From: an uncultured Thermoplasmatales archaeon
GTDB lineage: Archaea; Thermoplasmatota; E2; DHVEG-1
Length of the DNA stretch: 64,000 nt
Assembly (NCBI GenBank): GCA_964597365.1
Contig: CAZQXW010000007.1
Span: forward strand, 2,268 to 66,267
Direction: 5' to 3'
Numbering within the stretch: the first letter of the stretch is position 1; each line of letters begins with the position of its first letter. Shown in pieces: positions 1 to 64,000 of this stretch. The position numbers and the translations under genes were made by a program. The notes under the pieces are model-generated. The model made no database searches. It had not been told where the DNA came from and saw only the letters and a list, made by a program, of their open reading frames with translations.

Positions 1-27
1 AAGACAGGATTCGAACCTGCACGATCC

Positions 28-441
28 CTACACCCCCTTTCCGCCTCTCCCCATACGCTGTTTCGTTTTTCGTTCTATATCACGCTTCCGTGATGCTGGA
101 ACACGATACACATGATCGCTCGGCAGATACGGATCACTGTTCGGGTAGGGCATCTGATTGATCGTCTGGCTCTTCCTGAGTCGCTTCTCTCGCTCATTCA
201 TACTCAACGTTCCCACTACGTTCCTGTACACCTTCAGCAACGCACCGCCGAGTACCAGCAGGGACAGCATACCCATCGCTCCTACCCAGACCGCTGTGAG
301 CACAAGTCCCCCTGCTTCCCATACGCTGAGTTCCGTGTCGAAGACCCATGCCTGTGATGCTAACCCTACCGCAGCGTATACCACGAACCCGGCTGCCAGT
401 AGTCCTACAACCGCCAACCCTGCTACCACATGCTTGAACAT
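28..441 (-). CDS. hypothetical membrane protein (2 TM), probable paralog of 685..996
   Basis: Two hydrophobic helices then basic tail; VW..YR..G pattern shared with 685..996. Confidence 0.6.
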   Translation of the reverse strand: MFKHVVAGLAVVGLLAAGFVVYAAVGLASQAWVFDTELSVWEAGGLVLTAVWVGAMGMLSLLVLGGALLKVYRNVVGTLSMNEREKRLRKSQTINQMPYPNSDPYLPSDHVYRVPASRKRDIERKTKQRMGRGGKGV

Positions 442-445
442 TCTC

Positions 446-688
446 TCACTCCTCCTCGTCTATGGTTACGTCTACGTTGACATCTCTGTCATAGACCTCC
501 TGAATCTCCTCCATCAACGCCGCAAGCTCTGAAATCTCTTCGATCTTCTCCACGACCACCTCACCTTTCACCTCGACCATCGTGGGAATATTCGCTTCTG
601 CGGAGCCGATCTCTCGAATCCTCTCTACCACCGCCTCCACCACATTCGCGGGTACCGTGGCATTGATTAAAAACCGTACTGTCTTCAT
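446..688 (-). CDS. hypothetical protein
   Basis: ORF tightly packed between neighbours, acidic protein-like composition. Confidence 0.6.
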   Translation of the reverse strand: MKTVRFLINATVPANVVEAVVERIREIGSAEANIPTMVEVKGEVVVEKIEEISELAALMEEIQEVYDRDVNVDVTIDEEE

Positions 689-996
689 CTTCTCTTTCTC
701 CTATCGTGATCCCAGTCATCGAACTTTCCGTATATCCTTCTATACGCTACGATCAAACTGACCAGCCCAGTAAGCACTGAAAAGACCACCATAACCAGCA
801 ACCATACAGAGGTCAGTCCTACCAACGCGTTAGTCCATAAAGAGGACCAGACAGTGTAGTCCAACGTGACACTATTGCTCTCATCCAGTATCAGAGAGAT
901 CACAACGTTTCCTACCACCGAGCCACAGGCAAACAGAACAATCGCTGCACCTATCATCGAGACTGCGCTTGCCATGTGTTTCGATATCCTATTCAT
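685..996 (-). CDS. hypothetical membrane protein (2 TM)
   Basis: Start reassigned to MNRISK at 996 (GGAG SD upstream); two TM segments. Confidence 0.6.
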   Translation of the reverse strand: MNRISKHMASAVSMIGAAIVLFACGSVVGNVVISLILDESNSVTLDYTVWSSLWTNALVGLTSVWLLVMVVFSVLTGLVSLIVAYRRIYGKFDDWDHDRRKRR

Positions 997-1010
997 CTCC
1001 AACTCCTTCC

Positions 1011-1418
1011 TCAGAAACGGTGTCTTCCATCCTCCAGAAAGTCTTTCCCTCGGACCTTGTTGAGCACCTGTACCCATGACCTGAACTCTACCGCTCGATC
1101 ATCGATATACCACGTTGCTGGGAGTTTCCGATTGGTGACGCCTACCACATCTGAGTCATTCCAGAAGAGTTGATCCTTCGGTATGACTACCATCTCGAAC
1201 GGTCTCTTCTTCCACGAGGTCCTCCACCATGAAACGATCTGGTGCGGGTCCCGTGTACTGAGGATAAACACAGGATACCCCAACCTCATCAGATGGGAGA
1301 TGCTGCCGATACTTCCCGGTATCACATCATCGTAGATCGAGCCGTCCTTCCATCCCTCTCGATACGCATGAATCACACCATCGAAGTCTACTGCGATTGC
1401 TTCCTTACTATGATCCAT
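1011..1418 (-). CDS. HAD-superfamily phosphatase / nucleotidase
   Basis: Motif I AVDFDGVI, ILSTR motif II, YIDDRA motif IV. Confidence 0.85.
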   Translation of the reverse strand: MDHSKEAIAVDFDGVIHAYREGWKDGSIYDDVIPGSIGSISHLMRLGYPVFILSTRDPHQIVSWWRTSWKKRPFEMVVIPKDQLFWNDSDVVGVTNRKLPATWYIDDRAVEFRSWVQVLNKVRGKDFLEDGRHRF

Positions 1419-1668
1419 TCTTCTTCTCCTTTGCCTGCCGAATGATGTCGTACACCTTTCCTCTCAGTATCCCGTTGTTTGCAAGTGCTGCATGCACCTT
1501 CATCCACTTGGCACTGGCTTTATCTATGTAGGATCTCTTTCCTTGAGCGTGTGCGTCGGAGTCGATTACTCGAAGTAGTTCTGAATGATCTTCGAACTGT
1601 ATCACCGTGGCCTCAAACTGTTCCTTCTCATCTCGGAGCACATAGAACTCCACGTTCCCCAGTTCCAT
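1408..1668 (-). CDS. hypothetical protein
   Basis: Overlapping stop/start packing with neighbours. Confidence 0.55.
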   Translation of the reverse strand: MELGNVEFYVLRDEKEQFEATVIQFEDHSELLRVIDSDAHAQGKRSYIDKASAKWMKVHAALANNGILRGKVYDIIRQAKEKKNGS

Positions 1669-2057
1669 TACAGCAATTCTCCAATCACCTGATAAAGCTC
1701 TTGATCAGACATAGTGGCAACCGGACGCCCTTTGTAATTAGCTATCCCCACGTTATCCAAAAACGTACTACTACCCGATCCAAAGGCAACCTGATACGTA
1801 ATAATCTTAGAACGCACCCATGCTCTAAGATTCTCCGTCTCGTCTACTTCCAATCTGAACTTATCCCACCAACCCTCTCCTAACACACGCCGTACCACCA
1901 GTAGAGTCGAAGCCTTTGGTAGAACCGTTTCCAACACCATCCCCTCAGTTACCACCCCTCCCCGAAGAACAGTATCAACTAAATAGAATCGATCACTCTC
2001 TCGGTGCAGTATGAGAAGTCCTCCATCCATAGTCTTCCAAAGTCCTCGGGCACTCAC
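1668..2057 (-). CDS. hypothetical protein
   Basis: Tightly packed ORF. Confidence 0.55.
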   Translation of the reverse strand: MSARGLWKTMDGGLLILHRESDRFYLVDTVLRGGVVTEGMVLETVLPKASTLLVVRRVLGEGWWDKFRLEVDETENLRAWVRSKIITYQVAFGSGSSTFLDNVGIANYKGRPVATMSDQELYQVIGELL

Positions 2058-2405
2058 TCAATACCCTCCTAACGTATGATACATGCGAGCTAATTCTTCC
2101 CCCGCTGCCGACGACTGTATACCCCAATTACGAGAGATGTTCTGTATAGAATAGACTTCTCCAAAGTTTGGAGTATGAAGATCGAACAACACATTACAAG
2201 GCCGTTGAGGGAGTCGGGATTCCAGCAACAACCTATGCCGCATACCTTCAGGGATATCAAAAGGAGGTCCCTCTAACAAGAAAACGAGATAGGCATCTAC
2301 GGGCTGACTATGAACACTAAGAACCTGACAATCGTACTGAAGCCGAATCAAACGCTCCGAGTCAGGCTTCCACAACCCATCAAGACGTAGTTTCTGCACC
2401 GACAT
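2058..2405 (-). CDS. hypothetical protein
   Basis: Start likely MSVQKLR at 2405; abuts next gene. Confidence 0.55.
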   Translation of the reverse strand: MSVQKLRLDGLWKPDSERLIRLQYDCQVLSVHSQPVDAYLVFLLEGPPFDIPEGMRHRLLLESRLPQRPCNVLFDLHTPNFGEVYSIQNISRNWGIQSSAAGEELARMYHTLGGY

Positions 2406-2455
2406 GGCATTTTCTTTTCTCCACCAATCAGATGCCTGATCCAACGCAGGGTCTT

Positions 2456-2803
2456 CTACCATCCCGTGGTATCGTCTGTGAAACTGTTCGAGGTCCACCA
2501 ACTTCCTCCTCCAGAGGTCCAAGTAGTAATCACTACCGAGGGTCTCGGCTGCGGCCTGTTCACCCGCAACTTCATCAACCGATCATAGGCTTGCTGAAGC
2601 TTTACAAACTCCTTCTGATCGCCCCCAGCATCCGGGTGTAGCTTCAAACTCTTCTTTCTGAACCGACGCCTAATCTCTTTCTTCGCTTCATCGAACTTCT
2701 TCGTCACTGCCTCGAATGTGTCCGCAGTCAAGTACCCTTCAAGCCACTGGCGAGAAAGTCCCATCATCTTTAGGTCGCCTTCTATGGTTGGTCGCTGGTC
2801 CAT
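2456..2803 (-). CDS. J-domain (DnaJ-like) co-chaperone protein
   Basis: IRRRFRKKSLKLHPDAGGDQKEFVKLQQAYDRL: HPD motif in J-domain helices. Confidence 0.85.
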   Translation of the reverse strand: MDQRPTIEGDLKMMGLSRQWLEGYLTADTFEAVTKKFDEAKKEIRRRFRKKSLKLHPDAGGDQKEFVKLQQAYDRLMKLRVNRPQPRPSVVITTWTSGGGSWWTSNSFTDDTTGW

Positions 2804-3198
2804 TCCACCCCTGCCCTCCGTAAGTAGCCACGCAGCACAACAAAATTGCCTTTTCTCTTGTGACTCTTCCTGCCTACCTGAAGCATCACCTCCTCCAGAA
2901 AAGTTCCCGTGTTAGGTAAGTATTGCTTCATCTTCCAAGGAAACTGTTCTTGAATACTGAATCCCGCAATCGAATCCATTTGCACAATCTCAGCGAACAG
3001 ACTCACTCGATTCAGTTTATAGACGTGCTCCAACGGTCGCGCTTCCCCCCGCACTGCGCGATACACACGAACAAGAACATCGGCTGCATCTTCGTCCGCG
3101 CTCTTCCACAAACCAAGACACCCTTCAACCTCTATGAAGTCTTGCTCTCTCCGTGCAGCCTTTTCTTTGTTTATTCTTCTCCGAACACTCATCACCAC
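2782..3198 (-). CDS. hypothetical protein
   Basis: Packed ORF. Confidence 0.55.
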   Translation of the reverse strand: MVMSVRRRINKEKAARREQDFIEVEGCLGLWKSADEDAADVLVRVYRAVRGEARPLEHVYKLNRVSLFAEIVQMDSIAGFSIQEQFPWKMKQYLPNTGTFLEEVMLQVGRKSHKRKGNFVVLRGYLRRAGVEWTSDQP

Positions 3199-3593
3199 CG
3201 CTCAAGAAGAACAAAGTCTATTGAAACTACGGACCCCTCCCCGAAGACCAGAAGTCGATAGATGCGGTGCTCCACAATGAACACAAAGAACCCCTCAAAC
3301 GGCCCTTCGATTATCTTGATCGAATCCTGATAGAAGACCGCCCGATACGGTGCGACGGTCTCGTCCTGTAAGGAACCATCATCATCAGTGTCATCAAGCC
3401 ACAGAATCGTTCTGTTCATAGAATCCACACCGAGACGCAACCACGGAATGTGGGGAACCGGGATACCATCCATGTACGCACTACCGACAACGGCTTCATA
3501 GAGCCCATCAATCGGTCGCTGAGTTACTTCCTCAGCCACTGCTACAAAGCTAACCGCCAGCAGCAGAAGCATCACCATCAGTAGCTTTTTCAT
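3192..3593 (-). CDS. secreted/periplasmic hypothetical protein
   Basis: MKKLLMVMLLLLAVSFVAVA signal peptide; AGAGG SD before ATG 3593. Confidence 0.7.
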   Translation of the reverse strand: MKKLLMVMLLLLAVSFVAVAEEVTQRPIDGLYEAVVGSAYMDGIPVPHIPWLRLGVDSMNRTILWLDDTDDDGSLQDETVAPYRAVFYQDSIKIIEGPFEGFFVFIVEHRIYRLLVFGEGSVVSIDFVLLERW

Positions 3594-3786
3594 TCTTGTC
3601 CTCCTCTGCTTTCTTCTTTGCGTAGGCCGCCCGCTTCTTGGCATTCCTGATCTGTCGCTTTCGTTCGGCCTCTTTCCTCTTACGCTCGGCTACCCGAAGT
3701 TCCCTCTTCTCGGAAAAGCTTCTCTGGCTCCCAAACGCTCCGTGCTTAACTCTCTTGCTCAGACTCGCCTTGTTCCCCCGACTCAT
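3550..3786 (-). CDS. small highly basic protein
   Basis: K/R-rich 78 aa; GGGAGAAG SD upstream. Confidence 0.55.
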   Translation of the reverse strand: MSRGNKASLSKRVKHGAFGSQRSFSEKRELRVAERKRKEAERKRQIRNAKKRAAYAKKKAEEDKNEKATDGDASAAGG

Positions 3787-4078
3787 CCTCTTCTCCCTTT
3801 GTGTGTTTCATCACAGCCTCGACAAAATCGTTGACTGTAACGGTGTAGGTCTTACCGTCTACCTTCACAATCAAAGCGTCCATGCCACCGCACCCACACT
3901 CGCTGGTGACCTCGTACTTCTCTCCCTTGTGTTCGAAGGTAGCTGCTTCCATGTGAAACCCTATCTTCCAATCCGCCCTGATCTTAATAGGAATCTGCAA
4001 ACCAGAGTCGATGTACTCCGGCTGGTTCTGATCGATTCCCGGTCCTGACATTTTCCCTTGAATCATACTCTCCTCCAA
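3746..4078 (-). CDS. hypothetical protein
   Basis: ORF; exact start uncertain. Confidence 0.55.
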   Translation of the reverse strand: MEESMIQGKMSGPGIDQNQPEYIDSGLQIPIKIRADWKIGFHMEAATFEHKGEKYEVTSECGCGGMDALIVKVDGKTYTVTVNDFVEAVMKHTKGEEDESGEQGESEQES

Positions 4079-4096
4079 AATCCTATTCTACTAAAA

Positions 4097-4555
4097 TCAC
4101 TGAGTATAATCTGGCAACAGGTTGACAGAAACACCTTTCGTGTACGCCTGATCTATGCTCGGAAGGGTTTTCTGAGCAACCGTTTCCCCATCAGGAAGCA
4201 TGATGTGCGGAAGGAACTCCTCCTCAAAGGTGGCAATCCCAGTCTCCACAACCTCGAACTTCGCCTTGATCGCGAGAATCAACGCACGCCATCGTCTTGC
4301 CTGCTCTGCCTCCCACTCTTTAGTGATCTGAGGCTCTGTTCTTTTCAGCCGACGTTCAGGAGTGTAAGTAAACTCAGACCGAGCAGGAAACGGGATCATG
4401 AATCGTACATACCGGTTCGAATGATGAAAGATCACTATCGCTCCCTTCTCTTCCTCACCGATCTTGTAGTTCGATCCGCCTTTGTTATAAACCAACCGCT
4501 TGAGTTCTGCCTTGCTTCTCTCAATCGGTACCTCGGTCCCCTTTGCGTAGGCCAT
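4097..4555 (-). CDS. conserved phage hypothetical protein
   Basis: MAYAKGTEVPIERSKAE...WRALILAIKAKFE...FEEEFLPHIMLPDG resembles a recurrent phage family (recognition by eye). Confidence 0.75.
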   Translation of the reverse strand: MAYAKGTEVPIERSKAELKRLVYNKGGSNYKIGEEEKGAIVIFHHSNRYVRFMIPFPARSEFTYTPERRLKRTEPQITKEWEAEQARRWRALILAIKAKFEVVETGIATFEEEFLPHIMLPDGETVAQKTLPSIDQAYTKGVSVNLLPDYTQ

Positions 4556-4787
4556 GATCCCTATTCTCCTTCTTCCCCAGAGTCACTGTCTTGAACACCC
4601 CCAGTGCTCTCTCCGTCTGCACTTCTGCTTTCACTGTCATCCCCTCGTGCTGCAAACGAATGACCCTTCCATCCGTCAGCACGAACTCCACCCTGAAGCG
4701 CGTTGCGAATATCTCGGAACTTCCCGTCTTCGGATCGATAATTTCGATCTGTCTCAAATCCATCAGATGCCTCCCATCGAAACCCAT
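4521..4787 (-). CDS. hypothetical protein overlapping tail of upstream ORF
   Basis: Beta-rich protein-like sequence; overlaps 4561..5139 out of frame. Confidence 0.5.
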   Translation of the reverse strand: MGFDGRHLMDLRQIEIIDPKTGSSEIFATRFRVEFVLTDGRVIRLQHEGMTVKAEVQTERALGVFKTVTLGKKENRDHGLRKGDRGTD

Positions 4788-5139
4788 TCACCGTGACATG
4801 GTTCCCCATAGCGTGAAGCCCTGTAACAAGCTTGTAAAGCACACGCCGAATGTTTAGTGCAGACTCTTCTCCATAGGCTCGTTCGAGTTTCTTTGTGGCG
4901 TCGACGGAGACCTCGTTTCCAGAGGTAGCAATGAACCCATCTTGATAGAGCTTCGACACAATGGTCTGCTCCATCATCGCCTCTCGTGCAGGATCAGCCT
5001 TCTTCTTCAAAGGCTTCCCATCCGAGCCAAGGATTTCAGAAACCGGATTTTTCTTCTGAGTTCGTACTTCCGGCTTCTTCTCATCGGCGTAGAGAATATC
5101 GTGTAGTTCTTCCATCGTAAGTCTTTTCGATTCAGCCAT
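4561..5139 (-). CDS. hypothetical protein
   Basis: ACGGAGG SD before MAESKR at 5139. Confidence 0.6.
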   Translation of the reverse strand: MAESKRLTMEELHDILYADEKKPEVRTQKKNPVSEILGSDGKPLKKKADPAREAMMEQTIVSKLYQDGFIATSGNEVSVDATKKLERAYGEESALNIRRVLYKLVTGLHAMGNHVTVNGFRWEASDGFETDRNYRSEDGKFRDIRNALQGGVRADGWKGHSFAARGDDSESRSADGESTGGVQDSDSGEEGE

Positions 5140-5548
5140 CGTGAGCCTCCGTGGTAAGGCGGTCCAAATCAAGCGCGTACTCATCATCGCTCAAGTCATC
5201 AAGCGTGACCGGACCCCAGTTCAAAAAGTCCATCGGAAAGATGTGGTGTGATAGCCACATCTCATTGTTCGAGTTCATGAAAAACGAAAGGATATCGTAT
5301 CTTCGCATTGTGCCAACACTTTGCTTGAGGTCTTCTGAAACATGCTCTTCCAACAGAGAGATCACCCATTTAGCATAGTGCTCCGTATTGCGTTCAAGAA
5401 TCTTCCTATCGCGAAGAGGAACGTTTCTGGAAAAAGAACTCTTCACCCGAGTAAAAGGTAGTTCCTTCTTAGAGAAACGAAACACAGTCAGTTGAAGCGT
5501 TTCTCCAAACCGCTCTGTCTGTATTTCCCGAACCTTATCGTGTGTCAT
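5132..5548 (-). CDS. hypothetical protein
   Basis: ATGA overlap with upstream gene. Confidence 0.6.
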   Translation of the reverse strand: MTHDKVREIQTERFGETLQLTVFRFSKKELPFTRVKSSFSRNVPLRDRKILERNTEHYAKWVISLLEEHVSEDLKQSVGTMRRYDILSFFMNSNNEMWLSHHIFPMDFLNWGPVTLDDLSDDEYALDLDRLTTEAHDG

Positions 5549-5877
5549 CGCCCTACTCTCTTCAGCTGTGCAAACGGATTACCCTCGACAGGCTTGATTG
5601 GAGCTTTCCCATGAATGACCTCAACACGATCTTCGTTTACCCCGTCCTCGATCAGGAGTACCCCTCGAAACCGATTCACGGTCACATCTTCCTTGTCCTT
5701 CAGGTCCTGTTCCATAACCCGCATGCACGCCTCACTGAGAAACTTCCGTGCGCGAGAGCCGATGATGATTCCAGTAGCCGTATGGTTTGCTTTTCGAACC
5801 GCTTCGAGTTTCTCATCGAGATACCCTATGATCTCCACCCCATCGGTGATGATCCTTCCATCCAACAGCATTGTCAT
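5545..5877 (-). CDS. hypothetical protein
   Basis: GAGGAGG SD. Confidence 0.65.
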   Translation of the reverse strand: MTMLLDGRIITDGVEIIGYLDEKLEAVRKANHTATGIIIGSRARKFLSEACMRVMEQDLKDKEDVTVNRFRGVLLIEDGVNEDRVEVIHGKAPIKPVEGNPFAQLKRVGR

Positions 5878-6099
5878 GCCTCCTCAAGAGAACGTAATCG
5901 TAAATGTCGGTGAAACCTTACAAGAAAAGACCAGAGAGCGAGGGGAGTACCGAATGTTGCCACTCGGCACTTCCCGCAACGCACGACCGCCAGTCAGTCT
6001 CTCCAAAGAAACCCTCGACCTCAAGGACACTCGCTAAGGGTCTATCGGTCTCGGGTATCTCCGGCAGCGGTACGGTCTGGCACCCCCGCTCCCCAGCAA

Positions 6100-6909
6100 T
6101 TAAAATCGTAGATAGTCTAAAGGATTCACCAGCTTCCCGTCGAGCCACACCTCATAGTGAAGATGCTGCCCTCGGGAATCTCCCGTGTTTCCCATGATGC
6201 CTATTCTGTCACCCTGCTTTATTTCTCGACCTTCATGCACGTTCTTTAGATCGGTCGATTTCAGATGGGCATACACTGTTTCAAATCCACCGGCATGTCT
6301 AATCTTCACCATGCCTCCGTACTTATCGTGGCCCTTCCATCGTACACCATCAGGAGGAACGTAATGCTCTACGACTACACCATCAGCCGGAGCAATCACA
6401 TCCGCATTCCATGTTCCGGCTATGTCAATCCCGGTATGAAATGAAATCTCCCCGGATATCGGAGATATCCTCCATCCGAATCCTGAAGTAATCCGAGTAA
6501 GCTCATTGTACACCACTGGCCATATGCTGGGCACCTGCGCAAGGAACTCTTCCCGCTCTGTAAAGTAGTTGTCCATGGCTGATAGGATTTCTCGGTAGTC
6601 TAAGGAATAGTTCATGATGGCCTGATAGACCGCCTCTACATCCGCTCCTTCTTCGGTCTCAAAGCCACCCATGGCATGCTCTTCTCGCTCATACAACACC
6701 TTCACAATGTCGGTAAGCTTCTCTCGATACAACCCCTCATTCTCATCCTGAAGGGCCTCAAGCTCTTCCAACTCAGTACTCAATTGTTTAACAGTCTGAG
6801 AGTATTCGTTCTGACGGCGATGTTCAGCTGTCGCTATGTACGTTGCCAGATCGAACACGAGCAGAATACTGAGCGCAATAGCTATCCGCGCCCGTGTCTG
6901 AAAACTCAT
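6100..6909 (-). CDS. membrane-anchored M23 family metallopeptidase (peptidoglycan endopeptidase)
   Basis: N-terminal TM, coiled coil, HTGIDI (HxxxD) and HLHYEV (HxH) motifs. Confidence 0.9.
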   Translation of the reverse strand: MSFQTRARIAIALSILLVFDLATYIATAEHRRQNEYSQTVKQLSTELEELEALQDENEGLYREKLTDIVKVLYEREEHAMGGFETEEGADVEAVYQAIMNYSLDYREILSAMDNYFTEREEFLAQVPSIWPVVYNELTRITSGFGWRISPISGEISFHTGIDIAGTWNADVIAPADGVVVEHYVPPDGVRWKGHDKYGGMVKIRHAGGFETVYAHLKSTDLKNVHEGREIKQGDRIGIMGNTGDSRGQHLHYEVWLDGKLVNPLDYLRF

Positions 6910-7046
6910 GAACCCCTCCTAAAACAGAAAGGGGCAGGCAGACTGAACTTTACGGAGGTCTGCTATGCTCGAAACCACGAACAAACAGAAGCCTACCTGC
7001 CCCCGATAGTACATAATCGTATTGTACTACGAAACCTTACAGATAA

Positions 7047-7077
7047 AAAAAGACCCCTGCCGGGTGCAGGGGTCTCT
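7047..7077 (-). terminator. intrinsic terminator after HTH gene
   Basis: AGACCCCTGC-ACCCG-GCAGGGGTCT followed by T-run on minus strand. Confidence 0.8.
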
Positions 7078-7078
7078 C

Positions 7079-7348
7079 TTAACTTCTTGGCGTTGCATCA
7101 TCATTGTAGAGAGGGCCAAGCTCCAGTTCATCCCGGTCCTCGCCCTCCTCTACATACTCTTTCACCAACCGAGGTCCACTGGACCTCTTCCGTCTGATCT
7201 CCCTGAGATCATCGAGAGTGAACATCCTCGGCGTACCCGGTCCTCCGGGCTGGGAACCAATTCCATACTTGATGGCATAAACCACCATGGTATTCTGCTT
7301 GACTCCCAGCGCCCGAGCACCGGTCCTTGTACTGTAGAGTTTACTCAT
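7079..7348 (-). CDS. MerR/excisionase-like HTH DNA-binding protein
   Basis: YSTRTGARALGVKQNTMVVYAIKYGIG...PRMFTLDDLREI winged-HTH pattern. Confidence 0.65.
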   Translation of the reverse strand: MSKLYSTRTGARALGVKQNTMVVYAIKYGIGSQPGGPGTPRMFTLDDLREIRRKRSSGPRLVKEYVEEGEDRDELELGPLYNDDATPRS

Positions 7349-7484
7349 TGCTCAGGATCGCGGGCTTTAGCTTACGCTTAGCTCTCGCGTACTCCTCGAA
7401 CTTGATCTCTCCAGCACGGAGACGCCGCTTGAGGTCCTTCCACTGTTGCAACGCCTCTTCCTTACTGATCATCTTCTTTGCCAT
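7341..7484 (-). CDS. small basic hypothetical protein (47 aa, not in ORF track)
   Basis: GGAGG SD, MAKKMISKEEALQQWKDLKRRL...; fills the gap between two genes. Confidence 0.55.
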   Translation of the reverse strand: MAKKMISKEEALQQWKDLKRRLRAGEIKFEEYARAKRKLKPAILSNE

Positions 7485-8005
7485 GCGTCCTCCTCCGGGT
7501 CTTCTACCCGTCCTTTCGCAAGAGTCTTTCCTCTCTCACGAAGCTCTTCCTTACGTTCCGGCGAGAGTGTAGGACTCTGTCGGAACTTCACCCCATGTTC
7601 ACGGTATGCCTGTCGAAGCATCCGACCGGCTTCTTTCCGCTTAGGGTGCCATCGATCCATGAGTTGGGCGAACAGTCTCGCCCACTCCCTGCCATGCGCA
7701 GCGCTGTTAGGCGGCTGCAACGCATGAGCGATCTCGTGAAGCACCACAGTATACGTCCGTGCCCACTTCGGAAGATTTAACGCACGGGGTCCTCCCCGAG
7801 CTATCCGCGTACCTCTTCCATCCTTGATCCTCGGTGCCTCTTCAACACGAGCAAGTCCACGCTTCCAACACCATCGCCACACTTCGTCGACGAAATGGTT
7901 TACAGCGTGCATAGACCCATCCCCTACCGTGTCGTTTACGATCCATGGTAGGGATCGCTCCGCAGCATACGCCTTACTTCTTTGGCTGTCTCTCGGCCGT
8001 TTCAC
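7469..8005 (-). CDS. SprT-like zinc metalloprotease domain protein
   Basis: VVLHEIAH (HExxH) plus AAHGREW third-ligand motif. Confidence 0.75.
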   Translation of the reverse strand: MKRPRDSQRSKAYAAERSLPWIVNDTVGDGSMHAVNHFVDEVWRWCWKRGLARVEEAPRIKDGRGTRIARGGPRALNLPKWARTYTVVLHEIAHALQPPNSAAHGREWARLFAQLMDRWHPKRKEAGRMLRQAYREHGVKFRQSPTLSPERKEELRERGKTLAKGRVEDPEEDAWQRR

Positions 8006-8382
8006 ACAGACCTCCGTGCAGCCTTTCGCATAGCATCCGCAGCGTTACGTGCAAGCTGCTTTTCGAGAACCTTCTTGATCGTACGGATGTCTTTCTTCTG
8101 GCCGTCGACCATCACCACAGACCGGTAGATTACGTGTGCCTTACCGTCTCTGCTCTCATGAGCCTCTTCGAACCGAAGCCGCTGCTCCCACGTAATCTGT
8201 TGGTCTCCCGTGTCTATAAACACAGGAGGACGGATGTGCTTCTCGATCAAGGCCGACCGCGCATTCTGATCTGAAGGGCAGCGCCAACGCACATACGCAT
8301 ATCTACACTTCTCGTGGTGCTCCAAGCGCTCCTCAAGTGCGTCCACTACCTCGTCTCCGACGATCCGCATAAACGCTTCCAT
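8002..8382 (-). CDS. hypothetical protein
   Basis: Start follows junction element with ACGGAGG SD. Confidence 0.7.
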   Translation of the reverse strand: MEAFMRIVGDEVVDALEERLEHHEKCRYAYVRWRCPSDQNARSALIEKHIRPPVFIDTGDQQITWEQRLRFEEAHESRDGKAHVIYRSVVMVDGQKKDIRTIKKVLEKQLARNAADAMRKAARRSV

Positions 8383-8453
8383 ACAAACCTCCGTTGGGAT
8401 CGGTTATCCCGCAGGGAACACGGCTTTCCATGTTCCCCACGCGAGACCGATTA
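8383..8453 (-). repeat. intergenic RNA-structure element, family I copy 1
   Basis: UAAUCGGU-CUCGCGUG-GGGAACAUGG-AAAG-CCGUGUUCCC-UGC-GGGAU-AACCG-AUCCC-AACGGAGGUUUGU-AUG. Confidence 0.9.
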
Positions 8454-8963
8454 CTCTCCTTCGTATTCGGCCATCTGAAGCTCCTCCAGCTTCCCCTGAA
8501 GCCAGTCAGTGAACTCTTGAGGGATATTCCCCTCCTCGGGAACCTCGGGGCCTTCATAGTCATCGAGATCAACATCATCCAAAGCGTCTCTAAACGTTTC
8601 AGCTTCATCGACTCGACTCTGAAGCAACTCCCCGGTAGGTCCTTCCTGAAGACCTTCCGGCATGTTTCCCAGATTCTCCTCAGCCTCTCCAGAGAGTTCC
8701 TCGACCTCGCCGATTGCATCCTCGACCATACCCTTCAGGGTCTCAGCGTCACGCTCCCCTTCAGCAGAGAAGTCGTAGGTGAACCGTTCGTTGATCTCTG
8801 CCATCCGTGAAAGGAAGTCAGAATTGATCGTCTGGCTTGGCCGGGGGCGGGTCTTGCTGTAATGCTTACCGCCATACCGGAACTTCCACCAGTAGTATGA
8901 CTCTCCCTTCTTGGCTACCGGGTTATCCTTCCGTGCAGCCTTCACGAAATACACTCTTGCCAT
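8451..8963 (-). CDS. conserved phage hypothetical protein
   Basis: MARVYFVKAARKDNPVAKKGESYYWWKFRYGGK N-terminus resembles a recurrent phage family; acidic coiled-coil C-terminus. Confidence 0.75.
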   Translation of the reverse strand: MARVYFVKAARKDNPVAKKGESYYWWKFRYGGKHYSKTRPRPSQTINSDFLSRMAEINERFTYDFSAEGERDAETLKGMVEDAIGEVEELSGEAEENLGNMPEGLQEGPTGELLQSRVDEAETFRDALDDVDLDDYEGPEVPEEGNIPQEFTDWLQGKLEELQMAEYEGE

Positions 8964-9033
8964 AACAAACCTCCTCGGCTCAATCAGCCGCGTCAGACCG
9001 GGGAATATTCCCCGGTCTGCCGTAGGTGATTCA
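8964..9033 (-). repeat. intergenic two-hairpin junction element (divergent)
   Basis: 12-bp stem CAGACCGGGGAA/TTCCCCGGTCTG, then CGGCU/AGCCG hairpin, then AGGAGG SD. Confidence 0.75.
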
Positions 9034-9351
9034 GCTGAGGTCTCTAATCGCTTTGTTGATATACGACTGAAGCATCTGCTCAGCGTACTGCTGAGCCTCG
9101 GTCTCATCATCGAATATCCACGCACTCTTGATGACCTCATGGTTGGGGTTGCAATACCGGCACATCACCACAGCCGCATAACAACCATCTTTCGGATTCC
9201 GATTCGTCTCTGGCTTGTACCTCCGACGAATCTCGTTGGCGATCACCGCTTCACGCATGGTGTCCTCACCAACATCGTCGATCAGCTGATCCGGGACCGC
9301 CATCTCAGCCAGTCCCGACATCAGTTGTCTCAATCTCTCTCCGGGGTCCAT
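9031..9351 (-). CDS. hypothetical protein
   Basis: Packed ORF. Confidence 0.6.
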   Translation of the reverse strand: MDPGERLRQLMSGLAEMAVPDQLIDDVGEDTMREAVIANEIRRRYKPETNRNPKDGCYAAVVMCRYCNPNHEVIKSAWIFDDETEAQQYAEQMLQSYINKAIRDLS

Positions 9352-9352
9352 G

Positions 9353-10033
9353 TCATTCCTCCATAGGCATAGCTACCACATGCTTCGCCTCAGACAGTCC
9401 TTTGGCGTAGCACTCTTCAAACACGCACAGGTCGGTGCCCGTTTCCCCTACAAGAATCCTCTTCGGCTTCAGGATCGCCAGATACGCCCCATCGAATACG
9501 ACCGTGATGCGAACCTTCGAGACATCTGCCTCACCGTAGTTCAGCGACATCTCGGCGGTATGGTTTTGGTCTCGGGCATGGATTCCTTCCGGGGATATCT
9601 TAACCAGAGTATTACCAAGCTTCTTTCCATCGAACGCATCCAGATACCGATAGAACTCCTCCGGTATCTCCACAACACGTTCTCCAGAAGGTCGTTTTCT
9701 CAGCACGTTCTCGATGTTCGGATAGGTAACCTCAGCAGGCTCCAACGTCTTTACATCGACCGCTTCCGGCCGCACATCCACAGCATCGACCTCGCTGATC
9801 AACACATGAGCGTTGGTGTAGCACCGCTTCCCACCTTTGATCGCAATCACGTCCGTGAACTCACGAGAAGTTCGACTAACCCTCATAAGCCGTCGGGCGA
9901 GCTTCGTGAATGAATCAGCCTTCGGCTTAGATGGTCGTTTTTCCTCTTTGGCACATTCGTGGCATAGCACCCGCCCATCAGCGGCACGAACCTCGAATCC
10001 TCCTGTGTCCTCATGACACTTGTCACAAATCAT
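9353..10033 (-). CDS. Zn-finger protein with possible beta-clamp-like C-terminal domain
   Basis: CDKC/CHEC N-terminus; YPNIENVL, VVFDGAYL and VVAMPM motifs reminiscent of DnaN domains. Confidence 0.45.
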   Translation of the reverse strand: MICDKCHEDTGGFEVRAADGRVLCHECAKEEKRPSKPKADSFTKLARRLMRVSRTSREFTDVIAIKGGKRCYTNAHVLISEVDAVDVRPEAVDVKTLEPAEVTYPNIENVLRKRPSGERVVEIPEEFYRYLDAFDGKKLGNTLVKISPEGIHARDQNHTAEMSLNYGEADVSKVRITVVFDGAYLAILKPKRILVGETGTDLCVFEECYAKGLSEAKHVVAMPMEE

Positions 10034-10153
10034 AGCATCACCTCCGTTCTGCTGTTTCGGACTAACCGTCCGCGAATGCCCTCCGTAGAGGGCACCCGTA
10101 GAGAGTCAGCGAATAGAACCCCTATCCACCTCAATAGTCTGAGGTACAACCTA
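10034..10153 (-). repeat. intergenic multi-hairpin junction element (divergent)
   Basis: GUGCCCUC-UACG-GAGGGCAU, CGGAC/GUCCG hairpin, AACGGAGG SD. Confidence 0.75.
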
Positions 10154-10351
10154 CTGCACATCGAAGTGCTCGAAGACCATATCGATCAGATGGCTCCGAT
10201 CATTGCACATAGCCTCGCTCAGAAACGCATCAACGGTCTCTTTTGGCCATCCTGCTTTGCGGGCAGCCCTGCGACATACCGCCAAGATAGCCATGGAGTT
10301 TCCTCCGGGACCCTCAAAGTCCAGTACAACGCTTGGCTTCTCTACCATCAT
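10151..10351 (-). CDS. conserved small phage protein
   Basis: GPGGNSMAILAVCRRAARKAGW...DRSHLI resembles a common small phage family. Confidence 0.7.
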   Translation of the reverse strand: MMVEKPSVVLDFEGPGGNSMAILAVCRRAARKAGWPKETVDAFLSEAMCNDRSHLIDMVFEHFDVQ

Positions 10352-10656
10352 CGACCTCCTTTGATCTTATCGATCAGAGCATTTCTCTCTTGCTCTACGA
10401 TACTCCCCGGATCACCACCGAACTTCTCGACCTCATACCAGAGAGCATCCCGATCATACGTGAGATACAGGTGTTCCGGGAGATTCCCTTCTGCATCTCT
10501 TGCGTTCCTTCTCAGCCACCGCCGTAACACTATACGCTCGGCAGCCTGTATCCGCTCGGCGTATCTCCTTGCGAATCGTCTCATCGTGTCACTCACAGCA
10601 AACCTCCCAATGAGCACCCGACCCGAAAGTCGGATGCTCCGTGTGAGGGTGCTCAT
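10348..10656 (-). CDS. hypothetical protein
   Basis: ATGA overlaps on both sides. Confidence 0.6.
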   Translation of the reverse strand: MSTLTRSIRLSGRVLIGRFAVSDTMRRFARRYAERIQAAERIVLRRWLRRNARDAEGNLPEHLYLTYDRDALWYEVEKFGGDPGSIVEQERNALIDKIKGGR

Positions 10657-11822
10657 TCAGAGAGAACCAGAACCTCACCAAAGGGAGGACGGAACTCTCG
10701 GGAACCATAGCCGCGCATCGGCTTCTGAACCCAGAGCACAGGGTAAGGCGGCGCATCAGGGAAGTCGTCACACATCCCATCGGTGAAGTACACCATGCAC
10801 CTCGGAGCTTCGCCCCGATCTGCAAGGTACGTAAACGGGGGAACGAAACTCGTACCGCCGCCACCATACGCCTTGAGGGATACTCGATCCCCAGCAGGAA
10901 ACTCATCTACATGATCAATCTCATGATCACAGTAGATCACCGTGCAGTCAGCCCGGTAGTCTTCGAGGATCGAATTGATCTCAGAAGCGAACTCGTTCAG
11001 CTGGCTCTGACGTATCGACCCGCTGGTATCTACCGCCGCCACTACTTGGCCCAACTCGTTGCTATACAGCGACGGAAGGTACAGTCCCTGACCGATGTAT
11101 CGTCGGTTAGGACGACTCCAAGAGAAGTCGTTCTTCGCGGATGAATCCACGAACCTTCGGAGAATCTCTCTCCAGTCAAGCTTTGGTTCCAGTATCTCCT
11201 TCACAATTCGTTCCAGAGAACCGGGGAGATTGCCTGCGACCTTGGCTTGCTGTGCAGCCTGAGCCATGGCAACCTTCCACTCCTGCGACTGCTGACGCTG
11301 CTCTGCCTCGGACGCTTGGGACTCTCCGTCCTCGCCCTTGGCATCACGAACTTCTCCGCACCCACCGGGATCAGGGTTTTCGTCCCCTTCTCCCTCACCT
11401 TCACCGCCGCTGCCTCCCTGCTGATCCTGATCAGGTAACAGAGAGTACACTTGTTCTGCGGTCATGTTGGCATACGATGAATCGATCAGACCACCATCCG
11501 GCAGGCTCATACCTGCATCTCGAATGATTAGATTGATCACATAGTCAGCCGCCATGTTCCACTTTTTTCTATCGCGGTTGCCTCGGCGGGTATGATGCTG
11601 AAGTCCACAGTGGAGAACCTCATGACAGATCAGACCTTTGAGTTGATCCATCGAGACCGTTCCGATGAACTGCGGGTTGTACCCGAGCGTCTTCCCATCG
11701 GTCCACGCAGTCTTACAACTGGTGTCCTCGACAGATATCAGCCGCAGTGCCAGCGATCCGAAGAACGGCTGGTCGAGTACAAGACCTGCTCTACCCTTTG
11801 CGAACAATTTTGTTGCACTCAT
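10653..11822 (-). CDS. metallopeptidase-like + VWA domain protein (DUF2201 type)
   Basis: TAWTDG...ICHEVLH (HExxH), WNMAADYVIN, acidic linker, VAAVDTSGSI MIDAS, GGGGTSF, YFTDG. Confidence 0.9.
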   Translation of the reverse strand: MSATKLFAKGRAGLVLDQPFFGSLALRLISVEDTSCKTAWTDGKTLGYNPQFIGTVSMDQLKGLICHEVLHCGLQHHTRRGNRDRKKWNMAADYVINLIIRDAGMSLPDGGLIDSSYANMTAEQVYSLLPDQDQQGGSGGEGEGEGDENPDPGGCGEVRDAKGEDGESQASEAEQRQQSQEWKVAMAQAAQQAKVAGNLPGSLERIVKEILEPKLDWREILRRFVDSSAKNDFSWSRPNRRYIGQGLYLPSLYSNELGQVVAAVDTSGSIRQSQLNEFASEINSILEDYRADCTVIYCDHEIDHVDEFPAGDRVSLKAYGGGGTSFVPPFTYLADRGEAPRCMVYFTDGMCDDFPDAPPYPVLWVQKPMRGYGSREFRPPFGEVLVLSE

Positions 11823-11899
11823 TGCAAACCTCCGTAGATGGAAGTGTCCATCCATCGAGGGCACTCTTTCGAATGCCCTCTGTGCATGGTCCGTGCTTA
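11823..11899 (-). repeat. intergenic two-hairpin junction element (divergent)
   Basis: GAGGGCAUUC-GAAA-GAGUGCCCUC, GAUGGA/UCCAUC, UACGGAGG SD. Confidence 0.75.
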
Positions 11900-12742
11900 C
11901 TTACCGAGGTAGCCTGCCATCTTATCCAAGATGGCCTTAGCATCCTTGGCAGTTTGCGCACGTACTTCCGGTTCGGTGCGAAGCACCTCCGGCTGTACTT
12001 TGGCGAGCTTCTGGGAGACCTCCTTGCGGAGATTCTCCAGATCGGGATCGTTGGCAACGTTGAGCTTGGGCAATAGATTGACCATCTCAACAGCGTTCTC
12101 CACGAGGGAGTCGCGGAAGATTTTGTCAGGCTCCGAAAGGGTCTCAGCGAATCGCTTGACCACGTCAGCAACCCGGACATAAAGGTCCTGAGTCGCCTCC
12201 TGCATTCGGCGCTCGATACTCTCTTCCAGTGCCTTGGCGATCTTCTTCTGGTCTCGCTGCTGGAGCTTGACCCTGAAGTCTTCCTTGTGCGGCACGGGTT
12301 CGATGCTTGTGTCGAAGCCAAACTTTCGTTTGATCTCTTGCGTGTTCGGGTAGTCGGCGGGGTTGAACATTCCATTCAGAGCCTCTTTCGCTCGCTCACG
12401 GTACTCAGGGTAGTTCTGTATGAACTCCTCAACCGCCTGATCGAACCGCTCTTTCAGCTGGCGCATCTCTTTCGAGTACTCCATGAACTCAGCGGCCGGG
12501 AGAAGCCGTCCACCGAAATCGTCCCACGGGAGCGTATGCTCATAGTGGTACGAACGGGCCGCCGTAGCAGCACGGTCGATGGTCTGTATGGCTTCCTTAG
12601 CGATCAGTACCTTGTTGAAGCGACCGGCATCGTCTCGCGCTCCAAGATCACGAATGACCTTGCGCGTGACGCCTTTGTCGAACTTTCTCGCAGTCCACTT
12701 TGATATGGACACTCGAACGATCATTGCCTCTTCATGTAGCAT
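11897..12742 (-). CDS. DUF3150-like protein (MoxR/VWA-associated)
   Basis: AMIVRVSISKWTARKFD...TLPWDDFGGRLLP...YP; position between MoxR and VWA genes. Confidence 0.75.
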   Translation of the reverse strand: MLHEEAMIVRVSISKWTARKFDKGVTRKVIRDLGARDDAGRFNKVLIAKEAIQTIDRAATAARSYHYEHTLPWDDFGGRLLPAAEFMEYSKEMRQLKERFDQAVEEFIQNYPEYRERAKEALNGMFNPADYPNTQEIKRKFGFDTSIEPVPHKEDFRVKLQQRDQKKIAKALEESIERRMQEATQDLYVRVADVVKRFAETLSEPDKIFRDSLVENAVEMVNLLPKLNVANDPDLENLRKEVSQKLAKVQPEVLRTEPEVRAQTAKDAKAILDKMAGYLGK

Positions 12743-12839
12743 CGCAGTACCTCCGTTGGGGCGGGTTTGGTATCGGTTGCCCGTCCCCCTCCCCCCGCTC
12801 CCCCGAAGGGGAGTGAGGGGTAGGTGAGGAACAACCTCA
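12743..12839 (-). repeat. intergenic RNA-structure element, family II copy 1
   Basis: CCUCACCUACCCC...C-UUCG-G hairpin, GGGACGGG/CCCGCCCC, AACGGAGG SD. Confidence 0.8.
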
Positions 12840-13820
12840 GATGAGAACGTCTGAGTGATCTGCTGACCACTTGATGAACGCACGAGTGTTGACAAGTGAA
12901 TCGTCTCGCTCGATTGCATCACGAACCAGCAGCACCGAGAACTCCGGGTCAAGACGATTTGAGTACTTGACGATGTTATCGAAGTTCTGGTCAGTTGCCT
13001 TTTGCGAGAGCGCTCCGCATATCGCATACTTGGTCGCGGGATCACTGGGCACCTCTGCTTTGTCAGGGGCCATGATGATCATATCAGGATCGGGCAAGCT
13101 CCTGAAAATCTTCAGGAAGCCGATCAACTCAGCCGCCGCGCCTTCACCAACGATCCCTGAGACGAGTTCATACTCAATCTCATCCCCAGCAACCGCGAGC
13201 ACATCGCTCACGAACTGCCACGACCGGGGAGTCGGGAACGCCTTCTCGTTCTTCTGCGGGTCAAACGCGTGGAGCAGGTTGGGGCGATACCGCAGAAACG
13301 CGATAAGCTCCGTCTGGATTCCAGCGTTCAACGCCCACCTGACCCAATCCTCCAAATCAACATCAACGTTGAGATGGATGAACCGGTTCGCGAGTGGCGA
13401 TGGCATCCTCGACGTGACAGCCCGGTCAGTCTCACGGTTCCCTGCCGCGATTACAATCGCGTTCTTGGGAAGCTCGTACTCACCGATCTTGCGATCCAGC
13501 ACCAGCTGGTAACAGGCAGCCTGCACCAGCGGAGGGGCCGCGTTCAACTCGTCGAGGAAGAGGATGTACTTGCCCTTGCCTTTCGGCAGGAAGGAAGGCG
13601 GTGCCCACCTCGTCTCACCGTCCTCGGTCACCGTGGGAATACCACGGAGATCAACCGGGTCCAGCAGGACAGCACGCACATCGATCAACGTATAGCCGAG
13701 CGTCTTTGCGATCTGTCGGACCACGTCCGACTTGCCGATACCGGGAGGACCCCACAGGAACCCCGGACGACCAGCCTTGATCAGCGCTTTGAGCGCCTCT
13801 GCTACTATTGACAGTTTCAT
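12837..13820 (-). CDS. MoxR-like AAA+ ATPase
   Basis: GPPGIGKS Walker A, LFLDELNAA Walker B, IAAGNR sensor, SPLANRF arginine finger. Confidence 0.9.
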   Translation of the reverse strand: MKLSIVAEALKALIKAGRPGFLWGPPGIGKSDVVRQIAKTLGYTLIDVRAVLLDPVDLRGIPTVTEDGETRWAPPSFLPKGKGKYILFLDELNAAPPLVQAACYQLVLDRKIGEYELPKNAIVIAAGNRETDRAVTSRMPSPLANRFIHLNVDVDLEDWVRWALNAGIQTELIAFLRYRPNLLHAFDPQKNEKAFPTPRSWQFVSDVLAVAGDEIEYELVSGIVGEGAAAELIGFLKIFRSLPDPDMIIMAPDKAEVPSDPATKYAICGALSQKATDQNFDNIVKYSNRLDPEFSVLLVRDAIERDDSLVNTRAFIKWSADHSDVLI

Positions 13821-13903
13821 CTGCAAACCTCCGTGGGATGGATTGGTTTTGGTTGACCATCCCCCTCCCCGCCCTCTATGGAGGGCGGGGTAGGTGAGGG
13901 TCA
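13821..13903 (-). repeat. intergenic RNA-structure element, family II copy 2
   Basis: CCCUCACCUA-CCCCGCCCUC-CAUA-GAGGGCGGGG, GGGAUGG/CCAUCCC, ACGGAGG SD. Confidence 0.8.
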
Positions 13904-14110
13904 CTCTGAATCGATGCTCTTGAGTATCTCACCCTCCGGGGAGAGGTACTCATTATCAATGAGCGACTTGGCCATACGCCCATAGCTGCCTTGCAGCCGC
14001 CATGCCGTACCGGTCTTCACGAGTTCGCTGAATAGCTCCAACGCATCCTCATCGCTCATCTCACCAGACTCATAGTCGATAATCTTATCGACGATCTGTG
14101 TTCCATCCAT
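13901..14110 (-). CDS. conserved small phage protein
   Basis: IVDKIIDYESGEM...ELFSELVKTGTAWRLQGSYGRMA resembles a widespread phage family. Confidence 0.75.
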   Translation of the reverse strand: MDGTQIVDKIIDYESGEMSDEDALELFSELVKTGTAWRLQGSYGRMAKSLIDNEYLSPEGEILKSIDSE

Positions 14111-14174
14111 AACAAACCTCCGTTGGGATTGGTTATCCCAGAAGCGCCCCCGTAGGGACGCCCCCGCGAGATCA
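14111..14174 (-). repeat. family I element copy 2
   Basis: UGAU-CUCGCGGG-GCGUCCC-UACG-GGGGCGC-UUC-UGGGAU-AACCA-AUCCCA-ACGGAGGUUUGUU-AUG. Confidence 0.9.
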
Positions 14175-14426
14175 ACCCTCTTCGTTCTTTTTGGGTCGAT
14201 TGCCAGCAAGCAACGCATCGATGTTCTCCACACCTCGAATCAGTCGATGAATAGTTTTTATGGCGTCCTCTCGTGCGTTCACAAGATCGGCCTCAGAAAC
14301 CCGCTTGTTTCCACCACGAATCGACGTAGCATAGTCACGAACGCCCTTTGTTGCCGGTAAAATAAACGTACCGTTCACATCGAACATTCGAACTTCGGGA
14401 ACCTCTATCGTAATCTTTTCTGACAT
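14172..14426 (-). CDS. hypothetical protein
   Basis: Bounded exactly by two junction elements. Confidence 0.7.
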   Translation of the reverse strand: MSEKITIEVPEVRMFDVNGTFILPATKGVRDYATSIRGGNKRVSEADLVNAREDAIKTIHRLIRGVENIDALLAGNRPKKNEEG

Positions 14427-14493
14427 AACGAACCTCCGTGGGATCGGTTATCCCGGAAGAGGCTCCGTAGAGCCTCCCCCGCGAGTCCGATCA
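14427..14493 (-). repeat. family I element copy 3
   Basis: UGAUCGGA-CUCGCGGG-GAGGCUC-UACG-GAGCCUC-UUCC-GGGAU-AACCG-AUCCC-ACGGAGGUUCGUU-AUG. Confidence 0.9.
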
Positions 14494-14700
14494 GCGGTGT
14501 CGCTTCCGGTGTACTACTACCAGTACACCCTTCGCTCGGGATTCCTTCGGGTCGGGGTCATTCACATGACCACCTTGACGGTATCCCAAAGCATAGGCTC
14601 TGGCTTCTGCCTGTCCGTGGAACTCGGAAAGGTCCCGAGGTTCTTTGTGACTGACACGATCTTCGAACCCGTCTGCGAACGCCTTGTACTCTTCTCTCAT
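14491..14700 (-). CDS. hypothetical protein
   Basis: Bounded by junction elements. Confidence 0.7.
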   Translation of the reverse strand: MREEYKAFADGFEDRVSHKEPRDLSEFHGQAEARAYALGYRQGGHVNDPDPKESRAKGVLVVVHRKRHR

Positions 14701-14767
14701 AACAAACCTCCGTGGGATTAGTTATCCCAGAAGAGGCTCCGTAGAGCCTCCCCTGTGAGACTAATCA
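14701..14767 (-). repeat. family I element copy 4
   Basis: UGAUUAGU-CUCACAGG-GAGGCUC-UACG-GAGCCUC-UUC-UGGGAU-AACUA-AUCCCA-CGGAGGUUUGUU-AUG. Confidence 0.9.
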
Positions 14768-15043
14768 TTCTTCCCAATGCCATGCTTTGAAGTAAGTCAC
14801 CTTGACTTCAGCAATGGGAGCCTCAGGCATGTTTCCAACTGCCCGAGCATAGTTGCGACTCACATCACAACCCTTGGACCGGAGAAACCGTTCCACCTTG
14901 TGGCGCTGCTCTACAGAGCTACAGTCAATGTACGCTCGAACGTCGCGGCCGTACGCTTCACAACGATCCCGCTGCACGCTCTCAGTAACGTCCATACCGA
15001 ACTCATTCAAGTAGCCTACCAACTTCTTTACGCTTACTCTCAT
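14765..15043 (-). CDS. conserved phage hypothetical protein, first gene of promoter-1 transcript
   Basis: ACGGAGG SD at MRVSVKK; VTYFKAWHWEE C-terminus. Confidence 0.7.
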   Translation of the reverse strand: MRVSVKKLVGYLNEFGMDVTESVQRDRCEAYGRDVRAYIDCSSVEQRHKVERFLRSKGCDVSRNYARAVGNMPEAPIAEVKVTYFKAWHWEE

Positions 15044-15249
15044 CACAGACCTCCGTTGCCCGTTTTGGGCGATGTCCCCACGCCGGGTGCTGACCCCGGC
15101 CAGAACCCTGCCATAGGCATTCCGGGGTAGGGGATGTTTCGTCGAGAGCCGACGGTAAGGTGCACGAGCCGGAGGTCGCCTTGGCCCACAACTCACAACG
15201 TAAGCCATGAGCAAACCCGTGCACCCAACCGCAGGCTCTCACCTGCGGG

Positions 15250-15455
15250 GAGGTATTGCATCCTTCTCTTATCCGGCGAGCATCCACGGAACTTGATAGC
15301 TCGGGGGCCGCTGGCTCCTGCCAGCATCCGCTCACTCACCTTCTTCTTTCAAAGACCATTCAGGTCTCGGGGGATTCCCTCTCCCCCTTTCCTTATATTT
15401 ATATTATATCACGATACCGTGATTATGTCAACAAGTTGTTTTTCGGGAGATAACT
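15250..15455 (-). repeat. duplicated promoter + leader block, copy 1
   Basis: Colinear similarity to 17470-17675 including GCUAUCAAGUUCC, CCGGAU and GGAUGC..UACCUCC. Confidence 0.85.
15403..15431 (-). promoter_or_regulatory. consensus sigma70 promoter P1
   Basis: TTGACA (15426-15431), 17-bp spacer, TATAAT (15403-15408); A-rich upstream element. Confidence 0.9.
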
Positions 15456-15630
15456 GTATGACGTGTTCTGTAGAAGATTGCCGGGAAGACTGTCCCGGCG
15501 CAGTCGGCATTGAGAGTCCCCTCGGGGACGCCACAGGGTGTGCCGAAATCTTGTTCCCTCCTAAACGGAGGCGGGTTGTTCAGACCCGGAATTGGGGTGG
15601 GGCAGGAGGCACGAACCCACATCCACCCTT

Positions 15631-15852
15631 TCACTTGATAATGTAGTCTACCTCCCGGTGCCCTTCACAAAGAGCGTAGAACGCCTTGCGCTCCTCACTC
15701 TCGACAGACCGGGGGATGCCTAACGCATCGGCCACGAACGTTCGGTCAATCTCCCACTGTTGCAGCTTGTCACGCCTCACTTCCGTGAGCCGTGGAGATG
15801 CAGCAGGATCAGAAAACCGAAACGCTCTGGCAACTGCTTCAATCTGTGTCAT
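15631..15852 (-). CDS. hypothetical protein
   Basis: Start follows family I element. Confidence 0.7.
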   Translation of the reverse strand: MTQIEAVARAFRFSDPAASPRLTEVRRDKLQQWEIDRTFVADALGIPRSVESEERKAFYALCEGHREVDYIIK

Positions 15853-15921
15853 AGCAAACCTCCATTCGGGATCGAGTATCCCGGAATGGGGTCCGTAGAC
15901 CCCACCCCGCGAGTTCGATCA
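15853..15921 (-). repeat. family I element copy 5
   Basis: UGAUCGAA-CUCGCGG-GUGGGGUC-UACG-GACCCCAU-UC-CGGGAU-ACUCG-AUCCCG-AAUGGAGGUUUGCU-AUG. Confidence 0.9.
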
Positions 15922-16389
15922 GACAGCCCGATATACGGACTCTCCGTTGCTAAAGGTTCCCAGCTTTCGGTACAGGTTGATACCAATACCTCTAAGCTTC
16001 TCCGCAATCTCATCCTCATGCTTGAGCGCCCATTCAGCCGCGAACTCTTCCCAGTTCCGTTTGACGGGCTCCCATGCGCTATCGGAAGGCTCCTCACAAG
16101 GAACCAAAGACAGGGAGCAGAAGCTCATGTACTCGCAGAGCACCACATCAACAATACCGTTCGACGCGATGGCGTGCTCTTCGTCATGATCAAAACCCGG
16201 ACCCCACCGATCCTCCGAGATGAAAGGATCGTCCATCGTGGAAAGCCCTCCACGAATGTTGTCAACCATGAAATCCCAATAGATTTCGGCAAGGTCTTCA
16301 AGATAATTGCCGTCTTCGTCGTACCCATCCTCATACGGAAAATGGTACGTCACTGCGGCGTTACGTGGAACCATTACTGATCTACCCAT
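15919..16389 (-). CDS. conserved phage hypothetical protein
   Basis: HAIASNGIVDVVLCEY...LGTFSNGESVY resembles a recurrent early-gene family. Confidence 0.7.
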   Translation of the reverse strand: MGRSVMVPRNAAVTYHFPYEDGYDEDGNYLEDLAEIYWDFMVDNIRGGLSTMDDPFISEDRWGPGFDHDEEHAIASNGIVDVVLCEYMSFCSLSLVPCEEPSDSAWEPVKRNWEEFAAEWALKHEDEIAEKLRGIGINLYRKLGTFSNGESVYRAV

Positions 16390-16458
16390 TGCAAACCTCC
16401 GTGGGATTAGTTATCCCGCAGGGTGCTCCGTAGAACACCCCACGCGAGACTAACCTCA
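16390..16458 (-). repeat. family I element copy 6
   Basis: UGAGGUUAGU-CUCGCGUG-GGGUGUUC-UACG-GAGCACCC-UGC-GGGAU-AACUA-AUCCC-ACGGAGGUUUGCA-AUG. Confidence 0.9.
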
Positions 16459-17097
16459 GTTCAGGATGTACCGCTCTACGCTTTTGGCGAGGTTGGGCAC
16501 ACCGTGACTACTGGGGTTCCAAGGCGCTTTCCATGTTTCGTCAGGAAGCGACTTGATGTAGTTGACCGACTCTTGAACATGCTCTTTCGAAGTGTAAGGA
16601 CCGATCCTACGAAGAGCATCGATGATCCGGCCAACCGTAGCCTTGACTTCGTCCGAGTACAGATCACTGCGAAGGACTTGCCGAAGCTCTTCCTCATACT
16701 GACGGGCAAGGATGGACCAATACCGCATCGTAAGAAGAGCCACATCCTCGGGATTGGGGATGACATAGGAGAAGCACTCACGATAATCTCGGGTGCTCGC
16801 CCGTTCCTGAAGGCGGTTGAAATCGTTGAGCGTTCGCTCATACTCCTCTCGACCGCACCCAATAACGTGCGCCCGAAGGTCCATCCAACCATCATCACTG
16901 ACTTCTCTGATCTCTCGACCAGTTCGGTGCTCGATGCCCGCAAGCTCTTCCATCTTCTCGTAGTACTTGTCTTGCAGTTCCTTCAGATCGTTGAAACTCA
17001 TCGTGCGGAGAAGCTCCACCGTACGAGCATCGTAATCATACCCCGCATATTCCCAGCGGAAGCTTTCGACAATTTCCCAAAATCTCTCTTCAGTCAT
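16456..17097 (-). CDS. DUF4240-like domain protein
   Basis: MTEERFWEIVE...SDDGWMDLRAHVIGCGREEYE. Confidence 0.65.
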   Translation of the reverse strand: MTEERFWEIVESFRWEYAGYDYDARTVELLRTMSFNDLKELQDKYYEKMEELAGIEHRTGREIREVSDDGWMDLRAHVIGCGREEYERTLNDFNRLQERASTRDYRECFSYVIPNPEDVALLTMRYWSILARQYEEELRQVLRSDLYSDEVKATVGRIIDALRRIGPYTSKEHVQESVNYIKSLPDETWKAPWNPSSHGVPNLAKSVERYILN

Positions 17098-17141
17098 AGC
17101 AACCTCCCGGTACGCTCGGATTGGTTTTAGTAGTCCGAGCG

Positions 17142-17471
17142 TCCCTTGCAGTGCACTCCGTGGGCGGGAGAGCTTGTCTCCCGCCATGGCATCAGCCAGC
17201 GCGATGTACGCTGACCTTCTTGTCGACCTCGTAATACGGAACGTCCTGTCCAGTGATCTTCGCAACCGTTCCCCGAGAAACTGCCTGAACATTTTCCCAG
17301 AAATTGTCGCACCGACGGATTTGAACATCCCACATATTGGGCTCGTCTTCACGACCCATCCATGCGGGGATTCTCACAAACCGAACCGTGTCCGAATGTT
17401 CGATAACGTCTACATAGTTTGCCATGGTGCACCTCCGTTGGGCAGTCGCCCACGCAGTGCACTCCAAGGGA
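17142..17471. repeat. 25-bp inverted repeat (23/25) flanking a single small gene
   Basis: +17142-17166 TCCCTTGCAGTGCACTCCGTGGGCG vs +17447-17471 CGCCCACGCAGTGCACTCCAAGGGA. Confidence 0.85.
17192..17425 (-). CDS. hypothetical protein, first gene of promoter-2 transcript
   Basis: UGGGC/GCCCA hairpin plus ACGGAGG SD before MANYVDV. Confidence 0.7.
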   Translation of the reverse strand: MANYVDVIEHSDTVRFVRIPAWMGREDEPNMWDVQIRRCDNFWENVQAVSRGTVAKITGQDVPYYEVDKKVSVHRAG

Positions 17472-17675
17472 GGAGGTAAGCATCCCTCTCTGATCCGGTT
17501 GGTTTCCATGGAACTTGATAGCCAAAGCCGCTCACGTCCTGCGAGCATCCACTCGCCAACCTTCCTCTTTCAAAAACCCTTGCCAATCTCAGGAGCCTTT
17601 CCTCTCCCTTGATTACATTTATATTATATCATGGTATCGTGATTGTGTCAAATTGTTGTTTTTCAGGAGATAACG
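17470..17675 (-). repeat. duplicated promoter + leader block, copy 2
   Basis: Homologous to 15250-15455. Confidence 0.85.
17623..17651 (-). promoter_or_regulatory. consensus sigma70 promoter P2
   Basis: TTGACA (17646-17651), 17-bp spacer, TATAAT (17623-17628). Confidence 0.9.
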
Positions 17676-17697
17676 TGTTTACTGAATGTTGGCTTGA

Positions 17698-17747
17698 TAA
17701 AAGAAAACCCCCGACCGGCAAAGGAGGTAGGAACGCCGGTCGGAGGG
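17698..17747 (-). terminator. intrinsic terminator insulating the early region
   Basis: CCCUCCGACCGGC / GCCGGUCGGGGG stem followed by UUUUCUUUU. Confidence 0.75.
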
Positions 17748-17828
17748 TGGGACACCGAAGGCTCGCCTGCACACATGCACACAGGAAAGCTCCCTTCTAT
17801 CTATATGGTAACACGAGAGGACCGATCC

Positions 17829-18437
17829 TCAAACACCATACGTGATACGAAAGGGCTGGACGTTCTCGCGCAACTCCCGCGTCGACAGTCGACGGTTATG
17901 ACCGCCCTTGCCATCAGGAAACCTCGCGCCCCACGGATCATTATATATCAGTTCTCGGGTTTGTGTATCGTATGCCAGCACAGCAATATAGTGCCCCGGA
18001 TTCTTGAGACACAGCTGCACCGCCCTTCCCCTATCCAGTTCCTTAACTATGCTCTCCCACTCATTCCCCCATTCAAACCTTCCCCGTACTCCAAATACGG
18101 CGTACACCCCATGAGGGTAGTATTGCGGAACTCTGTTCTCCGGCAGCATATCTACAACAGAGTTTGATCTGATCTCTCGCAAATCATCCTTGATCCGAGG
18201 ATCATTGAAGAAGTCCATCAGCACTTCCTCCGGCTGTGGTTTGAATGTTCCCGGACACGTAATATCCACACTCTTCCCCATCGCTGCCAAACAGTTCACC
18301 GCTGCCGTAGGTCCGCAGGACTCCAACCAGCTATCTCGGTCATGTCGAGTAGCTTTCAGATACGCCTCAGTTGGATTGTTCTCTTGACTGTAGTACCTAC
18401 CCCGATCATTCCAAAACCGTACACCTTTGTGTCTCAT
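17829..18437 (-). CDS. peptidase C39-like (papain fold) protein, candidate lysin
   Basis: YYSQ...SCGPTAAV (Cys), GHYIAVLAYD (His), LIYNDPWG. Confidence 0.8.
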   Translation of the reverse strand: MRHKGVRFWNDRGRYYSQENNPTEAYLKATRHDRDSWLESCGPTAAVNCLAAMGKSVDITCPGTFKPQPEEVLMDFFNDPRIKDDLREIRSNSVVDMLPENRVPQYYPHGVYAVFGVRGRFEWGNEWESIVKELDRGRAVQLCLKNPGHYIAVLAYDTQTRELIYNDPWGARFPDGKGGHNRRLSTRELRENVQPFRITYGV

Positions 18438-18799
18438 CTACGAACCCCTCCTTGAAGCTGGGATGTAATCTGAGTTCTCGTCTGCTCAGAATCAAGCATC
18501 ATATTCCATAGTTTACACCATGGTTCCGAATCAACCCAGTTATATCTCCACGCAGCCATAGGACTACCATACTGGGCGTCTTCCTTTGTAACGATCCCCG
18601 CATCCTCATCAAGCTGCGCCCGTTCCTTGATAGCGATAATCAGATTGGTAGCGCCTTCCTTAGCAGTCCGTCTTTCAGGAGGGGAGTACTCAACATGATA
18701 CTCATTGTGAAGCCTGTTTACGCACGTTTTGCATATCGGTGAGTTCCGGGAAAAATGAGAATCCGGTAACAATCCCTCGCACGTAATACACCGTCTCAC
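18434..18799 (-). CDS. Zn-finger hypothetical protein
   Basis: CITC...CKTC. Confidence 0.6.
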   Translation of the reverse strand: MRRCITCEGLLPDSHFSRNSPICKTCVNRLHNEYHVEYSPPERRTAKEGATNLIIAIKERAQLDEDAGIVTKEDAQYGSPMAAWRYNWVDSEPWCKLWNMMLDSEQTRTQITSQLQGGVRR

Positions 18800-20799
18800 T
18801 TCACATACTGCCCCGCGATCTTGGATTCTTTGAAGCCTTGCACAAGAAGTATCCTGCGCACATCGCTCTCATTCTCCTGCGCCGTCTGCGCGACCAAATC
18901 AACGTCAACATACTTCTGAGATTGATACATGAAATCGATGGTATCTCTGATCTTCTCTTCATCGACCTTTGGCTTAGGAGCTTCCTTCTTATTCTTATCC
19001 TGAATCTGAACAAGAGCCACCTCTGGGGTTAGCCGCGACAGATCAGCGATCTTCTGTCGCTCCTCATCTGACAAACTGGTTCCTGTAACATTACGCTTAT
19101 CCTTATGACTTGTAAGCGCCTCGGACTCCTGCTCAAAGAACTCAAACACCCCATGCTCTGGCATAGTCATACTCGCTTGGACGCAATAAGCATCCGCAAA
19201 GAAGAAGTGATCCGGCCGCGATCCTTCTTTCCAGACAAACCGGCTCTTTTCTGGATTGTCTTCATTGGCCTCCAATATTCGAGTCGGAGCCATCAAATGA
19301 TTGTAGAACTCTCCGTCTTCAAGAAACTCGGCGTTCATCGGAAGTATCATCTGCTGTAAATCGTACCCCTGTCTCACATAATCCAGAAGCGCCGTCCGGT
19401 TCATCGTCACTTCCCGCTTACCCTCATTCTTCGCGAGGTAGTTAACACTTTCCTGAAAACGACTCGACCACACGTTGGGAAAATCAGCCTTCAACTCCAT
19501 CACCTTATGAATCTCGGGCATAGCATCAATCACAGTACAAGTAGGCTTCCATTCACGCATGACCTGTGCTAAAGCGTTGAATCCGGGGAGAGTCCAAATA
19601 CCGATCAGCCGAAACGTGAAGGTACCATCCGGCATTCTTACACGCTCCCGCATAATGGCATGCAGAGATTCTCCTACATCCACCCCAAGAAATCTTCCAC
19701 GGTCTTTCCCTACTCGGCGAGGTGGGAACTCATAATTTCTTCGACAATCATTGAGCATCGCTCTCGTGATCCGAGCACCTTTTGAACTGAACGGTAGTCC
19801 CAGATCGGAGTTGTAAAATATCTGGGTCTTTAGATCATTACCTACAGCCTTAGACCACGTCCGATATAATTCTCGAAGCGTACCCTTCGGAGACAATCGG
19901 GCAACTAACTTACTGACTCTAAATCCCTGCCACTTTCTCGAAGGATACGCATGTACCCACTCTCCGGGACCCAATCGATCTACAGGTTTCCCGCAATCAT
20001 GGATCAACTGTACCTCATCATCTGAAAACGGATCAGGATCGATGCTCGTATCTCGGGGCCGGTAGATGTTCGATCCAACCTCCCTCACAACATGCTGAAA
20101 GAAATCTGGAGTGAACCACTTACCACAATGGGGACACTTGAGCTTCCAAGTGCCCATCGAGCTTTCCTGATAACGCTCATCTATTCCGTAACCTTCAACC
20201 GTAGGGTTACTAATCTCTCGTTCAAACTGATACGGACTCGCTGTAAGACGATCAGGCAGCATCAACAAGTTGCTTAGATTGCACCGATCCTTCTCGTCAA
20301 TGAACGCACTATCAATAGGTATCTCAATAAACTCATCCTGCACGTTCGATCCAACATACGCCAGCGTACCAGTTCCAAAGTGCATAAGACTCGTCCGGTG
20401 GACCTTCGTCTCAGCCTTCATCACCTGATACTGGTAGTGAGGCACCCGCTTGTGCAATTTGTAGATTCGGTTGTTGACGAACCGGTTCCGAAGCTCGTAC
20501 TTCGGCAGAACATACATCACCGACATTCCACGCTCTGCGGCTTCGATATGTGATTGGATAATGAATAGCTCAGATAATCCGCACTGTACTGATTTCTCAA
20601 CCACCATGTAAGGTAGGTCGTCGATCCTATTGTAAAGGTCCCACAGGTAGTTTGTTCCCCGGAGAAACTTCATCCGCTCTCCACGAATATTCCTATGGTA
20701 GGCAAGCGCCCAATACACTGGACGAATATCTGCCCAGTTCTCATACTCCGTCTTCTCAGCGGCAGCTACGGTATCGAACAACTTGGCAACATCACTCAT
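18796..20799 (-). CDS. terL: terminase large subunit (GpA-like)
   Basis: VVEKSVQCGLSE Walker A variant, FIDEKD Walker B, ISNPT motif, CPHCGKW Zn ribbon, LGVDVG nuclease, PDHFFFAD. Confidence 0.9.
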   Translation of the reverse strand: MSDVAKLFDTVAAAEKTEYENWADIRPVYWALAYHRNIRGERMKFLRGTNYLWDLYNRIDDLPYMVVEKSVQCGLSELFIIQSHIEAAERGMSVMYVLPKYELRNRFVNNRIYKLHKRVPHYQYQVMKAETKVHRTSLMHFGTGTLAYVGSNVQDEFIEIPIDSAFIDEKDRCNLSNLLMLPDRLTASPYQFEREISNPTVEGYGIDERYQESSMGTWKLKCPHCGKWFTPDFFQHVVREVGSNIYRPRDTSIDPDPFSDDEVQLIHDCGKPVDRLGPGEWVHAYPSRKWQGFRVSKLVARLSPKGTLRELYRTWSKAVGNDLKTQIFYNSDLGLPFSSKGARITRAMLNDCRRNYEFPPRRVGKDRGRFLGVDVGESLHAIMRERVRMPDGTFTFRLIGIWTLPGFNALAQVMREWKPTCTVIDAMPEIHKVMELKADFPNVWSSRFQESVNYLAKNEGKREVTMNRTALLDYVRQGYDLQQMILPMNAEFLEDGEFYNHLMAPTRILEANEDNPEKSRFVWKEGSRPDHFFFADAYCVQASMTMPEHGVFEFFEQESEALTSHKDKRNVTGTSLSDEERQKIADLSRLTPEVALVQIQDKNKKEAPKPKVDEEKIRDTIDFMYQSQKYVDVDLVAQTAQENESDVRRILLVQGFKESKIAGQYVK

Positions 20800-21494
20800 T
20801 CATCTTCCTCCACGAGGTCTGCGTCTACAGCATCCCGTTGTTGCTGAAGGAATCTAAGCTGGGCCATCCTATCCTCAAGCTCTTGTAACTGCTTCGGAGT
20901 CACGTCTCTTTCCGTCTGCGCATACGGATTCGACCCATTGTTAGAGGGCGCTCCCACATAGATGGATTGATTAAACGAAGTACGCTCAGCGCCTGAAGCC
21001 GCATTAGGATCATTGAGAATCTTCCATGCAAACTCCAGAATGCGGGCTACCGCTCCCGCGTTATCTCCCGTGATCTTGATATTCATAAAATCGTGAAGCC
21101 TCTTCCACACCATATTCTCCAGCGCCGACCGGCGAGCCATTGTGTAGAAGCGCTTCTCCAGACGGGCCAGCGCTATGTAAGATCGAACTCCGGGGTGCTG
21201 CAACCACTTAGTAATGGTTCCCCGAGTAACTTGGTACTCTCTCGCCCACTGCGCCTCTTTCATGTATTCCGTAGCATAGCGGTAGGCAAAGTCTCTCATC
21301 CGTTCGGGAATGAAAGGAAGATCGTCGAGATTCGGAAGGTCCTCCACAGAAACAAACTTCGACAACCCATTCTGAACCGGAGCACGGGCTATCGCTGCGG
21401 GAGCGTTATCGTCGATAACAATCTCCTCAACTGTCGAAAGATAGTCTCCCAGTTTTTTATGCAGCGCGTTAAGCTGCTCCTCAAAAGTCGCCAT
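20796..21494 (-). CDS. probable terminase small subunit
   Basis: HTH (WAREYQVTRGTITKWL), directly upstream of terL with ATGA overlap. Confidence 0.6.
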   Translation of the reverse strand: MATFEEQLNALHKKLGDYLSTVEEIVIDDNAPAAIARAPVQNGLSKFVSVEDLPNLDDLPFIPERMRDFAYRYATEYMKEAQWAREYQVTRGTITKWLQHPGVRSYIALARLEKRFYTMARRSALENMVWKRLHDFMNIKITGDNAGAVARILEFAWKILNDPNAASGAERTSFNQSIYVGAPSNNGSNPYAQTERDVTPKQLQELEDRMAQLRFLQQQRDAVDADLVEEDE

Positions 21495-21903
21495 ACGGCA
21501 TGAGCCTCATGGCCATAAGGATATGAGCAACCTGTGTGGCGTCCAGATAGACAAACTGACGTGTACCATCAACCGTCACCTCCAGCATCGTCTTGATCAC
21601 CTGATTCCCGTTCTCGTCGATCAGCATGTTCGGTGTCCTCACCGGACCATCCGCTCCCTTCACTGGAATAGGTGTGGAGGTCTGTACTATCAGTTCCCCG
21701 CTTATCGAGTAACTCTTCTTCTGCGGAGTCTTCTTCTTTGAGTTGCTCGATGAAGCTGTCGACCTCTTCCTCGAATTGGTGGTCGATGTCTTCCGCGATG
21801 TAGTCTTCTTCTCGCTCGTAGTACGCTTTTGTCCGCTCCCACTCTGTTTGGACTGGGTACTGTTTGAGGTCGACTTCTCTGAATTGGTCGAGTCTTCCTT
21901 CAT
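21481..21903 (-). CDS. hypothetical protein (S/T/K-rich N-terminus overlapping upstream gene)
   Basis: Folded-looking C-terminal half fills gap to terS; start uncertain. Confidence 0.5.
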   Translation of the reverse strand: MKEDSTNSEKSTSNSTQSKQSGSGQKRTTSEKKTTSRKTSTTNSRKRSTASSSNSKKKTPQKKSYSISGELIVQTSTPIPVKGADGPVRTPNMLIDENGNQVIKTMLEVTVDGTRQFVYLDATQVAHILMAMRLMPYGDF

Positions 21904-22144
21904 TGTTCATCCTCCATAGAAGCCATCGCTTCAGCCGATATGCTCGAAAGCTAATCGGCTTTCGGTACGCGCAGTCATTGTGTAGGTTGCGTCGCTCCGC
22001 AGGAACCCTGCCCTCAACATCAATCTCCTTACGGAGAGGTCCTGAAACAAACTGAGCAGTAGCTACGCACTGCGGAGGCATTCCCGGAACTATAAACAGG
22101 TTCGCACAACCCTCACAAAAGACTTCTCTTTTCTTCTCTCTCAT
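21569..22144 (-). CDS. hypothetical Cys-containing protein with acidic tail
   Basis: CEGC...C...C; ATGA overlap with upstream gene. Confidence 0.55.
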   Translation of the reverse strand: MREKKREVFCEGCANLFIVPGMPPQCVATAQFVSGPLRKEIDVEGRVPAERRNLHNDCAYRKPISFRAYRLKRWLLWRMNNEGRLDQFREVDLKQYPVQTEWERTKAYYEREEDYIAEDIDHQFEEEVDSFIEQLKEEDSAEEELLDKRGTDSTDLHTYSSEGSGWSGEDTEHADRRERESGDQDDAGGDG

Positions 22145-22716
22145 GGCACATCCTCCAGTATAGCATGGAGCTTTTCGGCGTAGTCAGTCGGAAAGGTTCC
22201 TGATAGAAAATCCCCCACTATTCCAATATTGTAGTGCAAAGCTCTCATCTGTTCATGACACGGCTCATAATCAAACACCTTGGGCTCGATGTACTCCAAA
22301 ACACCGTACGTTCGAGAAAACCGCGCCCCATACATAGCATACTGAAACGCGGACTCACAAAGCGAATGCGTGAGAATACTCGCTACATACCCAGAGAATA
22401 CGCTCGTGTAGATCGAAAGCTCTGCCGGATTCGGCAATCCATATAACCAGTTCTGCTTATCTGAAGATAGACTCCCAGAAAGCGACAACTCATTAATCAA
22501 CTGAATACGGTCGCTCCCATCTTTGGTATGCGTGGTTATCAGAATCGCATCCACAGACTTCGAAACAGACGCCGAAACGTACTCCCCGAAATCAGCCACG
22601 AACCGCAGGCGTACCCCTTGGCAGTCTAACGGCTTGCTGTAAACCGACAAAGCAGAAAGCTGATCATGATCAACTTTCTTCCCCTTCGGAAGGTATTTCA
22701 GGTACGTCACCCTCAT
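22141..22716 (-). CDS. hypothetical protein, possibly degenerate TGT-like TIM-barrel fragment
   Basis: NWLYGLPNPAEL...VASILTHS...AMYGARF...G pattern loosely resembles HLLG...SxDTS phage TGT-like proteins. Confidence 0.35.
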   Translation of the reverse strand: MRVTYLKYLPKGKKVDHDQLSALSVYSKPLDCQGVRLRFVADFGEYVSASVSKSVDAILITTHTKDGSDRIQLINELSLSGSLSSDKQNWLYGLPNPAELSIYTSVFSGYVASILTHSLCESAFQYAMYGARFSRTYGVLEYIEPKVFDYEPCHEQMRALHYNIGIVGDFLSGTFPTDYAEKLHAILEDVP

Positions 22717-23269
22717 CGCCGGTCTCCTTCGCTGCCTCGGCCTCCTCTGGTTTCTTCGTCTTCTTCGTGGATTTTCTTGTTCTGGTAGAATTACCCTTAG
22801 AACCCCCACCCCGAGACGCTGTAAAACTGTCCTGACGGAAGATGAGACGAGCAGTAGAAACCCACCGCTCAAGCTCTATGGGCCGGAATGCCAAGACAGT
22901 GTAGATCACCTGACCGCTCTCAGAATCAATCGAGTAGCTCATCAATCCAAGAGCATCCTTGGCATCTTCAGTAAGCTCAACAGACGCCTCAACCCCCTCC
23001 GGCAGCTCATCTACACGGAGAGAAGTAAAGAACCGGTAAGCGATCCCCTGACGGCACAACCACAGGTCCCCCATCAGATCAAACCGCCTGCCCGTCATGA
23101 CCTCTTCCCGCTGTGCGTCAAAGTACATACGCACATTGGTTCCCCGATCCGGTGTTTTTATGTCCGCCGTACGAAGAACCACGGCATCCCCGGCATACTC
23201 GACTTTCCCAAACGCCCCCACACCGTTGGTACTCAGATACTTCTCGAACTTGCTCGCACTCACAACCAT
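22670..23269 (-). CDS. degenerate dUTPase/dCTP-deaminase-fold protein (tentative)
   Basis: LCRQGIAYRF..LRVDELPEGV...RPIELE...ARLIF layout matches trimeric dUTPase fold; catalytic motifs not recognisable. Confidence 0.4.
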   Translation of the reverse strand: MVVSASKFEKYLSTNGVGAFGKVEYAGDAVVLRTADIKTPDRGTNVRMYFDAQREEVMTGRRFDLMGDLWLCRQGIAYRFFTSLRVDELPEGVEASVELTEDAKDALGLMSYSIDSESGQVIYTVLAFRPIELERWVSTARLIFRQDSFTASRGGGSKGNSTRTRKSTKKTKKPEEAEAAKETGDEGDVPEIPSEGEES

Positions 23270-23278
23270 ATAATCCTC

Positions 23279-25783
23279 CTACGCGGCCACTTTTAGGCCA
23301 AAGCTATCAAAGATTTCTTGCAATCTCGATTCGTTGTTCTCGCCCCATCGACGATTAACCTCAACATCGATCTTCATATTTACAGGAAGCACCTTGACTG
23401 GTGTCTCGAATGCCTCGTGAAACGCCTCTACCACATAATCCTCTTCTACAGGAATCGTATCAACCAACCCACAGTCGTGGACGGTATGCACAATCTTACT
23501 CTCAAACTTGTTTTTCTTCAGTATCCGAGACAACCTAATGAGCCCAATATAAGTATAGTCCGCAGCGCCTGACTGAACAGGAGCGTTCATAGCCTGCCGC
23601 TCCGCACGTCCCTGATCTCCCCAACTGTCAGAAAGAGCATAAGGAAGTCGACGCTTTCTATTGAACACGGATACTACATACCCATTCTTCTTTACTAACG
23701 CCTTTTGTCTTTCCATCCACTGCTTGATATTCGGCATCCTATCAAAGTAGAGGTTCATAAAATCCTGAGCCTCTTCTATAGTGATCTTCAAACCCTTCGC
23801 CAGACCTATCGCACTGATCCCAAAAACCAACCCAAAATTAACCGCCTTCGCCGCTCTGCGCTCCAGCTTTGTGGGTTGGTAACTCTGTGGCAGGTCATAG
23901 AGCCTTCTATAAGTCTGAGAATGAATATCCAAACCACGCTCAAACGCATCAAGAAACGTCCGCTCTCCAGACACCGCAGCTATAGTCGCCAGTTCTGCCT
24001 GTTTCAGGTCCGCTTCCGTTAACCAATTTCCCGGAGTAGCTGCGTACACCGACCGCACCAAAGCATCTTGAGGCACGTTCTGAAGGCTTGGATTCGAACA
24101 GCTCGCCCTTCCCGTAACCGCTCCAGTGATATTGTAGTGCGCATGGATTCTGCCATCCAAATCCCACCGAAAATTGATTGCCTGTGAGATGTGAGTCCCG
24201 AGCATCGTACTGATATACGCCCGATCAGACAGGTAATGAGCTATTTCTGAATCAGACTGCGTGGCTATATAATCGATGCTATCCTTGTCTACACTGTACC
24301 CGGTCTTCGTCTCCTTCAGAGGAGAGAACCCCATTTCCTTATATAGAATCCGAGCAAGCTGTTGATTGCTTCCTATGTTAAACTCTCGACCAGCACACTC
24401 ATAGACCTTTTCTTCCAACTTCGAGATCGCCTTCTGACAGGTTTCCGCCACTGCCTCGGCCTGCTTTATATCTACATGGATTCCGGCGTACTCAGCATCG
24501 CTCATGACCCGGCGAACCGGCATCACGATCTTTTCAAATAAAGGGAGCATCTTCTCCCGCTTCATCTCTTTGTAAAGCTTCTTGTACAGGGCATAGGTCG
24601 CTACAGAATCCAGCGCCCCGTATCGAGCAAGCAGCGTATAGGGAATCTTCGAGTAGTCTGCCTTGATCTTGTGCTCGTGCTTGTATTTCTCCAACGGAAC
24701 ATCGTACCCACCAAAATCAGTAAGCACCCACGCAAGGTCCTTCAGACGCTTACTGAAGTTCTCATCAACCAGATGAGCCGCCGCCATCGTATCAACATAT
24801 CTGTCATGTATTGGTAGATTATTAAAGCGAAATACCCGCACCTCGTACGCACCGTTGTGCATAACCTTCGTGAGTTTATTGTCTCCCAACAGTCCAAGAA
24901 GACCCCACCATGTTCGCTTATTCGCTTGAGCTACATCCCACGAAAAGTAGTAACCTTTCGTCTCACTACACGCCAGAGAAGCTCCAATGATGGTCGGAAT
25001 ATTAGGATCGTCCTGATTCACTCCCGTCTCTATATCGAAGGCAAATGTCTCGGCTTCCCGCATTTCTCGGATAACGTCTCGAAGCATAGCAGGGTCCTCT
25101 ACCGACACAGACTTTACTTCCCGAGATGGATTGATCGGCTTCTGAGCAATACTCCACGCACGCTTCAAATCCTCAATCACAAGGTTGGTACTGTACTCTG
25201 ATCGCTTGCGTTCATTACGCATGCAGTAGCTGGGATGAAACGTAGGTAGGAACCAACAATTGAACTCCCGCAACCAGATCAACCGCCCACGCCACTGAGT
25301 GATTCCTCCCACAACAGCATCGCTCTTCTTTGCCGTTCCCTCTTCCTGAGCACCCTTGTAAAATCGACTGAGCATCGTCGCCAGAGGAACGTTCCCCATC
25401 CCTACGATCATCTTCGGCTTGACCCGACGGATCGCTACTTCCAGATAGCGGCGACAATTGATAATCTCTTTCGCGGAAGGGTTTCGATTCTTTGGAGGGT
25501 GGCACCTAACTGTGTTCTCGAAACGAACCTCGGATTCCGGTATCTTCGCAGGAACCAACAAATCATCTCTCAGGAAATCCCCGGCTTGTCCAACAAAGGG
25601 ACGGTTTAACTCATCCTCTGTCGCTCCCGGAGCCTCCCCCAGTATCATAAGCTTGGCGTTAGAGGGACCCTCTCCCTCCATACACACATTCAGAGAATTA
25701 TCGCAAAGCTTTGGACAAAGGGTACACTCCGGCCAGAACTCTACTCCATTTGGGATAGCTGGTGCATCAAGCTGTTTCGCCAT
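23279..25783 (-). CDS. polA: family A DNA polymerase with N-terminal family-4 uracil-DNA glycosylase domain
   Basis: CTLC, GEAPG, PFVGQAG, VRCHPP, FHPSY (UDG4); FDIET, HNGAYE, YGALD exonuclease; DLKQAE, RRAAKAVNFGLVFG, TVHD polymerase motifs. Confidence 0.95.
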   Translation of the reverse strand: MAKQLDAPAIPNGVEFWPECTLCPKLCDNSLNVCMEGEGPSNAKLMILGEAPGATEDELNRPFVGQAGDFLRDDLLVPAKIPESEVRFENTVRCHPPKNRNPSAKEIINCRRYLEVAIRRVKPKMIVGMGNVPLATMLSRFYKGAQEEGTAKKSDAVVGGITQWRGRLIWLREFNCWFLPTFHPSYCMRNERKRSEYSTNLVIEDLKRAWSIAQKPINPSREVKSVSVEDPAMLRDVIREMREAETFAFDIETGVNQDDPNIPTIIGASLACSETKGYYFSWDVAQANKRTWWGLLGLLGDNKLTKVMHNGAYEVRVFRFNNLPIHDRYVDTMAAAHLVDENFSKRLKDLAWVLTDFGGYDVPLEKYKHEHKIKADYSKIPYTLLARYGALDSVATYALYKKLYKEMKREKMLPLFEKIVMPVRRVMSDAEYAGIHVDIKQAEAVAETCQKAISKLEEKVYECAGREFNIGSNQQLARILYKEMGFSPLKETKTGYSVDKDSIDYIATQSDSEIAHYLSDRAYISTMLGTHISQAINFRWDLDGRIHAHYNITGAVTGRASCSNPSLQNVPQDALVRSVYAATPGNWLTEADLKQAELATIAAVSGERTFLDAFERGLDIHSQTYRRLYDLPQSYQPTKLERRAAKAVNFGLVFGISAIGLAKGLKITIEEAQDFMNLYFDRMPNIKQWMERQKALVKKNGYVVSVFNRKRRLPYALSDSWGDQGRAERQAMNAPVQSGAADYTYIGLIRLSRILKKNKFESKIVHTVHDCGLVDTIPVEEDYVVEAFHEAFETPVKVLPVNMKIDVEVNRRWGENNESRLQEIFDSFGLKVAA

Positions 25784-26055
25784 ACTTCTCCAAACCTTCG
25801 TTGTCCCATCGAGATCATCAGAGAAATCATCAGTATCGATAGATTCTGATTCGCCTTCCAGTCGATATTAACCAACGTCATGTTACTCGGGGTCGTCCCC
25901 GCAAAAGCCGAACTCAAGTAGTTCTCACCACTAAGCAACAGGTTGGTAACCGCCCTCTTCGTGTCTTCGGGTGCCTTACCATAAACCTCCATAATGTCAT
26001 CGATGGGGATAGGCTCTGTCTCATTCTTCACGATCTCCTCCCGTAAGCCTGTCAT
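25741..26055 (-). CDS. hypothetical protein
   Basis: Fills gap between exonuclease and polA. Confidence 0.4.
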   Translation of the reverse strand: MTGLREEIVKNETEPIPIDDIMEVYGKAPEDTKRAVTNLLLSGENYLSSAFAGTTPSNMTLVNIDWKANQNLSILMISLMISMGQRRFGEVWRNSLMHQLSQME

Positions 26056-26929
26056 AGAGATGGCCCATCCCGCTCTTCAGGAGCACCTCTCCAAAGGCTT
26101 CCTTATCATACTCCCCAGCTACCCAATCAAGATCGTCTGCCGGAGGGGGTTTTGCTTGTAGCAATTCCAGATTGCGTTCCAGAATCCAAACATTCTGGGC
26201 CACCTTCTCAGCCCAGCTGTCAAAGCCATGCTTGATCAAACCATGTACAACATCTCCGGGTCCCAACTTCAGATCGTTGGCTATCACCGAAGCCACTTTC
26301 TTCGGCATCCGAGGAATCCCTGACACATTATCAGACGGATCGCCGGTAAGCACCTTGAAAACCCACATTCTACTCATAGGTATGGGTTCACAATTGAACT
26401 TCTTGGCGAACTTCGCTCGCAAGGATTCCTCAGTAAACACATCGTTCTGATAGAGAATGTCTCCATATTCGACCAACGGCCACCAATCCCAATCGGTAGA
26501 GGCAAAGAGCCGCTTTTCGTTATGGAACACCCCCATAGCTGTCCAAACAGTGTCATCCGCCTCATACGTTCGAGCAGACACCTGCTCGATACCCATCGGG
26601 GCCAAAGACTCCTTCACCGCCTCCAACGAATCAAGGAAGCTATGCTGAGTTTCCTCGCTCTGATCCGCCCTTTCCTTCTTTCTCTGAGCTTTGTAGATAG
26701 GATATCGAGCCTTCCTCCAAGAATCCCTGCCCTCCCAGACAAACACGATACGCAGCTTCGGGTTTCTCTTTCGCCAGTCAATAGCGAGCCGAGCCACACC
26801 TAACAACATACCGGTCTTCTTTCCTCGGTACTCCAGTAACGGCATACCATAAAAGCTACGAGAGAGAAGATTCATCGCATCGACGAACATAACGCCATAT
26901 GGCTCTTGGAGGTCCTCCAAACTCCTCAC
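26021..26929 (-). CDS. 5'-3' exonuclease / flap endonuclease (RNase H-like, T4 rnh type)
   Basis: FVDAMN, WRKARYPIYKAQR, YEADD, STDWDW, LTGDPSDNVSGIP. Confidence 0.9.
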   Translation of the reverse strand: MRSLEDLQEPYGVMFVDAMNLLSRSFYGMPLLEYRGKKTGMLLGVARLAIDWRKRNPKLRIVFVWEGRDSWRKARYPIYKAQRKKERADQSEETQHSFLDSLEAVKESLAPMGIEQVSARTYEADDTVWTAMGVFHNEKRLFASTDWDWWPLVEYGDILYQNDVFTEESLRAKFAKKFNCEPIPMSRMWVFKVLTGDPSDNVSGIPRMPKKVASVIANDLKLGPGDVVHGLIKHGFDSWAEKVAQNVWILERNLELLQAKPPPADDLDWVAGEYDKEAFGEVLLKSGMGHLYDRLTGGDREE

Positions 26930-27198
26930 CGAGGACCCCCATACTCTTCCCAGTAGGCTTCAAGCCCATGAGCGACCTTGTATTCGATCTTCTCAAGAGT
27001 TTCCTCTTGAGCATCACTCAGACTGGAGAACCTTCCCTCCATAATCCGTTCCTCAATGCTCTCAAGAAACTCCTCCTCCCAGTCATTTACGTCAGCATCT
27101 CCTTGACAGTTTTTCACCCGAGCAAGGATTCCCTTGGCAGCATCGAGCTTCTCAAAATGCTTATCGAGTGAGTCCTTCATCACAACCTCCAAAGACAC
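26926..27198 (-). CDS. hypothetical protein
   Basis: DWEEEFLESI...LSDAQEETLEKI small phage family pattern. Confidence 0.65.
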   Translation of the reverse strand: MSLEVVMKDSLDKHFEKLDAAKGILARVKNCQGDADVNDWEEEFLESIEERIMEGRFSSLSDAQEETLEKIEYKVAHGLEAYWEEYGGPR

Positions 27199-27222
27199 AT
27201 AATCGTACTCTCTACGATTATC

Positions 27223-27726
27223 TTACAGTCTATTCCGCCGAGCCCACTCCGCGATCAACAACGCATCGGCGTCCTTCTGCTTATCGATCTGTTCCTCAAG
27301 GTTCGGGAACAGACGCTTGCCAATGTCCCGCGAAGCTGCCTTCAGTTCCGAAGTTCCCTTGATACCTTTTGGCAGTAGCTCTTTCTGCCATTCTTTCGAG
27401 TCGATGTACTGATATCGCCATCCCATCAACTCAATAGCGATCAAGGTAGCTTCCAAACAACGCATTGCAGAGGTGGTCGCCTTCATCCCGGTCGGGTTGT
27501 TGAACGGGCGCTCAATCACGACCATGGGAGAATCGCCTGCCGGTAGCTCCCGAAGAAAGGCAAGCAACGCCGAGAAGTCGACCCGTGTAATCTGCTGCTT
27601 CTTCTTCGTGTAGCTTTGTTCTTTCTTCGTCGGAGTAGGCCACAGATTATTATCTGCCACACGAGGAGTAACCAGCCCGATACTACCACTCACCCCATTA
27701 TCTATACCGATGTAGCCCTTGGTCAT
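27223..27726 (-). CDS. ruvC: RuvC-like Holliday junction resolvase
   Basis: YIGIDNGVSG, VVIERP, SKEWQK, KDADALLIAEW. Confidence 0.85.
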   Translation of the reverse strand: MTKGYIGIDNGVSGSIGLVTPRVADNNLWPTPTKKEQSYTKKKQQITRVDFSALLAFLRELPAGDSPMVVIERPFNNPTGMKATTSAMRCLEATLIAIELMGWRYQYIDSKEWQKELLPKGIKGTSELKAASRDIGKRLFPNLEEQIDKQKDADALLIAEWARRNRL

Positions 27727-27765
27727 GTCGACATCTCCTTGTATGCAGTGTCACGTACTTCATCC

Positions 27766-29388
27766 TCACCACTTAATAGCTTGCTTGATGTACTCAGGAA
27801 TAAATCGTTTCGCTCGGGTATAGAAGTACCCAAATCCAGAATCGAGTATGTAAGTCACCGCCTTCTCCTTCGGAGATCGAACGGATCGGCCCAGCATCTG
27901 CACAAACGATACGGCCGTAATCCACGTATACCACTCTTGGTTCAGTTCCATTTTCCGCTTGACCACCTTGTCCCCCAAACTGGGATAGGGAATCTTGCAG
28001 AAGACTTGAATCTGACTCAAGTCTCCCTGTAGATCGAGACCCTCTCGAAGACCGCTGGCCACAATGATAGACCCCGGCTTTCGCTTATGCGCCTCCAACA
28101 TATCCTGCGGCCGACGAAAGTCCTTGTTGAAAGTGAAACGCCTGTCCAACAGATTCGCCTGTAGATAGCTCGCAATCTTCTCACTATGCGTCTGGACGAT
28201 CCCCTTCCTGTCCGGGAACCGGTCTGCAATCTGCTGTACGCGCTCTGCGATCCGAGGAAGAGTATCATTGATATTCGCGTAGTTCATCTTCCCCGCAAAC
28301 TTCTTCACTATAGGGCGGTTCTCTGAAGGAAACGAACTGGGGACCTTCACATAGTAAGCTTCTTCAGGATCAATCCCCACCTCTCGACAGAACATTGCCT
28401 TGTCGAGAATCGTGGCACTCATAAGAATCACCCGCTCCCCATAGTTAAACAACCATCGCGTAGCGTAGGCACCTACAAACACCGGCCGAAAGGTCACACT
28501 CGGGGCGTACCGTCCCGAAGTCTTGTAGTCGAACACGAACTCAGACGGGTTGTCTTTCTGCCGTTCGAAGAGATAGTTCCGCATCTGGTGCACCACCTTG
28601 CCAAGGTCCTGCATATGCCGAAGTTCCCCTTTATCGAGACCCACAGCGTTGAACTGTCTCTGCAAGGCCGCGTACTGCTCTTCATACTCCTTCGCTGTCT
28701 CCTGCACAAAACTGTCGTAGTCAGCAATCCGTGTCGCCTCTGGGACCACGATCCCTCCTCGGCTATTGATAGTGAAGCTCAGGAAGTCAGTAAACTTGCC
28801 GGGAATGTTATGCGCCTCATCCACAATCAACAGCTTTCTTCCGTCGTACCCGCCACCATAGCTGTTCTGATAGAAGAAGCTGTCAAAGTTGTGCACCGTC
28901 ACCGGGGCATGCATCGCATGACCCCGAGCTATCGCATAGGGGCATTGTGGATGACCCTCCATCTTCTTCCTACGACAAGGTCCATCCGCACAACTGTCTC
29001 CCGGATCACCTGCCAAACAGGGGTACGCATTCCGACCCTTCATCGTGAACATATCGACGAAGTCCCGTTGGTACTGATCCTGCAAAAGCTTCTGTATCGT
29101 GATGATGTGTGTGCTGTTTGATTGAAACGCAAAGGCACGCGCTACATGGCTCTTACCGCTACCGGTCGGAGCATCTACCACAATGTATCGGTATCCCTGC
29201 TCGAAGGCAGATTCGATCTCTTCGATGACTTCTCGCTGGTGCTCTCGGTAGCCTTGTCCAGCGAAGTAGTCTGTAGCAGGTCCTTGAGTTCCGAATATGT
29301 TTTCTCGCCCACCAGCAACCGAGACAGCCGCTCCCGCTTCATTCTGGGAACCGTCTGGATTAGTTGGTGATGCTTCCCACACAGACAT
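27766..29388 (-). CDS. SF2 helicase, DinG/XPD-like
   Basis: YREHQ Q-motif, APTGSGKS, IVDEAHN, MSAT, EGLDLQGD, QMLGRSVR. Confidence 0.9.
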   Translation of the reverse strand: MSVWEASPTNPDGSQNEAGAAVSVAGGRENIFGTQGPATDYFAGQGYREHQREVIEEIESAFEQGYRYIVVDAPTGSGKSHVARAFAFQSNSTHIITIQKLLQDQYQRDFVDMFTMKGRNAYPCLAGDPGDSCADGPCRRKKMEGHPQCPYAIARGHAMHAPVTVHNFDSFFYQNSYGGGYDGRKLLIVDEAHNIPGKFTDFLSFTINSRGGIVVPEATRIADYDSFVQETAKEYEEQYAALQRQFNAVGLDKGELRHMQDLGKVVHQMRNYLFERQKDNPSEFVFDYKTSGRYAPSVTFRPVFVGAYATRWLFNYGERVILMSATILDKAMFCREVGIDPEEAYYVKVPSSFPSENRPIVKKFAGKMNYANINDTLPRIAERVQQIADRFPDRKGIVQTHSEKIASYLQANLLDRRFTFNKDFRRPQDMLEAHKRKPGSIIVASGLREGLDLQGDLSQIQVFCKIPYPSLGDKVVKRKMELNQEWYTWITAVSFVQMLGRSVRSPKEKAVTYILDSGFGYFYTRAKRFIPEYIKQAIKW

Positions 29389-29549
29389 ACTCCATTCTCC
29401 ACAACGAGCCGTAGCTCGCTTGCTCGCCGGTCAAACACATGGTGTCCCGCCGAGTTCCACGTACTGCCACAATCGGGCCATACGCACTGCCAGTTTACAG
29501 GGGCGCAGACAAGCTGCTGCCACTCCTCGTCATCCTTCGCGTAGGTCAT
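29175..29549 (-). CDS. HNH-like endonuclease
   Basis: CVWPDC...GHHVF...NGVCLCGKHH. Confidence 0.7.
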   Translation of the reverse strand: MTYAKDDEEWQQLVCAPVNWQCVWPDCGSTWNSAGHHVFDRRASELRLVVENGVCLCGKHHQLIQTVPRMKRERLSRLLVGEKTYSELKDLLQTTSLDKATESTSEKSSKRSNLPSSRDTDTLW

Positions 29550-29733
29550 GCTTTCGTTTTCGCCTACGTTGCATCTCACGAAGGACTTGCCCTCTTACCG
29601 GCTCCAAAGGGAGACCAAGTTCCTTGGCAAGCTCTTCCAGATCGTACCGCGATGAGGGGTGTTTGGAAGTCTCAACATACTTGTTGATCTTCTCAAGCTC
29701 CTCATCCGTCCACCGGTGGTATTTTCGAATCAC
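29530..29733 (-). CDS. small Myb/HTH-like DNA-binding protein
   Basis: RWTDEELEKI...LEELAKELGLPLEPVR. Confidence 0.55.
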   Translation of the reverse strand: MIRKYHRWTDEELEKINKYVETSKHPSSRYDLEELAKELGLPLEPVRGQVLREMQRRRKRKHDLREG

Positions 29734-31706
29734 GTCATCACCTCTACCTTAGAAACACCACTCTCCGCGCTTACTTTCAATGTACTTGAAAAGATGTCCC
29801 GCATCTCTGTATGACTCACCATGATCACCTGCGGAAACATCTTCCTGAGCATCTTATTGATCAGACGTACAAGGTCATCTCTACGTCCCGGACTGAGGTT
29901 TCCCATTGCCTCGTCGAGAATCAAATAGTCAACAGAGACATTGGAATTAGCAGCAACCAATTGTGCGATTGCTACACGAACCGCGATGAAGAACATCACC
30001 TTCTCTCCGGCACTCAGCTGACCAAAGGTCCGAGACCCTTTTCTATCAATCAGCGTGAACTCCACCCCCGGCTTTCCTCGGTCCTCCACCTCAACCACGG
30101 CGATCTTCGCGCTATCGAACTCCTGATAGACAGCGGTCGCCCGCTCTTCGATAGCCGCCATGGTCTCCTTCATCAACCGTAGAGGAATCCCGTACCTGTT
30201 CCAAGCACCTATCAGAAGCTTCGCCGCACGCATATTCTGACGATGCTCCTTCATATCCTTCTCACAGTCCGAGATCAGCTTCTTCGCCTTCTTGTTCGAC
30301 TGAAGCGATTGCTGGTGTGCCTTGATCTCTCCCTTAGCCTCAGAGATCGTTGCCGCAGCCTCATCCAACCGGTCGTTCACTTCCTCGATCCTCGTATGAA
30401 GCTCTCTATACTCATCACCAAGCTTCTCCTGTAGGTCGATGTACCGCCCATCTTTCTTCTTCTGTTCAGCTTGAAACCGACTCAGGTCACGATTGATTGT
30501 GGTAAGCCTCTTCTCGATCTCGGAACCTTCCTTGGTAGCCGATTTGATAGAGGCAGAAAGCTCGTCTATCTGTGAAGAGATATCGGTATATCTCTTCAAC
30601 GAATTGCTGTCATGATTGAATTGAGACTTCAGCGTATCAAGCTTCCCGCGCATCTTCTCAACGTCCTCTTTCCAACGATCCACAATCCCGTCGTCGATTG
30701 TTGATCCGCACAGAGGGCAAGTATTACCAATGCCAGAACTCTCCTCAATCGCCTTCTTCTTGAGAGACAGAACGCTTTGAACAGAGCCTATCTGCTGCTG
30801 AAGATCGCCCTTACTCTTCTCCAGAGTTTCCGGGTCCAGTTTGAGTACCTCATCTTCAACACACTTCTTCTTGCGTTCTATCTCTTCCGTGAGCGTCTCC
30901 GACAGATCGCGCTTCTCCTCAAGCAAACGGTCCCGCTCATCCTCCAGATCAGAGATTTGTTGTTCGAGGTTCTTCCGCTCAACCCCGAGTTCTGACTTCT
31001 CGCGGAGAAAGGCTTGATACTTGTCCTCCTCCACCAGAAGATCGTCTTTTTCTCCCTTCAATGATTGCGTATCTTTCGTGGCCCGCTCTATCTCGTACTC
31101 CAGATCGGAAATGGTCTTCTTCAGTTCCTTCTCATCAATGAGAGCAGACTCCGCGCCCGACTTCTTTGATTCGGCAGCATCATGCGCTCTCTTCTCTTCG
31201 TCATACCGCTCCTTGGCAGCCTTCAGAAGCTTCTTATATGGACCCACTTCAGAAAGCTTCTGCAACGCCTCCAGACGGGCAGCAGGCGCTACACGGATCA
31301 GCGTGTCGTGACGAACATCGTGCAGACCGAAAAACGCTGTTAGCATGTAGGTGTCACCGTCCATACCAAGATGGTTCTTCACCCACTCATCCGCCTCTCG
31401 ACCCTTTGCCACCAGCTTCCGATTAATCCGAACTTCAAAGAATCCTGACCCATTGGCTTTCCGACCGCGCCGAACTTCAGTACCATCATCCTCCCAGATA
31501 GTAACCTGATGAGAACCGTCCCCATTGATTCGAGACATGCCAGACATCGTGTCCCGGCCAATCCCAAAGTAGGTGTAAGGAATGGCCTCAAGAAGAGAAC
31601 TCTTCCCTGACCCATTATCCCCGGACACCGAGATCGTAGCGCCCTCCAACTCCACCTCTTCATTCTCGTAGCTAAGGAAGTTCTCCAACCTGATTCGCTT
31701 GATCAT
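29730..31706 (-). CDS. sbcC: Rad50/SbcC (gp46-like) SMC ATPase
   Basis: GDNGSGKSS, coiled coils, CPLC zinc hook, LSAGE signature, LILDE. Confidence 0.95.
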   Translation of the reverse strand: MIKRIRLENFLSYENEEVELEGATISVSGDNGSGKSSLLEAIPYTYFGIGRDTMSGMSRINGDGSHQVTIWEDDGTEVRRGRKANGSGFFEVRINRKLVAKGREADEWVKNHLGMDGDTYMLTAFFGLHDVRHDTLIRVAPAARLEALQKLSEVGPYKKLLKAAKERYDEEKRAHDAAESKKSGAESALIDEKELKKTISDLEYEIERATKDTQSLKGEKDDLLVEEDKYQAFLREKSELGVERKNLEQQISDLEDERDRLLEEKRDLSETLTEEIERKKKCVEDEVLKLDPETLEKSKGDLQQQIGSVQSVLSLKKKAIEESSGIGNTCPLCGSTIDDGIVDRWKEDVEKMRGKLDTLKSQFNHDSNSLKRYTDISSQIDELSASIKSATKEGSEIEKRLTTINRDLSRFQAEQKKKDGRYIDLQEKLGDEYRELHTRIEEVNDRLDEAAATISEAKGEIKAHQQSLQSNKKAKKLISDCEKDMKEHRQNMRAAKLLIGAWNRYGIPLRLMKETMAAIEERATAVYQEFDSAKIAVVEVEDRGKPGVEFTLIDRKGSRTFGQLSAGEKVMFFIAVRVAIAQLVAANSNVSVDYLILDEAMGNLSPGRRDDLVRLINKMLRKMFPQVIMVSHTEMRDIFSSTLKVSAESGVSKVEVMT

Positions 31707-31891
31707 CGGTTTAACACCTCCTCCTCATGAGCCTTTCTCACAACACTGACAGCACGAGGATCAGGATCACCCTCATAATCGATGTGTAGCTTGATCAGAG
31801 CATCGTGGATAGCCGCCTCCATGCTATCCGCATAGACCAAGTACTCTTCTTTGAACGAAGACAACGTAAACGTCACCTCATACAAGATCAT
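31703..31891 (-). CDS. hypothetical protein
   Basis: ATGA overlaps on both sides. Confidence 0.6.
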   Translation of the reverse strand: MILYEVTFTLSSFKEEYLVYADSMEAAIHDALIKLHIDYEGDPDPRAVSVVRKAHEEEVLNR

Positions 31892-32991
31892 CCCAACACC
31901 TCCACTATAAGCTCCTCGCCGATCTTTCGTGCCTGAGTCTTAACCTTCACAGGCTCATCCTGCTCTGAAATCCACTGGAGGAGTAGTTTTTCATGAGAGG
32001 TTGTCATCTGCTGCCGGTCCGTAACTTCAGTTACGTTTTCCGTAACTTTCGTTTCGAGCCGAGTCACATGCCCGTATCGATTGAACAGTTCACGAACCGC
32101 CGCCTCGTTCACAACACCGTACTGCTTGGCAAAGATTGTGACCTTGATAATCGCGTCCTTTGCCACTTCCGCAATCTTCTTCTCATCGAGAGAAGTCTCA
32201 TCCTTGTCTGTAAGGTCGATTTCGATGTGCTGCCATGGAGTTCCCATAGCAGGCAATTCCTTGAGCACATACTTCTGGGGATCATCCAAAGGAATGCTGA
32301 TGTACCCCTTTCGCTCATCTACTTCACCAAAGTTGTTAATCGTAAGGCTGCCCGGATACACCACCCGGCCACTCTTTCCAACGTACTCTCCCTGATTATG
32401 AATGTGCCCGGAGAATACAAGTCCCGGAATCTTTGCGAGGTCTATCGGCAAAGCATCCCCAGCCTCAAAGAAGATGTCGTTTCTGTAGTCACTGGCGGAC
32501 ACCTGCCCATGCGTAACCGCAAAGTCAGCCACTACCTCGTTCCCGGCCATCATCATTGCTTCAAGAGAAAGGGCGCTATCTCGGTAAGCCAAAGGGATGT
32601 GAGGATAGAATGACACCTTTGCGGAACCAGTCGAGTCCTCGACTATCGTGTTGTACGGCTCGGTGTAGACATGCACATTATCAAGCCTCGCCGAGTCCAC
32701 CATCTGCATATTCACGCGATCCGTTCCAGCATCATGGTTTCCCGGTATCACGTAGAACTGAACGGTGGGGAATCGACGAAGGAACGCAAACCATTCCGAG
32801 ATTACGTCTGTAGTAGGATTAAGCCGATTGAAAATGTCCCCCGCAATAACAAGAGCTTGTTTGGTATGCAAAGCCTCGGCAGCCACATAATTGAGAGCAT
32901 CGCGAAGGTCCCGCCGCTGCGAGGGCATCCCCTCAGAAGTGAGAAACGAATCCGCCTCTTTTCCCGCATGTAGATCAGCTATGAGTATCAC
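31888..32991 (-). CDS. sbcD: Mre11/SbcD (gp47-like) nuclease
   Basis: ADLH, AGDIFN, PGNHD, THG, SGHIH phosphoesterase motifs; GTG start with AGGAG SD. Confidence 0.92.
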   Translation of the reverse strand: MILIADLHAGKEADSFLTSEGMPSQRRDLRDALNYVAAEALHTKQALVIAGDIFNRLNPTTDVISEWFAFLRRFPTVQFYVIPGNHDAGTDRVNMQMVDSARLDNVHVYTEPYNTIVEDSTGSAKVSFYPHIPLAYRDSALSLEAMMMAGNEVVADFAVTHGQVSASDYRNDIFFEAGDALPIDLAKIPGLVFSGHIHNQGEYVGKSGRVVYPGSLTINNFGEVDERKGYISIPLDDPQKYVLKELPAMGTPWQHIEIDLTDKDETSLDEKKIAEVAKDAIIKVTIFAKQYGVVNEAAVRELFNRYGHVTRLETKVTENVTEVTDRQQMTTSHEKLLLQWISEQDEPVKVKTQARKIGEELIVEVLG

Positions 32992-34036
32992 GGTGCTCCT
33001 CCATATTCCTAATAATCTCGACCACATCCGCCTGCACTTCAGGCTCATCAAGGATTTTCAGCAACCCTGTCGGGGTATACGCTTTTGATTTGCTCGGAAT
33101 CTTCAACACATCGCTCTTAGACTTCGCCGTACTCTTAAAAGCCCCGACCCACTCCAAGAACGCTATTGTATCTTTCGCTCGATTGATCCCTCGACCATAC
33201 TCGATTACGAACTCCGCTTTACGGTGAGGAGGAAACACCTTGTTCTTTCTAACAGACACTGCAACTTTGGTGGCCAATTCGACCGACTCCTCAACCTCGC
33301 CATAACCCATCAATGTCTTGCCTGTTTGCTTACCACTTCGGGGAGCGCGTATCTCGATCAGATAGCCCGCCCAATAGTCCAGAGCCTTGCCACCCGGTCG
33401 GGTTTCGGGATTACCGAACACCACACCAACCTTCATACGAACCTGATTGATGAAAATCAGCAACGCGCCCTTCTGCTTTACCAAAGGTCCAAGCTTACGA
33501 CACGCCTGACTCATAAGTCGGGCGTGTAGACCTACATGAGCCTCGCCCATGTCTCCTTCAACCTCTGCCTTGGGAGTCAAAGCCGCAACGGAGTCGACAA
33601 CCACCAGACGGTAGCCTTCCTTGATTGCCTTCTCCGCTACGTTAAGAGCCTCTTCACCATACCCCGGCTGAGCAATGGCTACTCTTGAGAGATCGATTCC
33701 CAGCGCCTCCGCATAGCTAACATCAAGGGAATGCTCCGCATCAATGAAAAGCGTGGGCATAAACTTGCCAGAGGAGTCCTCTATGTGCTGCGCCTCTTTC
33801 ACGGCATGCAGAGCAAGAGTGGTTTTTCCACCAGACTCCGGGCCGTAGATTTCAGCAATCCGCCCCCACACGTAACCCACAAACGGATTACCGCTGAGAG
33901 CGATATTCAGCATCATGCTACCAGAAGACAAACCAGCAATGTCCTTCACTCGGGCTGCCTGTTCGTCGGTTAGACCAGACAGTGCCCTCAGATTGAGGAC
34001 ACTGTTGACCTTCTCTCGAAGCTCATTGTGATCCAT
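32975..34036 (-). CDS. recA: RecA recombinase
   Basis: EIYGPESGGKTT, FIDAEH, VVDSVAAL, HARLMSQA, FINQVR. Confidence 0.95.
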   Translation of the reverse strand: MDHNELREKVNSVLNLRALSGLTDEQAARVKDIAGLSSGSMMLNIALSGNPFVGYVWGRIAEIYGPESGGKTTLALHAVKEAQHIEDSSGKFMPTLFIDAEHSLDVSYAEALGIDLSRVAIAQPGYGEEALNVAEKAIKEGYRLVVVDSVAALTPKAEVEGDMGEAHVGLHARLMSQACRKLGPLVKQKGALLIFINQVRMKVGVVFGNPETRPGGKALDYWAGYLIEIRAPRSGKQTGKTLMGYGEVEESVELATKVAVSVRKNKVFPPHRKAEFVIEYGRGINRAKDTIAFLEWVGAFKSTAKSKSDVLKIPSKSKAYTPTGLLKILDEPEVQADVVEIIRNMEEHRDTHS

Positions 34037-34039
34037 GCG

Positions 34040-35107
34040 CTACATCCTTGTCTTGCCGGATTTCTTGGATGCAGAGCCCTTAGACGACGCACGATTTCGT
34101 GTAGCCGTCTTACCCTTGGGAGGGGTTTTCTTCTCGGAAGCAGACTTCTTCGGGGCGGGCTTCTTCTTGGGAGGCGTCTCTTCCTCTTCCTCATCATCCT
34201 CGCCCGGAATATCGTCTTTGAACTCGTCGTTCTCCTCTTCGTCGTCTTCCTCTTCCTCGTCGGATTCAACGTCATCGAGGTAATCGTCATCAGGCTCGTC
34301 CTCCGAATCCTCTTCAAGAGCGACTTCCTCGTCCTCCTCCGGCTCCTCGGAATCCTGACCGCTGAGGTACTCCGCGACCTTCAGAACCTCGTCCTCATCG
34401 ATCTCCCCAAACTGATCAAGATCGAGCTTGGCAAGCTCTTCGGGAATCTCGATTTCGGGCATCTCGGACTCTTCCTCTTCCGCACCCCACACAACCTGTG
34501 TGTACTTGGTGTTACGGCCCTTCCGTCGCTCCTTCTTCGTCCAGAGCACACGGTTTCCGAGGTCCGACCCACTCTTGATGAATGGAGTGTTCTCCCCATT
34601 CCGAAGACCGATAAGGCCCTCCCACTGGGCGGTAGTCAGACTGAGAAGACCGATCTCTGCCGGATTCTCTTCAGCCTCGGTGTCGAAGTCCGCTTCGAGA
34701 TGCTTCCCGGTTTTGTCCTTCACCACGATGTACTGGCCACGGATCGCCTTCAGTATCACTCTACCCTTGGCGCGGAGGTCGTTCGCCTTGTTCTTCAGCT
34801 TGTCAGCTGCGGCGGAATCTCCGTCTTCGCGCATACGCTTTGCCTCTTGGTACATATCCAAAACATGGGCACATACCGGGCAGTTGTCGGCGTCGAATCC
34901 TTTGCCGTCTACACCACCAGCACAGATAACCGCTCTCCTACCTTGCGGCCCCTCGTACCAGTGAGCGAATGAGGTTGAATACTCCAACCCCAAGAGATAC
35001 CACGGAGTCTTCGCATCGGGTATGCTGAGAAAAGGCTGCCCGCCAGACGACTCCATGGCACTGGTTGTTTTTTGAACATCTTCGTCTCTATCAAGACTCT
35101 GAGCCAT
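34040..35107 (-). CDS. single-stranded DNA-binding protein (gp32-like, probable)
   Basis: Position next to recA; H..C...CPVC Zn ligands; long acidic tract then basic tail. Confidence 0.65.
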   Translation of the reverse strand: MAQSLDRDEDVQKTTSAMESSGGQPFLSIPDAKTPWYLLGLEYSTSFAHWYEGPQGRRAVICAGGVDGKGFDADNCPVCAHVLDMYQEAKRMREDGDSAAADKLKNKANDLRAKGRVILKAIRGQYIVVKDKTGKHLEADFDTEAEENPAEIGLLSLTTAQWEGLIGLRNGENTPFIKSGSDLGNRVLWTKKERRKGRNTKYTQVVWGAEEEESEMPEIEIPEELAKLDLDQFGEIDEDEVLKVAEYLSGQDSEEPEEDEEVALEEDSEDEPDDDYLDDVESDEEEEDDEEENDEFKDDIPGEDDEEEEETPPKKKPAPKKSASEKKTPPKGKTATRNRASSKGSASKKSGKTRM

Positions 35108-35117
35108 CAGTGTCCTC

Positions 35118-35621
35118 CTATATGTCTGCGAGCGACCCGCTCTCCCTCAACGAGGAAGATGACAGACTGCTGATCTCAGCATGCGTCAATCGGGCGATCT
35201 CGCGCAGTGTCCAGATTTGATTGTCGTACCCCTTCACGAGCACTGACACCTTCTTGTTGATGTCCACAAGGTCCCGCAGCGTGGACTTTTTCTTCCGATA
35301 CTGGTCCGCGTTATCCAGCATAACCTTAGACTTCTTCCAGCCCTCGGTAGCTTTCGGGTTCCCGTCATGGACATCCATGTACTGTTCTTGGAACCAAAGA
35401 TCGAACTCCTCTTCGGCCTCATCGATCTCTCGCTCCAAAGTAACCTGCAACGCTTTCCAGTACGATAGTCGCGCCGGAAGCTCGTTGAGGTATTGCTTGA
35501 TCTCTGATACCGACAGGTCCCTGAGAACCAGATTATCGGCTACAGCCGAACTGTAGGTTCGCCCTTTGTACTCGAACTCAATGTCTATCGGACCAAGATC
35601 AAGAAGGCTTTTCTTAGCCAT
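35118..35621 (-). CDS. helical protein, possible UvsY-like recombination mediator
   Basis: All-helical; adjacent to SSB/recA. Confidence 0.4.
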   Translation of the reverse strand: MAKKSLLDLGPIDIEFEYKGRTYSSAVADNLVLRDLSVSEIKQYLNELPARLSYWKALQVTLEREIDEAEEEFDLWFQEQYMDVHDGNPKATEGWKKSKVMLDNADQYRKKKSTLRDLVDINKKVSVLVKGYDNQIWTLREIARLTHAEISSLSSSSLRESGSLADI

Positions 35622-35651
35622 AATTATCTCCTCATAGGTTCATAATCGTAC

Positions 35652-36749
35652 TCAGCGGGATTTTCTTACAACAGATTTGATGTCCAGCCGATCCACACCT
35701 TTCCGCTCTTCCAATCGAGTCTGATCCTTCTCAGTTCCTCGGATCATCTTGTCGATTCCCTTACTCCGAGCCATACCGCTCAAGAGCAGATGAACCTGCA
35801 TCTCGTTAATCCGAGAATTGTAGTAGCTGGTACGGATCACGGAGGGAGCGTGCCGAGTAGCCTTGCTTACCGCAGCAAAGACCTCCTCCACAAAATCCCC
35901 TATCCACGGGCGCTTCTGCCACATCATTGGCACCCCTATCGAGACAACGTATTGCTTGGTTGTCTTGATATCGAGAGAACCAAAGATCAAGCTCGACTCA
36001 CGAATAGCTCGCATAAGCCCGCCGTCCTCGGTTACCCGATCCGGGAACACCATACGGCGAAGGTCGATGTAGCCGTTCTGAGCGAAGAGAATCCTTCGAA
36101 GGTCATTCGCGTCGAGAGCCTTGTATCCCGAGGAGACATCAATGAAATCGCTGAACCGCTCCAGCTGCGTAAGCATGTAGAAGCGTTTTAGACTGGTAAC
36201 AATTCCAGCGTTGACACTGCCCCAGTAGTTACCGTCCCCTCTCCCGTACCGCTGCATACAGAAGTCGTTATCGATGAGCATGGTCGATATGCGCTCTTTC
36301 TGGATGTACTCTTTGACCAGACGGTCAAGCCCTTCTAAAGCGTTCGGCTTCGTTGGGAGACCTTCTCGCTTCTCTGGCAACGTGTAAATCACCAGAACAC
36401 GCTTTTCCTCAGCAAGCAGACAGTCAAGCACCGGAAACAGGAACCCTGTACCGGCTCCCCCACCACCCCCAACACAGACCAGAACAGTCTTGGCTGAAGG
36501 AAAATCCTTTCGCTGGTGTAGAAAGTCTACGATCTTCTGGTACTCATTTCGGGCGGCCATCTCCCCAAACTTCGGGTCTCGGCCGGTACCTCCATGTTCG
36601 AACACCAGACGCTCGTATCTACCGAACCCCATGTGTGCAAAGTCGATACCAGCAAGGTTCATCACCACGGCGGGCGATCCCATACCTTCCTTGACCGCTT
36701 TCGCAATGCGACCACCACCCTGACCCAGCCCTATTACGAATTCAAACAT
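35652..36749 (-). CDS. tubulin/FtsZ-family GTPase (TubZ/PhuZ/CetZ-like)
   Basis: IGLGQGGGRIA (T1), GGTGRDPKFG (T3), GGGGGAGTG (T4 signature), TLPEKREG (T5), LIDND (T6), ALDAND (T7). Confidence 0.92.
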   Translation of the reverse strand: MFEFVIGLGQGGGRIAKAVKEGMGSPAVVMNLAGIDFAHMGFGRYERLVFEHGGTGRDPKFGEMAARNEYQKIVDFLHQRKDFPSAKTVLVCVGGGGGAGTGFLFPVLDCLLAEEKRVLVIYTLPEKREGLPTKPNALEGLDRLVKEYIQKERISTMLIDNDFCMQRYGRGDGNYWGSVNAGIVTSLKRFYMLTQLERFSDFIDVSSGYKALDANDLRRILFAQNGYIDLRRMVFPDRVTEDGGLMRAIRESSLIFGSLDIKTTKQYVVSIGVPMMWQKRPWIGDFVEEVFAAVSKATRHAPSVIRTSYYNSRINEMQVHLLLSGMARSKGIDKMIRGTEKDQTRLEERKGVDRLDIKSVVRKSR

Positions 36750-37566
36750 TGAACTTCTCCTTAAAGAAGGCAATCACCCCTTCCAACCCTTCAACCACGG
36801 CCTTCGCCGTCGACTTATTGTTCTTCACAACCGTCGGGGAGAGGTTGGTAGCCATGAGAGGAGAAAGCTCCTTGAGGTCTTTCTTGATGATGTCGAGAAC
36901 CTTCTTAATTGACTCGGTCTCGCTGATCTCCTTTCGAAGAGCCGCCTGCTGCTTCTTGAGGTCCTTGAGCTTGGCCTCTTCTTCCTCGGTGAGATTCGAC
37001 TGACTTTTGAGCTTACCAACTTGCTCGGTCAGGCGCTCGATTTCAGCGTTCATCTCGCGCTCCATCTCATCATGGGTGTCGTCGGCTATCTTGGTGACCT
37101 CCTTGATCTTCTTGTTAAGCTCATCCTCGGTGTAGAGCTTCTTAGACGGCTCTGGGTCCTCGACAACCGCCTCTTCGGTCCCGTCGGAAAGCAACGCAAT
37201 CGCCCGACGGAGCGAGGGCAAATCGGCAACGCGTTGCCGATTTCGAGCGGCACGCATGTAATTCCGAGCCTCGCTCTCACCAAACGGAAGGTTCTCCTTG
37301 ATCCACGGAATCCACTCACCGTGCTTGAGTTCTTCCTTCTGAGCGATTAGCTCATTCCCGATCTCAATGAAAATGGGAGTAAGCTCCTCAACCGCCTTAC
37401 CAGCGATCCCCTCAGCCTTCTCATACAGCTTGTTGATCTTGTCTGCCCGAGAGACGGCCTTCGGTTTCTGAGAAGTCTTGCGCTTGGTTGCTGCCTTAGA
37501 CGCCTTTTCCGGCTCCGGGGAGAATACCTCTACCCCTTCAACACTCTTCGACTTTGAACTCGCCAT
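36742..37566 (-). CDS. DUF3102 domain DNA-binding protein with C-terminal coiled coil
   Basis: IEIGNELIAQKEELKHGEWIPWIKENLPFGESEARNYMR. Confidence 0.8.
   Translation of the reverse strand: MASSKSKSVEGVEVFSPEPEKASKAATKRKTSQKPKAVSRADKINKLYEKAEGIAGKAVEELTPIFIEIGNELIAQKEELKHGEWIPWIKENLPFGESEARNYMRAARNRQRVADLPSLRRAIALLSDGTEEAVVEDPEPSKKLYTEDELNKKIKEVTKIADDTHDEMEREMNAEIERLTEQVGKLKSQSNLTEEEEAKLKDLKKQQAALRKEISETESIKKVLDIIKKDLKELSPLMATNLSPTVVKNNKSTAKAVVEGLEGVIAFFKEKFNV
37211..37244. repeat. 34-bp sequence containing a 24-bp perfect palindrome, copy A (inside DUF3102 gene)
   Basis: AAATCGGCAACG-CGTTGCCGATTT at 37220-37243; exact reverse complement of 42848-42881. Confidence 0.95.
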
Positions 37567-38470
37567 AGTATTCCTCCACCTGCTCCGGTGTCATAGAATT
37601 AGGATCGGCCTCCTCGGGCAACTGTACGGTGATAGTGGGGACGTGACGACTCAATGTCGTCAATGCTCCAACACGCTTCTCATCACCGTACATCGCCCGC
37701 TGACCTGCCTCATCACCGTCGTAGCTAAGCACAACGCGCTTAGAGTATCGCCGAAGTTGTAACACCTTATCCGGCGTCATCTCCATCGTCCCCATGTTCG
37801 CTACAGCGGCAATCCCGAACTGTTGAAGGTAGATCGCATCGAACTCACCTTCTACGACAACGGTACATAATCGTATTCCCGGCCACTTTCTTACAGCCTG
37901 TCTCATTCCAAACAACGTTCGGTGTGGAGACCTGCTCTTCTTTGTCTTCGGAAGCATCCCTTTGGGAATGGCTCTTCCTACATAGGAAACCAGCTTACCT
38001 TCCGGGGTGTAGATCGGGATCACCACCCGGTCATGATACTTACGAACACCCACTCGCATATCAAACTCTCGGATCATCTGAGGAGAGATTCCCCGACCCA
38101 TCACATACTCCCACGCAGGAGAGCCTTCGACCACCTTCGGATAGATTTTATGGAACGACTTCACATTGAAGTACTTGAACGTATCCTCATCTTCATGAAG
38201 GTGCTTTCGAATCCGATTCTCCATATCGAGTACGGAGTCATCCTGTCGGGTTAGACGCCACGCAGAATAGTTCGAGATGTCGAGAGCCTTAGCGAGAAAG
38301 TCGGCAAGCGAGCCCTCTTCCTGACAAGCAAAGCACTTGAAATATCCCGTGTCCGCCCAGATTCCACAAGAGGGAACAGTGTCCTCATGGAACGGGCATA
38401 GAGCCATCAACCGCTTCCCGTGATCCTCGTACTCGATGTCGTTGTCTTGCAGAATCTGCTCAACATCCAT
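37538..38470 (-). CDS. dnaG: DNA primase (CHC2 Zn finger + TOPRIM)
   Basis: CPFHED...CFAC; VVEGEFD; YDGDEAG. Confidence 0.92.
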   Translation of the reverse strand: MDVEQILQDNDIEYEDHGKRLMALCPFHEDTVPSCGIWADTGYFKCFACQEEGSLADFLAKALDISNYSAWRLTRQDDSVLDMENRIRKHLHEDEDTFKYFNVKSFHKIYPKVVEGSPAWEYVMGRGISPQMIREFDMRVGVRKYHDRVVIPIYTPEGKLVSYVGRAIPKGMLPKTKKSRSPHRTLFGMRQAVRKWPGIRLCTVVVEGEFDAIYLQQFGIAAVANMGTMEMTPDKVLQLRRYSKRVVLSYDGDEAGQRAMYGDEKRVGALTTLSRHVPTITVQLPEEADPNSMTPEQVEEYYGEFKVEEC

Positions 38471-38471
38471 C

Positions 38472-38807
38472 TCAACCCTCGATATCCTCATCCAAATCAG
38501 ATTCCGTGAACTCTTCTTCCGACATGATCAACGAAGATACCATAGAAAGAATCTCGCTCCGGGTGTTCTCATTCACCCCCGAGCTATCCATGACGGTTAT
38601 GAGCCCTTCAGTAAGGTCTTCAAGCGCGATGAGTAGGTTCTCAAGAATCGTCACCGATGCAATGTCAAACTGCCACCGGGCAATACACCCAGAAACGGCG
38701 GTCCTCAGCTTTGGGTCGGGTATAGCCTCTGCGTAATCTTCAGTCGTCATCGGAAAGATGTCTGCCGGGTAAGGATTTCTCGGCCACCAATATGGTATGT
38801 TACTCAT
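38472..38807 (-). CDS. hypothetical protein
   Basis: Packed between helicase and primase. Confidence 0.6.
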   Translation of the reverse strand: MSNIPYWWPRNPYPADIFPMTTEDYAEAIPDPKLRTAVSGCIARWQFDIASVTILENLLIALEDLTEGLITVMDSSGVNENTRSEILSMVSSLIMSEEEFTESDLDEDIEG

Positions 38808-40318
38808 GATTTCCTCCTTTGCCTTGGCTTCGGTTTTGTCTTCCGAGCCTTTCGCTCCATCTCAACTACATTATCTTTGAGGTCCGCCAACGACGCAGTC
38901 TTCTTGACCTCCTCATGGAGACGCATAATTGACAGGTTCGGAGTCAGACGGATCGGTCTTGTCGGCACATCAGCGTTACGCATCTTAATCACCTGTAGCT
39001 TCATCCGACCCTCAACCAAATCCTTGTCCGTCTGAATGAGCGCAATGATCACCGGCGCTGCTTCGCTGATCGCCCGTGCGTACTTTGCATCCTGCGCATC
39101 GTACAATTCCTTATCATAGGCATCATCACGTACCTGACCTGCCGTCCAGCCCCCAATGTTCCGGTCCGAGCATAGCCCCTTGAAATCCCAAACCGCCTCT
39201 GACTGATCTTTAGCATCGCTACGTCCTCGCGTAACTGGGTCCACAATATTGATGTAATCGAGAAAGACCGCGCCAAGTTTCTCTCCGGTCTCCTCCTCGA
39301 TCCGGGTCATATCTCGATCCAGATCATCGATGGTAAACCGTCTCGGATAGCTGGCTATGTAGAACCTATTATCCTTCATAGCTCGGTACTGGATGATCGT
39401 GTTCTCCCACTTTTTGTAATCTTCTTCAGAAAGCTCTGCCGTCCTGAACTTCATGCCGGGGATTCTGGTAAGTCTTGCATCCACCCGAAAAGCAAGCTCT
39501 TCAATAGACATCTCTCCAGAACCAACAAACACATTATGCCCGTGTTCCCACGCATTCGCCGCAAACTCGATCAGCCCCGCTGTCTTACCTACCCCAGTCA
39601 CTCCGAGTATAACCCCGAACTCTTTTGGCATGAGACCGCCTGTAAGACGGTCGAACATAGGTATTCCTGTATGGATACCCACCTCACCATCTTCACTCGC
39701 ATCGACCGCCTGCTCCTTCTCCCGCATAACCTCAACGCGACGGTCATAATGCTCCAAGTAGTCGACCGTATTTTCGGTATCATTCAACCGAGCTTCCCGA
39801 GCCACTGACAAGAGTTTGGTCTTTGCTGACTGCAAATCGAACTGACGTATAGTACCAATCACCTGTCCACAAGCTTTGAGCACCCGTCTCGATTCATAAA
39901 GGTTCAACAGTTGGGACATCATATGCCGAACGGTCTTCTCATTGATCGGAGCAACGTTCACCTCGAACAACTGGTCAAGAGCTTCCTCAAATAATCCCCG
40001 CTCCTTCTGGGACATCAATCCCCGGCTCTTCAACTCATTCAAGATCATTGCCCGAGACAACACAATCCGAAGATCGCTGGCTACATCAAACACATCCTGT
40101 AAGAGGATGTCAGAAAACCACAACTTCTCGACCATACCTAACACAGAAGGGTTTTCCCGAATACCGTAAGCAAGGAGTTGATACTCGATCTCAGGGTCCC
40201 TGAAGTCTGCTGCCCTTTCTTCGATGTCTTTGTCGATAGGCTTACTGTTGCTTGGCTTTTTCCCAGTCAAGGGTTTCCTCCTGCTGTTCCCTATCTCGCA
40301 GAATGTTAGCGGATTCAA
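38804..40318 (-). CDS. dnaB: replicative DnaB-like helicase
   Basis: GVTGVGKT, SGEMS, VFLDYINI, TAGQV, KMRN. Confidence 0.92.
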   Translation of the reverse strand: MNPLTFCEIGNSRRKPLTGKKPSNSKPIDKDIEERAADFRDPEIEYQLLAYGIRENPSVLGMVEKLWFSDILLQDVFDVASDLRIVLSRAMILNELKSRGLMSQKERGLFEEALDQLFEVNVAPINEKTVRHMMSQLLNLYESRRVLKACGQVIGTIRQFDLQSAKTKLLSVAREARLNDTENTVDYLEHYDRRVEVMREKEQAVDASEDGEVGIHTGIPMFDRLTGGLMPKEFGVILGVTGVGKTAGLIEFAANAWEHGHNVFVGSGEMSIEELAFRVDARLTRIPGMKFRTAELSEEDYKKWENTIIQYRAMKDNRFYIASYPRRFTIDDLDRDMTRIEEETGEKLGAVFLDYINIVDPVTRGRSDAKDQSEAVWDFKGLCSDRNIGGWTAGQVRDDAYDKELYDAQDAKYARAISEAAPVIIALIQTDKDLVEGRMKLQVIKMRNADVPTRPIRLTPNLSIMRLHEEVKKTASLADLKDNVVEMERKARKTKPKPRQRRKS

Positions 40319-41051
40319 GTATGTGAGAGTTCCAATAATCTACCTCAGAATCCAATCGAGACATCCAATCAGCTGACTGTGTGTTCCGATAGTCCTCCCC
40401 CAACAGAGCAAGAAAGCGCAGATGTCCTCGAAGCATTGACATCGTAGATTCGCCAAACATCTTCGTTAAATCTTCCTCAGAAAGATTCGTACAGATGATA
40501 AAAGCAACCCCACGACTGATCATTCTACGAACGAACTCCTCCAGAGTCTTTGAAACGAAGTTCGAGTTCTGGGCGATGTACACCTTATCCAACTCATCCA
40601 GTAGGAGAATCTCTCCCGACTCATACTCTTCGAGAAGCTCGGTGTCCTTCGCCTTCACCGCCTCAACGTATTGCTGAGCCGTGAAGTACTGAACGGAATA
40701 CCCTTTCACAATCGCACGCTTTCCTATAGCGCACTGCAACGAAGTCTTCCCTCGACCATTAGGACCCATGAACAGAATCCCCAGAGACTTCTTCGTAGCG
40801 GCCCGAAGCTTGTCAGTGTAGTGCTTAGATACCGCAACAACACTCTTCGGCTTGACCTCGGTAAGGTCGTCAAAAGAAAGCTCCCAGTACTCAGTAGGAA
40901 TCTTGGATTCGATCAGGAAGTTCAGATAGTGTTGGATGATCCGGCAATCACACAGATTCCCATCAACCAACCCAGAACCTCCACACACCTCACACTGATC
41001 AACAAGCTCCTCTCTGAGGTCAACCATGCGATCAAGAATCTTTCTTCGCAT
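40242..41051 (-). CDS. DnaC/IstB-like helicase loader ATPase
   Basis: CEVC..C.C Zn; GPNGRGKT; LLLDELD; ICTNLS. Confidence 0.85.
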   Translation of the reverse strand: MRRKILDRMVDLREELVDQCEVCGGSGLVDGNLCDCRIIQHYLNFLIESKIPTEYWELSFDDLTEVKPKSVVAVSKHYTDKLRAATKKSLGILFMGPNGRGKTSLQCAIGKRAIVKGYSVQYFTAQQYVEAVKAKDTELLEEYESGEILLLDELDKVYIAQNSNFVSKTLEEFVRRMISRGVAFIICTNLSEEDLTKMFGESTMSMLRGHLRFLALLGEDYRNTQSADWMSRLDSEVDYWNSHILESANILRDREQQEETLDWEKAKQQ

Positions 41052-41814
41052 TTATCCTCTCCAGTTCTGCGGTAAGCACCTTGTCTTGCTCCTCCACCAA
41101 ACGGCGGTAACCGTCATCGTTCTCCAGATTGCTGGAAGTATTCAAGTAGGAGTCTGTCTTTCCTTCAAGTTCTTCATCCTTGAACTCCTCCACCATCGCC
41201 GGGTACAGAAACAGACCGTAGTTGAACTTCTTCCGAGGGTACTTATTCACTCGGTACCACTTGCAGTACTTATCAAAGTCAACCTCATCCATCAGCTGGA
41301 TCAGTTTTGAAAACCCGTGGTGCTTTGTAAGAAATACTGGGTTGATCTTATTCTTTGGAAAGTACTTCAAGAGGATAGCTTCTGCTTTCTTCCAATCCTC
41401 ATCCTCAAGAATATCCTCCAGAGACCAGTTTCTTCCCTTTCCTCCAGTGGAGGATTTTTCCAAATTGATATCGCCCGGTCCCTCTTTCTTCTTATTCTCT
41501 TCTCTTCTAATATTGTAAGAGTCATACAAGATTAGAATAGACTGGGCGATATCAATTTGGAAAATATTCTTTACCTCAACAACAATTCTCCTGCCTTTTT
41601 TGTGGGTGGTGGTGATAAACCCGGTCCTCTCCAAGGTGTCTCGGGCAGCTTTGATCGTGTGCGGGCTCCTGATATTGGTACCCTCTTTGATCTCAGCCAT
41701 CGTAGGAGCATCCTGTCCATGGTCTTCAAAGTAGCTGAATAGAACTAACAATTCGAAGTGCTCAGATTCTACCGCAAGCTCTCTCAGCAATGTTCGGGTC
41801 TTGGACGAGATCAA
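41032..41814 (-). CDS. probable replication initiator
   Basis: N-terminal winged HTH (PTMAEIKEGTNIRSPHTIKAARDTLERTGFI), directly upstream of loader and helicase, internal IR + AT-rich tract. Confidence 0.6.
   Translation of the reverse strand: MISSKTRTLLRELAVESEHFELLVLFSYFEDHGQDAPTMAEIKEGTNIRSPHTIKAARDTLERTGFITTTHKKGRRIVVEVKNIFQIDIAQSILILYDSYNIRREENKKKEGPGDINLEKSSTGGKGRNWSLEDILEDEDWKKAEAILLKYFPKNKINPVFLTKHHGFSKLIQLMDEVDFDKYCKWYRVNKYPRKKFNYGLFLYPAMVEEFKDEELEGKTDSYLNTSSNLENDDGYRRLVEEQDKVLTAELERINAKKDS
41456..41564. other. candidate replication origin: 25-bp inverted repeat around AT-rich 59-bp spacer
   Basis: TTTTCCAAATTGATATCGCCCGGTC ... GACTGGGCGATATCAATTTGGAAAA (24/25); spacer 17/59 GC. 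Confidence 0.6.
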
Positions 41815-42173
41815 AGTAAATCCTCTTCTGCCGATATGGATGGAGGAGCCTCCTGCGGAATGAATACAGGAGCGTCTATGTCTGTGCTTGAGCTTCTTCG
41901 TCTTCGAGGGTTCTGGTACATTCCGCTGAATGAGGTGTACACCAGATTCTCAGCAGTACCTTTACCGATCCGAGGATCGTGCTCTACCAAAGCCCGAGCA
42001 GCCTGTCGCTTGTTCATACCTTCCAGAAGACAGTCTTCAAGAAACTCAATCCTCTGCATAGTAAGCGTCATACTGTTGCGGTCTTCCTGATACGCCTCCC
42101 CGAGTTCGTTAATGTCCTCCAAGGAGCGAGAGTCTATAACCTGTTCTATTGCCTGTCGGAGTCGTTTTGTCAT
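41811..42173 (-). CDS. hypothetical protein
   Basis: Packed ORF. Confidence 0.6.
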   Translation of the reverse strand: MTKRLRQAIEQVIDSRSLEDINELGEAYQEDRNSMTLTMQRIEFLEDCLLEGMNKRQAARALVEHDPRIGKGTAENLVYTSFSGMYQNPRRRRSSSTDIDAPVFIPQEAPPSISAEEDLL

Positions 42174-42192
42174 TGCGTACCTCTACGGTACA

Positions 42193-42777
42193 TCATCGTA
42201 CAGGAGCAAGATTTCTTACAGCATCTGCGTTGAAAACTCGACTTCGGATCACATATAGATAGTTGGTAGTAACGCCCAGTTCTTCTGCTGCTTCTTTCGT
42301 TGAATAACCTTTCCGCAGAAGCCGGAACCAACGAAAAGCCACAACGTATTGTGCGGCCTTTTCTGCTTCGGCTTCAAGAGATTTCTCGATCCGGTCAAGC
42401 GCATCGGATACTTCAATCTCTTCAAATCCGGGATCGTGTGCGAAGTACTTCTGTACGATCCCTTGGTATACCGGGTCGTCGCTATCGATTGAGTTTGGAT
42501 CAAATCTCATGATCGATTCGTTGAAGGGTAGCTTTCGGTATCTACCATCTATCAAGTGCCCATACTTCGATTGAGCCGCTGACTTGGCAAATACAAGAAA
42601 GCTCGTTTTGTCGTCGTATTTGGGGAGAGCTTTGATGACGGCTTCCCATAACTCCTGTTCAGCGTCCTCTTTATCCATCGTGTGAGGAAACCTGCGAGCC
42701 AACTTGTTTGCTTGGATTCCGATAAATGCTTTGAGGTCCTCATTCTCGAAGACTTGTGTACAGACTGAACTTGACAT
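42193..42777 (-). CDS. RNA polymerase sigma factor (sigma70-family, ECF-like)
   Basis: DKEDAEQELWEAVIKALPKYD region 2; YSTKEAAEELGVTTNYL region 4 HTH. Confidence 0.8.
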   Translation of the reverse strand: MSSSVCTQVFENEDLKAFIGIQANKLARRFPHTMDKEDAEQELWEAVIKALPKYDDKTSFLVFAKSAAQSKYGHLIDGRYRKLPFNESIMRFDPNSIDSDDPVYQGIVQKYFAHDPGFEEIEVSDALDRIEKSLEAEAEKAAQYVVAFRWFRLLRKGYSTKEAAEELGVTTNYLYVIRSRVFNADAVRNLAPVR

Positions 42778-42809
42778 GGCATCCTACCTCCATAAAGTTG
42801 TTCTACTAA

Positions 42810-42838
42810 ATCTTAGCAGATCATGCCAGTTGTGTCAA
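42810..42838 (-). promoter_or_regulatory. sigma70-type promoter of replication operon
   Basis: TTGACA (42833-42838), 17-bp spacer, TAAGAT (42810-42815). Confidence 0.75.
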
Positions 42839-42847
42839 GTTGTATTT

Positions 42848-42881
42848 GAAATCGGCAACGCGTTGCCGATTTGCCCTCGCT
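42848..42881. repeat. 34-bp palindrome-containing sequence, copy B (10 bp upstream of -35)
   Basis: Palindrome 42849-42872; inverted copy of 37211-37244. Confidence 0.95.
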
Positions 42882-42882
42882 T

Positions 42883-42946
42883 AAAAATGGGGTGACCCGC
42901 CGAAACGAGCCACCCCGGAGAAGAGAAGAGACGCCTCCGAAGAGGC
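42883..42946 (-). terminator. terminator of late/lysis transcript
   Basis: CGCCUC-UUCG-GAGGCG then GGGGUGGC...GUCACCCC-AUUUUU. Confidence 0.7.
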
Positions 42947-42951
42947 GACGT

Positions 42952-43524
42952 TTATCTTGATAATGCCTGCACCCCGATCACGATGGCTTCAAGAACAGCT
43001 ACACCTATTGCGATCCCCACCCCCCACTTTAGGAGTGCCTCCCTGTGCTCATACCCTTGGACGAGATTTTCTATCTCAGCTACATGAGACTCCTCATTCT
43101 CCTCCAACTGTTGGGTCGTACTTTTCAAGGATTCCGAGACCTCGGTCAATTGACTCTCCAAGAAGTCGATTCGACTCTGCAATGCTTCCTGCTCCCTCTG
43201 CGCTGCTGTCAAGCGCCTCTCCAAGCGATTGATTCTCTGCTCTAAGTTGCTGCGCAATCGTTCGGCTTCTTCCAAGCTCAGATTCAAGTCGACTATTATC
43301 TGCTCGGAGTTCGCGTAGTTCTGCTTGGCTTCGCTCAAGCTCTGCTGCAAGGCGCTGATTTCCAGATTGGAGTTCGCCAACAGTGCCTTCGAGGTTAGCA
43401 ATTCTTCCTTGAGCATGTTGTAGTCTTCCAATGACATCGCTATAGTCTGCCCGAAGCCGCTCAATGGTAGCATCAGCAGCATCGCGATCAGCACCCCAAT
43501 CGAGACGAACCTTGATCGAATCAT
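42952..43524 (-). CDS. coiled-coil envelope protein, o-spanin-like (signal peptide + C-terminal TM, no lipobox Cys)
   Basis: Signal peptide, long heptad repeat, C-terminal hydrophobic helix; ATGA-coupled to holin. Confidence 0.6.
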   Translation of the reverse strand: MIRSRFVSIGVLIAMLLMLPLSGFGQTIAMSLEDYNMLKEELLTSKALLANSNLEISALQQSLSEAKQNYANSEQIIVDLNLSLEEAERLRSNLEQRINRLERRLTAAQREQEALQSRIDFLESQLTEVSESLKSTTQQLEENEESHVAEIENLVQGYEHREALLKWGVGIAIGVAVLEAIVIGVQALSR

Positions 43525-43588
43525 AAACCGCCACCCCCAGAGCGAGAACTATCAACACTACCAGTGCTTTCCACATCCACCCGTTCAT
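43094..43588 (-). CDS. i-spanin (Rz)-like protein
   Basis: AAGGAGGT SD, N-terminal TM, periplasmic coiled coil; overprinted on 42952..43524. Confidence 0.6.
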   Translation of the reverse strand: MNGWMWKALVVLIVLALGVAVYDSIKVRLDWGADRDAADATIERLRADYSDVIGRLQHAQGRIANLEGTVGELQSGNQRLAAELERSQAELRELRADNSRLESELGRSRTIAQQLRAENQSLGEALDSSAEGAGSIAESNRLLGESIDRGLGILEKYDPTVGGE

Positions 43589-43895
43589 GTGTAGTTGTAC
43601 CTCCTTGTCCATTGGTTATGACTTGTCTTTCTCGAACCTCACTTCGCTGTTGAACCATCTTGAATGCCTGCCCACCTGCGGCGAGACCTGCTCCTCCCGA
43701 AACAACCAGAACCAAACTACCGATGAGTTGGAGAAGCACATTCGCATTTTCGGAACCCTGCGTGATCTTTACCATAGCGATGCTGATCAGAACCATACCC
43801 CAAATCACCATCAAGGCCCCGAGAGTAAACCCAAGGAAAGCGAGCAGTCTCATCATAGATCGGTTGCCCGGTTCGCGTTCAAAGAAACCCGTCAT
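43521..43895 (-). CDS. holin-like membrane protein
   Basis: Two TMs, SMMRLLAFLG motif, position between fibres and spanin-like genes. Confidence 0.65.
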   Translation of the reverse strand: MTGFFEREPGNRSMMRLLAFLGFTLGALMVIWGMVLISIAMVKITQGSENANVLLQLIGSLVLVVSGGAGLAAGGQAFKMVQQRSEVRERQVITNGQGGTTTHERVDVESTGSVDSSRSGGGGL

Positions 43896-43952
43896 CTCTA
43901 TCTCCCCTTCTTCTCTCGTATTATACTCTCACCCACGCATCTTTCGTTGTAG

Positions 43953-43997
43953 CTACCCCTGACTTGTCTTTATTCCTCTACTGTCTGATAGGTTCAT
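43953..43997 (-). pseudogene. 14-codon remnant of a third tail-fibre gene 5' end
   Basis: MNLSDSRGIKTSQG* with GAGGGG SD; 19 bp identical to 45624-45642 (start of fibre 2). Confidence 0.7.
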
Positions 43998-44047
43998 TCT
44001 GTTATCCCCTCATTAAACCCATAATTCATCATACCACCCCGATTATC

Positions 44048-45661
44048 CTATACAGGACGTATCCCTGCTTCTACTGGGGCAGACTCTATTGTAACGATCC
44101 CTCTTCGACCGATATAAGAATGCCCATTTCCAAAAACATGCGCTTCGGTGATAGGTTGAAAAGCAGGTAGGTTATTAGCCAAACACTCCCACGTATTTGA
44201 ATCAAAGTCGAATCTGTAGTGCTGCAAAAACTCTTTACCAACCCCACCATCCATCATTAACCATACATCCGTATCAGAAAATCTCCCTATTACAGGTACT
44301 CCAATAGACACAGCAACAGGTTCATTTATAGCTATTGATCCCAACTCATCAAAGGAAGAGCCATTGACCTCCCACATATGCAAAGTTTCATTGTCCGTGT
44401 TAATGGTGGCTACTCTGGTAGGGGAGAGCGCTGCCACAGGGGTTGAATTGGTAGAAGTATTTGATACGGAAGCAATCTCTGAAAGGGAGGAACCATTCCA
44501 GCGGTATAGCGAAAGTGAACCTAACCCACTGGCAATATCGGTGATAAACACATCTTGTTCGTTTAAGGCACAACTTATCTTTGGTTCAATAAGTGTAGCA
44601 GAAACAGAGTCTTGTAAGGTAATTGTTGCCGTTACCAACTGGTATACTTGAATCTCATTAGCGGTGGTATTCAAAACAATCACGCTATCCTGAGTAACTC
44701 GTTCAAGCCTGTCATACGTAGCTACCGTAAAAGAAGCAGCCGTAAAAAAATAGTCCGTAGAAGTAAGAGGATCATCAGAGACAAGCTCAAACAGATTTAG
44801 TTCATTATTAGTTGCATCTAATACCCAAAGAAGCGAACCTCGCCAGTGAGCCACATCCCTCGCCGTTATACCTGTAAAAGTTATGGGAGTCAGTTTCATT
44901 GCCGATACTCGAAAATCCGTCCTTCTATAGATACCAAGTGTAGTTAATGCCTCTTGAGCCGTTCGATCATCAAGAATTGATCGGGAAAACTCTGTAGTAT
45001 GCTCTACTGTGCTTTCTACATCTACAGTCCAATCATTTCCTGAACGCACATCCGTAATTTTGTCTTGGGAAATAGACGATACCCCCGAAGCAACATAGAC
45101 CTCCGCAAGTTTTATCCATCCTGAAGTACGAGAAGGCGCAACCGGAGATGCTGCTTCGGTACCTTCTCGAACGGCTATTTCATACCCGTATTCCTTCCGA
45201 GTGTTCACAACCGACGTAGTGATCAATTTGGTAACGGGGTCCTTGAAGTTTCGGGATTTCGCTTCATAAGGAACCTCTATAGGCCGTATCTCAACCAAGT
45301 CTATTCGATCCTGTGATCCGCCAGAATTGAAAGCTACCTGAGTATCCTCAGAAAGGAGCACCGAGAAGATGTCTCCGGCGCTTGCGGAAAAACCCCAGAC
45401 ATCTGAAGAGAGGTAATACCCTTGAGAAGAAACAGCTGCCCCAGAACGAAGCGTACACGTAAGAAGGTTGTCATGCTCTAATTCGAGTCCTCCAACAACT
45501 ACATCCTTTCCTTCGGACAGCAACCCTTTAGCCATTGTCGCGAGGGTATCAGTAAAGTTCAGGTATTGTGACAACCCTACATGATTGATGTCGGCTTCTC
45601 GAAATATCTCATTCGGAAACCATTGACTTGTCTTTATTCCTCGGCCCTCACTATACGTCAT
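44048..45661 (-). CDS. tail fibre / receptor-binding protein 2 (beta-propeller C-terminus)
   Basis: N-terminal ~220 aa paralogous to 45671..47644; repeated blade-like motifs. Confidence 0.75.
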   Translation of the reverse strand: MTYSEGRGIKTSQWFPNEIFREADINHVGLSQYLNFTDTLATMAKGLLSEGKDVVVGGLELEHDNLLTCTLRSGAAVSSQGYYLSSDVWGFSASAGDIFSVLLSEDTQVAFNSGGSQDRIDLVEIRPIEVPYEAKSRNFKDPVTKLITTSVVNTRKEYGYEIAVREGTEAASPVAPSRTSGWIKLAEVYVASGVSSISQDKITDVRSGNDWTVDVESTVEHTTEFSRSILDDRTAQEALTTLGIYRRTDFRVSAMKLTPITFTGITARDVAHWRGSLLWVLDATNNELNLFELVSDDPLTSTDYFFTAASFTVATYDRLERVTQDSVIVLNTTANEIQVYQLVTATITLQDSVSATLIEPKISCALNEQDVFITDIASGLGSLSLYRWNGSSLSEIASVSNTSTNSTPVAALSPTRVATINTDNETLHMWEVNGSSFDELGSIAINEPVAVSIGVPVIGRFSDTDVWLMMDGGVGKEFLQHYRFDFDSNTWECLANNLPAFQPITEAHVFGNGHSYIGRRGIVTIESAPVEAGIRPV

Positions 45662-45670
45662 CTACTTCTC

Positions 45671-47644
45671 CTACAATAAATCAGGCGGGTCTCCCCGATA
45701 CACACGAATCAATTCAGTAGTTGAACCATAACAATGGAGGTAAGCTGATCCTAATCCTCCTATAGGAGGCCATCCAAACCCTGAAATCTCTCCCGGAAGG
45801 TTAGTCAATACCACAACCCATTCAAACGTCTCGAAATTGAACCGCAGCTGTTTCCCGGAGAGACCCTCAGTTAAAAACAGAATAAAACTTGAAACCCAAA
45901 CATCTGTGTTGGATATCGGGGTTAAGAAAGGCCCTGAAGGAGTAGCTGCATAATCAGAAAACGGATCATAAGAACTTCCCAAACGATTCAGACTTTGTCC
46001 ATCAAACTCCCACATTTGCAGGGTGTCATCATCATCAAAATCAAACGTAACAAAGTGAATCGGGTCTAACGCTACAACCGCACAACCTGAAGCCCCGATA
46101 GATGTGTTTGCTGCGAGTTCTACCAGAGTAGACCCCTCTAATCGGTATAACGACATCGTTCCTTGGCCGCCTGTGGTATCTGTCCATATAAAATCTAACC
46201 CATTTCTTGCAGACGCCATTCTGGTATCCTGAAGGGCCGAAGCTCCTCCAGACAAAGTTATAGGACTACCCAAAGCAGATATTGACGGAACGGTAGGATC
46301 AAACTCAAAAGCTTGAATCTTGTCGTAATCGTATCCGAGCATTACACAAACGTTGTCCTTAATTCTTACAACCTCTACTGTAGCGGGAAGATTGAGACTA
46401 CCTATCTCCGCGACCTCTGTTAAGGTAATCGCATTAACTGTCGTCTCCCACACATACACAACAAGTTTGTCGTTGCCCCCATCAGCAACCCAAATATAAC
46501 TGCCTGCACACCATGCCCCACTTCGTTCTAAAACTGTACTCGGATTAGCCGCCAAAGAGATGACTCCAGAAGTCGAAACAAAAGAAATTGACCCTGTTGG
46601 TTTTCTGAGAATGTTCTTGAATCTCTGATCAAAGACTCTAAAGGTGCCTCCTGTGGACCCAATAAACGTGGCAAGAAGAATCTCATAAGCAGTAGGAACA
46701 GAGGAATCAACCACAAATCCAAACGATCCGGCAACCCCTTCTGATAGCTTAACGTAATTGAGGGTACTTCCATCAAGGGTTGCGCTACCAATCGTCATAT
46801 TGGTCTGATCTTCCGTTTCCACTCTGTAAACTGTTCCATACTCCTCGGTTATATAGGAAACAAGAGCAGAGATATCGAGAGTATCCCCTGTTCCTTGAGA
46901 AACTACTCCTCCCTTAATGAGCACCTTGCTGTGTTTCGAGAAGTCCAAGACAGTTTGACCGGCGCTTACTACCGCTCGAAAAGGTTCGACAGTTGTTTCC
47001 GAATCTGTGGTCCATGTATCAGAATAGCGTACATCCTTGATATCGCTTTGTGTAATCGAGCTTACGCCGGAAGCGACATAGACCTCTGCAATCTTGATCC
47101 ACCCTGAAGTTCGACTCGGGGCCACCGGAGAAGGGTCTTCCGTTCCTTCTCGGACTGCAAACTCGAAGCCATACTCTTTTCGAGTAGGGGTTACTGCGGT
47201 AGTTACCAGTCCTGTAACAGGGTCTTTGAAGTTTCTGGGAGAATCATTATATTCCGTTTCGATTGGTCTGATCTCAACGGTATCGATCCTATCGTCCGTT
47301 CCTCCAGAATTGAAAGCAACATTAGTGTCTACCGGCACTACCACCATAAACAAAGCACCGGGATCGGCGGAAAACCCCCACGAGTCATCTACCAGATATG
47401 CTCCTTGAGACGATATCGCCAAACCCGCTCTAAGCTTTGTAGTTAGCAGAGAATCGTGTTCGAGTAGAAGACCCCCAATTACAACATCTTTGGATTGCTC
47501 AATCAAATCCCTGTGCTGAGCGCCAAGCGTGTCGGTCATGTTCAAGTAGGTGTTCTTGCCTACGGCGTTTATATCGCTATCCCTGAAGATTTCGTTTGAA
47601 AACCAGAGTCCGGTTTTGATTCCTCTGTTATTCCCCAGTTTCAT
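45671..47644 (-). CDS. tail fibre / receptor-binding protein 1
   Basis: Follows baseplate wedge; shared N-terminal anchor (RIDTVEIRP...PSRTSGWIKIAEVYV). Confidence 0.75.
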   Translation of the reverse strand: MKLGNNRGIKTGLWFSNEIFRDSDINAVGKNTYLNMTDTLGAQHRDLIEQSKDVVIGGLLLEHDSLLTTKLRAGLAISSQGAYLVDDSWGFSADPGALFMVVVPVDTNVAFNSGGTDDRIDTVEIRPIETEYNDSPRNFKDPVTGLVTTAVTPTRKEYGFEFAVREGTEDPSPVAPSRTSGWIKIAEVYVASGVSSITQSDIKDVRYSDTWTTDSETTVEPFRAVVSAGQTVLDFSKHSKVLIKGGVVSQGTGDTLDISALVSYITEEYGTVYRVETEDQTNMTIGSATLDGSTLNYVKLSEGVAGSFGFVVDSSVPTAYEILLATFIGSTGGTFRVFDQRFKNILRKPTGSISFVSTSGVISLAANPSTVLERSGAWCAGSYIWVADGGNDKLVVYVWETTVNAITLTEVAEIGSLNLPATVEVVRIKDNVCVMLGYDYDKIQAFEFDPTVPSISALGSPITLSGGASALQDTRMASARNGLDFIWTDTTGGQGTMSLYRLEGSTLVELAANTSIGASGCAVVALDPIHFVTFDFDDDDTLQMWEFDGQSLNRLGSSYDPFSDYAATPSGPFLTPISNTDVWVSSFILFLTEGLSGKQLRFNFETFEWVVVLTNLPGEISGFGWPPIGGLGSAYLHCYGSTTELIRVYRGDPPDLL

Positions 47645-47654
47645 CTATATCTCC

Positions 47655-48401
47655 CTACACAACCTGCGCGTCTATGGTCTTCGTTATCTGATTCACCGTC
47701 TGTACCCACGCCCCGATATCAAAGTACTTCTGAACCGATCCAACATGAATGTCTACTGTCTTAATGAACCGATCCTGTCGGATAAACACAATATCAAAGT
47801 CAACTCCAGAGGCTTTGATCCGCTCTATAATTGTACCGAGATAGGTGATAATCGGCCCGATTCCTTCTCCCCCAACAAAGTTCTGGTCTACGTACCCTTG
47901 ATCAGTGTCACTAACGAATAGCGATGTATCGTAGTCTACCCCTCCCTCGATTCTGATCTCAAAGTACATATTGTTGTTGTCGAAGTTCTCTATCACCTGA
48001 ACCGTAGTAAGATCATCAATGAAGTGACTTATTGCTTGGATAATAGCCCAGCGGTTGGTACGTCGCGGGTACGTTTGCTGCACTACCAAAGACCTAAAAC
48101 GGTTTCGGAATACTTGGTCTTCCTCTCCTCGATTCCGACGTGGAAGATTAATAAACGCGTTCACCAGTTCGTCAAGATTGTCTGACTCGGCAACGTCGAG
48201 ATCAAAAGACTGGATGTAGTAGTTTGAGACTGAGCGAAGAAACTCAAGCTCGTTCGCAAGAGCACCGCTGTTGAAGTCTGAAGACTCTTCTATGGTAATC
48301 TCAGGGACGGCGTCCTCTTGACCGAACAGTGCCTGATAGGTCTCATCGTTCCTATTCACCGCTTTAGACACTGCTCTGTTGAACGTCTTGATCATACTCA
48401 T
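47655..48401 (-). CDS. baseplate wedge protein (gpI/gp7-like)
   Basis: Position after baseplate J; RNRGEEDQVFRNR..; ERIKASGV. Confidence 0.65.
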   Translation of the reverse strand: MSMIKTFNRAVSKAVNRNDETYQALFGQEDAVPEITIEESSDFNSGALANELEFLRSVSNYYIQSFDLDVAESDNLDELVNAFINLPRRNRGEEDQVFRNRFRSLVVQQTYPRRTNRWAIIQAISHFIDDLTTVQVIENFDNNNMYFEIRIEGGVDYDTSLFVSDTDQGYVDQNFVGGEGIGPIITYLGTIIERIKASGVDFDIVFIRQDRFIKTVDIHVGSVQKYFDIGAWVQTVNQITKTIDAQVV

Positions 48402-48402
48402 A

Positions 48403-49479
48403 CTACACCACCGTCAGGCTGATAGTCCCCACCCGACCAACCTGTGTATCCGCTATCGTCACGTTTGCAGAAGGAAGCGTGATATCAGTGTCTTCTACTC
48501 CAAAAACACCCATTACCGCAGACACGAGTTCGTTGTAAATGATGTCCGATCCTACCCCGAGAGTGTTGATGTACTCAGTAAAAGCATCAATGATGTCGGT
48601 TTCAAGCTGATCGGTGTCTACCCCAGAAAGAACATCAATAGAGAGGGTAACATTTTGGGTTACTATCGCGGGAGACTTCACTTGAACATTCACTCCGGCC
48701 GCTCTGAATCCGGGGTTATCCTCCGTTCCGTCTCCATCAATTACGCCTTGTACTTCGGTAATCTTAGCACTCGACACACCCCCCGCGCTACCATCATCGA
48801 TGTAAAGATCAACATTCACATTAGACACGGGAGGAAACAACTCAACAACAGATACGCTGGTTATTCCCTCGACCGCCAGCGCTCCGGCAGACAGTCCCGC
48901 AAGGTTACATCTCCCCAAACCTTCAACGTAATCCTGAAAGCGTTTCTTATATGAGATGTCGGACTCTTCATCCACACCTCCCGTTGCTGCAAGAGCATTG
49001 GTAACAGAATCCACCCCAGAGATCGTGTCTTCAAGCACGGTGATCGTTCCAGAACTGACGTTGTATGCCGTTCCCACCTTCTCTGCTTCCGCTTCCACCG
49101 CCGCAGAGTCGGTGTTTCCTGCGGGTATGGTAGCGACTGCCGTAGTCAAAAAGCGGAGCCCACTGGAAGTCTTGAGTCGGGTTCCCGAAGGAATAGTAAT
49201 CAACCCGTTTGCGGCATCTCGGGAGAAGACTACGTTGGCAGTGGCCTTGGTTCCAGACTTCCTCTCAAAATCAAATACTGATTCTTGTACATTGTCGAGG
49301 TATCTCCGATAGCCAAGGTACACTGCAACGTAGAGTTCTTCTATGCTGAGTGCCGCCCCTTCGCAGAAAGAGCGAATCACCGATCCCGGAGTTACATCTG
49401 TGATCTTAGATGAGTTCGCAACAATCCACGTAATCATGTCTGCGAGTATCTCGTCAAAGGTCTTTACTGTAAAAGCCAC
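48403..49479 (-). CDS. baseplate J-like protein
   Basis: DVTPGSVIR, GTAYNVSSGTI, ATGGVDEESD, RAAGV. Confidence 0.9.
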   Translation of the reverse strand: MAFTVKTFDEILADMITWIVANSSKITDVTPGSVIRSFCEGAALSIEELYVAVYLGYRRYLDNVQESVFDFERKSGTKATANVVFSRDAANGLITIPSGTRLKTSSGLRFLTTAVATIPAGNTDSAAVEAEAEKVGTAYNVSSGTITVLEDTISGVDSVTNALAATGGVDEESDISYKKRFQDYVEGLGRCNLAGLSAGALAVEGITSVSVVELFPPVSNVNVDLYIDDGSAGGVSSAKITEVQGVIDGDGTEDNPGFRAAGVNVQVKSPAIVTQNVTLSIDVLSGVDTDQLETDIIDAFTEYINTLGVGSDIIYNELVSAVMGVFGVEDTDITLPSANVTIADTQVGRVGTISLTVV

Positions 49480-49488
49480 ACTTGCCTC

Positions 49489-51225
49489 CTACGTTACCTT
49501 CGTTACGGGCAACGACTCTTCTGCCCCTACCACACCGATGTCCATACTAATATTCAGCGCGTCTCTGCCAAGGCTCACCACCATGTTGGTTACTGCACTG
49601 ATTCTGGGGTCCTTCACCAAAGCAGTACGGATAGCTATCTTCAAGTACTTGATGGCAATCTCCGTTCCGGCTATACCTGCTTGTGCAGTTATGCCATAAG
49701 CGGCCTGCTTGATCATACTTCCAGAAGGAGTGTTGAGAATCAGATCAACCGCCTGCTCTACATTCTGGATACCACTCACCAAAGCAAGGTCCCCGCTCTC
49801 CTGAACAACAAGGTTACCGTTCTGATCGAGCCGAATATCCGTACCGTACGGGTCGCGAGCGGCATCCTCTGTCAGAATGAATTGCTCCTTATTTGCCTCA
49901 GCGTCTGTCTCTATCTGGATCGGAATGAAAATCTCATCGCCCGCAACGAGGTCAGCATTCGATGATATGTCAGCGTTCACTGAAGCAATGTAGGGCCAAA
50001 GGTCTTCATCTCCCAACTGATCCGAGGCAATACTCTGAAGGGTATCCTCTCCCCGAACCGTGTACACATTAAGACCGGAATAGGTATAGGACTGGGAATC
50101 TACGCTTCGCGACACTGTCGCAGACTCGGTATTTACCCCGGCATCAACTTCTAATTGTATGTTTCTCTCTCGCTGCCATCCTTCAGAAATCTGAAATCCG
50201 TACAGCCGAAGGCCCTCGTTGAGAGTTGCTCTGAGAAGCTCGACGCTTCCTACATAACGCTCAAAGGTGTACTTCCCCGCACGATAGGTGTCATACGCAA
50301 CACCCAAAGCAGAGAAGGCGGTATCGATGAAGTTTTTTGCCACATCCAAAGGAGAAGTAACTACTCTTGTCGTCTGTGTGAGAAACCGATTGTAGCGTGT
50401 TCTAAGCTCAAGAGAACGAGCCTTGAGAAGAGCGGTCTGGTTGACCACATTCTGAACATCTCTGTAGAGGTCCTGCACCTTATCCAAGAAGCTATCAGCA
50501 TCGTTGAGTGCAGCAAGAGGATTCTTCGATATTTTCGGAACATCCTTCCGTGTGGCTACCTTCAAAGCCTCCAGCTTTTCATACACGAACAGACTGATGG
50601 TATAGGGATACCGAAGAGGATTGTCAGAAGAGCGGTCAACGGCAAACTCAAGAAGAACACATTTGTATGCCTGTTCATCCGCGAGGTCATAGACCCGTAA
50701 TTCGTATCGGTCGAATGCTCCCTTCGCTTGTTCCTTATACCGCATAATTTTGTTACGGAACTCATAGAAGGCTGTCTTTCCGGTGTATCCTTCAGAGTTG
50801 TCAGCGACCTTGCTCGATCCTGAGACTGCCGCACCAATGTCAGTAAAGGTTTTTGCTGGCCCCTTAGTCTTGTAAGTAGGAAAGGCATGCGTGGTTCCCG
50901 AGATTCCCTTCAACGTGATCTGAAGGTTGTCAGGGCCATAGTCATCCACGAACGCATTACCAAACGTCTTTGTGATAGACACCCGCTGTGCTTCTTTGAT
51001 CGAGTAGGATTGGGGCGGCATAATGAGTGTAAATGATTCGATAATCTTTTCGCCTTTGCGATCCACTATTTCGAAGAGCCAACTCTTACTCAGAGGTCCT
51101 TCTAAAGAAACCTCGGGACCAAATCTTCCATACGGGTAAGTACGGCCGTAAGGAGACTTCTTTATGTTCGCCTCCCCAACTCCGGTTCGAGGCACCCCTA
51201 ATCCTCTATTGAATAGATCACTCAT
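49489..51225 (-). CDS. baseplate hub protein with LysM domain and C-terminal gp25/gpW-like domain
   Basis: YTVRGEDTLQSIASDQLGD LysM; YGTDIRLD..GDLALVSGIQNVEQAV..L.T..G..YG gp25-like. Confidence 0.75.
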   Translation of the reverse strand: MSDLFNRGLGVPRTGVGEANIKKSPYGRTYPYGRFGPEVSLEGPLSKSWLFEIVDRKGEKIIESFTLIMPPQSYSIKEAQRVSITKTFGNAFVDDYGPDNLQITLKGISGTTHAFPTYKTKGPAKTFTDIGAAVSGSSKVADNSEGYTGKTAFYEFRNKIMRYKEQAKGAFDRYELRVYDLADEQAYKCVLLEFAVDRSSDNPLRYPYTISLFVYEKLEALKVATRKDVPKISKNPLAALNDADSFLDKVQDLYRDVQNVVNQTALLKARSLELRTRYNRFLTQTTRVVTSPLDVAKNFIDTAFSALGVAYDTYRAGKYTFERYVGSVELLRATLNEGLRLYGFQISEGWQRERNIQLEVDAGVNTESATVSRSVDSQSYTYSGLNVYTVRGEDTLQSIASDQLGDEDLWPYIASVNADISSNADLVAGDEIFIPIQIETDAEANKEQFILTEDAARDPYGTDIRLDQNGNLVVQESGDLALVSGIQNVEQAVDLILNTPSGSMIKQAAYGITAQAGIAGTEIAIKYLKIAIRTALVKDPRISAVTNMVVSLGRDALNISMDIGVVGAEESLPVTKVT

Positions 51226-51593
51226 TGCGCCGTCACCTTTGTTTGGCCTGCGTCACTTACCTTCACCGTTACATCCAACGTGCATCCACTGCTACCCGTT
51301 GTTCCGGGTATTCCAGTTACAGTCAGTTCGTCATCCTTTCGGATAACTGGCTTTCCTTCCCCCTCCATCTTAGCTGCGGTTGCGGCCATATTTCCTATGC
51401 CCACAGCAGTGGATGTGCAGGAACCATTGGTTACTCCTATAGGAATTGTTACTTGAACACCATCGAGAAATACAAACGCCCCTCCCGCTTTCACCTTAGA
51501 CGAAGGTGCTCCTGTGAAAGTAGCAGGCGGCCCTGATACCGGAGGACCGTATGCAAGTGTAGCTGCGGTGTTCGCTACTTCCTTCAGAGCCAT
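51222..51593 (-). CDS. baseplate spike tip (PAAR-like)
   Basis: SKVKAGG..., GKPVIRKDD, DAGQTKV. Confidence 0.65.
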   Translation of the reverse strand: MALKEVANTAATLAYGPPVSGPPATFTGAPSSKVKAGGAFVFLDGVQVTIPIGVTNGSCTSTAVGIGNMAATAAKMEGEGKPVIRKDDELTVTGIPGTTGSSGCTLDVTVKVSDAGQTKVTAQ

Positions 51594-52225
51594 TACTGAA
51601 GTACCTCCAGATTTCCATTGACGGTAACGCTACTGGCTCCCATCAAGATTTCGTTCCCATTTCCATCGGTTAGGGTAAGATCACCAGTCCCCTCTACGAT
51701 AATCGACCCATCAGACACATCGATCTTCACGTAGCTTCCATCGGGAGTCTCTACTGTTATTGTACCATCTTCTGCGACTTGAACCGAGGTCCCTGATTTC
51801 AGGATTCGCCGGTACTCCAGAGGCTTTTCTGCTTCGAGCACTGTCTTTGTGAATTGCTTACTCGCAGACCCTACAGCATCACTGAGAAACTCATTTGCCA
51901 GATAAGGAATGACGGTACCGATAATGACCTTGTGCCGAGTTCCATACGATGCGTGAATCACAATCACATAATCGCCAACTGCGGGGAGGTCCATCTCTCC
52001 ATAATGCTCCCCGTCTACCAACCCCGCCTTGGTCATCACGGGAACGTTAGGAAGTTTCTGTTTATCGAAGGTCTCCAAATCACAAGTCATTCGATCAGAG
52101 TAGGTCACAAGAACCTTTGCCATGAATGGAGAGGTCAGGTTATGGAGAGGGTCCATAGTGGTGTCTTTGGTAAAGTTGATTCCTGCTTGTCTTACCTGTA
52201 CATCTCTATTCTGCTGAATGTTCAT
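51593..52225 (-). CDS. baseplate central spike (gpV/gp5-like)
   Basis: OB fold (LPAVGDYVIV) then beta-helix repeats. Confidence 0.75.
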   Translation of the reverse strand: MNIQQNRDVQVRQAGINFTKDTTMDPLHNLTSPFMAKVLVTYSDRMTCDLETFDKQKLPNVPVMTKAGLVDGEHYGEMDLPAVGDYVIVIHASYGTRHKVIIGTVIPYLANEFLSDAVGSASKQFTKTVLEAEKPLEYRRILKSGTSVQVAEDGTITVETPDGSYVKIDVSDGSIIVEGTGDLTLTDGNGNEILMGASSVTVNGNLEVLQ

Positions 52226-53643
52226 TGAATTATGTTCCTCTTGAAGATTCGATCCTTCAATCCGATCTTTTGGTTGTTGTTGTAATCGTACCCTCGGGTC
52301 ACGGTGAGGTCAGTGGTCAAAGGACCCATGTATTGCCATGTGTGTGCGATTCCCTCCACATAGAACGACCCTTCAATCCCATACACCCGGACCTTGTCTC
52401 CGATTCGAGGATCACGAAACTCCACATCCTCTTTTGATTCGTCAGGTACCATAAGGCGAAGAACCCCTGATAGGTACTCATCATTCAGCTTGAACCAATT
52501 GTACAGCGTCTGGGCGGCTCTGGCCGCAGCCCCCTTAGCTTCACCAGAAGTGATCTCTTGTTTATCTCCTGCGATAGACTCAACTCGGGTGTAGAAAAGC
52601 TCTGTGATCAACGGCTTGAACAGATACTTACCCACACGGTCCTCATCAACAATAGCCTGCCCAAGAAGAAGTCGAGCTATGTCGGACAGCTGAAAAGCGG
52701 GCTCTTTCACACTGTAGAAGGTATAGACCTCGTCCATACTTCTCGCGAGATCGAATCGTCGAAGATGACTGTTCGGTATCACAATGTCTTCTATTCCGTT
52801 CCAAACTGTCCCTTCGTTCCCGCTTGAATCAACAGTTCCATTGAATGGTGTAGGCCGAAACACAAGACACGCCTTCTCGGGAAGAGATGTTTCGTTGCTA
52901 TCTACGTGTACCCTTCGAGGACCGTTGTCTATCCAGAACTCATTGAAGGGTCTCTGTACCAATTGATCTGCCAGCTGCCAGAAAGTGAGTGACCGTTCGG
53001 TTCCGTTGAACAGTTCAAATGTTCGAGGAAGAAACGGAGACTCGGCAGAAGTCAGCCCGGATTCTGCGTCCAAGTATTCATCAAGATAAGAAATAAACCC
53101 CTTCGCTCCGATAGCCTGAAGATAGTCTCGAAACGAACTATACAGAAGCGTAATCATCTCAGCAAAGGTAACACCATCCGTAGAAGCATCGAGAATCGCT
53201 TTGCTCAATTCCGCCGCTGCATCAATCAAAGCTTCTCCATCAATTCCCAATGCTGTTCCGAGACCCATGCCTACGTTCGCGTCCACCAATAACCCACCAA
53301 ACTGTCGGCAGGTTATCGTAGCGTTTCTCCGAGGCTTGCCTTCTCTCGGATCGATCTCGCCAGTGTAGGATACTCGGGTTATGTAACCGATGAACTTGAG
53401 TACGCCAAACTCATAGATTCGAAGTACATCCATGGGTTTGAGAATGTCTAAGATATGAAGAGAGGTACTCTGCGGCATGACAGATAGTTGGCAAGAGCCT
53501 TGCGGAGCTTTGATTGACTTCTGAAATCGGTAGTTCTGAATATCTCGTGTTATATCCCGAGGTGATCCAGCAATGAACCCTTTCGGCCATTTCCAAAGGT
53601 CTACCTCGATTCTTATCTTTACTTGCCGACCATATTCGCTCAC
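52222..53643 (-). CDS. baseplate hub / tail protein (gp27-like)
   Basis: Follows tape measure; C-terminal DPRIGDKV..FYVEGIAHTW..LTVTRG. Confidence 0.7.
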   Translation of the reverse strand: MSEYGRQVKIRIEVDLWKWPKGFIAGSPRDITRDIQNYRFQKSIKAPQGSCQLSVMPQSTSLHILDILKPMDVLRIYEFGVLKFIGYITRVSYTGEIDPREGKPRRNATITCRQFGGLLVDANVGMGLGTALGIDGEALIDAAAELSKAILDASTDGVTFAEMITLLYSSFRDYLQAIGAKGFISYLDEYLDAESGLTSAESPFLPRTFELFNGTERSLTFWQLADQLVQRPFNEFWIDNGPRRVHVDSNETSLPEKACLVFRPTPFNGTVDSSGNEGTVWNGIEDIVIPNSHLRRFDLARSMDEVYTFYSVKEPAFQLSDIARLLLGQAIVDEDRVGKYLFKPLITELFYTRVESIAGDKQEITSGEAKGAAARAAQTLYNWFKLNDEYLSGVLRLMVPDESKEDVEFRDPRIGDKVRVYGIEGSFYVEGIAHTWQYMGPLTTDLTVTRGYDYNNNQKIGLKDRIFKRNIIQ

Positions 53644-55562
53644 TGAGTCTTCTCCAAATTGTCGGTAAGAACGTACCCTTCGGCAGCGAGCGCCTGCTGA
53701 ATACCTTCGAGCAGCTGAATCATGCGGTCTTCATTGTCCACGGTACTTACTTGGCTATTGACCCAAACTTCATACAGCTTACCAAGCGCCTGCAATGCTT
53801 CCTGCTGTTCCGGCGTTTCTCCCTCTCCCCCGTATCGACGCATGGCTCGGTTGAGGTATCTCGTAGCGATCAATCGGTAGGCTCCCTGATACTCATCCTC
53901 GCTTACCGCATCGGGATTTGCAGCCATTACCCCCATGAGGTCTTGCCATTCTTCAGACTGCGGGATTCCCGCACGCCGTCTCCAAAGATCAATTGTTTGA
54001 GCATCAAGCGTATCCGCGTGAATCTGAAGACCGTGGCGGTCGTCATCTTCCATTGCTCTAACAAGTTCCGGGCTATACCCTCCCCACGTCATCGAGAGCA
54101 CGTCTTTGTTTGGAAGCTCGCCTCCCATAATGTTCTGAAAGAAGTTCTGAAAACCGGTTGTAAGCTGAAGCAAGGTCTTCTCTACATTCCGCAACATCTG
54201 AGCTTGTCGGATCGCGGTTACTCGAACTTCATCTTCATATCGAACAGACTCTCCTCCCGGCTTACGATACTTGAGTCGATCTTCTTCCCGTTGTTTCTCA
54301 GTGTCAGTAGCGATCCCTTCCTGAGTACGTATAAACGAGTCTACCTGACTCATCGATCCACCAAGATAGGACTGAAGACGAAGTCGAAGGAGATCGGTAT
54401 CACCCCCGGTCCTTTGTTTCAGATACTGGTAGACCTGCGCGTTGACCTTATCCGGGTCCTGTTCCATGGCGAGCATGGTGTCCGTTACAGACATTCCGGT
54501 CCCGCGCATAGCTTGGAAAGCGATAATGTCTTCGGGGCGCTGTACCCGAGCAGCCTGCATGCCTCTTTGTTGTGCCATCTGATTCATTGCGGTGGCTCCC
54601 TGAATGGACAACCCACCAAACCGCCCATAAGCTTCGAGCATGTATTGTCGACGATTCACACGCTCAACCGTCATATCGACCCCTTGGCTGAGTGCGGTGT
54701 CGATACTCTGCGTGAGTGTTCGCATGAACTCACCCAGATTCTCTTGGCCGAACGCTCCGGCCATTCTGCCAATACGTTTGTAACCCCCAGCGAAACCGCC
54801 AAACTGCTGAAGATCAACCCCTCCTCGGGTGAGCGTACCAAGGTATTGTGCTGCTGCGGTAGGATCGAGACCGAGTTCTCGGGAAGCCTCCATAAGGGCA
54901 TTCGATACTCCAAGCGTTCCTGCCTGCCCTCCAGCTACACCCGCCTGTGATCCTGCGGCAAAGAACTGCCGGACCATATCCAACGGGACACCTTTACGTC
55001 CGTATCCCGCCATGACGCCTTCAATTTCGTTGTACCCTCGACCGAGTCTTTGAGCCATCCCCGTTCCGAAGATGCTCTGCATCCGCTCCCACTCATTCTC
55101 GGCCCACCGTTGTCCGGTCATGGCAAGAGCGCCACCGGCAGCCAAAGCTATTCCTGCACCTCCAAGGAATGGAGCCACGCCGGACAGAGCACCTCCTACG
55201 GCGGCCCCTCCCCGCCCACTCGATGCGGCTTCGGCCACACCCGCCCCTTGGTTGATGAAGGAAGGTCTAAGAGCAGCATTGTAGTTTCTATTGGATTGTT
55301 CGCGATCCCGAGCATTGATTCGCTCTCGCTGTGAGCGTTCTTCTCGGTTTGCTACATCTGCCGGAGAACTTCCTCCAGCGACTACTCCTCCAGCAGAAGA
55401 CGTAGCACGAGCAAAGGGATCGGTTTCCCCGATCCCTGTTGCTGAGAGGTTCTTAGCGGCAGTTCCCGCTTCTTTATACGCTTCAGTGATCTTCCGAATC
55501 TCTCGGGCTGCCTGATCAGCGCCCTGAGCATCAAGCTTAATTCGGCTGATAATGTCCGGCAC
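53640..55562 (-). CDS. tape measure protein
   Basis: G/A/Q-rich helical 640 aa after chaperones. Confidence 0.7.
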   Translation of the reverse strand: MPDIISRIKLDAQGADQAAREIRKITEAYKEAGTAAKNLSATGIGETDPFARATSSAGGVVAGGSSPADVANREERSQRERINARDREQSNRNYNAALRPSFINQGAGVAEAASSGRGGAAVGGALSGVAPFLGGAGIALAAGGALAMTGQRWAENEWERMQSIFGTGMAQRLGRGYNEIEGVMAGYGRKGVPLDMVRQFFAAGSQAGVAGGQAGTLGVSNALMEASRELGLDPTAAAQYLGTLTRGGVDLQQFGGFAGGYKRIGRMAGAFGQENLGEFMRTLTQSIDTALSQGVDMTVERVNRRQYMLEAYGRFGGLSIQGATAMNQMAQQRGMQAARVQRPEDIIAFQAMRGTGMSVTDTMLAMEQDPDKVNAQVYQYLKQRTGGDTDLLRLRLQSYLGGSMSQVDSFIRTQEGIATDTEKQREEDRLKYRKPGGESVRYEDEVRVTAIRQAQMLRNVEKTLLQLTTGFQNFFQNIMGGELPNKDVLSMTWGGYSPELVRAMEDDDRHGLQIHADTLDAQTIDLWRRRAGIPQSEEWQDLMGVMAANPDAVSEDEYQGAYRLIATRYLNRAMRRYGGEGETPEQQEALQALGKLYEVWVNSQVSTVDNEDRMIQLLEGIQQALAAEGYVLTDNLEKTQ

Positions 55563-55572
55563 CTACCGCCTC

Positions 55573-55905
55573 CTACGATTGAGGGTATCCAGCTTTTTCC
55601 AACTGCTCCCTCATACGCCTGATCTGTTCCGGCGTATATCCCAACCCTTTGAAGTTCTTCTCGTCGGACTTCGATATCACAGGAGCCTGTTCCTGCTTAT
55701 CGTGCCACTGCTTCAGTTGCTCCGACGACGGTAGCGTTAGCCATGACTGAAACAACAACCCTTTTTGATTGTCCGTCAGTCGTTTGTATCGTTCGTCTGT
55801 GGGCAGCACCCGAAAATGGTGGATTACCCACAGGTCCAACGAATGGGCTTTCGCTACCTCTTCAGGATCAGTCTCCCTTAAATCGCTCTTGAAACTGGCT
55901 GCGAA
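55573..55905 (-). CDS. tail assembly chaperone frameshift extension (gpGT-like)
   Basis: LWVIHHFRVLPTDERY; in +1 frame relative to 55868..56242; no clear own SD/start. Confidence 0.55.
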   Translation of the reverse strand, partial: FAASFKSDLRETDPEEVAKAHSLDLWVIHHFRVLPTDERYKRLTDNQKGLLFQSWLTLPSSEQLKQWHDKQEQAPVISKSDEKNFKGLGYTPEQIRRMREQLEKAGYPQS

Positions 55906-56242
55906 ACCGCAGATACCCCCCGTACAGTGTCTGGATGCAGCGGTCGTCGTAGCAAGTCCATGCGGTCTTGAACCAATTTGGGCTCTCGTCTCGGTCCACA
56001 AGTTGGTCGACGTAGGCAGTAGCTTCCACTCTCTGGACGTGCTCCTCTGGGAATGACGTTCTCGGCATACCTCCCAGTCTCTTTGCGATGTCTGCCTCAA
56101 TCAGAGACAGTTCAAAGGGAGTTGGGTATCTCAGGGTGAACGTTTCTCCCTTGTAAACGACAGTAAACGTGAGATCGTCCTCAGTTAGGACCATCTCTCC
56201 TACGCGGTACTCTTGATTGCTTGAGTCCACACTCTTAGCCAT
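55868..56242 (-). CDS. tail assembly chaperone
   Basis: Between tube and tape measure. Confidence 0.75.
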   Translation of the reverse strand: MAKSVDSSNQEYRVGEMVLTEDDLTFTVVYKGETFTLRYPTPFELSLIEADIAKRLGGMPRTSFPEEHVQRVEATAYVDQLVDRDESPNWFKTAWTCYDDRCIQTLYGGYLRFRSQFQERFKGD

Positions 56243-56298
56243 GTCTCTCTCCTCTCTTGTGAAATCGCCCCGGCAGGAAAGCCTACCGGGGAGTTATC

Positions 56299-56748
56299 CT
56301 AAGTAGTTCGTTCGACCGACATCAACCGCAGGTTCGCGGTGACATAGGAGTTCGGTGTGATCTGCACACCATTACTCGCAATCATGACCTTGCGGAACTG
56401 ATTGACGAGTTGTCCAGTTGCGGTGTTCAGGAACTGTAGGGTGTCGAACTCTCCGGGCTTGCCGTCGTTCGACTGAACCTGACTCCGCGTCGGGATGAAC
56501 TCCGCGAGCGCTACCTGACCACCGTCAGGCCACGGTCCCTCTCCCGGTCTCTCCGGTACGAAGGTCGATAGGGTCACGGTACATGAATACCCTTGAGAGT
56601 CGTAGTCGACGGGTCCGTGGTAGTTGAGCACGTTGGCCGGGTTTACTGCCCAGTCTTCATCGTAACTCGCTCCCGTTGAGAGCCCTACCGCCTGACCGTT
56701 CAGGAGAACCTGCACCCATGCTCCCCCAGCTAAGATTTTCTGAGCCAT
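56299..56748 (-). CDS. tail tube protein
   Basis: Follows sheath; 149 aa beta-rich. Confidence 0.8.
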   Translation of the reverse strand: MAQKILAGGAWVQVLLNGQAVGLSTGASYDEDWAVNPANVLNYHGPVDYDSQGYSCTVTLSTFVPERPGEGPWPDGGQVALAEFIPTRSQVQSNDGKPGEFDTLQFLNTATGQLVNQFRKVMIASNGVQITPNSYVTANLRLMSVERTT

Positions 56749-56759
56749 CTATTTACTCC

Positions 56760-58487
56760 TTACAGTTCTGCAACCAGTTCATGGAAGTGATTTGTCACAA
56801 ACTGGAAGTTCACCGGCAGCGTCACATAGGCGTCGTAGTCGACGAACACCTGATCCGCATTCAGGGTGATCTGGACGTTCCACCAAGCTACCCCACTCAC
56901 AGGGTCCTTAATGAATAGGCCCAAGTCCTCATAGATCGCGAGCCGTGCTTGGACCGCGCCCTTCAAGACCCCTCCAGTAACCGAAGTACCCGGCTGACCA
57001 ATGAACTGCTGTTCAAGAGCCTCCCGAAGATCGCGAGATGCAAAGTACATTTCGGTAACGACCGAGAACTCATTGAACTTGAGGTCGTTCGTCTGGTAGG
57101 TGTTGAATTGCCGAACCAGATGCGGGATGCCGTTGACGTTGTAGTTGATTGCGGCCACACCGTTCTTGAGCAGGTTCTCCAGATTGGTATCAGAGAGCTT
57201 CCACTCCAGTTCGATGAAGTTGAGTTCCTTGAACGTCAGCGGCTGGTTGATCGCCAAGGCACACTTGGCACCCATCAACATACAGGCAGCGTAGGAGCCC
57301 CCGTAGTTTTGAATCACACCATTCACGTCTCGCTGCGTTCCACCATTGAACACGTACATACCGTTCTTCGAATTGAGTGTCTGTGCCGCACTGATCGCAC
57401 TCGTAATCTCCGTACTCATCTGCCCGGTCTTGTACGGCGCTCCTACAAGGAACTGCCTCTCTCTCCGTCCAGTCACCGCGCTCATCTGTTCACAGTGTGT
57501 CTTGATCGAAGCGTGGGCCGCAGAATCGGAATCAGGAGTACTGATGAATTGAATATCTTCAGCTTCCAGCATCGTGAGCGCATTCGACCACGCGGTTGCA
57601 TCGTACGTTCCCTCGGTTCCGCCAGTAAGGAAAGTAGCGGCAAGATTTTCGGGGATCACACGGTCATTCGCTGCGTTCGCTGCGGCAGCACTGATCCGGG
57701 CAGAGCCCGCATTGATTGTGTCAATGATTGCTTGGAATGTGCTTTCTGCGGTGTAGGAAGCGCTATTGATGTCTTGCGCGGATACTGCATCAAGTTTCAG
57801 AGGGCTTGCGTTCTCCTGTCCAGCGACTGCCGAACAAGTGAAGTCGGTTTGAGAATTGATGTACGCTACAAGCTCCCCAACCGTGTTGTAGTCTCCCAAT
57901 GTTATGCTCAATCCACCAGCACTCGTGGTAAGTGTTTGTGTGCCAGAGTTGTTCACAATAGTCATTGTACACGCACCACCGGTGTACTCGATGGTAAAGC
58001 TCTGTCGACGGATGTCGTCAAAGGTCTCTGCGGGATCGCTTTGGAACTCGACAGTCACCTTCTTTCCGTAGTTGGTTCCGGCCTCCAAGGTGACCTTGAT
58101 CTGATTTACATACAGACCATAGTCCCGACTGGTAAGCATGATCATATCGTTCGCGCTTCCATCGACCAGATTTACCGATGCCTGTGTTGCCGGATTTACT
58201 CGAACCGCAAACACTCTTTGCGGGTTTAATCCCCCGCCCGGATTGAAAGCGAGTCGGACAGCTTCCATCAGAGGTCCACTGCGAAGCGTACCTACTGCCT
58301 CAGCGATGGTGTTGAACTGAAGCAACGTAGTGGGTTCGCCCCCTGTGCTCTGTCCCATGACCACGCCATTATTGGCAGAGGCTAACCCCGCAGCACCCTT
58401 TACCGAGTCGATACGTGAGTATGCGCCCGGTATGATGTGCGAGCTAATCTGACCCGCACTCTGAAACGTGCGAAAGTTCAGACTCAT
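56760..58487 (-). CDS. tail sheath protein
   Basis: IPGAYSRID N-terminus; SVVTEMYFASRDLREAL..FIG C-terminal sheath domain. Confidence 0.92.
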   Translation of the reverse strand: MSLNFRTFQSAGQISSHIIPGAYSRIDSVKGAAGLASANNGVVMGQSTGGEPTTLLQFNTIAEAVGTLRSGPLMEAVRLAFNPGGGLNPQRVFAVRVNPATQASVNLVDGSANDMIMLTSRDYGLYVNQIKVTLEAGTNYGKKVTVEFQSDPAETFDDIRRQSFTIEYTGGACTMTIVNNSGTQTLTTSAGGLSITLGDYNTVGELVAYINSQTDFTCSAVAGQENASPLKLDAVSAQDINSASYTAESTFQAIIDTINAGSARISAAAANAANDRVIPENLAATFLTGGTEGTYDATAWSNALTMLEAEDIQFISTPDSDSAAHASIKTHCEQMSAVTGRRERQFLVGAPYKTGQMSTEITSAISAAQTLNSKNGMYVFNGGTQRDVNGVIQNYGGSYAACMLMGAKCALAINQPLTFKELNFIELEWKLSDTNLENLLKNGVAAINYNVNGIPHLVRQFNTYQTNDLKFNEFSVVTEMYFASRDLREALEQQFIGQPGTSVTGGVLKGAVQARLAIYEDLGLFIKDPVSGVAWWNVQITLNADQVFVDYDAYVTLPVNFQFVTNHFHELVAEL

Positions 58488-58726
58488 TTGTTACCCCCCA
58501 TGTATTGACTGAGCGCTTTGTCCCAGTCTTCTTTCGTCTTCAGTATACCACGGAACTTGACCCCAACATAGGACCGCACATATACATCCATTACCTTTGC
58601 GTAAAGCTGTACGTACTTATCGAATGAGAGTTTCGTAGGCTCAGCTTTCATCGTCTTTGCTTCAGATTTTGGTTCTACTAAAACTTCAGAATCAACTGAT
58701 GAGTGCGTTGACTGTTTCTTAGCCAT
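58484..58726 (-). CDS. small hypothetical virion-region protein
   Basis: Packed upstream of sheath. Confidence 0.6.
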   Translation of the reverse strand: MAKKQSTHSSVDSEVLVEPKSEAKTMKAEPTKLSFDKYVQLYAKVMDVYVRSYVGVKFRGILKTKEDWDKALSQYMGGNK

Positions 58727-59504
58727 TGACCGCTCCTAATGTGAAGAATACTGGCAGAGTTTTGGTATCTACTTCTCCGATAGTGCTCACTCCGGTATCG
58801 ATCAAGATAGCTTCATGGTTCATCGACATAGATACCGACACATTAGCACCATACAAAAGCTTACCAAAATCAAGGTTGATATCCCCTGAACGCCGACCGC
58901 TGATCTGGGCCAAATCCAGACCCTCGTTGTTATGCACGTTCGTCCGCTCCTGCGTTACAAAGTGGCACACCATATCAAACAGGAAGCTGGTAATCTCTTT
59001 GTTCTCACTCCAGATATTGAAGTCGAGAGAGTGGCTGGTGTGATATCGCTTCACGATTCCAACAACAGACCCGGCTTCATTGACGGCATCTTGAACCATT
59101 TGCCACCCGGTGTCCGATACAAATACCTTCCCCGCCTGTCGATAACCGTCCAACGTTGCGACCTCTGCTGGACTGAGTACTTCGGCTCTGAAATCGTCAG
59201 CAAGTACTTCGGCGTCCACATTGAGATTCGTATCAGCGATGGTAATCGAAGGAAAGACGTTCACGTTCTGGTTATCTCCGAGCACCTCCTGTGCAAGCAG
59301 GATCGCAAAGGGGTGTACGGTACCTACCCGTACCCGATTGAAGTTGGGAAATATTGAGGAATACCCTACCGTTTCGAGAAAACTCTTCAACGCTCTGGAG
59401 AGAGGAAGTTCCGGGTTCTCGGACTCCATGATATAGATATACCGCTGGTTCACATTAGCGGGTCTGACGGTCGCTCTGGAAGTCTTGAATGCCTGTGCCA
59501 TCAC
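58719..59504 (-). CDS. probable tail terminator/completion protein
   Basis: Synteny upstream of sheath. Confidence 0.5.
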   Translation of the reverse strand: MMAQAFKTSRATVRPANVNQRYIYIMESENPELPLSRALKSFLETVGYSSIFPNFNRVRVGTVHPFAILLAQEVLGDNQNVNVFPSITIADTNLNVDAEVLADDFRAEVLSPAEVATLDGYRQAGKVFVSDTGWQMVQDAVNEAGSVVGIVKRYHTSHSLDFNIWSENKEITSFLFDMVCHFVTQERTNVHNNEGLDLAQISGRRSGDINLDFGKLLYGANVSVSMSMNHEAILIDTGVSTIGEVDTKTLPVFFTLGAVNG

Positions 59505-60388
59505 TTCAAATCCTGTTCTATCGCCTTCTTGAGAATCTCTTCAGCGAAGGGCTGCATGAAGTCAACTACCGCCTTTCGAACTGGCCACGGGTCCTGTTCC
59601 GGGACAATCCAACTCATTGGATCGCTCGCAGCAGACACGACACGGAAAGTCAAGTAGCTCGACGAGCGGGCACGTTGCGTTGATGCTTGCATAGCAACCA
59701 TACCTGCGTAGCGGCCGCTTTTTTGCTGGTACTCCCCTACTACTTTCCCTTTCCGGGTTATCACTTTCTTTTGCATCCCCCGAGTCGATTCCTTGTCGTA
59801 TCTCTCCCCCCATGAATAACTCCTGCCTCCCGGCTGAGCACTCGATTTGGTCTGGTAACTATGCCCGCCTGTTTGGGAGGCTCCCGTCCTCTTTCTTTCA
59901 TCCGCCTCCTTCATCTGAGCACTAAAGTTCTTATAGACCGAAATCGGCATGGGGTTATTTCGGTAGGGGTCGCTTCCGGGAGTTCCATGACGGAACGCTA
60001 CGATGTTGTATCTCCCTTTCTTTCCCTGCCGAGAGTTTGGCCCCGAGAGCAGACCCGGTTTCAAGTCGATCAAGCCATGACCGTGTTCGAGAAGTTCAGT
60101 AACCGATTTTCCACTGCGAGTAGTATAGCTGGTGTAGACCTCCCATGTAGTTGGACTGATCTGTCGTCTTTCTATGGTTCGGTGGTATTGCTTCGAGTTT
60201 ATCACAAACGGCAGACCGGGAAGCTTGGCTCCACTGGCGGCCCGCATCCACGCTTCCTGATACTTCGTGCTCAGATATTCCACCGCCTGCATGGTTGCTG
60301 AAAGTGTTTGAGAGCCCCGACCCTTCTTCATCAACTGAACGAACTCGGGGACTTGTTCTTCTACAGATACTCTCAGCGTTCCTGCCAT
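59501..60388 (-). CDS. probable neck / tail completion protein
   Basis: LEHGHGLIDLKPGLL...YLTFRVVS..SDPMSWIVP; synteny. Confidence 0.55.
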   Translation of the reverse strand: MAGTLRVSVEEQVPEFVQLMKKGRGSQTLSATMQAVEYLSTKYQEAWMRAASGAKLPGLPFVINSKQYHRTIERRQISPTTWEVYTSYTTRSGKSVTELLEHGHGLIDLKPGLLSGPNSRQGKKGRYNIVAFRHGTPGSDPYRNNPMPISVYKNFSAQMKEADERKRTGASQTGGHSYQTKSSAQPGGRSYSWGERYDKESTRGMQKKVITRKGKVVGEYQQKSGRYAGMVAMQASTQRARSSSYLTFRVVSAASDPMSWIVPEQDPWPVRKAVVDFMQPFAEEILKKAIEQDLK

Positions 60389-61512
60389 CAGTACGTTACC
60401 TTTTCATGCGTCCGGTCAAACAGCTTCACACTCACCCGATTTACAAACGACTTGTTCTCCGAGTTTCTCAGTGTGTGCAGATTCGTCAACGCGGTATAGG
60501 TTGGATGATAGGTGAACTGCACAGTATATGGAACCGCAGGCTTTGTTACGTTCCACTTCAACTCATCTCGACCGAATATCTCGACATCGTTTCCTATGCC
60601 GGGAGTGTACTCAGTACCTGCTTTCGACACCACTCGTAGAAGTCGTGAGAGATCAAAGAAAGAAGTGATCTTATCATTACCTCCGGCCGCTGTCCGAGGA
60701 TCGATCACCACGGTACCTATCTGCTCTTGAGCAAGCGCGGTAAACAGGTCCTCCGGCGCGGGCTGTGCCCAATAGGGAGTTACCAGAACCGCATCCGCAT
60801 CTTCCAAAACGTAAGGCTGCTCATATCGCATTCGCCCGGTAACGCCGGTAAGCATGAAATTGAAAGGCTTGATGTAAAGATAATCTACCTCTAACATATC
60901 TCCACTTTGCCACGTCCCCAATCCTATGAGCGTGACAAACTCCTTGCTGATACTATCAACCTCATAGGTTTCGTCTCGGTCCACATTGTAGACTCTACTC
61001 ACGCTCTTTACCGATCCTTCAAAGCTCTTTCCCTCATCACTGAATCGGCTTGCTATGGTTCTCAAAATGTAGCGAGCAGAATCGTATACCTCGGAGTTTT
61101 CTGCGGTGACAGATACGTATGGAGTATACGAGTAGTTCACAGACAACGGTCGATAAGGTTTTGGATACGGCTGGGCCAGCTGAATGTACGAGCCGTCAAC
61201 TGGCTGACTACCCAACGGAACAACGGCACCCTTATGAAACACAGAAACCGTTCCCGGAACTATTGGAGCGAAGTTTGGTGTGATCCGCCCTTCACTATTC
61301 GTCTTCAGTTCTCCCACAATAGAAAACGTCTCAGGCTCTCGATACAATCTTCCCCGCCCACCGCACAAAGTGCATTGCGGATCAGGCTGCATAGTTTCTG
61401 AACGGACACACGGACACTTCGTTGCTTGTATCCATCGAAGCCACTGTCCGTGGCGTACAAGAGCATCCTCGTAACGACGTACTGTTTGGTAAGTTCTGAA
61501 TTGATCGCTCAC
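60388..61512 (-). CDS. probable head closure / neck protein
   Basis: KCPC....PDPQCTLCGGRG pattern; synteny. Confidence 0.6.
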   Translation of the reverse strand: MSDQFRTYQTVRRYEDALVRHGQWLRWIQATKCPCVRSETMQPDPQCTLCGGRGRLYREPETFSIVGELKTNSEGRITPNFAPIVPGTVSVFHKGAVVPLGSQPVDGSYIQLAQPYPKPYRPLSVNYSYTPYVSVTAENSEVYDSARYILRTIASRFSDEGKSFEGSVKSVSRVYNVDRDETYEVDSISKEFVTLIGLGTWQSGDMLEVDYLYIKPFNFMLTGVTGRMRYEQPYVLEDADAVLVTPYWAQPAPEDLFTALAQEQIGTVVIDPRTAAGGNDKITSFFDLSRLLRVVSKAGTEYTPGIGNDVEIFGRDELKWNVTKPAVPYTVQFTYHPTYTALTNLHTLRNSENKSFVNRVSVKLFDRTHEKVTY

Positions 61513-61823
61513 ACTCTCAACTCTCCAAACTGAGCCACCACGCTACTCAGTCCTGCTTTCTCCGGGATAAACGTAGAACGCCTCTCAGCGCCTTGTGAGA
61601 GCCCAGAGACGGGCTTTTCAAGGGTTTCTGGTACTGCAACACCGTCATCAAAGAGAACACGATGTCTATACTCCTCTCTCTTGCCGGGATTCCAGTTTTT
61701 TAAGCTTCTGTAATACCCCACAATCCGGGTGTACACCTCACACGGTGATCCCTCCACACTCTCAAGCTCGCGTTTCTTCTTAGCAATCTCCAGATCAATC
61801 TCTTCGAGAGTCTTTACAGACAT
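61509..61823 (-). CDS. nrdD: stand-alone NrdD C-terminal glycyl-radical domain protein
   Basis: CEVYTRIVGYYRSLKNWNPGKREEYRHR = class III RNR C-terminal motif; only 104 aa. Confidence 0.8.
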   Translation of the reverse strand: MSVKTLEEIDLEIAKKKRELESVEGSPCEVYTRIVGYYRSLKNWNPGKREEYRHRVLFDDGVAVPETLEKPVSGLSQGAERRSTFIPEKAGLSSVVAQFGELRV

Positions 61824-62104
61824 AGTGTTTGCTCCTCAATAATGGGTCGAAAATGAAACCCAAAAGCAAAGTCATCTTCATCAAACTCAACGGTTACATA
61901 CGGATGGGGAGAATAGGGAAACCTTTCTCTTTTCACCTTAGCATCTACCGTAACAGGGAAGGACACTTGTTTCGTATTCGAACACGCGTGAGGCTCTGGA
62001 ACGAATCCTCCAGACAAGATATACCCGTGCATATGCTGGCCACAATACGGGCATACTCCAAAATCTGGATAGTGAATAGGTGATCCTGTTGTGATTTCTT
62101 CCAT
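61814..62104 (-). CDS. small Cys/His hypothetical protein
   Basis: CPYC...HAC. Confidence 0.5.
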   Translation of the reverse strand: MEEITTGSPIHYPDFGVCPYCGQHMHGYILSGGFVPEPHACSNTKQVSFPVTVDAKVKRERFPYSPHPYVTVEFDEDDFAFGFHFRPIIEEQTLCL

Positions 62105-62105
62105 A

Positions 62106-63239
62106 TCACGCCCCTACAAAACTAATCGGAATCGGAGCAAACTTATACCTATTCCTCTCCAACCATGCTGTGATCTCATCAGAATACTGTTTGATTCTCG
62201 CCCCGAAGTATGCACTCGTCGCGCTCTGGGTCGATGAGAAGCTCTCGCTCAATCCATCCAGACTTACCGATTGAGAAGAGAACCCTGCGAGCAGCCCATC
62301 ACCAATTACCGCAAGGGTCTTGATCGTTGCGTACTTTGCAATGGTGCTCCGCAAACCTTCAGGTACCAATCCCGCATTCTTGAATCCGGTCTCATAGTCG
62401 AACTCGAAGGCTCCGGGATACCTCTTCGAATATTGATTCGTCCACAAAGGTCCATACACAGAGTACGGTCCGAACGTGAATCCTCCCTGCGGGAACATGC
62501 GCAGTTGACCAAACTGCTTGTGTATCCTGATCCAGTTGTTGTCTACCATATCCATGATCTCTCCCCTTACCGGAGAGAGCCACTTTGCCCGAGTCACTTT
62601 GATAACTGGCCAATGTCTTAGCTGGATGAATCCATAATCCTGCCAAAGATTCGGATCGAAGTCGTAGGGATCGTCTTCATGCGTGTAATCAACCCCTTCT
62701 CTCCACAATCTGGATTGTATGAGGTTGTCATCAGGATTTGTTGCGTACTTCTTTCGCAGGATATCCATAGTCAGATAGTCCTCGAACTCTCCAATGGCTT
62801 CGAGCACGATCTGTCTAAACTGTTCATCTTCCCATTCACTTTGGGCGATGTCTGATCCAACGGAATCTATCCCAAACATCATGGTATATCGCATATCGTC
62901 AGGGGTATACAACTCTCCCCATTCTCTTGGAGGAGGTGAATAGTTTCCAAAAGTCCAGCCATACTTTTCGTCGACCGTTCCCCCCTGTCTTGCAGCGGAC
63001 TTAGGAGACTCTGGTCCCGAGGGTTCCTTATAGTAGCTGGACTTATACCAATGAGAACTTGTTCCCGTAGCGTCTGTGTAGAAATAGACAGTTATCTCTG
63101 GGACAAGATTCAAACGAGTGGAAACGTCTGTGATTTCGGTGTATGTTCCGTTTTCAGAGTCGGAACGATACACCTTTATTCTGTCGTATACTTCAACGAG
63201 GTCTTCAACGTCAGAGACGCTGATAGAAAGTTGGATCAT
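62106..63239 (-). CDS. probable head-tail adaptor
   Basis: C-terminal SQSVSLDGLSESFSSTQSATSAYFGARIKQY; synteny. Confidence 0.65.
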   Translation of the reverse strand: MIQLSISVSDVEDLVEVYDRIKVYRSDSENGTYTEITDVSTRLNLVPEITVYFYTDATGTSSHWYKSSYYKEPSGPESPKSAARQGGTVDEKYGWTFGNYSPPPREWGELYTPDDMRYTMMFGIDSVGSDIAQSEWEDEQFRQIVLEAIGEFEDYLTMDILRKKYATNPDDNLIQSRLWREGVDYTHEDDPYDFDPNLWQDYGFIQLRHWPVIKVTRAKWLSPVRGEIMDMVDNNWIRIHKQFGQLRMFPQGGFTFGPYSVYGPLWTNQYSKRYPGAFEFDYETGFKNAGLVPEGLRSTIAKYATIKTLAVIGDGLLAGFSSQSVSLDGLSESFSSTQSATSAYFGARIKQYSDEITAWLERNRYKFAPIPISFVGA

Positions 63240-63251
63240 GCAGCGCCTCCT

Positions 63252-63803
63252 TTAGGAAGCAGCAAGAGAAAAGGTGTAGGTTATCTCCAAAGAGTCACCA
63301 TTGTCTGCCGCTTTGTCACCCCCGGAAAAAGCACCCCCGCTAAACAACGTACCAGTTGTACCACTCGCTGCGGAAGCTACAAACGCACCCCCAATAGTTG
63401 TTCCGTCCTGATTAATCGCAAACGCTGCTTTGCTTGCACTGTTGTCTACAGACTTTGCGCTCCGAACTTTCACCCATTCTTTTCGGTCTCCGGTATAGTT
63501 CGAAATCTCTGTCCATCCGGGGTGAGAAGCAAGCGTATCTCCGTCTACCACGGAAGGGGTGCTGTCCATAAGACCGATATACCATGTACTAACCTTTGCG
63601 GTTGCTCCAAGAACCACATCCAAAGTGTGATGGATTCCAGAGGCTACCCAAAGATTTACTATCTCGTCTTTCCACCGAATGGTTCCGTCTTTCCTCCGAC
63701 AGGTAACCACGTACTTACCTCCGCCATAACCCTTCGTCAGAACCTGCCTACCCGCTCTGAGTGTGGCAGAAACCGAACTTTCACCTTTGCCTTTAGTAAC
63801 CAT
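63252..63803 (-). CDS. virion structural protein
   Basis: IVNLWV...STWYIGL...GDTLASHPGWTE...GDSLEITYT, recurrent phage structural family. Confidence 0.65.
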   Translation of the reverse strand: MVTKGKGESSVSATLRAGRQVLTKGYGGGKYVVTCRRKDGTIRWKDEIVNLWVASGIHHTLDVVLGATAKVSTWYIGLMDSTPSVVDGDTLASHPGWTEISNYTGDRKEWVKVRSAKSVDNSASKAAFAINQDGTTIGGAFVASAASGTTGTLFSGGAFSGGDKAADNGDSLEITYTFSLAAS

Positions 63804-63812
63804 TTGACCCTC

Positions 63813-64000
63813 CTACTGGTCGGATTTAGTTGCCGTTATGTTTGGTGCCTGAAGCGTTGGCTTTGCTGACGTTATATCCAACGCCCGATTCTCTATTACT
63901 GTCAGTATAACATGAATAGTGTCTGAACCAATTCCCTGCTCTACTTTCGAAGCAATGATGGCTCCCACCGTTTCGATTACTGCTTGATCAAAACCCTCTC
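63813..64000 (-). CDS. 3' end of CDS truncated by window edge
   Basis: Open frame ending TAG at 63813-63815. Confidence 0.5.
   Translation of the reverse strand, partial: EGFDQAVIETVGAIIASKVEQGIGSDTIHVILTVIENRALDITSAKPTLQAPNITATKSDQ

Follow-up and report, generated by a model that had tools for sequence, protein, structure and literature searches.

A TubZ-like tubulin in the replication operon of mid-sized, apparently non-temperate phages, with an exchangeable candidate partner, DUF3102, in one clade

Tubulins encoded by phages have been described in two contexts, as the PhuZ spindles that nucleus-forming jumbo phages build and in the TubZRC partition of a plasmid prophage. Type III partition of the TubZ-TubR-tubC(-TubY) kind occurs on Bacillus plasmids (pBtoxis, pXO1-like) and in Clostridium phage c-st. 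Outside the tubulins, plasmid proteins of the KfrA type combine an N-terminal DNA-binding domain with a long coiled coil and are accessory to partition. TubY pairs an HTH-type module at its N-terminus with a coiled coil, and its C-terminal tail is conserved and rich in Lys and Phe (PMC7762940). The locus described here lies in a window of 64,000 nucleotides (the whole stretch of DNA that was analysed), and adds a third context for phage tubulins, that of a TubZ-like tubulin with a fixed place in the replisome operon of phages that are mid-sized and apparently non-temperate.

The tubulin phages are uncultured myoviruses of ~90–96 kb, of which one relative is complete (95.7 kb), with direct terminal repeats and the tubulin gene present. 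No integrase, serine recombinase/resolvase or ParA was found in the contig of the window (67 of ~95 kb), in the complete 95.7-kb genome or in a second relative whose genome is 95% complete, and the group is apparently non-temperate. The lack of these genes, together with the terminal repeats, makes plasmid-type partition less likely and favours a positioning role while the phage replicates lytically. An earlier reading of the window from its sequence only (hereafter the sequence-only reading) had proposed a type III partition or positioning system; the partition half of that proposal is thus disfavoured, whilst positioning during lytic replication is retained.

The tubulin and its predicted fold

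The longest frame of the tubulin gene spans 35652–36773, but the true start is the ATG at 36749, since 88 of 88 homologue clusters open with MF(D/E)F and 365 aa is also the length of the called product. The sequence-only reading had recognized a tubulin/FtsZ GTPase of this length with its nucleotide loops, and the comparison with 30 homologues bears this out. Loops T1 (G7-L-G-Q-G-G-G-R14) and T3 (G53-G-T-G-R-D-P59), the T5 residues P125-E129-P132/N136 (PEKREG..NA) and N161 of T6 are invariant or nearly so; in T4 (G94GGGGAGTG102) residues G94–G98, G100 and G102 are invariant, and L212-D213-x-x-D/E216 of T7 is kept in all 30, with D or E at 216. In this superfamily the acidic residue of T7 complements the active site of the following subunit. 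The T4 loop also aligned with that of FtsZ and TubZ (phmmer against the PDB). The Pfam profile PF00091 scored 31 bits (range 27–34), just below its cut-off of 33, which most homologues pass; the assembly's own FtsZ genes scored 170 and 144 bits, as opposed to the 27–34 of the phage tubulin. Among PDB sequences, phmmer placed Odinarchaeota FtsZ1 first (1.6e-9) and B. cereus TubZ/RepX next (3.6e-6), followed by CetZ and FtsZ, and tblastn against GenBank phages gave no match. At the level of sequence, membership of the tubulin/FtsZ superfamily is clear despite the PF00091 score. An apparently split tubulin in one genome (G004) was an N-mask artefact, and the reading of it as a pseudogene was dropped.

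The AF2 model of the tubulin (pLDDT 89.5, pTM 0.88) consists of two domains that core helix H7 connects, and shows a helix at residues 330–348 (H11) and a low-confidence tail. There were 955 PDB matches to the model at E<=0.001, and the best 50 of these were all TubZ, CetZ or FtsZ. The closest fold within the best 50 of 955 was B. cereus TubZ (4ei7, TMq 0.80, E 8.5e-23), with B. thuringiensis TubZ also among the top matches (2xka, TMq 0.75–0.77). TM scores were lower for the other families (CetZ ~0.7, FtsZ ~0.6, PhuZ ~0.5), and PhuZ-like entries of BFVD reached 0.51–0.58 against the model. The TubZ-like_C profile (PF22453) is carried by more distant profile matches, the window tubulin itself having no match to it. 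Based on Foldseek, phmmer and Pfam, the predicted fold is TubZ-like, and unlike that of PhuZ or FtsZ. Following H11 is a basic tail (..LDIKSVVRKSR), which is longer in those phages that have a gene inserted between primase and tubulin, a difference that is confounded with phylogeny.

The replication operon, the slot protein and the palindromes

From the predicted promoter, the operon runs from a sigma-like gene through primase, DUF3102 and tubulin to Rad50 (Table 1). In the related loci examined, the tubulin gene always follows the primase gene, often overlapping it, and its position after DnaC-like/DnaB/DnaG is constant despite the polymerase, which is PolA in L003 and L005 and Pol III alpha in L006. 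No other protein of the replication module is as well conserved as the tubulin, whose identities are 78/75/70/65/64% compared to 67/58/62/58/54 for DnaB; RecA, too, is less conserved. That it is conserved above helicase and recombinase implies that the cytoskeletal organization of DNA under replication matters far beyond the jumbo phages. The product of the gene between primase and tubulin (hereafter the slot protein) shows only 30/28/29/28/22% in the same comparison.

In the window the slot is occupied by a DUF3102 gene, single-copy on the contig, whose first 29 nt are shared with the end of the primase gene. Because its TGA (36744–36742) lies inside ATGTTTGA, this gene and the tubulin gene overlap by 8 nt, confirming the overlap of tubulin start and partner stop that had been noted before. 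An AAGGAG lies 11 nt 5' of the tubulin ATG, and the identical 8-nt geometry is present in L007, L012 and L028. The tubulin had also been placed between primase and SSB/RecA; the primase is indeed its neighbour, but on the other side a gene for a 167-aa protein separates it from a 355-aa acidic protein, and for the latter the SSB label found no Pfam or PHROG support. The 167-aa protein was itself considered as the true conserved partner, or as a TubR analogue, and rejected. It is present wherever the 355-aa/RecA/Mre11/Rad50 block is and absent without it (L006, L002), and because it tracks this recombination-gene block, any link to the tubulin is indistinguishable from a link to the block. Its sole consistent family match is the unannotated phrog_1069; an identification as UvsY was likewise discarded (one weak PHROG match, E 0.07; hhalign against T4 UvsY, probability 0.4%).

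Table 1. Coordinates of the features of the tubulin locus in the window.
Feature	Position	Strand	Basis or remark
Conserved 167-aa protein	35118..35621	-	Function not assigned; co-occurs with 355-aa/RecA/Mre11/Rad50 block
Tubulin/FtsZ-superfamily GTPase, 365 aa	35652..36749	-	Pfam, phmmer, homologue alignment, AF2 model, Foldseek
T7 loop ALDANDL, aa 211-217	36099..36119	-	Catalytic acidic pair D213/D216; alignment of homologues
T4 tubulin signature GGGGGAGTG, aa 94-102	36444..36470	-	Alignment of homologues
T1 loop GLGQGGGR, aa 7-14	36708..36731	-	G7, G9, G12 invariant; Q10, G11 at least 90%
8-nt overlap ATGTTTGA	36742..36749	-	DUF3102 stop/tubulin start; read as translational coupling
Slot protein, 274 aa	36742..37566	-	DUF3102 + coiled coil
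DUF3102 DNA-binding-type module, aa 40-127	37186..37449	-	Corresponds to exchangeable cassette of L028 vs L012
34-bp element with perfect 24-bp palindrome AAATCGGCAACGCGTTGCCGATTT (37220-37243)	37211..37244	.	Within DUF3102 ORF; encodes RNRQRVADL
DnaG-type primase	37538..38491	-	Pfam, PHROG, relatives' loci; sole universal neighbour of tubulin gene
Sigma-70-type promoter TTGACA-17-TAAGAT, extended TG	42810..42838	-	Sequence kept in L012
Second, inverted copy of 34-bp element (palindrome 42849-42872)	42848..42881	.	Between conserved terminator hairpin and operon promoter
Intrinsic terminator, 12-bp stem	42889..42916	-	Conserved hairpin; closes upstream structural-gene block
L012-type cassette			TCTCGCCAAATGGCGAGA site

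The slot protein of the window begins with a disordered basic tail (aa 1–38) and a helix-turn-helix-like DUF3102 module (aa ~40–127; PF11300 at residues 65–108, 37.4 bits against a cut-off of 24.4), and continues with an acidic linker (aa 128–146), a helical hairpin or coiled coil (aa 147–238) and C-terminal helices ending FFKEKFNV. Its model was poor (pLDDT 65.5), and with it Foldseek returned coiled-coil noise and no significant fold match. Profile searches of the PDB were empty, and no match to TubR or a wHTH was obtained in the Pfam, PDB profile or Foldseek searches.

Neighbourhoods of the tubulin gene were taken from exact-protein look-ups, because wide scans of viral, genome and metagenome collections with tubulin motifs were swamped by the generic GGGGG-G-G and gave four loci only. 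Across 17 related loci, the primase–tubulin slot holds DUF3102 in 5/17, another long protein in 3/17, unrelated short ORFs in 3/17 and nothing in 6/17, so that a slot protein is absent from 9/17. In the tree, the six tubulins sampled from slot-bearing loci group as a single clade (support 97/93), the slot partner having been gained once, in that clade. DUF3102 is absent genome-wide from both the complete 95.7-kb relative and the 95%-complete relative, each of which has the tubulin; the tubulin therefore works without DUF3102, which is not its general adaptor. The co-occurrence of DUF3102 and tubulin in other genomes, which the sequence-only reading had named as a check, exists in five of the 17 loci, but a general pairing does not.

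Loci L028 and L012 are 99.9–100% identical over 3806 + 706 bp, and their sole difference is an in-frame swap of the DUF3102 module for a DNA-binding cassette of another domain. The coiled coil and the conserved C-terminal helix are retained whilst the DNA-binding module is exchanged. Elsewhere, DUF3102 genes lie directly after ParA-type ATPases (AAA_31/CbiA), in the position of ParB, on Leptospira and Methylorubrum plasmids (pE30-1, L. interrogans p3, Methylorubrum pB146-3) and on the plasmid prophage LE1, and the gene after parA has been named 'parB' (PMC4338851, PMC4140679). Judging from gene position, the DUF3102 protein is probably the functional ParB of those loci. On the window contig, where ParA was not found, the neighbour of DUF3102 is the tubulin. 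The role of adaptor that the sequence-only reading had given to DUF3102 is favoured by the ParB position and the cassette swap, but would apply to one clade only. The clade-specific partner would show how such motors gain DNA adaptors, by way of a modular protein with a DNA-binding unit from the ParA world.

A palindrome had also been proposed as the centromere, and this proposal gains from its recurrence. The palindrome within the window's DUF3102 gene is a perfect 12+12 dyad at codons 108–116, immediately behind the YM(R/K) helix. Of 13 DUF3102 genes, 10 have a 24–27-bp palindrome at these codons, with a dyad of 10/11 or better. Sequence and encoded peptides vary between these whilst the dyad symmetry is kept, and the window and L028 palindromes differ by a symmetric double substitution (L028 C8A/G17T). 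In two close relatives of the window phage, L007 and L009, the DUF3102 gene has no intragenic palindrome. Being fixed in position, variable in sequence and part of a gene that follows ParA on plasmids, the palindrome offers a testable function for this DUF, and is a candidate for the parS of Leptospira plasmids and of shuttle vectors. The window contains just two copies, the second being a lineage-specific insert that lies 10 bp before the -35 box and is missing in L012, the bearer of the other DNA-binding domain. Duplicated palindromes were not found in L007, L009, L012 or L001. Upstream of its operon, L001 has an array of seven 30-bp iterons.

Proposed function and rival explanations

We consider the chances to be about even that the tubulin is a TubZ-like DNA-positioning motor with a clade-specific, exchangeable partner of the centromere-binding type. 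Most likely, dynamic tubulin filaments position or spread replicating phage DNA or replisomes, and the slot protein may bind the palindrome and contact the tubulin. The tubulin would be a GTP-hydrolysing, TubZ-like filament former and an old component of the DnaC-like/DnaB/DnaG/tubulin operon, with a modular protein inserted once between primase and tubulin and then translationally coupled to the tubulin. This protein would bind both palindromes (37220–37243 and 42849–42872), regulate from them the operon promoter beside the second copy, and tether palindrome DNA to the tubulin filament as an analogue of a centromere-binding protein, TubR or TubY. A bolder version, possible though doubtful, is a hybrid machine of an apparently virulent phage, in which a DUF3102 centromere-binding module and a self-encoded parS-like palindrome serve a tubulin motor in place of ParA. 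Since both lie in one ~340-bp cassette, site and binding module would be exchangeable together, and the pair L028 and L012 would be an instance of such an exchange. If this is true, co-infecting relatives would receive distinct filament 'addresses', analogous to plasmid incompatibility groups, and DUF3102 would be a widespread, unrecognized centromere-binding family with self-encoded centromeres.

The variability of the slot, filled as it is by unrelated proteins, short ORFs or nothing, also suits a slot protein that is a transcription regulator only, either autoregulating from an operator or activating the replication operon, and that sits in a permissive insertion site with neither a physical nor a functional tie to the tubulin. 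The second palindrome lies at ~-57 relative to the predicted start site, where regulators classically bind, and swaps such as that between L028 and L012 are typical of phage regulators. Nevertheless, the close overlap of the slot gene's stop with the tubulin start in four loci, the coiled coil and C-terminal helix kept through module exchange, and the ParB position of DUF3102 elsewhere make this explanation rather unlikely. Centromere-binding proteins normally also regulate their own operon, and regulation by the slot protein is therefore compatible with tethering. A different emphasis is suggested by the invariant position of the tubulin gene after DnaC-like/DnaB/DnaG, often overlapping the primase, across different polymerases, and by its conservation above DnaB and RecA. 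These could indicate a tubulin that serves replication itself, as a scaffold or organizer of the replisome or of initiation, moving no DNA, with the slot protein as an accessory origin- or DNA-binding factor. Such a role was first proposed for the TubZ homologue RepX, and the effects on replication originally described for RepX and TubZ were subsequently explained by partition. We know of no tubulin-family protein in replication chemistry, and with its T7 loop intact the tubulin more probably forms a dynamic polymer, leaving this role improbable.

Classical type III (TubZRC-like) partition, with the phage kept as a low-copy plasmid prophage, would agree with the TubZ-like fold, with a centromere-binding-type partner and palindromic site, and with the DUF3102 homologues on plasmids and the plasmid prophage LE1. 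It appears very improbable, however, given that integrase, resolvase and ParA were not found and repressor-type genes not noticed in these phages, that one complete genome has direct terminal repeats, that the gene content includes a complete replisome, recombination functions and a sigma-like factor as in virulent phages, and that most members of the tubulin family are without any adaptor. As an alternative, the sequence-only reading had suggested interference with host FtsZ, the phage tubulin poisoning or hijacking the FtsZ ring and so blocking division. The top PDB sequence match is an FtsZ, but nothing specific speaks for this idea. Identity to any FtsZ is ~20%, the predicted fold is TubZ/CetZ-like with H11, the full catalytic set is under strong purifying selection, and the gene sits in the replication operon; the known phage FtsZ inhibitors are, to our knowledge, small peptides. 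Such interference is accordingly regarded as extremely improbable, and the DNA-positioning motor remains the preferred reading.

Comparison with known systems

With TubZ, the phage tubulin shares the GTPase family, the TubZ-like fold, the C-terminal helix and the flexible tail, despite a sequence identity of <20%. FtsZ has ~20% identity to it (at most 21% in structural alignments) and is without the helix H11 that the phage tubulin has. PhuZ is likewise phage-encoded and presumably positions phage DNA during lytic replication, but its structural likeness to the tubulin is low (TM ~0.5), and PhuZ phages have genomes of >200 kb, whereas the tubulin phages here are of ~95 kb and carry the gene in the replisome operon, around which nothing of chimallin type was noticed.

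In TubZRC systems, GTP-dependent filaments treadmill and drag DNA to which the adaptor is bound. As in TubZRC, a DNA-binding-type protein is encoded upstream in the same operon, translationally coupled, with a DNA site beside the operon promoter. In TubZRC, however, the gene just upstream encodes a small winged-helix TubR, in place of which there is here a 274-aa DUF3102 and coiled-coil protein and no TubR-type protein, and the iterated tubC repeat array contrasts with two copies of one 24-bp palindrome, the ORF of the partner itself holding one of the two. TubY resembles the slot protein in its N-terminal HTH-type module, coiled coil and Lys/Phe-rich C-terminal tail, but is MerR-type, the slot protein having DUF3102 or another swappable module. 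KfrA is alike in overall architecture, and the two may by analogy have in common operator binding and an accessory role in partition, although no sequence or fold match between them was obtained. The ParA–'ParB' loci of Leptospira and LE1 share with the phage locus the PF11300 module, the position of the intragenic palindrome and its AAAT...ATTT frame. Their DUF3102 proteins are without the long coiled coil and C-terminal domain added in the phage protein, and their motor is a Walker-type ParA encoded upstream, whereas here it would be a tubulin encoded downstream.

The tubulin and its operon

The genes around the tubulin all lie on the minus strand in a single long block, which opens with a strong terminator and a sigma-70-type promoter, and inside which no promoter- or terminator-like sites were found above the shuffled background. 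As the remaining window genes encode a tail sheath, baseplate, terminase and M23 peptidase, the phage is a myovirus. A bacterial host is indicated by the sigma factor, the -35/-10 promoter, the peptidoglycan hydrolase and the DnaB, DnaC, DnaG and RecA of bacterial type, and the binning of the window's contig (C7) with an assembly described as archaeal is probably an artefact. Two genuine FtsZ genes lie elsewhere in the same assembly.

Coordinates of the replication block and of the palindromes (window positions unless another record is named)
Feature	Position	Strand	Remark
Strong terminator	42916-42889	-	block start
Sigma-70-type promoter	42838-42810	-	TTGACA-17-TAAGAT, after terminator
Sigma-like protein	42193-42777	-	then 120-aa protein
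Winged-helix initiator-like protein	41032-41814	-	
DnaC/IstB-like loader	40242-41051	-	
DnaB	38804-40318	-	then 111-aa protein
DnaG primase	37538-38491	-	
DUF3102 protein	36742-37566	-	
Tubulin-like protein	35652-36749	-	
Genes after tubulin		-	167-aa protein, 355-aa acidic protein, RecA, Mre11/SbcD, Rad50/SbcC, helicase, 5'-3' exonuclease, UDG-PolA
Palindrome copy 1	37220-37243		inside DUF3102 ORF, encodes RNRQRVADL
Palindrome copy 2	42849-42872		between terminator hairpin and promoter
L028, palindrome	4050-4073		AAATCGGAAACGCGTTTCCGATTT
pE30-1 (L022), palindrome	5207-5230		AAATGTTGCACGGGTGCAACATTT
L. mayottensis, palindrome			AAATGCGTCAACACTGACGCATTT
L. interrogans / L. noguchii, palindrome			AAATACGACACCAGTGTCGGATTT
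L008, palindrome	9286-9309		AAATGCGACTTATAGGTCGCATTT
Methylorubrum, palindrome			CAAATCCGAAATCGTTTCGGATTTG
Freshwater phage, palindrome			CAAATCCGCACCGCAGGTGCGGATTTG
Cytobacillus, palindrome			CAAATTCCCAAACGATTGAGAATTTG, weaker
L026, palindrome	2707-2730		
L025, palindrome	2641-2664		
L023, palindrome	2638-2662		
L021, palindrome	5220-5246		

The 355-aa protein (34040-35107), labelled SSB in a sequence-only reading of this DNA, has no Pfam or PHROG match, and a gp32-like SSB is plausible; it contains a CPVC..H motif, and its long acidic region gives way to a basic tail. An inverted repeat with 19-25 bp arms lies within the initiator-like gene of the window (41456-41564) and of the related contigs L007 (5541-5641), L012 (2436-2530) and L009 (2544-2599), its position in the gene constant and its sequence differing among several relatives, which fits a putative origin embedded in the initiator gene. 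Inteins occur in relatives' replication and recombination genes (L012 9711-12647; L013 10548-12694), namely in a RecA, together with HNH, and in a helicase.

The tubulin/FtsZ GTPase and DUF3102 calls of the sequence-only reading were both confirmed: 30 aligned tubulin homologues show no or almost no variation in T1, T3, T4, T5 and T6 or in the T7 motif L-D-x-x-(D/E), and DUF3102 scores 37.4 bits against a Pfam cut-off of 24.4. The tubulin scores two bits below the Pfam threshold for PF00091, a match precomputed for nearly all of its 88 homologue clusters, and its PDB alignments are to FtsZ, CetZ and TubZ chains. Its start is ATG 36749, not TTG 36773, with a good Shine-Dalgarno sequence; the DUF3102 stop lies inside ATGTTTGA, giving the overlap already noticed from the sequence a length of 8 nt.

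The AF2 model of the tubulin is confident (pLDDT 89.5, pTM 0.88). Foldseek ranked B. cereus TubZ first in the PDB (4ei7; TMq 0.80, TMt 0.77, E 8.5e-23), ahead of B. thuringiensis TubZ (about 0.75), CetZ (0.66-0.71) and FtsZ (about 0.6); among predicted viral structures the top match (TM 0.82, 22% identity) was a protein named 'FtsZ' from an uncultured phage, with PhuZ-type proteins at only about 0.5 TM. The model includes a C-terminal helix H11 (aa 330-348), which is present in TubZ, CetZ and tubulin, whereas FtsZ lacks it. A family profile run against 1.84 billion representatives matched 67 proteins at <=1e-30 and 581 at <=1e-10, several of the more distant ones carrying Pfam TubZ-like_C, and no homologue was detectable in GenBank phages. 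Together, the Foldseek ranking, H11 and the TubZ-like_C matches make the protein a family of its own within the superfamily, on the side of TubZ. Distant relatives include P0159 (812 aa), in which a group-1 glycosyltransferase is fused to a tubulin-family GTPase domain, and P0198, a 961-aa protein with an intein bearing a LAGLIDADG endonuclease.

The slot between primase and tubulin

In all 17 loci surveyed, which have a tubulin of this family (35-78% identity to that of the window) and readable upstream context, DnaC-like, DnaB and DnaG genes precede the tubulin, and this order is kept whether the polymerase is PolA, as in L003 and L005, or Pol III alpha, as in L006. Between DnaG and tubulin lies a variable space, here called the slot, which holds a DUF3102 protein in five loci (window, L007, L008, L009, L028), another long helical protein in three (L012, L001, L014) and an unrelated ORF of 75-100 aa in three (L013, L004, L002); it is empty in six (L018, L003, G004, L011, L005, L006), where the primase often overlaps the tubulin start. 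The DUF3102-tubulin pairing proposed earlier therefore recurs but is not universal in the family, and whole-record searches found no DUF3102 anywhere in two tubulin-bearing genomes, G007 (complete, 95.7 kb, direct terminal repeats) and G004 (95% complete, 91 kb). In a maximum-likelihood tubulin tree, the six sampled slot-bearing loci form one clade (support 97/93), with the four DUF3102 loci as a sub-clade (100/97) and a sister group that has no slot gene. On this topology, the slot partner was a single gain, and the tubulin is older than its partner.

The strongest constraint in the module falls on the tubulin and the weakest on the slot protein, a combination commonly seen between a motor and the centromere-binding protein that works with it.

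Identity (%) to the window proteins in five related contigs
Protein	L007	L008	L009	L012	L001
Tubulin	78	75	70	65	64
DnaB	67	58	62	58	54
Primase	62	53	58	61	51
RecA	66	60	64		
Slot protein	30	28	29	28	22

The AF2 model of the slot protein, low in overall confidence, shows clear secondary structure. Residues 1-38 are a disordered, basic N-tail, after which comes the DUF3102 module, whose helices at aa 85-92 and 97-108 form an HTH-like pair; an acidic linker at aa 128-146, likewise disordered, then leads to a hairpin of helices (aa 147-238), and the C-terminal helices have the conserved end KEKF(D/N)V. The slot proteins of the window and L012 are alike at both ends, with 54% identity over 37 aa in the N-tail and a match over the C-terminal 123 aa (E 4e-4), and dissimilar in the middle, which in L012 is HTH-like. 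In contigs L028 and L012 the upstream flanks (3806 bp) are 99.9% and the downstream flanks (706 bp) 100% identical, and the sole difference is an in-frame cassette, 337 bp of DUF3102 in L028 (3807-4143) and 388 bp of another domain in L012 (6215-6602), the latter with its own palindrome, TCTCGCCAAATGGCGAGA, at 6391-6408. This swap between near-identical flanks shows the predicted DNA-binding module to be exchangeable on a constant scaffold, and such constancy suggests that the interaction partner is constant too. The tubulin tail is longer and basic in the slot-bearing clade (e.g. SVVRKSRKQ) compared with slot-less relatives (e.g. ENIR), and its co-occurrence with the acidic linker of the slot proteins is suggestive, though confounded with phylogeny.

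Palindromes and DUF3102 in other replicons

The perfect 24-bp palindrome AAATCGGCAACGCGTTGCCGATTT occurs exactly twice in the window, and no shuffled window contained two matches. The copies have 34 identical bases in common, in inverted orientation. Copy 2 belongs to an insert whose neighbours, a terminator hairpin on one side and a promoter on the other, are kept in L012, and 10 bp separate the copy from the -35 box downstream of it; L012, with its other DNA-binding domain, lacks the insert. At the codons of copy 1 the L028 cassette differs from the window's site by a symmetric double substitution, which keeps the perfect dyad and changes two amino acids.

Long dyads of 24-27 bp also occur in DUF3102 genes of unrelated phages and plasmids, at a fixed coding position right after the YM(R/K) helix. 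They have an outer AAAT...ATTT frame in common but variable inner bases, and the peptides they encode (LNVARVQHL, INASTLTHL, FKSEIVSDL, QIRTAGADL) are unrelated to one another. That symmetry is kept while both DNA and peptide change indicates selection on the palindrome as DNA; a protein-binding site is a better fit than an RNA hairpin to the common frame and to the position of the second copy in DNA that is not transcribed. The intragenic palindrome is probably the DUF3102 protein's own binding site, a putative parS or operator within the gene. The earlier proposal of a centromere gains from the dyad's retention at this position in 10 of 13 DUF3102 genes (10 or more of 11 pairs symmetric), but L007, L009 and LE1 Orf4 are without it. 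The first parS of B. subtilis, located in spo0J, is a precedent for a centromere carried by the very gene that encodes the protein binding it. The half-site TGTTGCAC of the pE30-1 palindrome fits TGTTNCAC, the canonical chromosomal parS half-site, with two extra central bases. L001 has an iteron- or centromere-like array directly upstream of its replication operon (193-432), made of seven 30-bp repeats in tandem (TGTGTGTCTACCGTGGACACGGCAAAAAAG), every one containing an imperfect dyad; the module in the slot protein of this relative is not DUF3102.

A tblastn search with the DUF3102 module recovered the Leptospira plasmid-prophage phage LE1 and 23 plasmids, mostly from Leptospira. In several records a ParA-type ATPase, confirmed as AAA_31/CbiA, immediately precedes the DUF3102 gene, as in LE1 (Orf3 ParA, Orf4 DUF3102) and, with a 4-nt overlap, in L. 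kobayashii pE30-1 and L. interrogans p3; in Methylorubrum pB146-3 one small ORF intervenes, and the ParA annotated upstream in L. mayottensis is a fragment of just 86 aa. By gene order, this is the ParB position. In the Leptospira literature the gene after parA is named 'parB', and parAB-rep fragments are used in shuttle vectors (PMC4338851, PMC4140679). DUF3102 was also found upstream of a primase (freshwater phage) and adjoining PcfJ (Cytobacillus plasmid).

A two-layer reading of the locus

The best-supported reading has two layers. In the first, which we consider likely, the tubulin would be a TubZ-type polymerising GTPase, made together with the replisome and organising the replicating DNA of an apparently non-temperate phage. 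In the second, which we believe and doubt in about equal measure, the slot protein of the window clade would bind both palindromes via its DUF3102 module, connect palindrome DNA to the tubulin filament through its constant C-terminal part, and also regulate the operon promoter adjoining the second palindrome.

The main rival is a purely regulatory slot protein. Classical plasmid partition is unlikely, as the genome type of the phage speaks against it: whole-record searches of G007 and G004 found no tyrosine integrase, serine recombinase or ParA, and the window's contig has no integrase or ParA. Interference of the tubulin with host FtsZ, offered as an alternative in the sequence-only reading, is very unlikely.

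No paper was found that treats this tubulin family or tubulin genes within replisome operons of mid-sized phages, and none that gives DUF3102 a function; three papers mention the domain, all in passing. The motor type of the two-layer reading is already known; new are the fixed place of a tubulin within the replisome operon across a group of phages that appear not to be temperate, a swappable partner of ParB-position type for a tubulin, and a self-encoded palindrome in the partner gene.

What the first reader, a model, noticed from the sequence alone, without database searches (positions are those of the whole stretch)
37211..42881. Identical 34-bp palindromic site inside the DUF3102 coding sequence and just upstream of the replication-operon promoter
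Seen: perfect 24-bp palindrome AAATCGGCAACGCGTTGCCGATTT at 37220-37243 (encoding NRQRVADL right after the DUF3102 core) and at 42849-42872, with 10 further flanking bases identical in inverted orientation. Copy B sits 10 bp upstream of the TTGACA. I noticed no other copy. Inference: a protein-binding site carried within the gene of its likely binder (autoregulation, roadblock or centromere), with site and protein segment evolving together.
Basis: partly seen in the sequence, partly recalled or inferred. Interest (0 to 1): 0.75.

Follow-up and report, generated by a model that had tools for sequence, protein, structure and literature searches.

The report
DNA-binding gene carrying its own site
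A phage gene for a DNA-binding protein of unknown function (DUF3102) has that protein's probable docking site, a 24-base palindrome, written into its own coding sequence; the same arrangement runs through a very large, unstudied protein family, and this phage has copied the site to two control regions.

Summary
The 24-bp palindrome occurs at 37220-37243 (inside the DUF3102 gene) and at 42849-42872 (between a terminator and a promoter), within a 34-nt inverted repeat. A third exact copy lies 5.2 kb beyond the window, in the same phage.

The in-gene copy is not a local oddity. Across about 45 independent DUF3102 lineages the same codon position holds an element with 11-bp arms and a 3-5-nt centre. 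The arms change by compensatory substitutions. The left arm is read in all three frames and the right arm always encodes V-A-D-L, so the nucleotides are conserved, not the peptide. In the structure model the encoded residues form a low-confidence linker.

Three residues of one helix just upstream covary with arm positions 7, 8 and 10 (Arg with G, Gln with C). They are the top three associations in an unbiased scan and survive a tree-based control.

Most likely the palindrome is the protein's own duplex binding site. The tubulin-like and ParA-type neighbouring genes and the promoter-proximal copies suggest a combined operator and centromere role like KorB. No binding data exist. Rivals are a hairpin element, an origin and an invertible segment.

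The parts
37220..37243 (.). Copy A: perfect 24-bp palindrome inside the DUF3102 coding sequence. It encodes the last base of R108, N109-D115 and the first two bases of L116. This is the family-wide primary copy of the element.
37211..37244 (.). 34-nt arm of the inverted repeat shared with copy B: 9 nt AGCGAGGGC, the palindrome, then C.
42849..42872 (.). Copy B: the same palindrome in the spacer between a terminator and the promoter of the sigma-like/replication operon. It is lineage-specific and absent at the equivalent place in L190-L193.
42848..42881 (.). Second 34-nt arm of the inverted repeat. It is an inverted copy of the gene segment that encodes R-N-R-Q-R-V-A-D-L-P-S-L.
36742..37566 (-). 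DUF3102 gene (274 aa): Lys-rich disordered N-terminus, helical domain (residues 40-108), linker encoded by the palindrome, C-terminal coiled coil (147-272).
37243..37278 (-). Codons for helix E97-R108 (ESEARNYMRAAR), the putative recognition helix. R101 (residue X), N102 and S98 are the columns that covary with arm positions 7, 10 and 8.
35652..36773 (-). Tubulin/FtsZ-like GTPase gene whose start overlaps the end of the DUF3102 gene. The pairing is kept in L007, L190 and L191.
42810..42838 (-). Promoter-like site TTGACA-17-TAAGAT with TG extension, 10 nt downstream of copy B.
42889..42916 (-). Intrinsic-terminator-like hairpin plus T-run, ending about 10 nt before copy B.
37538..42777 (-). Operon bracketed by copies B and A: sigma-like factor, small ORF, wHTH initiator-like protein, DnaC/IstB-like loader, DnaB helicase, small ORF, DnaG-type primase.

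Best explanation
The palindrome is the cognate duplex-DNA binding site of the DUF3102 protein itself. The protein has an N-terminal helical, helix-turn-helix-like domain and a C-terminal coiled coil that probably makes it a dimer. Its site, with two 11-bp arms and a 3-5-bp centre, is written into the DNA that encodes the flexible linker just after the binding domain. Protein and site therefore travel and diversify as one cassette. In this phage the site was also copied to two intergenic control regions. Copy B lies between a terminator and the promoter of the sigma/replication operon. Copy 3 lies upstream of the portal (late) operon.

I commit to a KorB/omega-like double role. Bound dimers modulate transcription at these points, through an operator upstream of the -35 and a roadblock or autoregulation within its own operon. 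They also mark the genome for the NTPase encoded next door, which is a tubulin/FtsZ-like GTPase here and a ParA-type ATPase in other elements.

Shown: nucleotide-level conservation, compensatory change, helix-to-base covariation, and the gene neighbourhoods. Inferred: binding itself, dimerisation, and both downstream roles.
For: (a) Nucleotide-level selection. In 136 loci chosen by the protein motifs HGEW..W and ARNYM, not by the palindrome, the same codon position holds 24-30-bp palindromes. With the peptide held fixed and synonymous codons resampled, 13/13 or 12/13 pairs are seen in 13 lineages against null means of 4.5-6.5, and no resample of 3000 reached the observed value.
(b) The element is 25, 26 or 27 nt long, so the left arm is read in phase 2 (K-S-A-T), phase 1 (N-R-Q-x) or phase 0 (E-N-G-N-S), while the right arm always gives V-A-D-L.
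(c) Covariation: 90.2% of cells are paired against 24-49% when the partner is slid. 7 of 11 pairs change on both sides (52 cells), and 0 of 500 shuffles reach this. L007 has the compensated pair C8>A / G17>T, which changes Q>K and A>S.
(d) The encoded residues sit in a low-confidence linker of variable length.
(e) Protein-site co-evolution. Helix residue X = Q goes with C at arm position 7 in 22/22 lineages, and R with G in 17/19. A scan of all protein columns against all arm positions ranks three residues of this one helix first (z = 24.4, 11.0, 8.5; next best 6.8). On a tree built without X or the palindrome-coded residues, both characters need 9 changes, with switches between sister lineages. 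None of about 45,000 simulated independent characters reached the observed 39/41 concordance; the maximum was 35. The rule is replicated at the protein level in 85 further cluster representatives: Q with C 74/74, Q with G 0.
(f) The centre tetranucleotide is self-complementary in 15 of 31 members of the 26-nt class (1/16 expected), which is two-fold symmetry through the centre.
(g) Copy B lies in a spacer between a terminator and a promoter, where little transcription is expected.
(h) Extra copies in other lineages sit at control regions: upstream of integrase genes in G005, G017/G019 and G022, and between late genes in G010.
(i) Partners: ParA-type ATPase genes overlap the DUF3102 start in G005, G017, L115, L145, the L. 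kobayashii plasmid and LE1. A tubulin-like gene follows it here and in L007, L190 and L191.
Against: No binding experiment exists for any DUF3102 protein; only 3 papers mention the name. The domain has no significant fold match in the PDB, so 'HTH' rests on secondary structure only. The distance between half-sites varies by 1-2 bp, which a rigid dimer would not tolerate. The covarying helix lies only 8-25 codons from the site, so block transfer by recombination could inflate the count of independent switches, and the tree rests on 70 columns with many unresolved forks. L190 keeps a DUF3102-like gene next to the tubulin gene but has lost the element. L192 and L193 have the tubulin gene with no DUF3102 at all, so the protein is not an obligatory adaptor for this tubulin. 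Most DUF3102 genes have no NTPase neighbour; a PcfJ-like protein is the commonest one. Copy B is not conserved in sister phages.
Confidence: 0.68

Rival explanations
1. The element works as a folded hairpin in the mRNA or in single-stranded or extruded DNA. It could be a translational or stability signal, a priming or single-strand initiation signal next to the primase gene, or a structure bound by some other factor. The duplex sequence as such would not matter.
For: The stem is kept by compensatory changes and the centre is 3, 4 or 5 nt long, like a loop. As single-stranded DNA the element folds at -8.5 to -11.6 kcal/mol, z = -3 to -4.6. The gene adjoins primase genes in this phage and in LR797314.
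Against: G7:C20 and C7:G20 give equally stable stems, yet their choice tracks an Arg/Gln residue of the adjacent helix. There is no excess of G.U-type over A.C-type mismatches (13 vs 8) and many mismatches are non-wobble. The centres are often self-complementary and are not stable-loop motifs. Copy B sits between a terminator and a promoter. There is no Rfam match. A hairpin that is bound by DUF3102 itself is not excluded; that case would merge with the main explanation.
Confidence: 0.13
2. DUF3102 is an origin-binding protein of the lambda O type, and the dyad in its linker-coding DNA is (part of) a replication origin.
For: The site lies in the linker-coding part of the gene of a DNA-binding protein, as ori-lambda lies in gene O (my own knowledge). 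oriV likewise lies inside repC in repABC replicons (PMC9040568). The gene sits beside primase or helicase genes in this phage, L007, L190, L191, LR797314 and L012.
Against: There is a single dyad, with no iteron array and no adjacent AT-rich unwinding region. This phage already has an initiator-like wHTH gene that contains an origin-like 25-bp inverted repeat around an AT-rich spacer at 41456-41564. In Leptospira plasmids the DUF3102 gene is the partner of parA and a separate rep gene supports replication. The extra copies lie at promoters and integrase genes, not at replication genes.
Confidence: 0.08
3. The two 34-bp inverted copies are recombination sites, and the 5.6-kb replication module between them inverts as a switch.
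For: A perfect 34-nt inverted repeat brackets exactly one operon. The phage encodes RecA-like and SbcCD-like proteins.
Against: In most complete relatives the element is single-copy. There is no recombinase gene beside it in this phage. Inversion would split the DUF3102 gene and detach the tubulin and RecA genes from their promoter. Neither inverted junction is present anywhere in the assembly, though that is a weak test. Copy 3 lacks the 9-nt flank.
Confidence: 0.03

Closest known systems
Lambda O protein and ori-lambda (lambdoid initiator/origin pairs); my own knowledge
   Same: The binding sites of a DNA-binding protein lie inside its own gene, in the stretch that encodes the flexible linker after the N-terminal binding domain. 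Site and binding domain change together between lineages, so the gene is a self-contained specificity cassette.
   Different: Ori-lambda has four iterons plus an AT-rich region and fires replication. Here there is one dyad, no AT-rich region, no evidence of initiation, and a separate initiator-like gene. There is no sequence or fold relationship.
ParB-parS, including parS inside spo0J of B. subtilis (my own knowledge) and parS sites in or near repABC operons (PMC9040568)
   Same: A palindromic centromere is bound by an HTH protein encoded next to a ParA-type ATPase. The site can lie inside the par genes. DUF3102 occupies the ParB position in LE1, in Leptospira plasmids and in several prophages, and the Leptospira literature calls that gene parB by position (PMC4338851, PMC4140679).
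   Different: There is no ParB/Spo0J N-terminal CTPase domain and no Pfam ParB hit. The site is fixed at one codon position across the family, with the left arm read in three frames. Most DUF3102 genes have no ParA neighbour.
KorB-OB of IncP-1 plasmids and omega of pSM19035 (my own knowledge)
   Same: One site-specific protein uses the same palindromic or repeated site both as an operator just upstream of promoters and as a centromere for a partition NTPase. The sites are dispersed over the replicon.
   Different: The protein families differ. KorB has 12 sites and omega binds heptad arrays. Here there are one to three sites and the primary one is inside the gene.
TubR-tubC-TubZ type III partition (pBtoxis, pXO1, phage c-st); my own knowledge
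   Same: A small DNA-binding gene directly precedes and is coupled to a tubulin/FtsZ-like GTPase gene in a phage or plasmid. The neighbour here matches FtsZ (1.6e-9), TubZ/RepX of pXO1 (3.6e-6) and the phage c-st TubZ chains 3v3t/4xcq (0.002-0.006).
   Different: TubR is a winged-helix protein that binds arrays of direct repeats upstream of the operon. Here the protein is an all-helical DUF3102 with a coiled coil and its site is a single dyad in the gene. More distant phages with this tubulin lack DUF3102.

Membership tests
DUF3102 (Pfam PF11300) | Match to the family profile above the curated cut-off | tested here: met
   37.4 bits vs cut-off 24.4, residues 65-108. phrog_6146 and phrog_15609 at 1e-16 and 1e-15. 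The BFVD fold search returns only DUF3102 proteins, including LE1 Orf4.
DUF3102-embedded dyad element (the family-wide element described here) | 11-bp complementary arms (c/gAAAT...ATTTg) with a 3-5-nt centre, ending at the D-L codons after the ARNYM helix | tested here: met
   The window copy scores 38.2 bits with model R1, E = 4e-6. It has 10/11 outer pairs and belongs to the 26-nt class.
ParB/KorB family | ParB/Spo0J N-terminal (CTPase) domain and ParB-type HTH detectable by sequence or fold | tested here: not met
   No ParB family among the Pfam hits. No PDB sequence hit for the domain profile. No PDB fold hit with E <= 0.001.
ParB/KorB family | Encoded next to a ParA-type ATPase and binds a palindromic site | tested here: inconclusive
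   Relatives have a ParA neighbour, but this phage does not. Binding is inferred from covariation only.
TubR (type III partition adaptor) | Gene directly upstream of, and co-oriented with, a TubZ-like gene | tested here: met
   The DUF3102 stop overlaps the tubulin-like start. The order is the same in L007, L190 and L191.
TubR (type III partition adaptor) | Winged-helix fold; centromere tubC made of arrays of direct repeats upstream of the operon | tested here: not met
   The models are all-helical with no beta wing, and no TubR chain appears among the PDB matches. The site is a single dyad inside the gene, and no repeat array was found.
Lambda O/ori-type initiator-origin cassette | Binding site located in the linker-coding part of the binder's own gene | tested here: met
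   Palindrome-coded residues 109-116 follow helix 97-108 and lie in or next to the segment with pLDDT below 50 (113-121). The linker length varies across the family.
Lambda O/ori-type initiator-origin cassette | Several iterons plus an AT-rich unwinding element; supports replication | tested here: not met
   One dyad only. Arm-like 11-mers with up to 1 mismatch occur only at the three full sites plus four scattered single hits. Replication itself cannot be tested with these tools.
Known structured RNA families (Rfam 15) | Covariance-model match at the element | tested here: not met
   No match at 37220-37243 or 42849-42872, even at E <= 10.
Tubulin/FtsZ superfamily (for the neighbouring gene) | GTPase domain match | tested here: inconclusive
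   Pfam Tubulin scores 31.0 bits, just under the 33 cut-off. PDB sequence hits: FtsZ 1.6e-9, RepX/TubZ 3.6e-6. There are 88 relatives, most with a precomputed PF00091 hit.

The most novel reading that the evidence does not exclude
DUF3102 proteins with their embedded dyad form an undescribed, very large class (over 30,000 clusters at 50% identity) of self-addressed DNA-binding cassettes. The recognition helix and its private 25-27-bp site are written 8-25 codons apart in one gene, with the site tolerated in a linker in any of three frames. Specificity therefore cannot be separated from its target by recombination. Mobile elements plug this cassette into different machines: ParA ATPases, a tubulin-like GTPase as in this ~91-kb phage, integrase control and replication modules. 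It would serve as a universal 'this is my genome' tag, and here it would be a new kind of adaptor for a tubulin-based system.
Probability: 0.3. Interest if true: 0.85.

Novelty: new variant of a known kind. Interest (0 to 1): 0.72.

Why it matters
DUF3102 is a large family: 33,894 cluster representatives at E <= 0.001, found in phages, prophages and plasmids, including Leptospira replicons used as shuttle vectors. It has no assigned function and almost no literature. The work here gives it a concrete and cheap test. A defined 26-bp duplex should bind the N-terminal domain, and an Arg/Gln to G:C/C:G specificity switch is predicted.

The element is also an unusually clean case of a coding sequence constrained by a nucleic-acid element, because one arm is translated in all three frames. 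This bears on how overlapping codes evolve and on gene annotation and recoding.

If the link to ParA and to a tubulin-like GTPase is functional, it defines a new centromere-binding adaptor type shared by two unrelated motor families.

Tried and rejected
(1) DNA similarity to known phages (blastn, 7.4 kb): no match.
(2) A single-protein scan of viral contigs with the full DUF3102 protein found nothing. An alignment-based scan was needed.
(3) Distant Leptospira-type members first appeared to lack the motif. A later hairpin and covariance-model search found the element in the L. kobayashii plasmid and the Methylorubrum plasmid, and a degenerate copy just after the LE1 stop codon.
(4) My first scoring used a fixed even centre and missed the 25- and 27-nt classes. 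This was corrected.
(5) A Walker-A regex for ParA neighbours found only 7 of 95 loci, and Pfam on the neighbours showed PcfJ-like proteins are the commonest. So 'DUF3102 = ParB of a ParA' is not general.
(6) Fold searches were uninformative. The full-length search was dominated by the coiled coil, and the domain alone gave no PDB hit.
(7) Rfam: nothing at the element.
The assembly holds only the native junctions.
(9) The covariance model with default filters missed the L191 element, which was found by direct scan.
(10) The LE1 partition papers (PMC1151745, PMC94690) are not held.
(11) Chance or a purely peptide-level cause for the palindrome is rejected by the synonymous-codon null and the three-frame evidence.


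Full report
OBSERVATION

The 24-bp perfect palindrome AAATCGGCAACGCGTTGCCGATTT is at 37220-37243 and 42849-42872. No other match with up to 3 mismatches exists in the window, and none was expected in 100 shuffles. Both copies are embedded in a 34-nt, 100% complementary inverted repeat at 37211-37244 / 42848-42881.

Copy A lies in a 274-aa ORF (36742..37566, minus strand). This ORF passes the Pfam DUF3102 cut-off and matches two PHROG families of unknown function. Copy A encodes N109-L116 (NRQRVADL).

Copy B lies in an intergenic spacer. It starts about 10 nt after the T-run of an intrinsic terminator (42916-42889) and ends 10 nt before the -35 of a TTGACA-17-(TG)TAAGAT promoter (42838-42810). 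That promoter heads the operon sigma-like factor, wHTH initiator-like protein, DnaC-like loader, DnaB, primase, DUF3102, tubulin-like protein.

The window is a phage contig of about 51% GC, binned with an assembly that is otherwise about 33% GC. Contigs C98, C40 and C7 join through 55-nt overlaps into a 90.7-kb scaffold. A third exact copy lies on C40, equivalent to window coordinate about -5171. It sits in the 422-bp gap upstream of the portal gene, 20 nt before a terminator. Copy 3 shares only the 26-mer with A and B, not the 9-nt flank.

THE IN-GENE COPY IS A FAMILY-WIDE NUCLEIC-ACID ELEMENT

The nearest DUF3102 homologue (L007; 41% identical, same primase-DUF3102-tubulin order) has AAATCGGAAACGCGTTTCCGATTT at the same codons. 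It is again a perfect 24-mer, reached by a compensated C>A / G>T pair that changes Gln>Lys and Ala>Ser.

I then collected 136 loci (56 genomes, 80 viral contigs) using the peptide patterns HGEW..W and ARNYM, which do not include the palindrome-coded residues. In these loci the DNA after the ARNYM helix holds 24-30-bp palindromes at the same place, with different inner sequences. Examples are CCCAAATCCGCAACCGGTTGCGGATTTGGG, GCAAATTCAACAGCGCTGTTGAATTTGC and CAAATACGACACCGGTGTCGTATTTG.

I held each peptide fixed and resampled synonymous codons from the gene's own usage. 13 lineages show 12-13 of 13 complementary pairs where the null mean is 4.5-6.5, and none of 3000 resamples reached the observed value.

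The element comes in three lengths: 25, 26 and 27 nt, made of 11-bp arms with a 3-, 4- or 5-nt centre. The right arm is always read as V-A-D-L. The left arm, with the same nucleotides, is read in phase 2 (K-S-A-T), phase 1 (N-R-Q-x) or phase 0 (E-N-G-N-S). This rules out a peptide-level cause.

On an alignment of 41 distinct elements, 90.2% of cells pair, against 24-49% when the partner column is slid. 7 of 11 pairs change on both sides (52 cells), and no shuffle of 500 reaches the observed values for cells paired, cells changed on both sides or the covariation score.

The element is also present in four further replicons:
- the ParA-partnered DUF3102 gene of the complete L. kobayashii plasmid, where it is unique in 45 kb;
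- the freshwater phage LR797314, also unique;
- a Methylorubrum prophage-plasmid;
- in degenerate form, directly after the stop codon of LE1 orf4.

The family has 33,894 representatives of 50%-identity clusters at E <= 0.001.

WHERE THE ELEMENT SITS IN THE PROTEIN

An AlphaFold2 model (mean pLDDT 77.5) gives helices 40-53, 59-79, 85-92 and 97-108. A low-confidence stretch follows (113-121, pLDDT below 50), then a short helix, a disordered segment, and a long coiled coil (147-272). The palindrome-coded residues 109-116 are therefore the start of a linker. The length of this linker varies by up to about 20 residues across the family.

Neither the whole model nor the domain alone has a significant PDB match. 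BFVD returns only other DUF3102 proteins. 'Helix-turn-helix' is thus an inference from the pattern helix 85-92, turn, helix 97-108.

WHO BINDS THE SITE

Residue X in the helix ...S-E-R-T-A-X-N-Y/F-M... (R101 in the window's protein) tracks arm position 7. Gln goes with C in 22 of 22 lineages and Arg with G in 17 of 19.

To avoid picking the residue by eye, I scored every protein column against every arm position. The three best associations all fall in this helix: X with position 7 (z = 24.4), X+1 with position 10 (Asn-A, Arg-C; z = 11.0) and X-3 with position 8 (Arg-G; z = 8.5). The next best score is 6.8.

A maximum-likelihood tree of the domain, built with X masked and the palindrome-coded residues excluded, needs 9-10 joint switches. 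At least 5 are forced by well-supported branches, and several are between sister lineages: L114/L139, L115/L137, L008/L049 and L039/L060.

I also simulated independent two-state characters on that tree and kept those with a similar number of changes, about 45,000 in total. None reached the observed 39/41 concordance; the maximum was 35.

The rule holds in an independent set of 85 cluster representatives when read at the protein level: Q with C 74/74, R with G 5/7, and Q with G never.

An Arg-to-guanine correspondence along one face of a helix is what a recognition helix in the major groove of duplex DNA produces. G:C and C:G are equivalent for hairpin stability, so a pure structure model does not predict this pattern.

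Other points favour duplex recognition:
- The centre tetranucleotide is self-complementary in 15 of 31 cases.
- G.T-type mismatches are not enriched over A.C-type (13 vs 8), and many mismatches are non-wobble.
- Copy B lies between a terminator and a promoter.

One point goes against a rigid dimer: half-site spacing varies by 1-2 bp. A flexible linker to the coiled coil could absorb that.

WHAT THE SITE IS FOR

In most complete relatives the in-gene copy is the only one, so it is the primary site. Extra copies occur in a minority:
- this phage has 3;
- G005 has 2 identical 26-mers, the second about 30 nt upstream of a large serine recombinase gene;
- G017/G019 and G022 have a second, related dyad upstream of a serine and a tyrosine integrase gene respectively, and in G022 it directly follows a terminator;
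- G010 has a weaker copy between two late genes;
- L034 has two identical copies, both in frame within the same ORF.

Partner genes are as follows:
- A ParA-type ATPase gene overlaps the DUF3102 start in G005, G017, L115, L145, the L. kobayashii plasmid and LE1. Leptospira papers call this gene parB on position alone.
- Here and in L007, L190 and L191 a tubulin/FtsZ-like gene follows. It matches FtsZ at 1.6e-9 and TubZ/RepX at 3.6e-6.
- The commonest upstream neighbour overall is a PcfJ-like protein (8 of 21), and many DUF3102 genes sit beside replication genes.

Sister phages give a natural control:
- L191 has its own variant dyad (AAATGCGACTtataGGTCGCATTT; X = Q with C7, obeying the rule) and no second copy within 10 kb.
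- L190 keeps a divergent DUF3102 gene without the element.
- L192 and L193 have the tubulin gene without DUF3102.
- All four keep the terminator-promoter junction upstream of the sigma-like gene, but without a palindrome there.

Copy B is therefore a recent, lineage-specific insertion of a 34-bp piece of the gene. This explains the extra 10 identical bases.

I conclude that the protein-site pair is a portable cassette and that its sites are occasionally seeded at control regions. For this phage I favour a KorB/omega-like double use: an operator upstream of the replication-operon promoter and near the late operon, a roadblock or autoregulatory site within its own operon, and a mark for the tubulin-like GTPase. 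I put the adaptor role on its own at only about 35%, because the tubulin exists without DUF3102 in relatives.

RIVALS

A hairpin element in RNA or single-stranded DNA remains possible (0.13). An origin of the lambda O type is less likely (0.08), because this phage has a separate initiator-like gene with an origin-like structure at 41456-41564 and the dyad has no iterons or AT-rich region. The assembly contains only the native junctions.

COMPARISON AND NOVELTY

Sites inside the binder's own gene are known: ori-lambda in gene O, parS in spo0J (both from my own knowledge), and oriV in repC with parS sites in or near repABC operons (PMC9040568). Dual operator/centromere proteins (KorB, omega) and TubR-TubZ pairs are also known.

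What is new relative to the literature:
- the family (DUF3102 is named in only 3 papers, none functional);
- the fixed position of a single covarying dyad in a linker read in three frames;
- the helix-to-base specificity code;
- the association with two different motor types.

Earlier notes of this scan report the same DUF3102-palindrome theme in other genomes. They are unchecked AI notes and I did not use them as evidence. One later check had objected that the reading helix was not singled out and that no phylogeny-corrected test existed. supply both.

I rate this a new variant of a known kind, with interest 0.72.

Noticed in passing
window 41456-41564: A 25-nt inverted repeat (96% complementary) around a 59-nt spacer, inside the wHTH initiator-like gene 41032..41814. 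It looks like an origin embedded in the initiator gene. It gave spurious miRNA-precursor hits in Rfam.
   Followed up: partly
whole assembly (C7, C40, C98 vs the rest; C13): The window's contig and C40/C98 are about 51% GC in an assembly that is otherwise about 33% GC. They join by 55-nt overlaps into a 90.7-kb phage scaffold, so the phage is probably mis-binned or infects another host. C13 (46 kb, 47% GC) overlaps itself by 55 nt and is probably a separate circular element.
   Followed up: partly
L034 9924-9949 and 10152-10177: Two identical 26-nt copies of the element lie in frame within one DUF3102 ORF, 228 bp apart, so the peptide SNPSALTDL occurs twice (residues 15-23 and after the helix domain).
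   Followed up: partly
G005 39021; G017 17456 / G019 18299; G022 (L187) 5335: The second dyads lie 30-100 nt upstream of integrase genes: the serine type in G005 and G017, the tyrosine type in G022. In G017, G019 and G022 the inner arm bases differ from those of the in-gene copy. This suggests control of integrase expression, or a second specificity.
   Followed up: partly
L014 (Leptospira phage LE1) 1540-1565: A degenerate copy (GAAAAAGGAAACGCGTTGCCGATTTC) follows the TGA stop of orf4/DUF3102 directly and would read KRKRVADF in frame. Its right arm is identical to the window's. The element appears to have ended up outside the ORF in this phage.
   Followed up: no
L192 and L193 (relatives with 54% and 41% identical tubulin-like protein): The tubulin-like gene follows the primase gene with no DUF3102 gene. 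L193 has a 76-aa ORF in that position, which might be a different small adaptor.
   Followed up: no
C40 (L004) 2825-3010, i.e. about 5.1-5.3 kb before the window start: A weak promoter-like site (2825-2853) and a terminator (2981-3004) bracket copy 3. A transcript of about 150 nt carrying the palindrome is therefore conceivable.
   Followed up: no
P0005 (hit): A DUF3102-like N-terminal segment (49% identity over 26% of the query) is fused to a phage N6-adenine methyltransferase domain (PF05869). The binding module is thus reused to target an enzyme.
   Followed up: no

Follow-up and report, generated by a model that had tools for sequence, protein, structure and literature searches.

The last two genes of a late phage operon, here named A and B, are on sequence evidence genuinely dual-coding over 431 nt rather than overlapping by chance, and together with the small holin-like gene that precedes them they on balance probably form a lysis cassette in which the pair acts in a spanin-like manner without a lipoprotein. 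Judged from architecture and genomic position, such a role is the most likely one for A and B. The window analysed is a stretch of 64,000 nt from a contig that is binned as archaeal yet carries bacterial-type signals, and it contains the following features of the cassette.

43521..43895, minus strand: holin-like gene, 124 aa (open reading frame and translation)
43599..43606, minus strand: Shine-Dalgarno (SD) sequence of gene A, AAGGAGGT, within the holin-like gene; the ATG at 43588 lies 10 nt downstream
43094..43588, minus strand: gene A, 164 aa, or 172 aa if the upstream ATG at 43612 is used
43531..43538, minus strand: SD-like sequence of gene B, GGGGGTGG, spelled by the codons at the end of the A transmembrane (TM) helix (L-G-V-A-V-Y-D)
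42952..43524, minus strand: gene B, 190 aa
43094..43524, minus strand: dual-coding stretch, 431 nt, B being +1 relative to A
42947-42932 and 42916-42889, minus strand: two intrinsic-terminator-like hairpins, directly 3' of the B stop codon

The three genes occupy three different frames of the minus strand. A preliminary description of this DNA had placed the start of A inside the holin gene, behind a strong SD, and had reported that A and B are overprinted in different frames over about 430 bp. These claims were confirmed: A starts 68 nt within the holin-like gene, overlapping its last ~23 codons, its SD lies at 43606-43599, and the overlap with B has the coordinates and the length reported. 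The term "triple overlap" holds in part, as three genes do overlap, but they do so serially, and reading in all three frames is limited to 4 nt. Gene B, in the +1 frame, starts 64 nt past the A start and extends 142 nt past the A stop; its ATG is built from the Tyr-Asp codons of A and overlaps the TGA of the holin-like gene (ATGA), to whose stop its start is translationally coupled. The B SD and start are written into the codons of the A TM helix at eight of nine loci, with an offset of 64-70 nt between the two starts, and at all nine a purine tract resembling an SD lies ahead of the A start.

Dual coding was assessed at ten loci, comprising a Spirochaetota prophage locus of similar architecture (L094) in addition to the window and eight relatives. 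In all ten, the A and B frames are free of stops, where 4-12 would be expected if a single frame were coding, and the third frame contains 13-24. With the B protein held fixed and codons drawn from phage usage, 9-10 stops are expected in the A frame (probability of none below 1/3000); with A fixed, 4.2 are expected in the B frame (probability of none about 0.01). Codon-usage scores within the overlap are coding-like for both frames (0.00 and 0.055), compared with -0.6 to -0.7 (sd 0.12) for ordinary off-frames. Between relatives, A and B are each about 31-35% identical; mean identity is 0.31 in the A frame versus 0.14 simulated with B fixed, and 0.33 in the B frame versus 0.15 simulated with A fixed, the observed identity being reached in none of 200 simulations for 26 of 28 pairs in the A frame and 27 of 28 in the B frame. 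Moreover, third-codon-position identity of B falls from 0.47 within the overlap to 0.30 beyond it although protein identity is similar, so that the third positions of B are under constraint within the overlap only. Both frames are open, separately initiated and constrained at the protein level in diverged relatives, as is expected of same-strand dual coding.

It could be argued that a single frame is coding and that the other is an accident of low-complexity, stop-poor coiled-coil codons or the product of an assembly frameshift that split a single gene. B alone was recorded by gene callers, and off-frame stops are indeed rarer than average in coiled-coil genes, as permuting B's own codons lowers the expected A-frame stops from 9.9 to 2.7. 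Such an explanation is nevertheless hardly credible and already close to refuted. Both frames stay open in ten diverged loci against the stop-rich third frame, a frameshift is unable to yield 143 codons open in both frames, and the third-position constraint is confined to the overlap. Gene A also possesses a separate SD and an N-terminal TM of its own, the latter encoded in otherwise "intergenic" DNA at two loci (L004 and L010) where the holin is shorter and ends before the A start. Conservation of only one frame had been named beforehand as the outcome that would speak against the pair, and both proteins proved to be conserved at about twice the level induced by the other frame.

Gene A is predicted to encode a bitopic protein of the cytoplasmic membrane, with its N-terminus inside and a helix of ~135 residues outside. 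TM prediction returned one N-terminal segment (residues ~5-27, about nt 43508-43576), in agreement with the earlier claim, behind a positively charged N-terminus, and the AlphaFold2 model continues as a single long helix (residues 31-157, pLDDT 85). The N-terminal TM and the helical topology are common to all nine A proteins, and a C-terminal motif, SNRLLGESIDR-GI, is conserved. Weak matches to Rz-like spanin families were obtained for phrog_739 (two of nine members, best E 2e-6) and phrog_89 (one of nine), a similarity that may be driven by the combination of TM and coiled coil. Among ESM Atlas neighbours, which are treated as leads, A falls with unnamed Verrucomicrobiota clusters, and an "Rz lytic protein" appears at 0.79 only.

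The product of gene B is exported via a predicted cleavable Sec signal peptide of n/h/c type (nt 43450-43524; predicted cleavage between G-F-G and Q), which places its long helical domain outside the cytoplasm. The cleavage site is conserved in the family, with A, S or G at -1 in 30 of 31 members and Q at +1 in 28 of 31. In the AlphaFold2 model (pLDDT 91), two helices span residues 32-80 and 84-189, the latter including a C-terminal TM (residues 167-185, about nt 42958-43026) after which the protein ends in Arg, a feature found family-wide; for the mature part, the model thus shows a stalk that carries a helical hairpin and is anchored in the membrane at its C-terminal end. The TM is preceded by a Y-E-x-R motif and contains a Glu conserved in 20 of 31 members, and the free N-terminal strand is also conserved (QT-I-S-V-S-V-T-D-W in many members). 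Both the signal peptide and the C-terminal TM had been proposed beforehand and were recovered by prediction, and the view of A and B as long coiled coils is borne out by long AlphaFold2 helices in both and by many coiled-coil Pfam matches, on which the claim is based here, as a simple heptad counter proved too lenient to serve as evidence. The proposed lack of a lipobox in B extends to the whole family, none being present in any of the 31 members examined, and the surroundings of the pair at nine loci, searched to a distance of about 0.7 kb, yielded no ORF with a lipobox. Cysteine is absent from both proteins of the window, and periplasmic Cys is absent from 29 of 31 B proteins and eight of nine A proteins. 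For the periplasmic parts of the two proteins, complex prediction scored 0.31, the mark being 0.32 and controls scoring 0.00, a value that speaks neither for binding nor against it.

The B family, which is unnamed, comprises 52 HMMER matches in about 30 full-length diverged clusters. Its ESM Atlas neighbours are likewise unnamed clusters, most commonly from Spirochaetota or viruses, and are regarded as a lead. Comparison of B with spanin families gave no match beyond coiled-coil noise, and when the B model was compared with PDB structures by Foldseek, no significant match emerged, the hits being generic helical hairpins.

The setting of the pair fits a late lysis region. A and B are the final cistrons of a late operon, after tail-fibre genes and before tandem terminators, and the late transcription unit ends at the hairpins 3' of B; a separate sigma70-like promoter (42838-42810) belongs to the sigma-factor-like gene that follows (42777-42193). 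The holin-like protein has two hydrophobic TM-like segments (residues 24-42 and 53-71) and a charged tail, features on which the holin call is based; its PHROG search returned a weak "membrane protein" match only, and homologues occur at L003 and L004. Synteny as in the window is kept at six relatives (L003, L004 and L007-L010), and small holin-like proteins with two TMs adjoin the pair at L011 and in the Spirochaetota prophage L094. A scan of 29 proteins, neighbours or candidates, from the window and its relatives recognised no endolysin near the pair; the sole candidate is a Peptidase_C39_2 protein (17829-18437), 25 kb from the cassette. A by-eye reading of L011:4151-4477 as a zinc peptidase was unsupported by Pfam, PHROGs and PDB sequences.

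Known spanin systems provide the closest parallels. In overlapped two-component spanins such as P2 LysB/LysC, T5 and Jersey, the start of the second gene lies within the first, in the +1 frame, and its coding sequence extends beyond the end of the first, as in A/B, and these pairs, like the embedded lambda Rz/Rz1 type, are the final genes of the lysis cassette (PMC6139136). A and B form a gene pair of this embedded or overlapped kind, and A has the layout of an i-spanin, the first protein of two-component systems, with a type II N-terminal TM domain followed by a long, largely helical periplasmic domain. The overlap, in contrast, measures 368-473 nt in A/B pairs versus the 70-155 bp quoted for overlapped spanin pairs (PMC6139136). 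The second protein differs more deeply. The definition of spanins includes an outer-membrane lipoprotein signal, a lipobox lipoprotein and periplasmic cysteines are regarded as general features (Kongari et al. 2018, PMC6139136), and cysteines forming intermolecular disulfides have been proposed to be near-universal in two-component spanins (PMC6139136). An o-spanin is a small outer-membrane lipoprotein, whereas B is a helical protein of 156-200 aa with an SPase I-type signal and a C-terminal TM, lacks a lipobox with its lipoylated Cys, and shows no detectable sequence relation to any o-spanin; the cysteines for disulfide links are missing from A and B and nearly absent from A/B pairs in general. 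The unimolecular spanin T1 gp11 (PMC6139136) shares with B an N-terminal export signal, a periplasmic domain, a C-terminal inner-membrane TM domain and the final position in the cassette. Its signal, however, is of the lipoprotein type and fixes it to the outer membrane, while that of B is plain and cleavable, and B differs further in being all-helical and in having an obligatory overlapping partner. The non-canonical spanin pair of the preliminary description is accordingly upheld as to gene layout, the i-spanin topology of A, the missing lipobox of B and the position after a holin-like gene. A search for a publication describing such a pair found none.

A working model can be outlined on this basis. 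The holin-like gene, A and B would together form the lysis cassette that ends the late operon, and A and B would act jointly on the envelope once the holin has fired. A would stand in place of the i-spanin, and B either in place of the outer-membrane lipoprotein or as a lipid-free unimolecular spanin whose conserved free N-terminal strand contacts the outer membrane or the wall. The periplasmic parts, of about 135-140 residues, would as helices be long enough to cross the periplasm, and their collapse into the modelled hairpin might draw the membranes together. Counting against a spanin reading are the predicted anchoring of both proteins in the cytoplasmic membrane, the absence of an endolysin beside the cassette, the absence of a lipobox and the near-absence of periplasmic Cys. 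A bolder version, which is possible but doubtful, is that the pair is a lipid-anchor-free spanin in which B acts like a viral class I fusion protein and A is its inner-membrane partner. B might then extend across the periplasm with its N-terminal strand docked in or on the outer membrane or an outer-membrane protein, and snap into a hairpin once the wall is cut, so that the two membranes are fused or torn.

Two other explanations accept A and B as real. The pair may act in the cytoplasmic membrane only, either partnering or regulating the holin (as antiholin-like or XhlA-like proteins, or as other accessories of lysis timing or hole formation), possibly in a host without an outer membrane, a scenario that appears unlikely but deserves attention. 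It is consistent with the predicted membrane anchors of both proteins, with their tight coupling to the holin-like gene, and with the conserved TM Glu of B, which suggests intramembrane partnering; in one relative (L007), an additional coiled-coil protein whose TM is C-terminal is encoded immediately upstream of the holin. XhlA of the Bacillus prophage PBSX (PF10779) resembles B as a small coiled-coil protein with a C-terminal TM and a holin neighbour, and the window's B matches it below threshold. Identification of B as XhlA was rejected, as this match (28.3 bits) falls below the Pfam cut-off of 34.7 and only two of 31 B members match at E <= 0.001; XhlA, moreover, has neither a signal peptide nor an overlapping partner. 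About 140 extracytoplasmic helical residues per protein also exceed the need of a membrane-embedded regulator, and the single member located in a host chromosome belongs to a Spirochaetota genome, that is, a diderm.

A role unrelated to lysis, for example in superinfection exclusion, envelope remodelling or virion assembly, is quite improbable. No endolysin is adjacent and family annotation of the holin, A and B is limited to weak matches, both of which would fit such a role, but in otherwise differing loci the pair consistently follows tail-fibre genes, precedes a terminator and has small holin-like proteins with several TMs as neighbours, and it is translated together with the holin-like gene. 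Expression of exclusion genes is usually early, and a better candidate for that function exists in the early region of the same phage contig, where a small protein with a textbook lipoprotein signal is encoded (G000:C7:1916-2134). Since the phage encodes such a signal, its host probably processes lipoproteins normally, and a missing lipoprotein pathway therefore cannot explain the lipid-free design of the putative spanin. The adaptation to an unusual envelope that the preliminary description had raised as a possibility accordingly found no support.

Relatives and a possible host were sought in several ways. The B profile matched one of 401 Spirochaetota, none of 401 in the phylum of a "Deltaproteobacteria" MAG and none of 146 in that of a Saganbacteria MAG, numbers too few for host assignment. 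The Spirochaetota locus L094 is treated as an architectural equivalent whose homology to A/B is unproven, as hhalign of its pair against the A and B profiles gave short local matches only. A RecA scan for host affinity was non-discriminating, with a flat 42-51% identity over many phyla and a Treponema MAG on top at 48%, and tRNA genes are absent from the window. Word-based searches of proteins, with A or B as the query, recovered the window's own B only; scans of viral contigs with one protein at a time (B, the sigma-like protein, the holin), blastn and tblastn of the cassette and B against cultured phages, and a DNA search in 60 relatives of the MAG gave no match; and the pattern QTISVSVTD revealed no relative in genome contigs. 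DnaB matches to cultured phages were all below 25% identity.

Spanin-free disruption of the outer membrane has a precedent in the disruptin gp28 of phage phiKT, (bioRxiv 10.1101/515445), a single small cationic peptide, in contrast to the membrane-anchored coiled-coil pair proposed here. The same source indicates that a sizeable share of phages of diderm hosts lack a recognisable spanin, the figure being about 15% of phages (10.1101/515445). For this missing function, a lipoprotein-free pair that is conserved at the usual spanin position offers a candidate open to direct test. If the reading of B as a fusion-like protein were true, A/B would represent an unannotated second solution to outer-membrane disruption, explaining some of the roughly 15% of "spanin-less" phages. 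With ~430 nt, this same-strand overlap, both of whose products are conserved and structured helical membrane proteins, also ranks among the longer such cases in tailed phages, and it exhibits a marked coding economy, as the end of the A membrane helix spells the ribosome-binding site and start codon of B. As with two-component spanins, where one of the two genes is missed by gene callers, only B was recorded at every locus seen, and protein family A is for this reason missing from databases.

A single stretch of DNA in the window yields two conserved, separately initiated and co-transcribed envelope proteins, encoded by the overlapping genes A and B. Every gene in the window is on the minus strand. 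Genes for the baseplate and tail fibres (Baseplate_J, sheath and tube initiators, two fibre-like proteins) precede three ORFs, each in a different frame, which overlap serially as follows.

Features around genes A and B (all minus strand)
44048-47644, minus strand: two fibre-like proteins, upstream of the three overlapping ORFs
43895..43521, minus strand: holin-like gene, 124 aa
43588..43094, minus strand: gene A, 164 aa (172 aa from an upstream ATG at 43612)
43524..42952, minus strand: gene B, 190 aa
42947-42932 and 42916-42889, minus strand: two terminator-like hairpins, immediately 3' of B's stop
42810-42838, minus strand: sigma70-like promoter (TTGACA-17-TAAGAT with TG), 3' of the tandem hairpins
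42777-42193, minus strand: sigma-factor-like gene, opening the next operon behind this promoter

A and B overlap by 431 nt. The "triple overlap" of the preliminary description stands as three serially overlapping ORFs, with the part read in three frames spanning 4 nt only. Its strong SD for A and the start of A inside the holin-like gene are both seen in the window, where AAGGAGGT lies 10 nt 5' of A's ATG; the holin stop and B's ATG overlap (ATGA), the latter preceded by GGGGGTGG. The hairpins and the sigma70-like promoter form a clean boundary between the late operon and the next, so that A and B are the final two cistrons of the late transcription unit.

Direct searches with the A, B or holin sequences found no relatives. 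A search with the neighbouring DnaB-like helicase led to two related contigs of viral origin, L003 and L004 (L004 is part of a 91-kb contig), and both contain the cassette with both frames open. Searching 1.8 billion cluster representatives with a profile built from three B proteins returned 52 matches, about 30 of them full-length (156-200 aa) and built alike, and six more contigs encoding B-family proteins brought the comparison to nine loci. Each of the nine has an ORF of 145-178 codons in frame +2 relative to B (B being +1 relative to A) that shares 368-473 nt with B, and the longest open run in the remaining frame is at most 39 codons.

Coiled-coil genes contain few off-frame stops, and the stop counts were therefore tested directly. 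With B's amino acids fixed and phage codon usage, approximately 9-10 stops are expected in A's frame across the overlap, and this frame was open in none of 3000 recodings; with A's protein fixed, 4.2 stops are expected in B's frame (P(0) ~0.01). Even with B's own codons just permuted among synonymous sites, P(0) was 0.03. Repeated for the nine loci and a tenth in a Spirochaetota genome, the test observed 0 stops in the A and B frames alike at every locus, where either single-gene null expects 4-12 and the third frame has 13-24. Codon usage agrees: with a log-odds score trained on 35 long window genes, the two frames of the overlap score like coding sequence (0.00 and 0.055), compared with 0.165 for true frames and -0.60 and -0.70 (sd 0.12) for ordinary off-frames.

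The proteins themselves have diverged, with identities of 25-44% to the window's A and 20-46% to its B. For 28 locus pairs, which are not mutually independent but show a uniform effect, one protein was aligned, synonymous codons were re-drawn in both sequences, and likeness in the other frame was scored over 200 simulations. Identity of A was 0.31 observed against 0.14 simulated, exceeding all 200 simulations in 26 of the 28 pairs; for B the values were 0.33 and 0.15, above all simulations in 27 of 28. This null takes synonymous sites as saturated, which is supported by third-position data: third positions of B, which are the first positions of A, are 0.47 identical within the overlap and 0.30 in the part not overlapped by A, with B protein identity alike in the two regions (0.35 and 0.32, respectively). 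Taken with the simulations, the higher third-position identity shows that both frames are subject to protein-level selection. Conservation of only one frame, set beforehand as the refutation of the overprinting claim, is not what the comparison shows, and both frames are genuine.

The initiation signals are shared as well. An SD-like purine tract precedes every A start in the nine loci, and B starts 64-70 nt downstream of A in eight of them; the spacing is 4 nt, with one SD in front, in the most distant of the nine, L012, and 10 nt in the Spirochaetota locus. The strong conservation of the motif that closes A's membrane helix (L-G-G/V-x-V-Y-D/E) is explained by its codons, which also spell B's SD and ATG. 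The ~30-codon glycine/serine-rich C-terminal extension of the holin-like gene is restricted to the clade in which this gene and A overlap (43521-43612 in the window). The gene is ~30 codons shorter in L004 (6177-6458) and L010 (4022-4306), stopping before A, whose N-terminus there falls within a gap annotated as intergenic. The tail therefore looks like read-through over A's start, with a sequence dictated by A's membrane helix.

Gene A encodes a short positive N-terminus, one TM segment and a predicted long helix (residues 31-157, pLDDT 85), with a conserved C-terminal motif (S-N-R-L-L-G-E-S-I-D-R-x-x-G-I) and, in the window, no cysteine. B has a predicted classical Sec signal peptide, with A/S/G at -1 in 30 of 31 members and Q at +1 in 28, and its mature N-terminal end often reads Q-T-I-S-V-S-V-T-D-W. 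The B model (helices 32-80 and 84-189, pLDDT 91, pTM 0.65) is interpreted as a hairpin of helices whose stalk continues directly into the C-terminal TM; length variation in the family (~21-28 residues) falls mainly around the turn between the helices, and 20 of 31 members have a Glu within the TM. The lack of a lipobox noted at the outset extends to every B-family member checked: the -1/+1 residues fit plain Sec cleavage, and where a Cys does occur close to the cleavage site, in three members, position -1 is Pro or Leu. No lipoprotein ORF was found within ~0.7 kb of the pair at the nine loci. The positive-inside rule predicts that A and B are both anchored in the cytoplasmic membrane with ~135-140 helical residues outside each, apparently pointing away from it in opposite senses (A from N to C, B from C to N).

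Spanins are defined by the outer-membrane lipoprotein signal of the o-spanin or u-spanin, their gene pairs are embedded, overlapped or separated, and disulfides between the partner molecules have been proposed as general among them (Kongari et al., PMC6139136). A shares i-spanin features, the pair shares the overlapped layout of two-component spanins, and B shares the C-terminal TMD of u-spanins, whereas the lipoprotein signal and the cysteines are missing. The non-canonical spanin pair first proposed thus keeps its architectural likeness but should not be classified in a spanin family, although it may work like a spanin. Membership of B in XhlA was rejected, the match falling below Pfam's threshold. 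A full-text search within one literature library found no paper on a lysis cassette whose coiled-coil pair is encoded in two frames and lacks a lipoprotein.

Assignment of the pair to a lysis cassette rests on position: the gene immediately upstream encodes a protein with two TM segments and a charged tail and is coupled to the pair in translation, the pair closes the late operon, and small multi-TM proteins also adjoin the pair in the otherwise different loci L011 and L094. Spanin-like action at lysis is modestly favoured. In this mechanism A would be the i-spanin equivalent, and B would replace the lipoprotein or amount to a unimolecular spanin without lipid, its conserved free N-terminal strand providing the outer contact and its hairpin representing the collapsed state. 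The main rival, and a less likely one, is a function tied to the holin and limited to the cytoplasmic membrane, with which the coupled two-TM neighbour and the predicted anchoring of both proteins are also compatible. A role outside lysis, which the late-operon position next to holin-like genes argues against and the absence of a recognised endolysin beside the cassette, in the window or in relatives, might favour, is improbable. A single-gene artefact, to which the general scarcity of off-frame stops in coiled-coil genes might have pointed, is very hard to sustain given the stop counts and the conservation of both frames.

Several neighbouring genes may be recorded here. A Peptidase_C39_2 protein (17829-18437, minus strand, 202 aa, E 6.6e-9), 25 kb from the cassette, is the sole wall-hydrolase candidate found in the window. 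In L011, a 108-aa ORF (4151-4477, plus strand) precedes the pair and two small TM proteins; its reading as a zinc cell-wall peptidase (H..D ... HxH by eye) gained no support from Pfam, PHROGs or PDB sequences, none of which matched. L007 encodes an extra 158-aa coiled-coil protein with a C-terminal TM (4181-4657, plus strand) directly upstream of its holin-like gene, which the window does not have an equivalent of.

The contig was placed in an archaeal (Thermoplasmata-like) bin, but the strong, bacterial-type SD usage in the window suggests that it is probably mis-binned and the host bacterial. The phage RecA (32975-34036, minus strand, Pfam RecA E 5e-77) shares ~42-51% identity with RecA from a wide range of bacterial phyla, a flat profile that does not discriminate among hosts; searches found no cultured phage relative, and the window contains no tRNA genes. 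Searching 401 Spirochaetota genomes with the B profile identified a single locus, and the 547 genomes searched from two further phyla had none. This locus, L094 (G185:C135:28536-31988), has a dual-frame A-like/B-like pair (1481-1966, minus strand) with weak sequence relation to the window family, in the order tail-fibre-like gene, unknown 186-aa gene, the pair, and a 76-aa two-TM holin-like gene; EF-G, FeoB, Asd and SHMT genes 10-20 kb off on the same contig mark it as a prophage. ESM Atlas look-alikes, which are leads only, come from Spirochaetota for B and Verrucomicrobiota for A, both diderm phyla. On the full contig, 133-351 bases before the window's first base, the phage early region encodes a 72-aa ORF (G000:C7:1916-2134, minus strand) that carries a textbook lipoprotein signal (MKVLMVLMVFVLVVS|C) and has an SD site; its product may be a superinfection-exclusion lipoprotein. 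The phage therefore does use a lipobox elsewhere, and its host presumably processes lipoproteins normally, which counts against the lack of a lipoprotein pathway as the cause of the lipid-free design.
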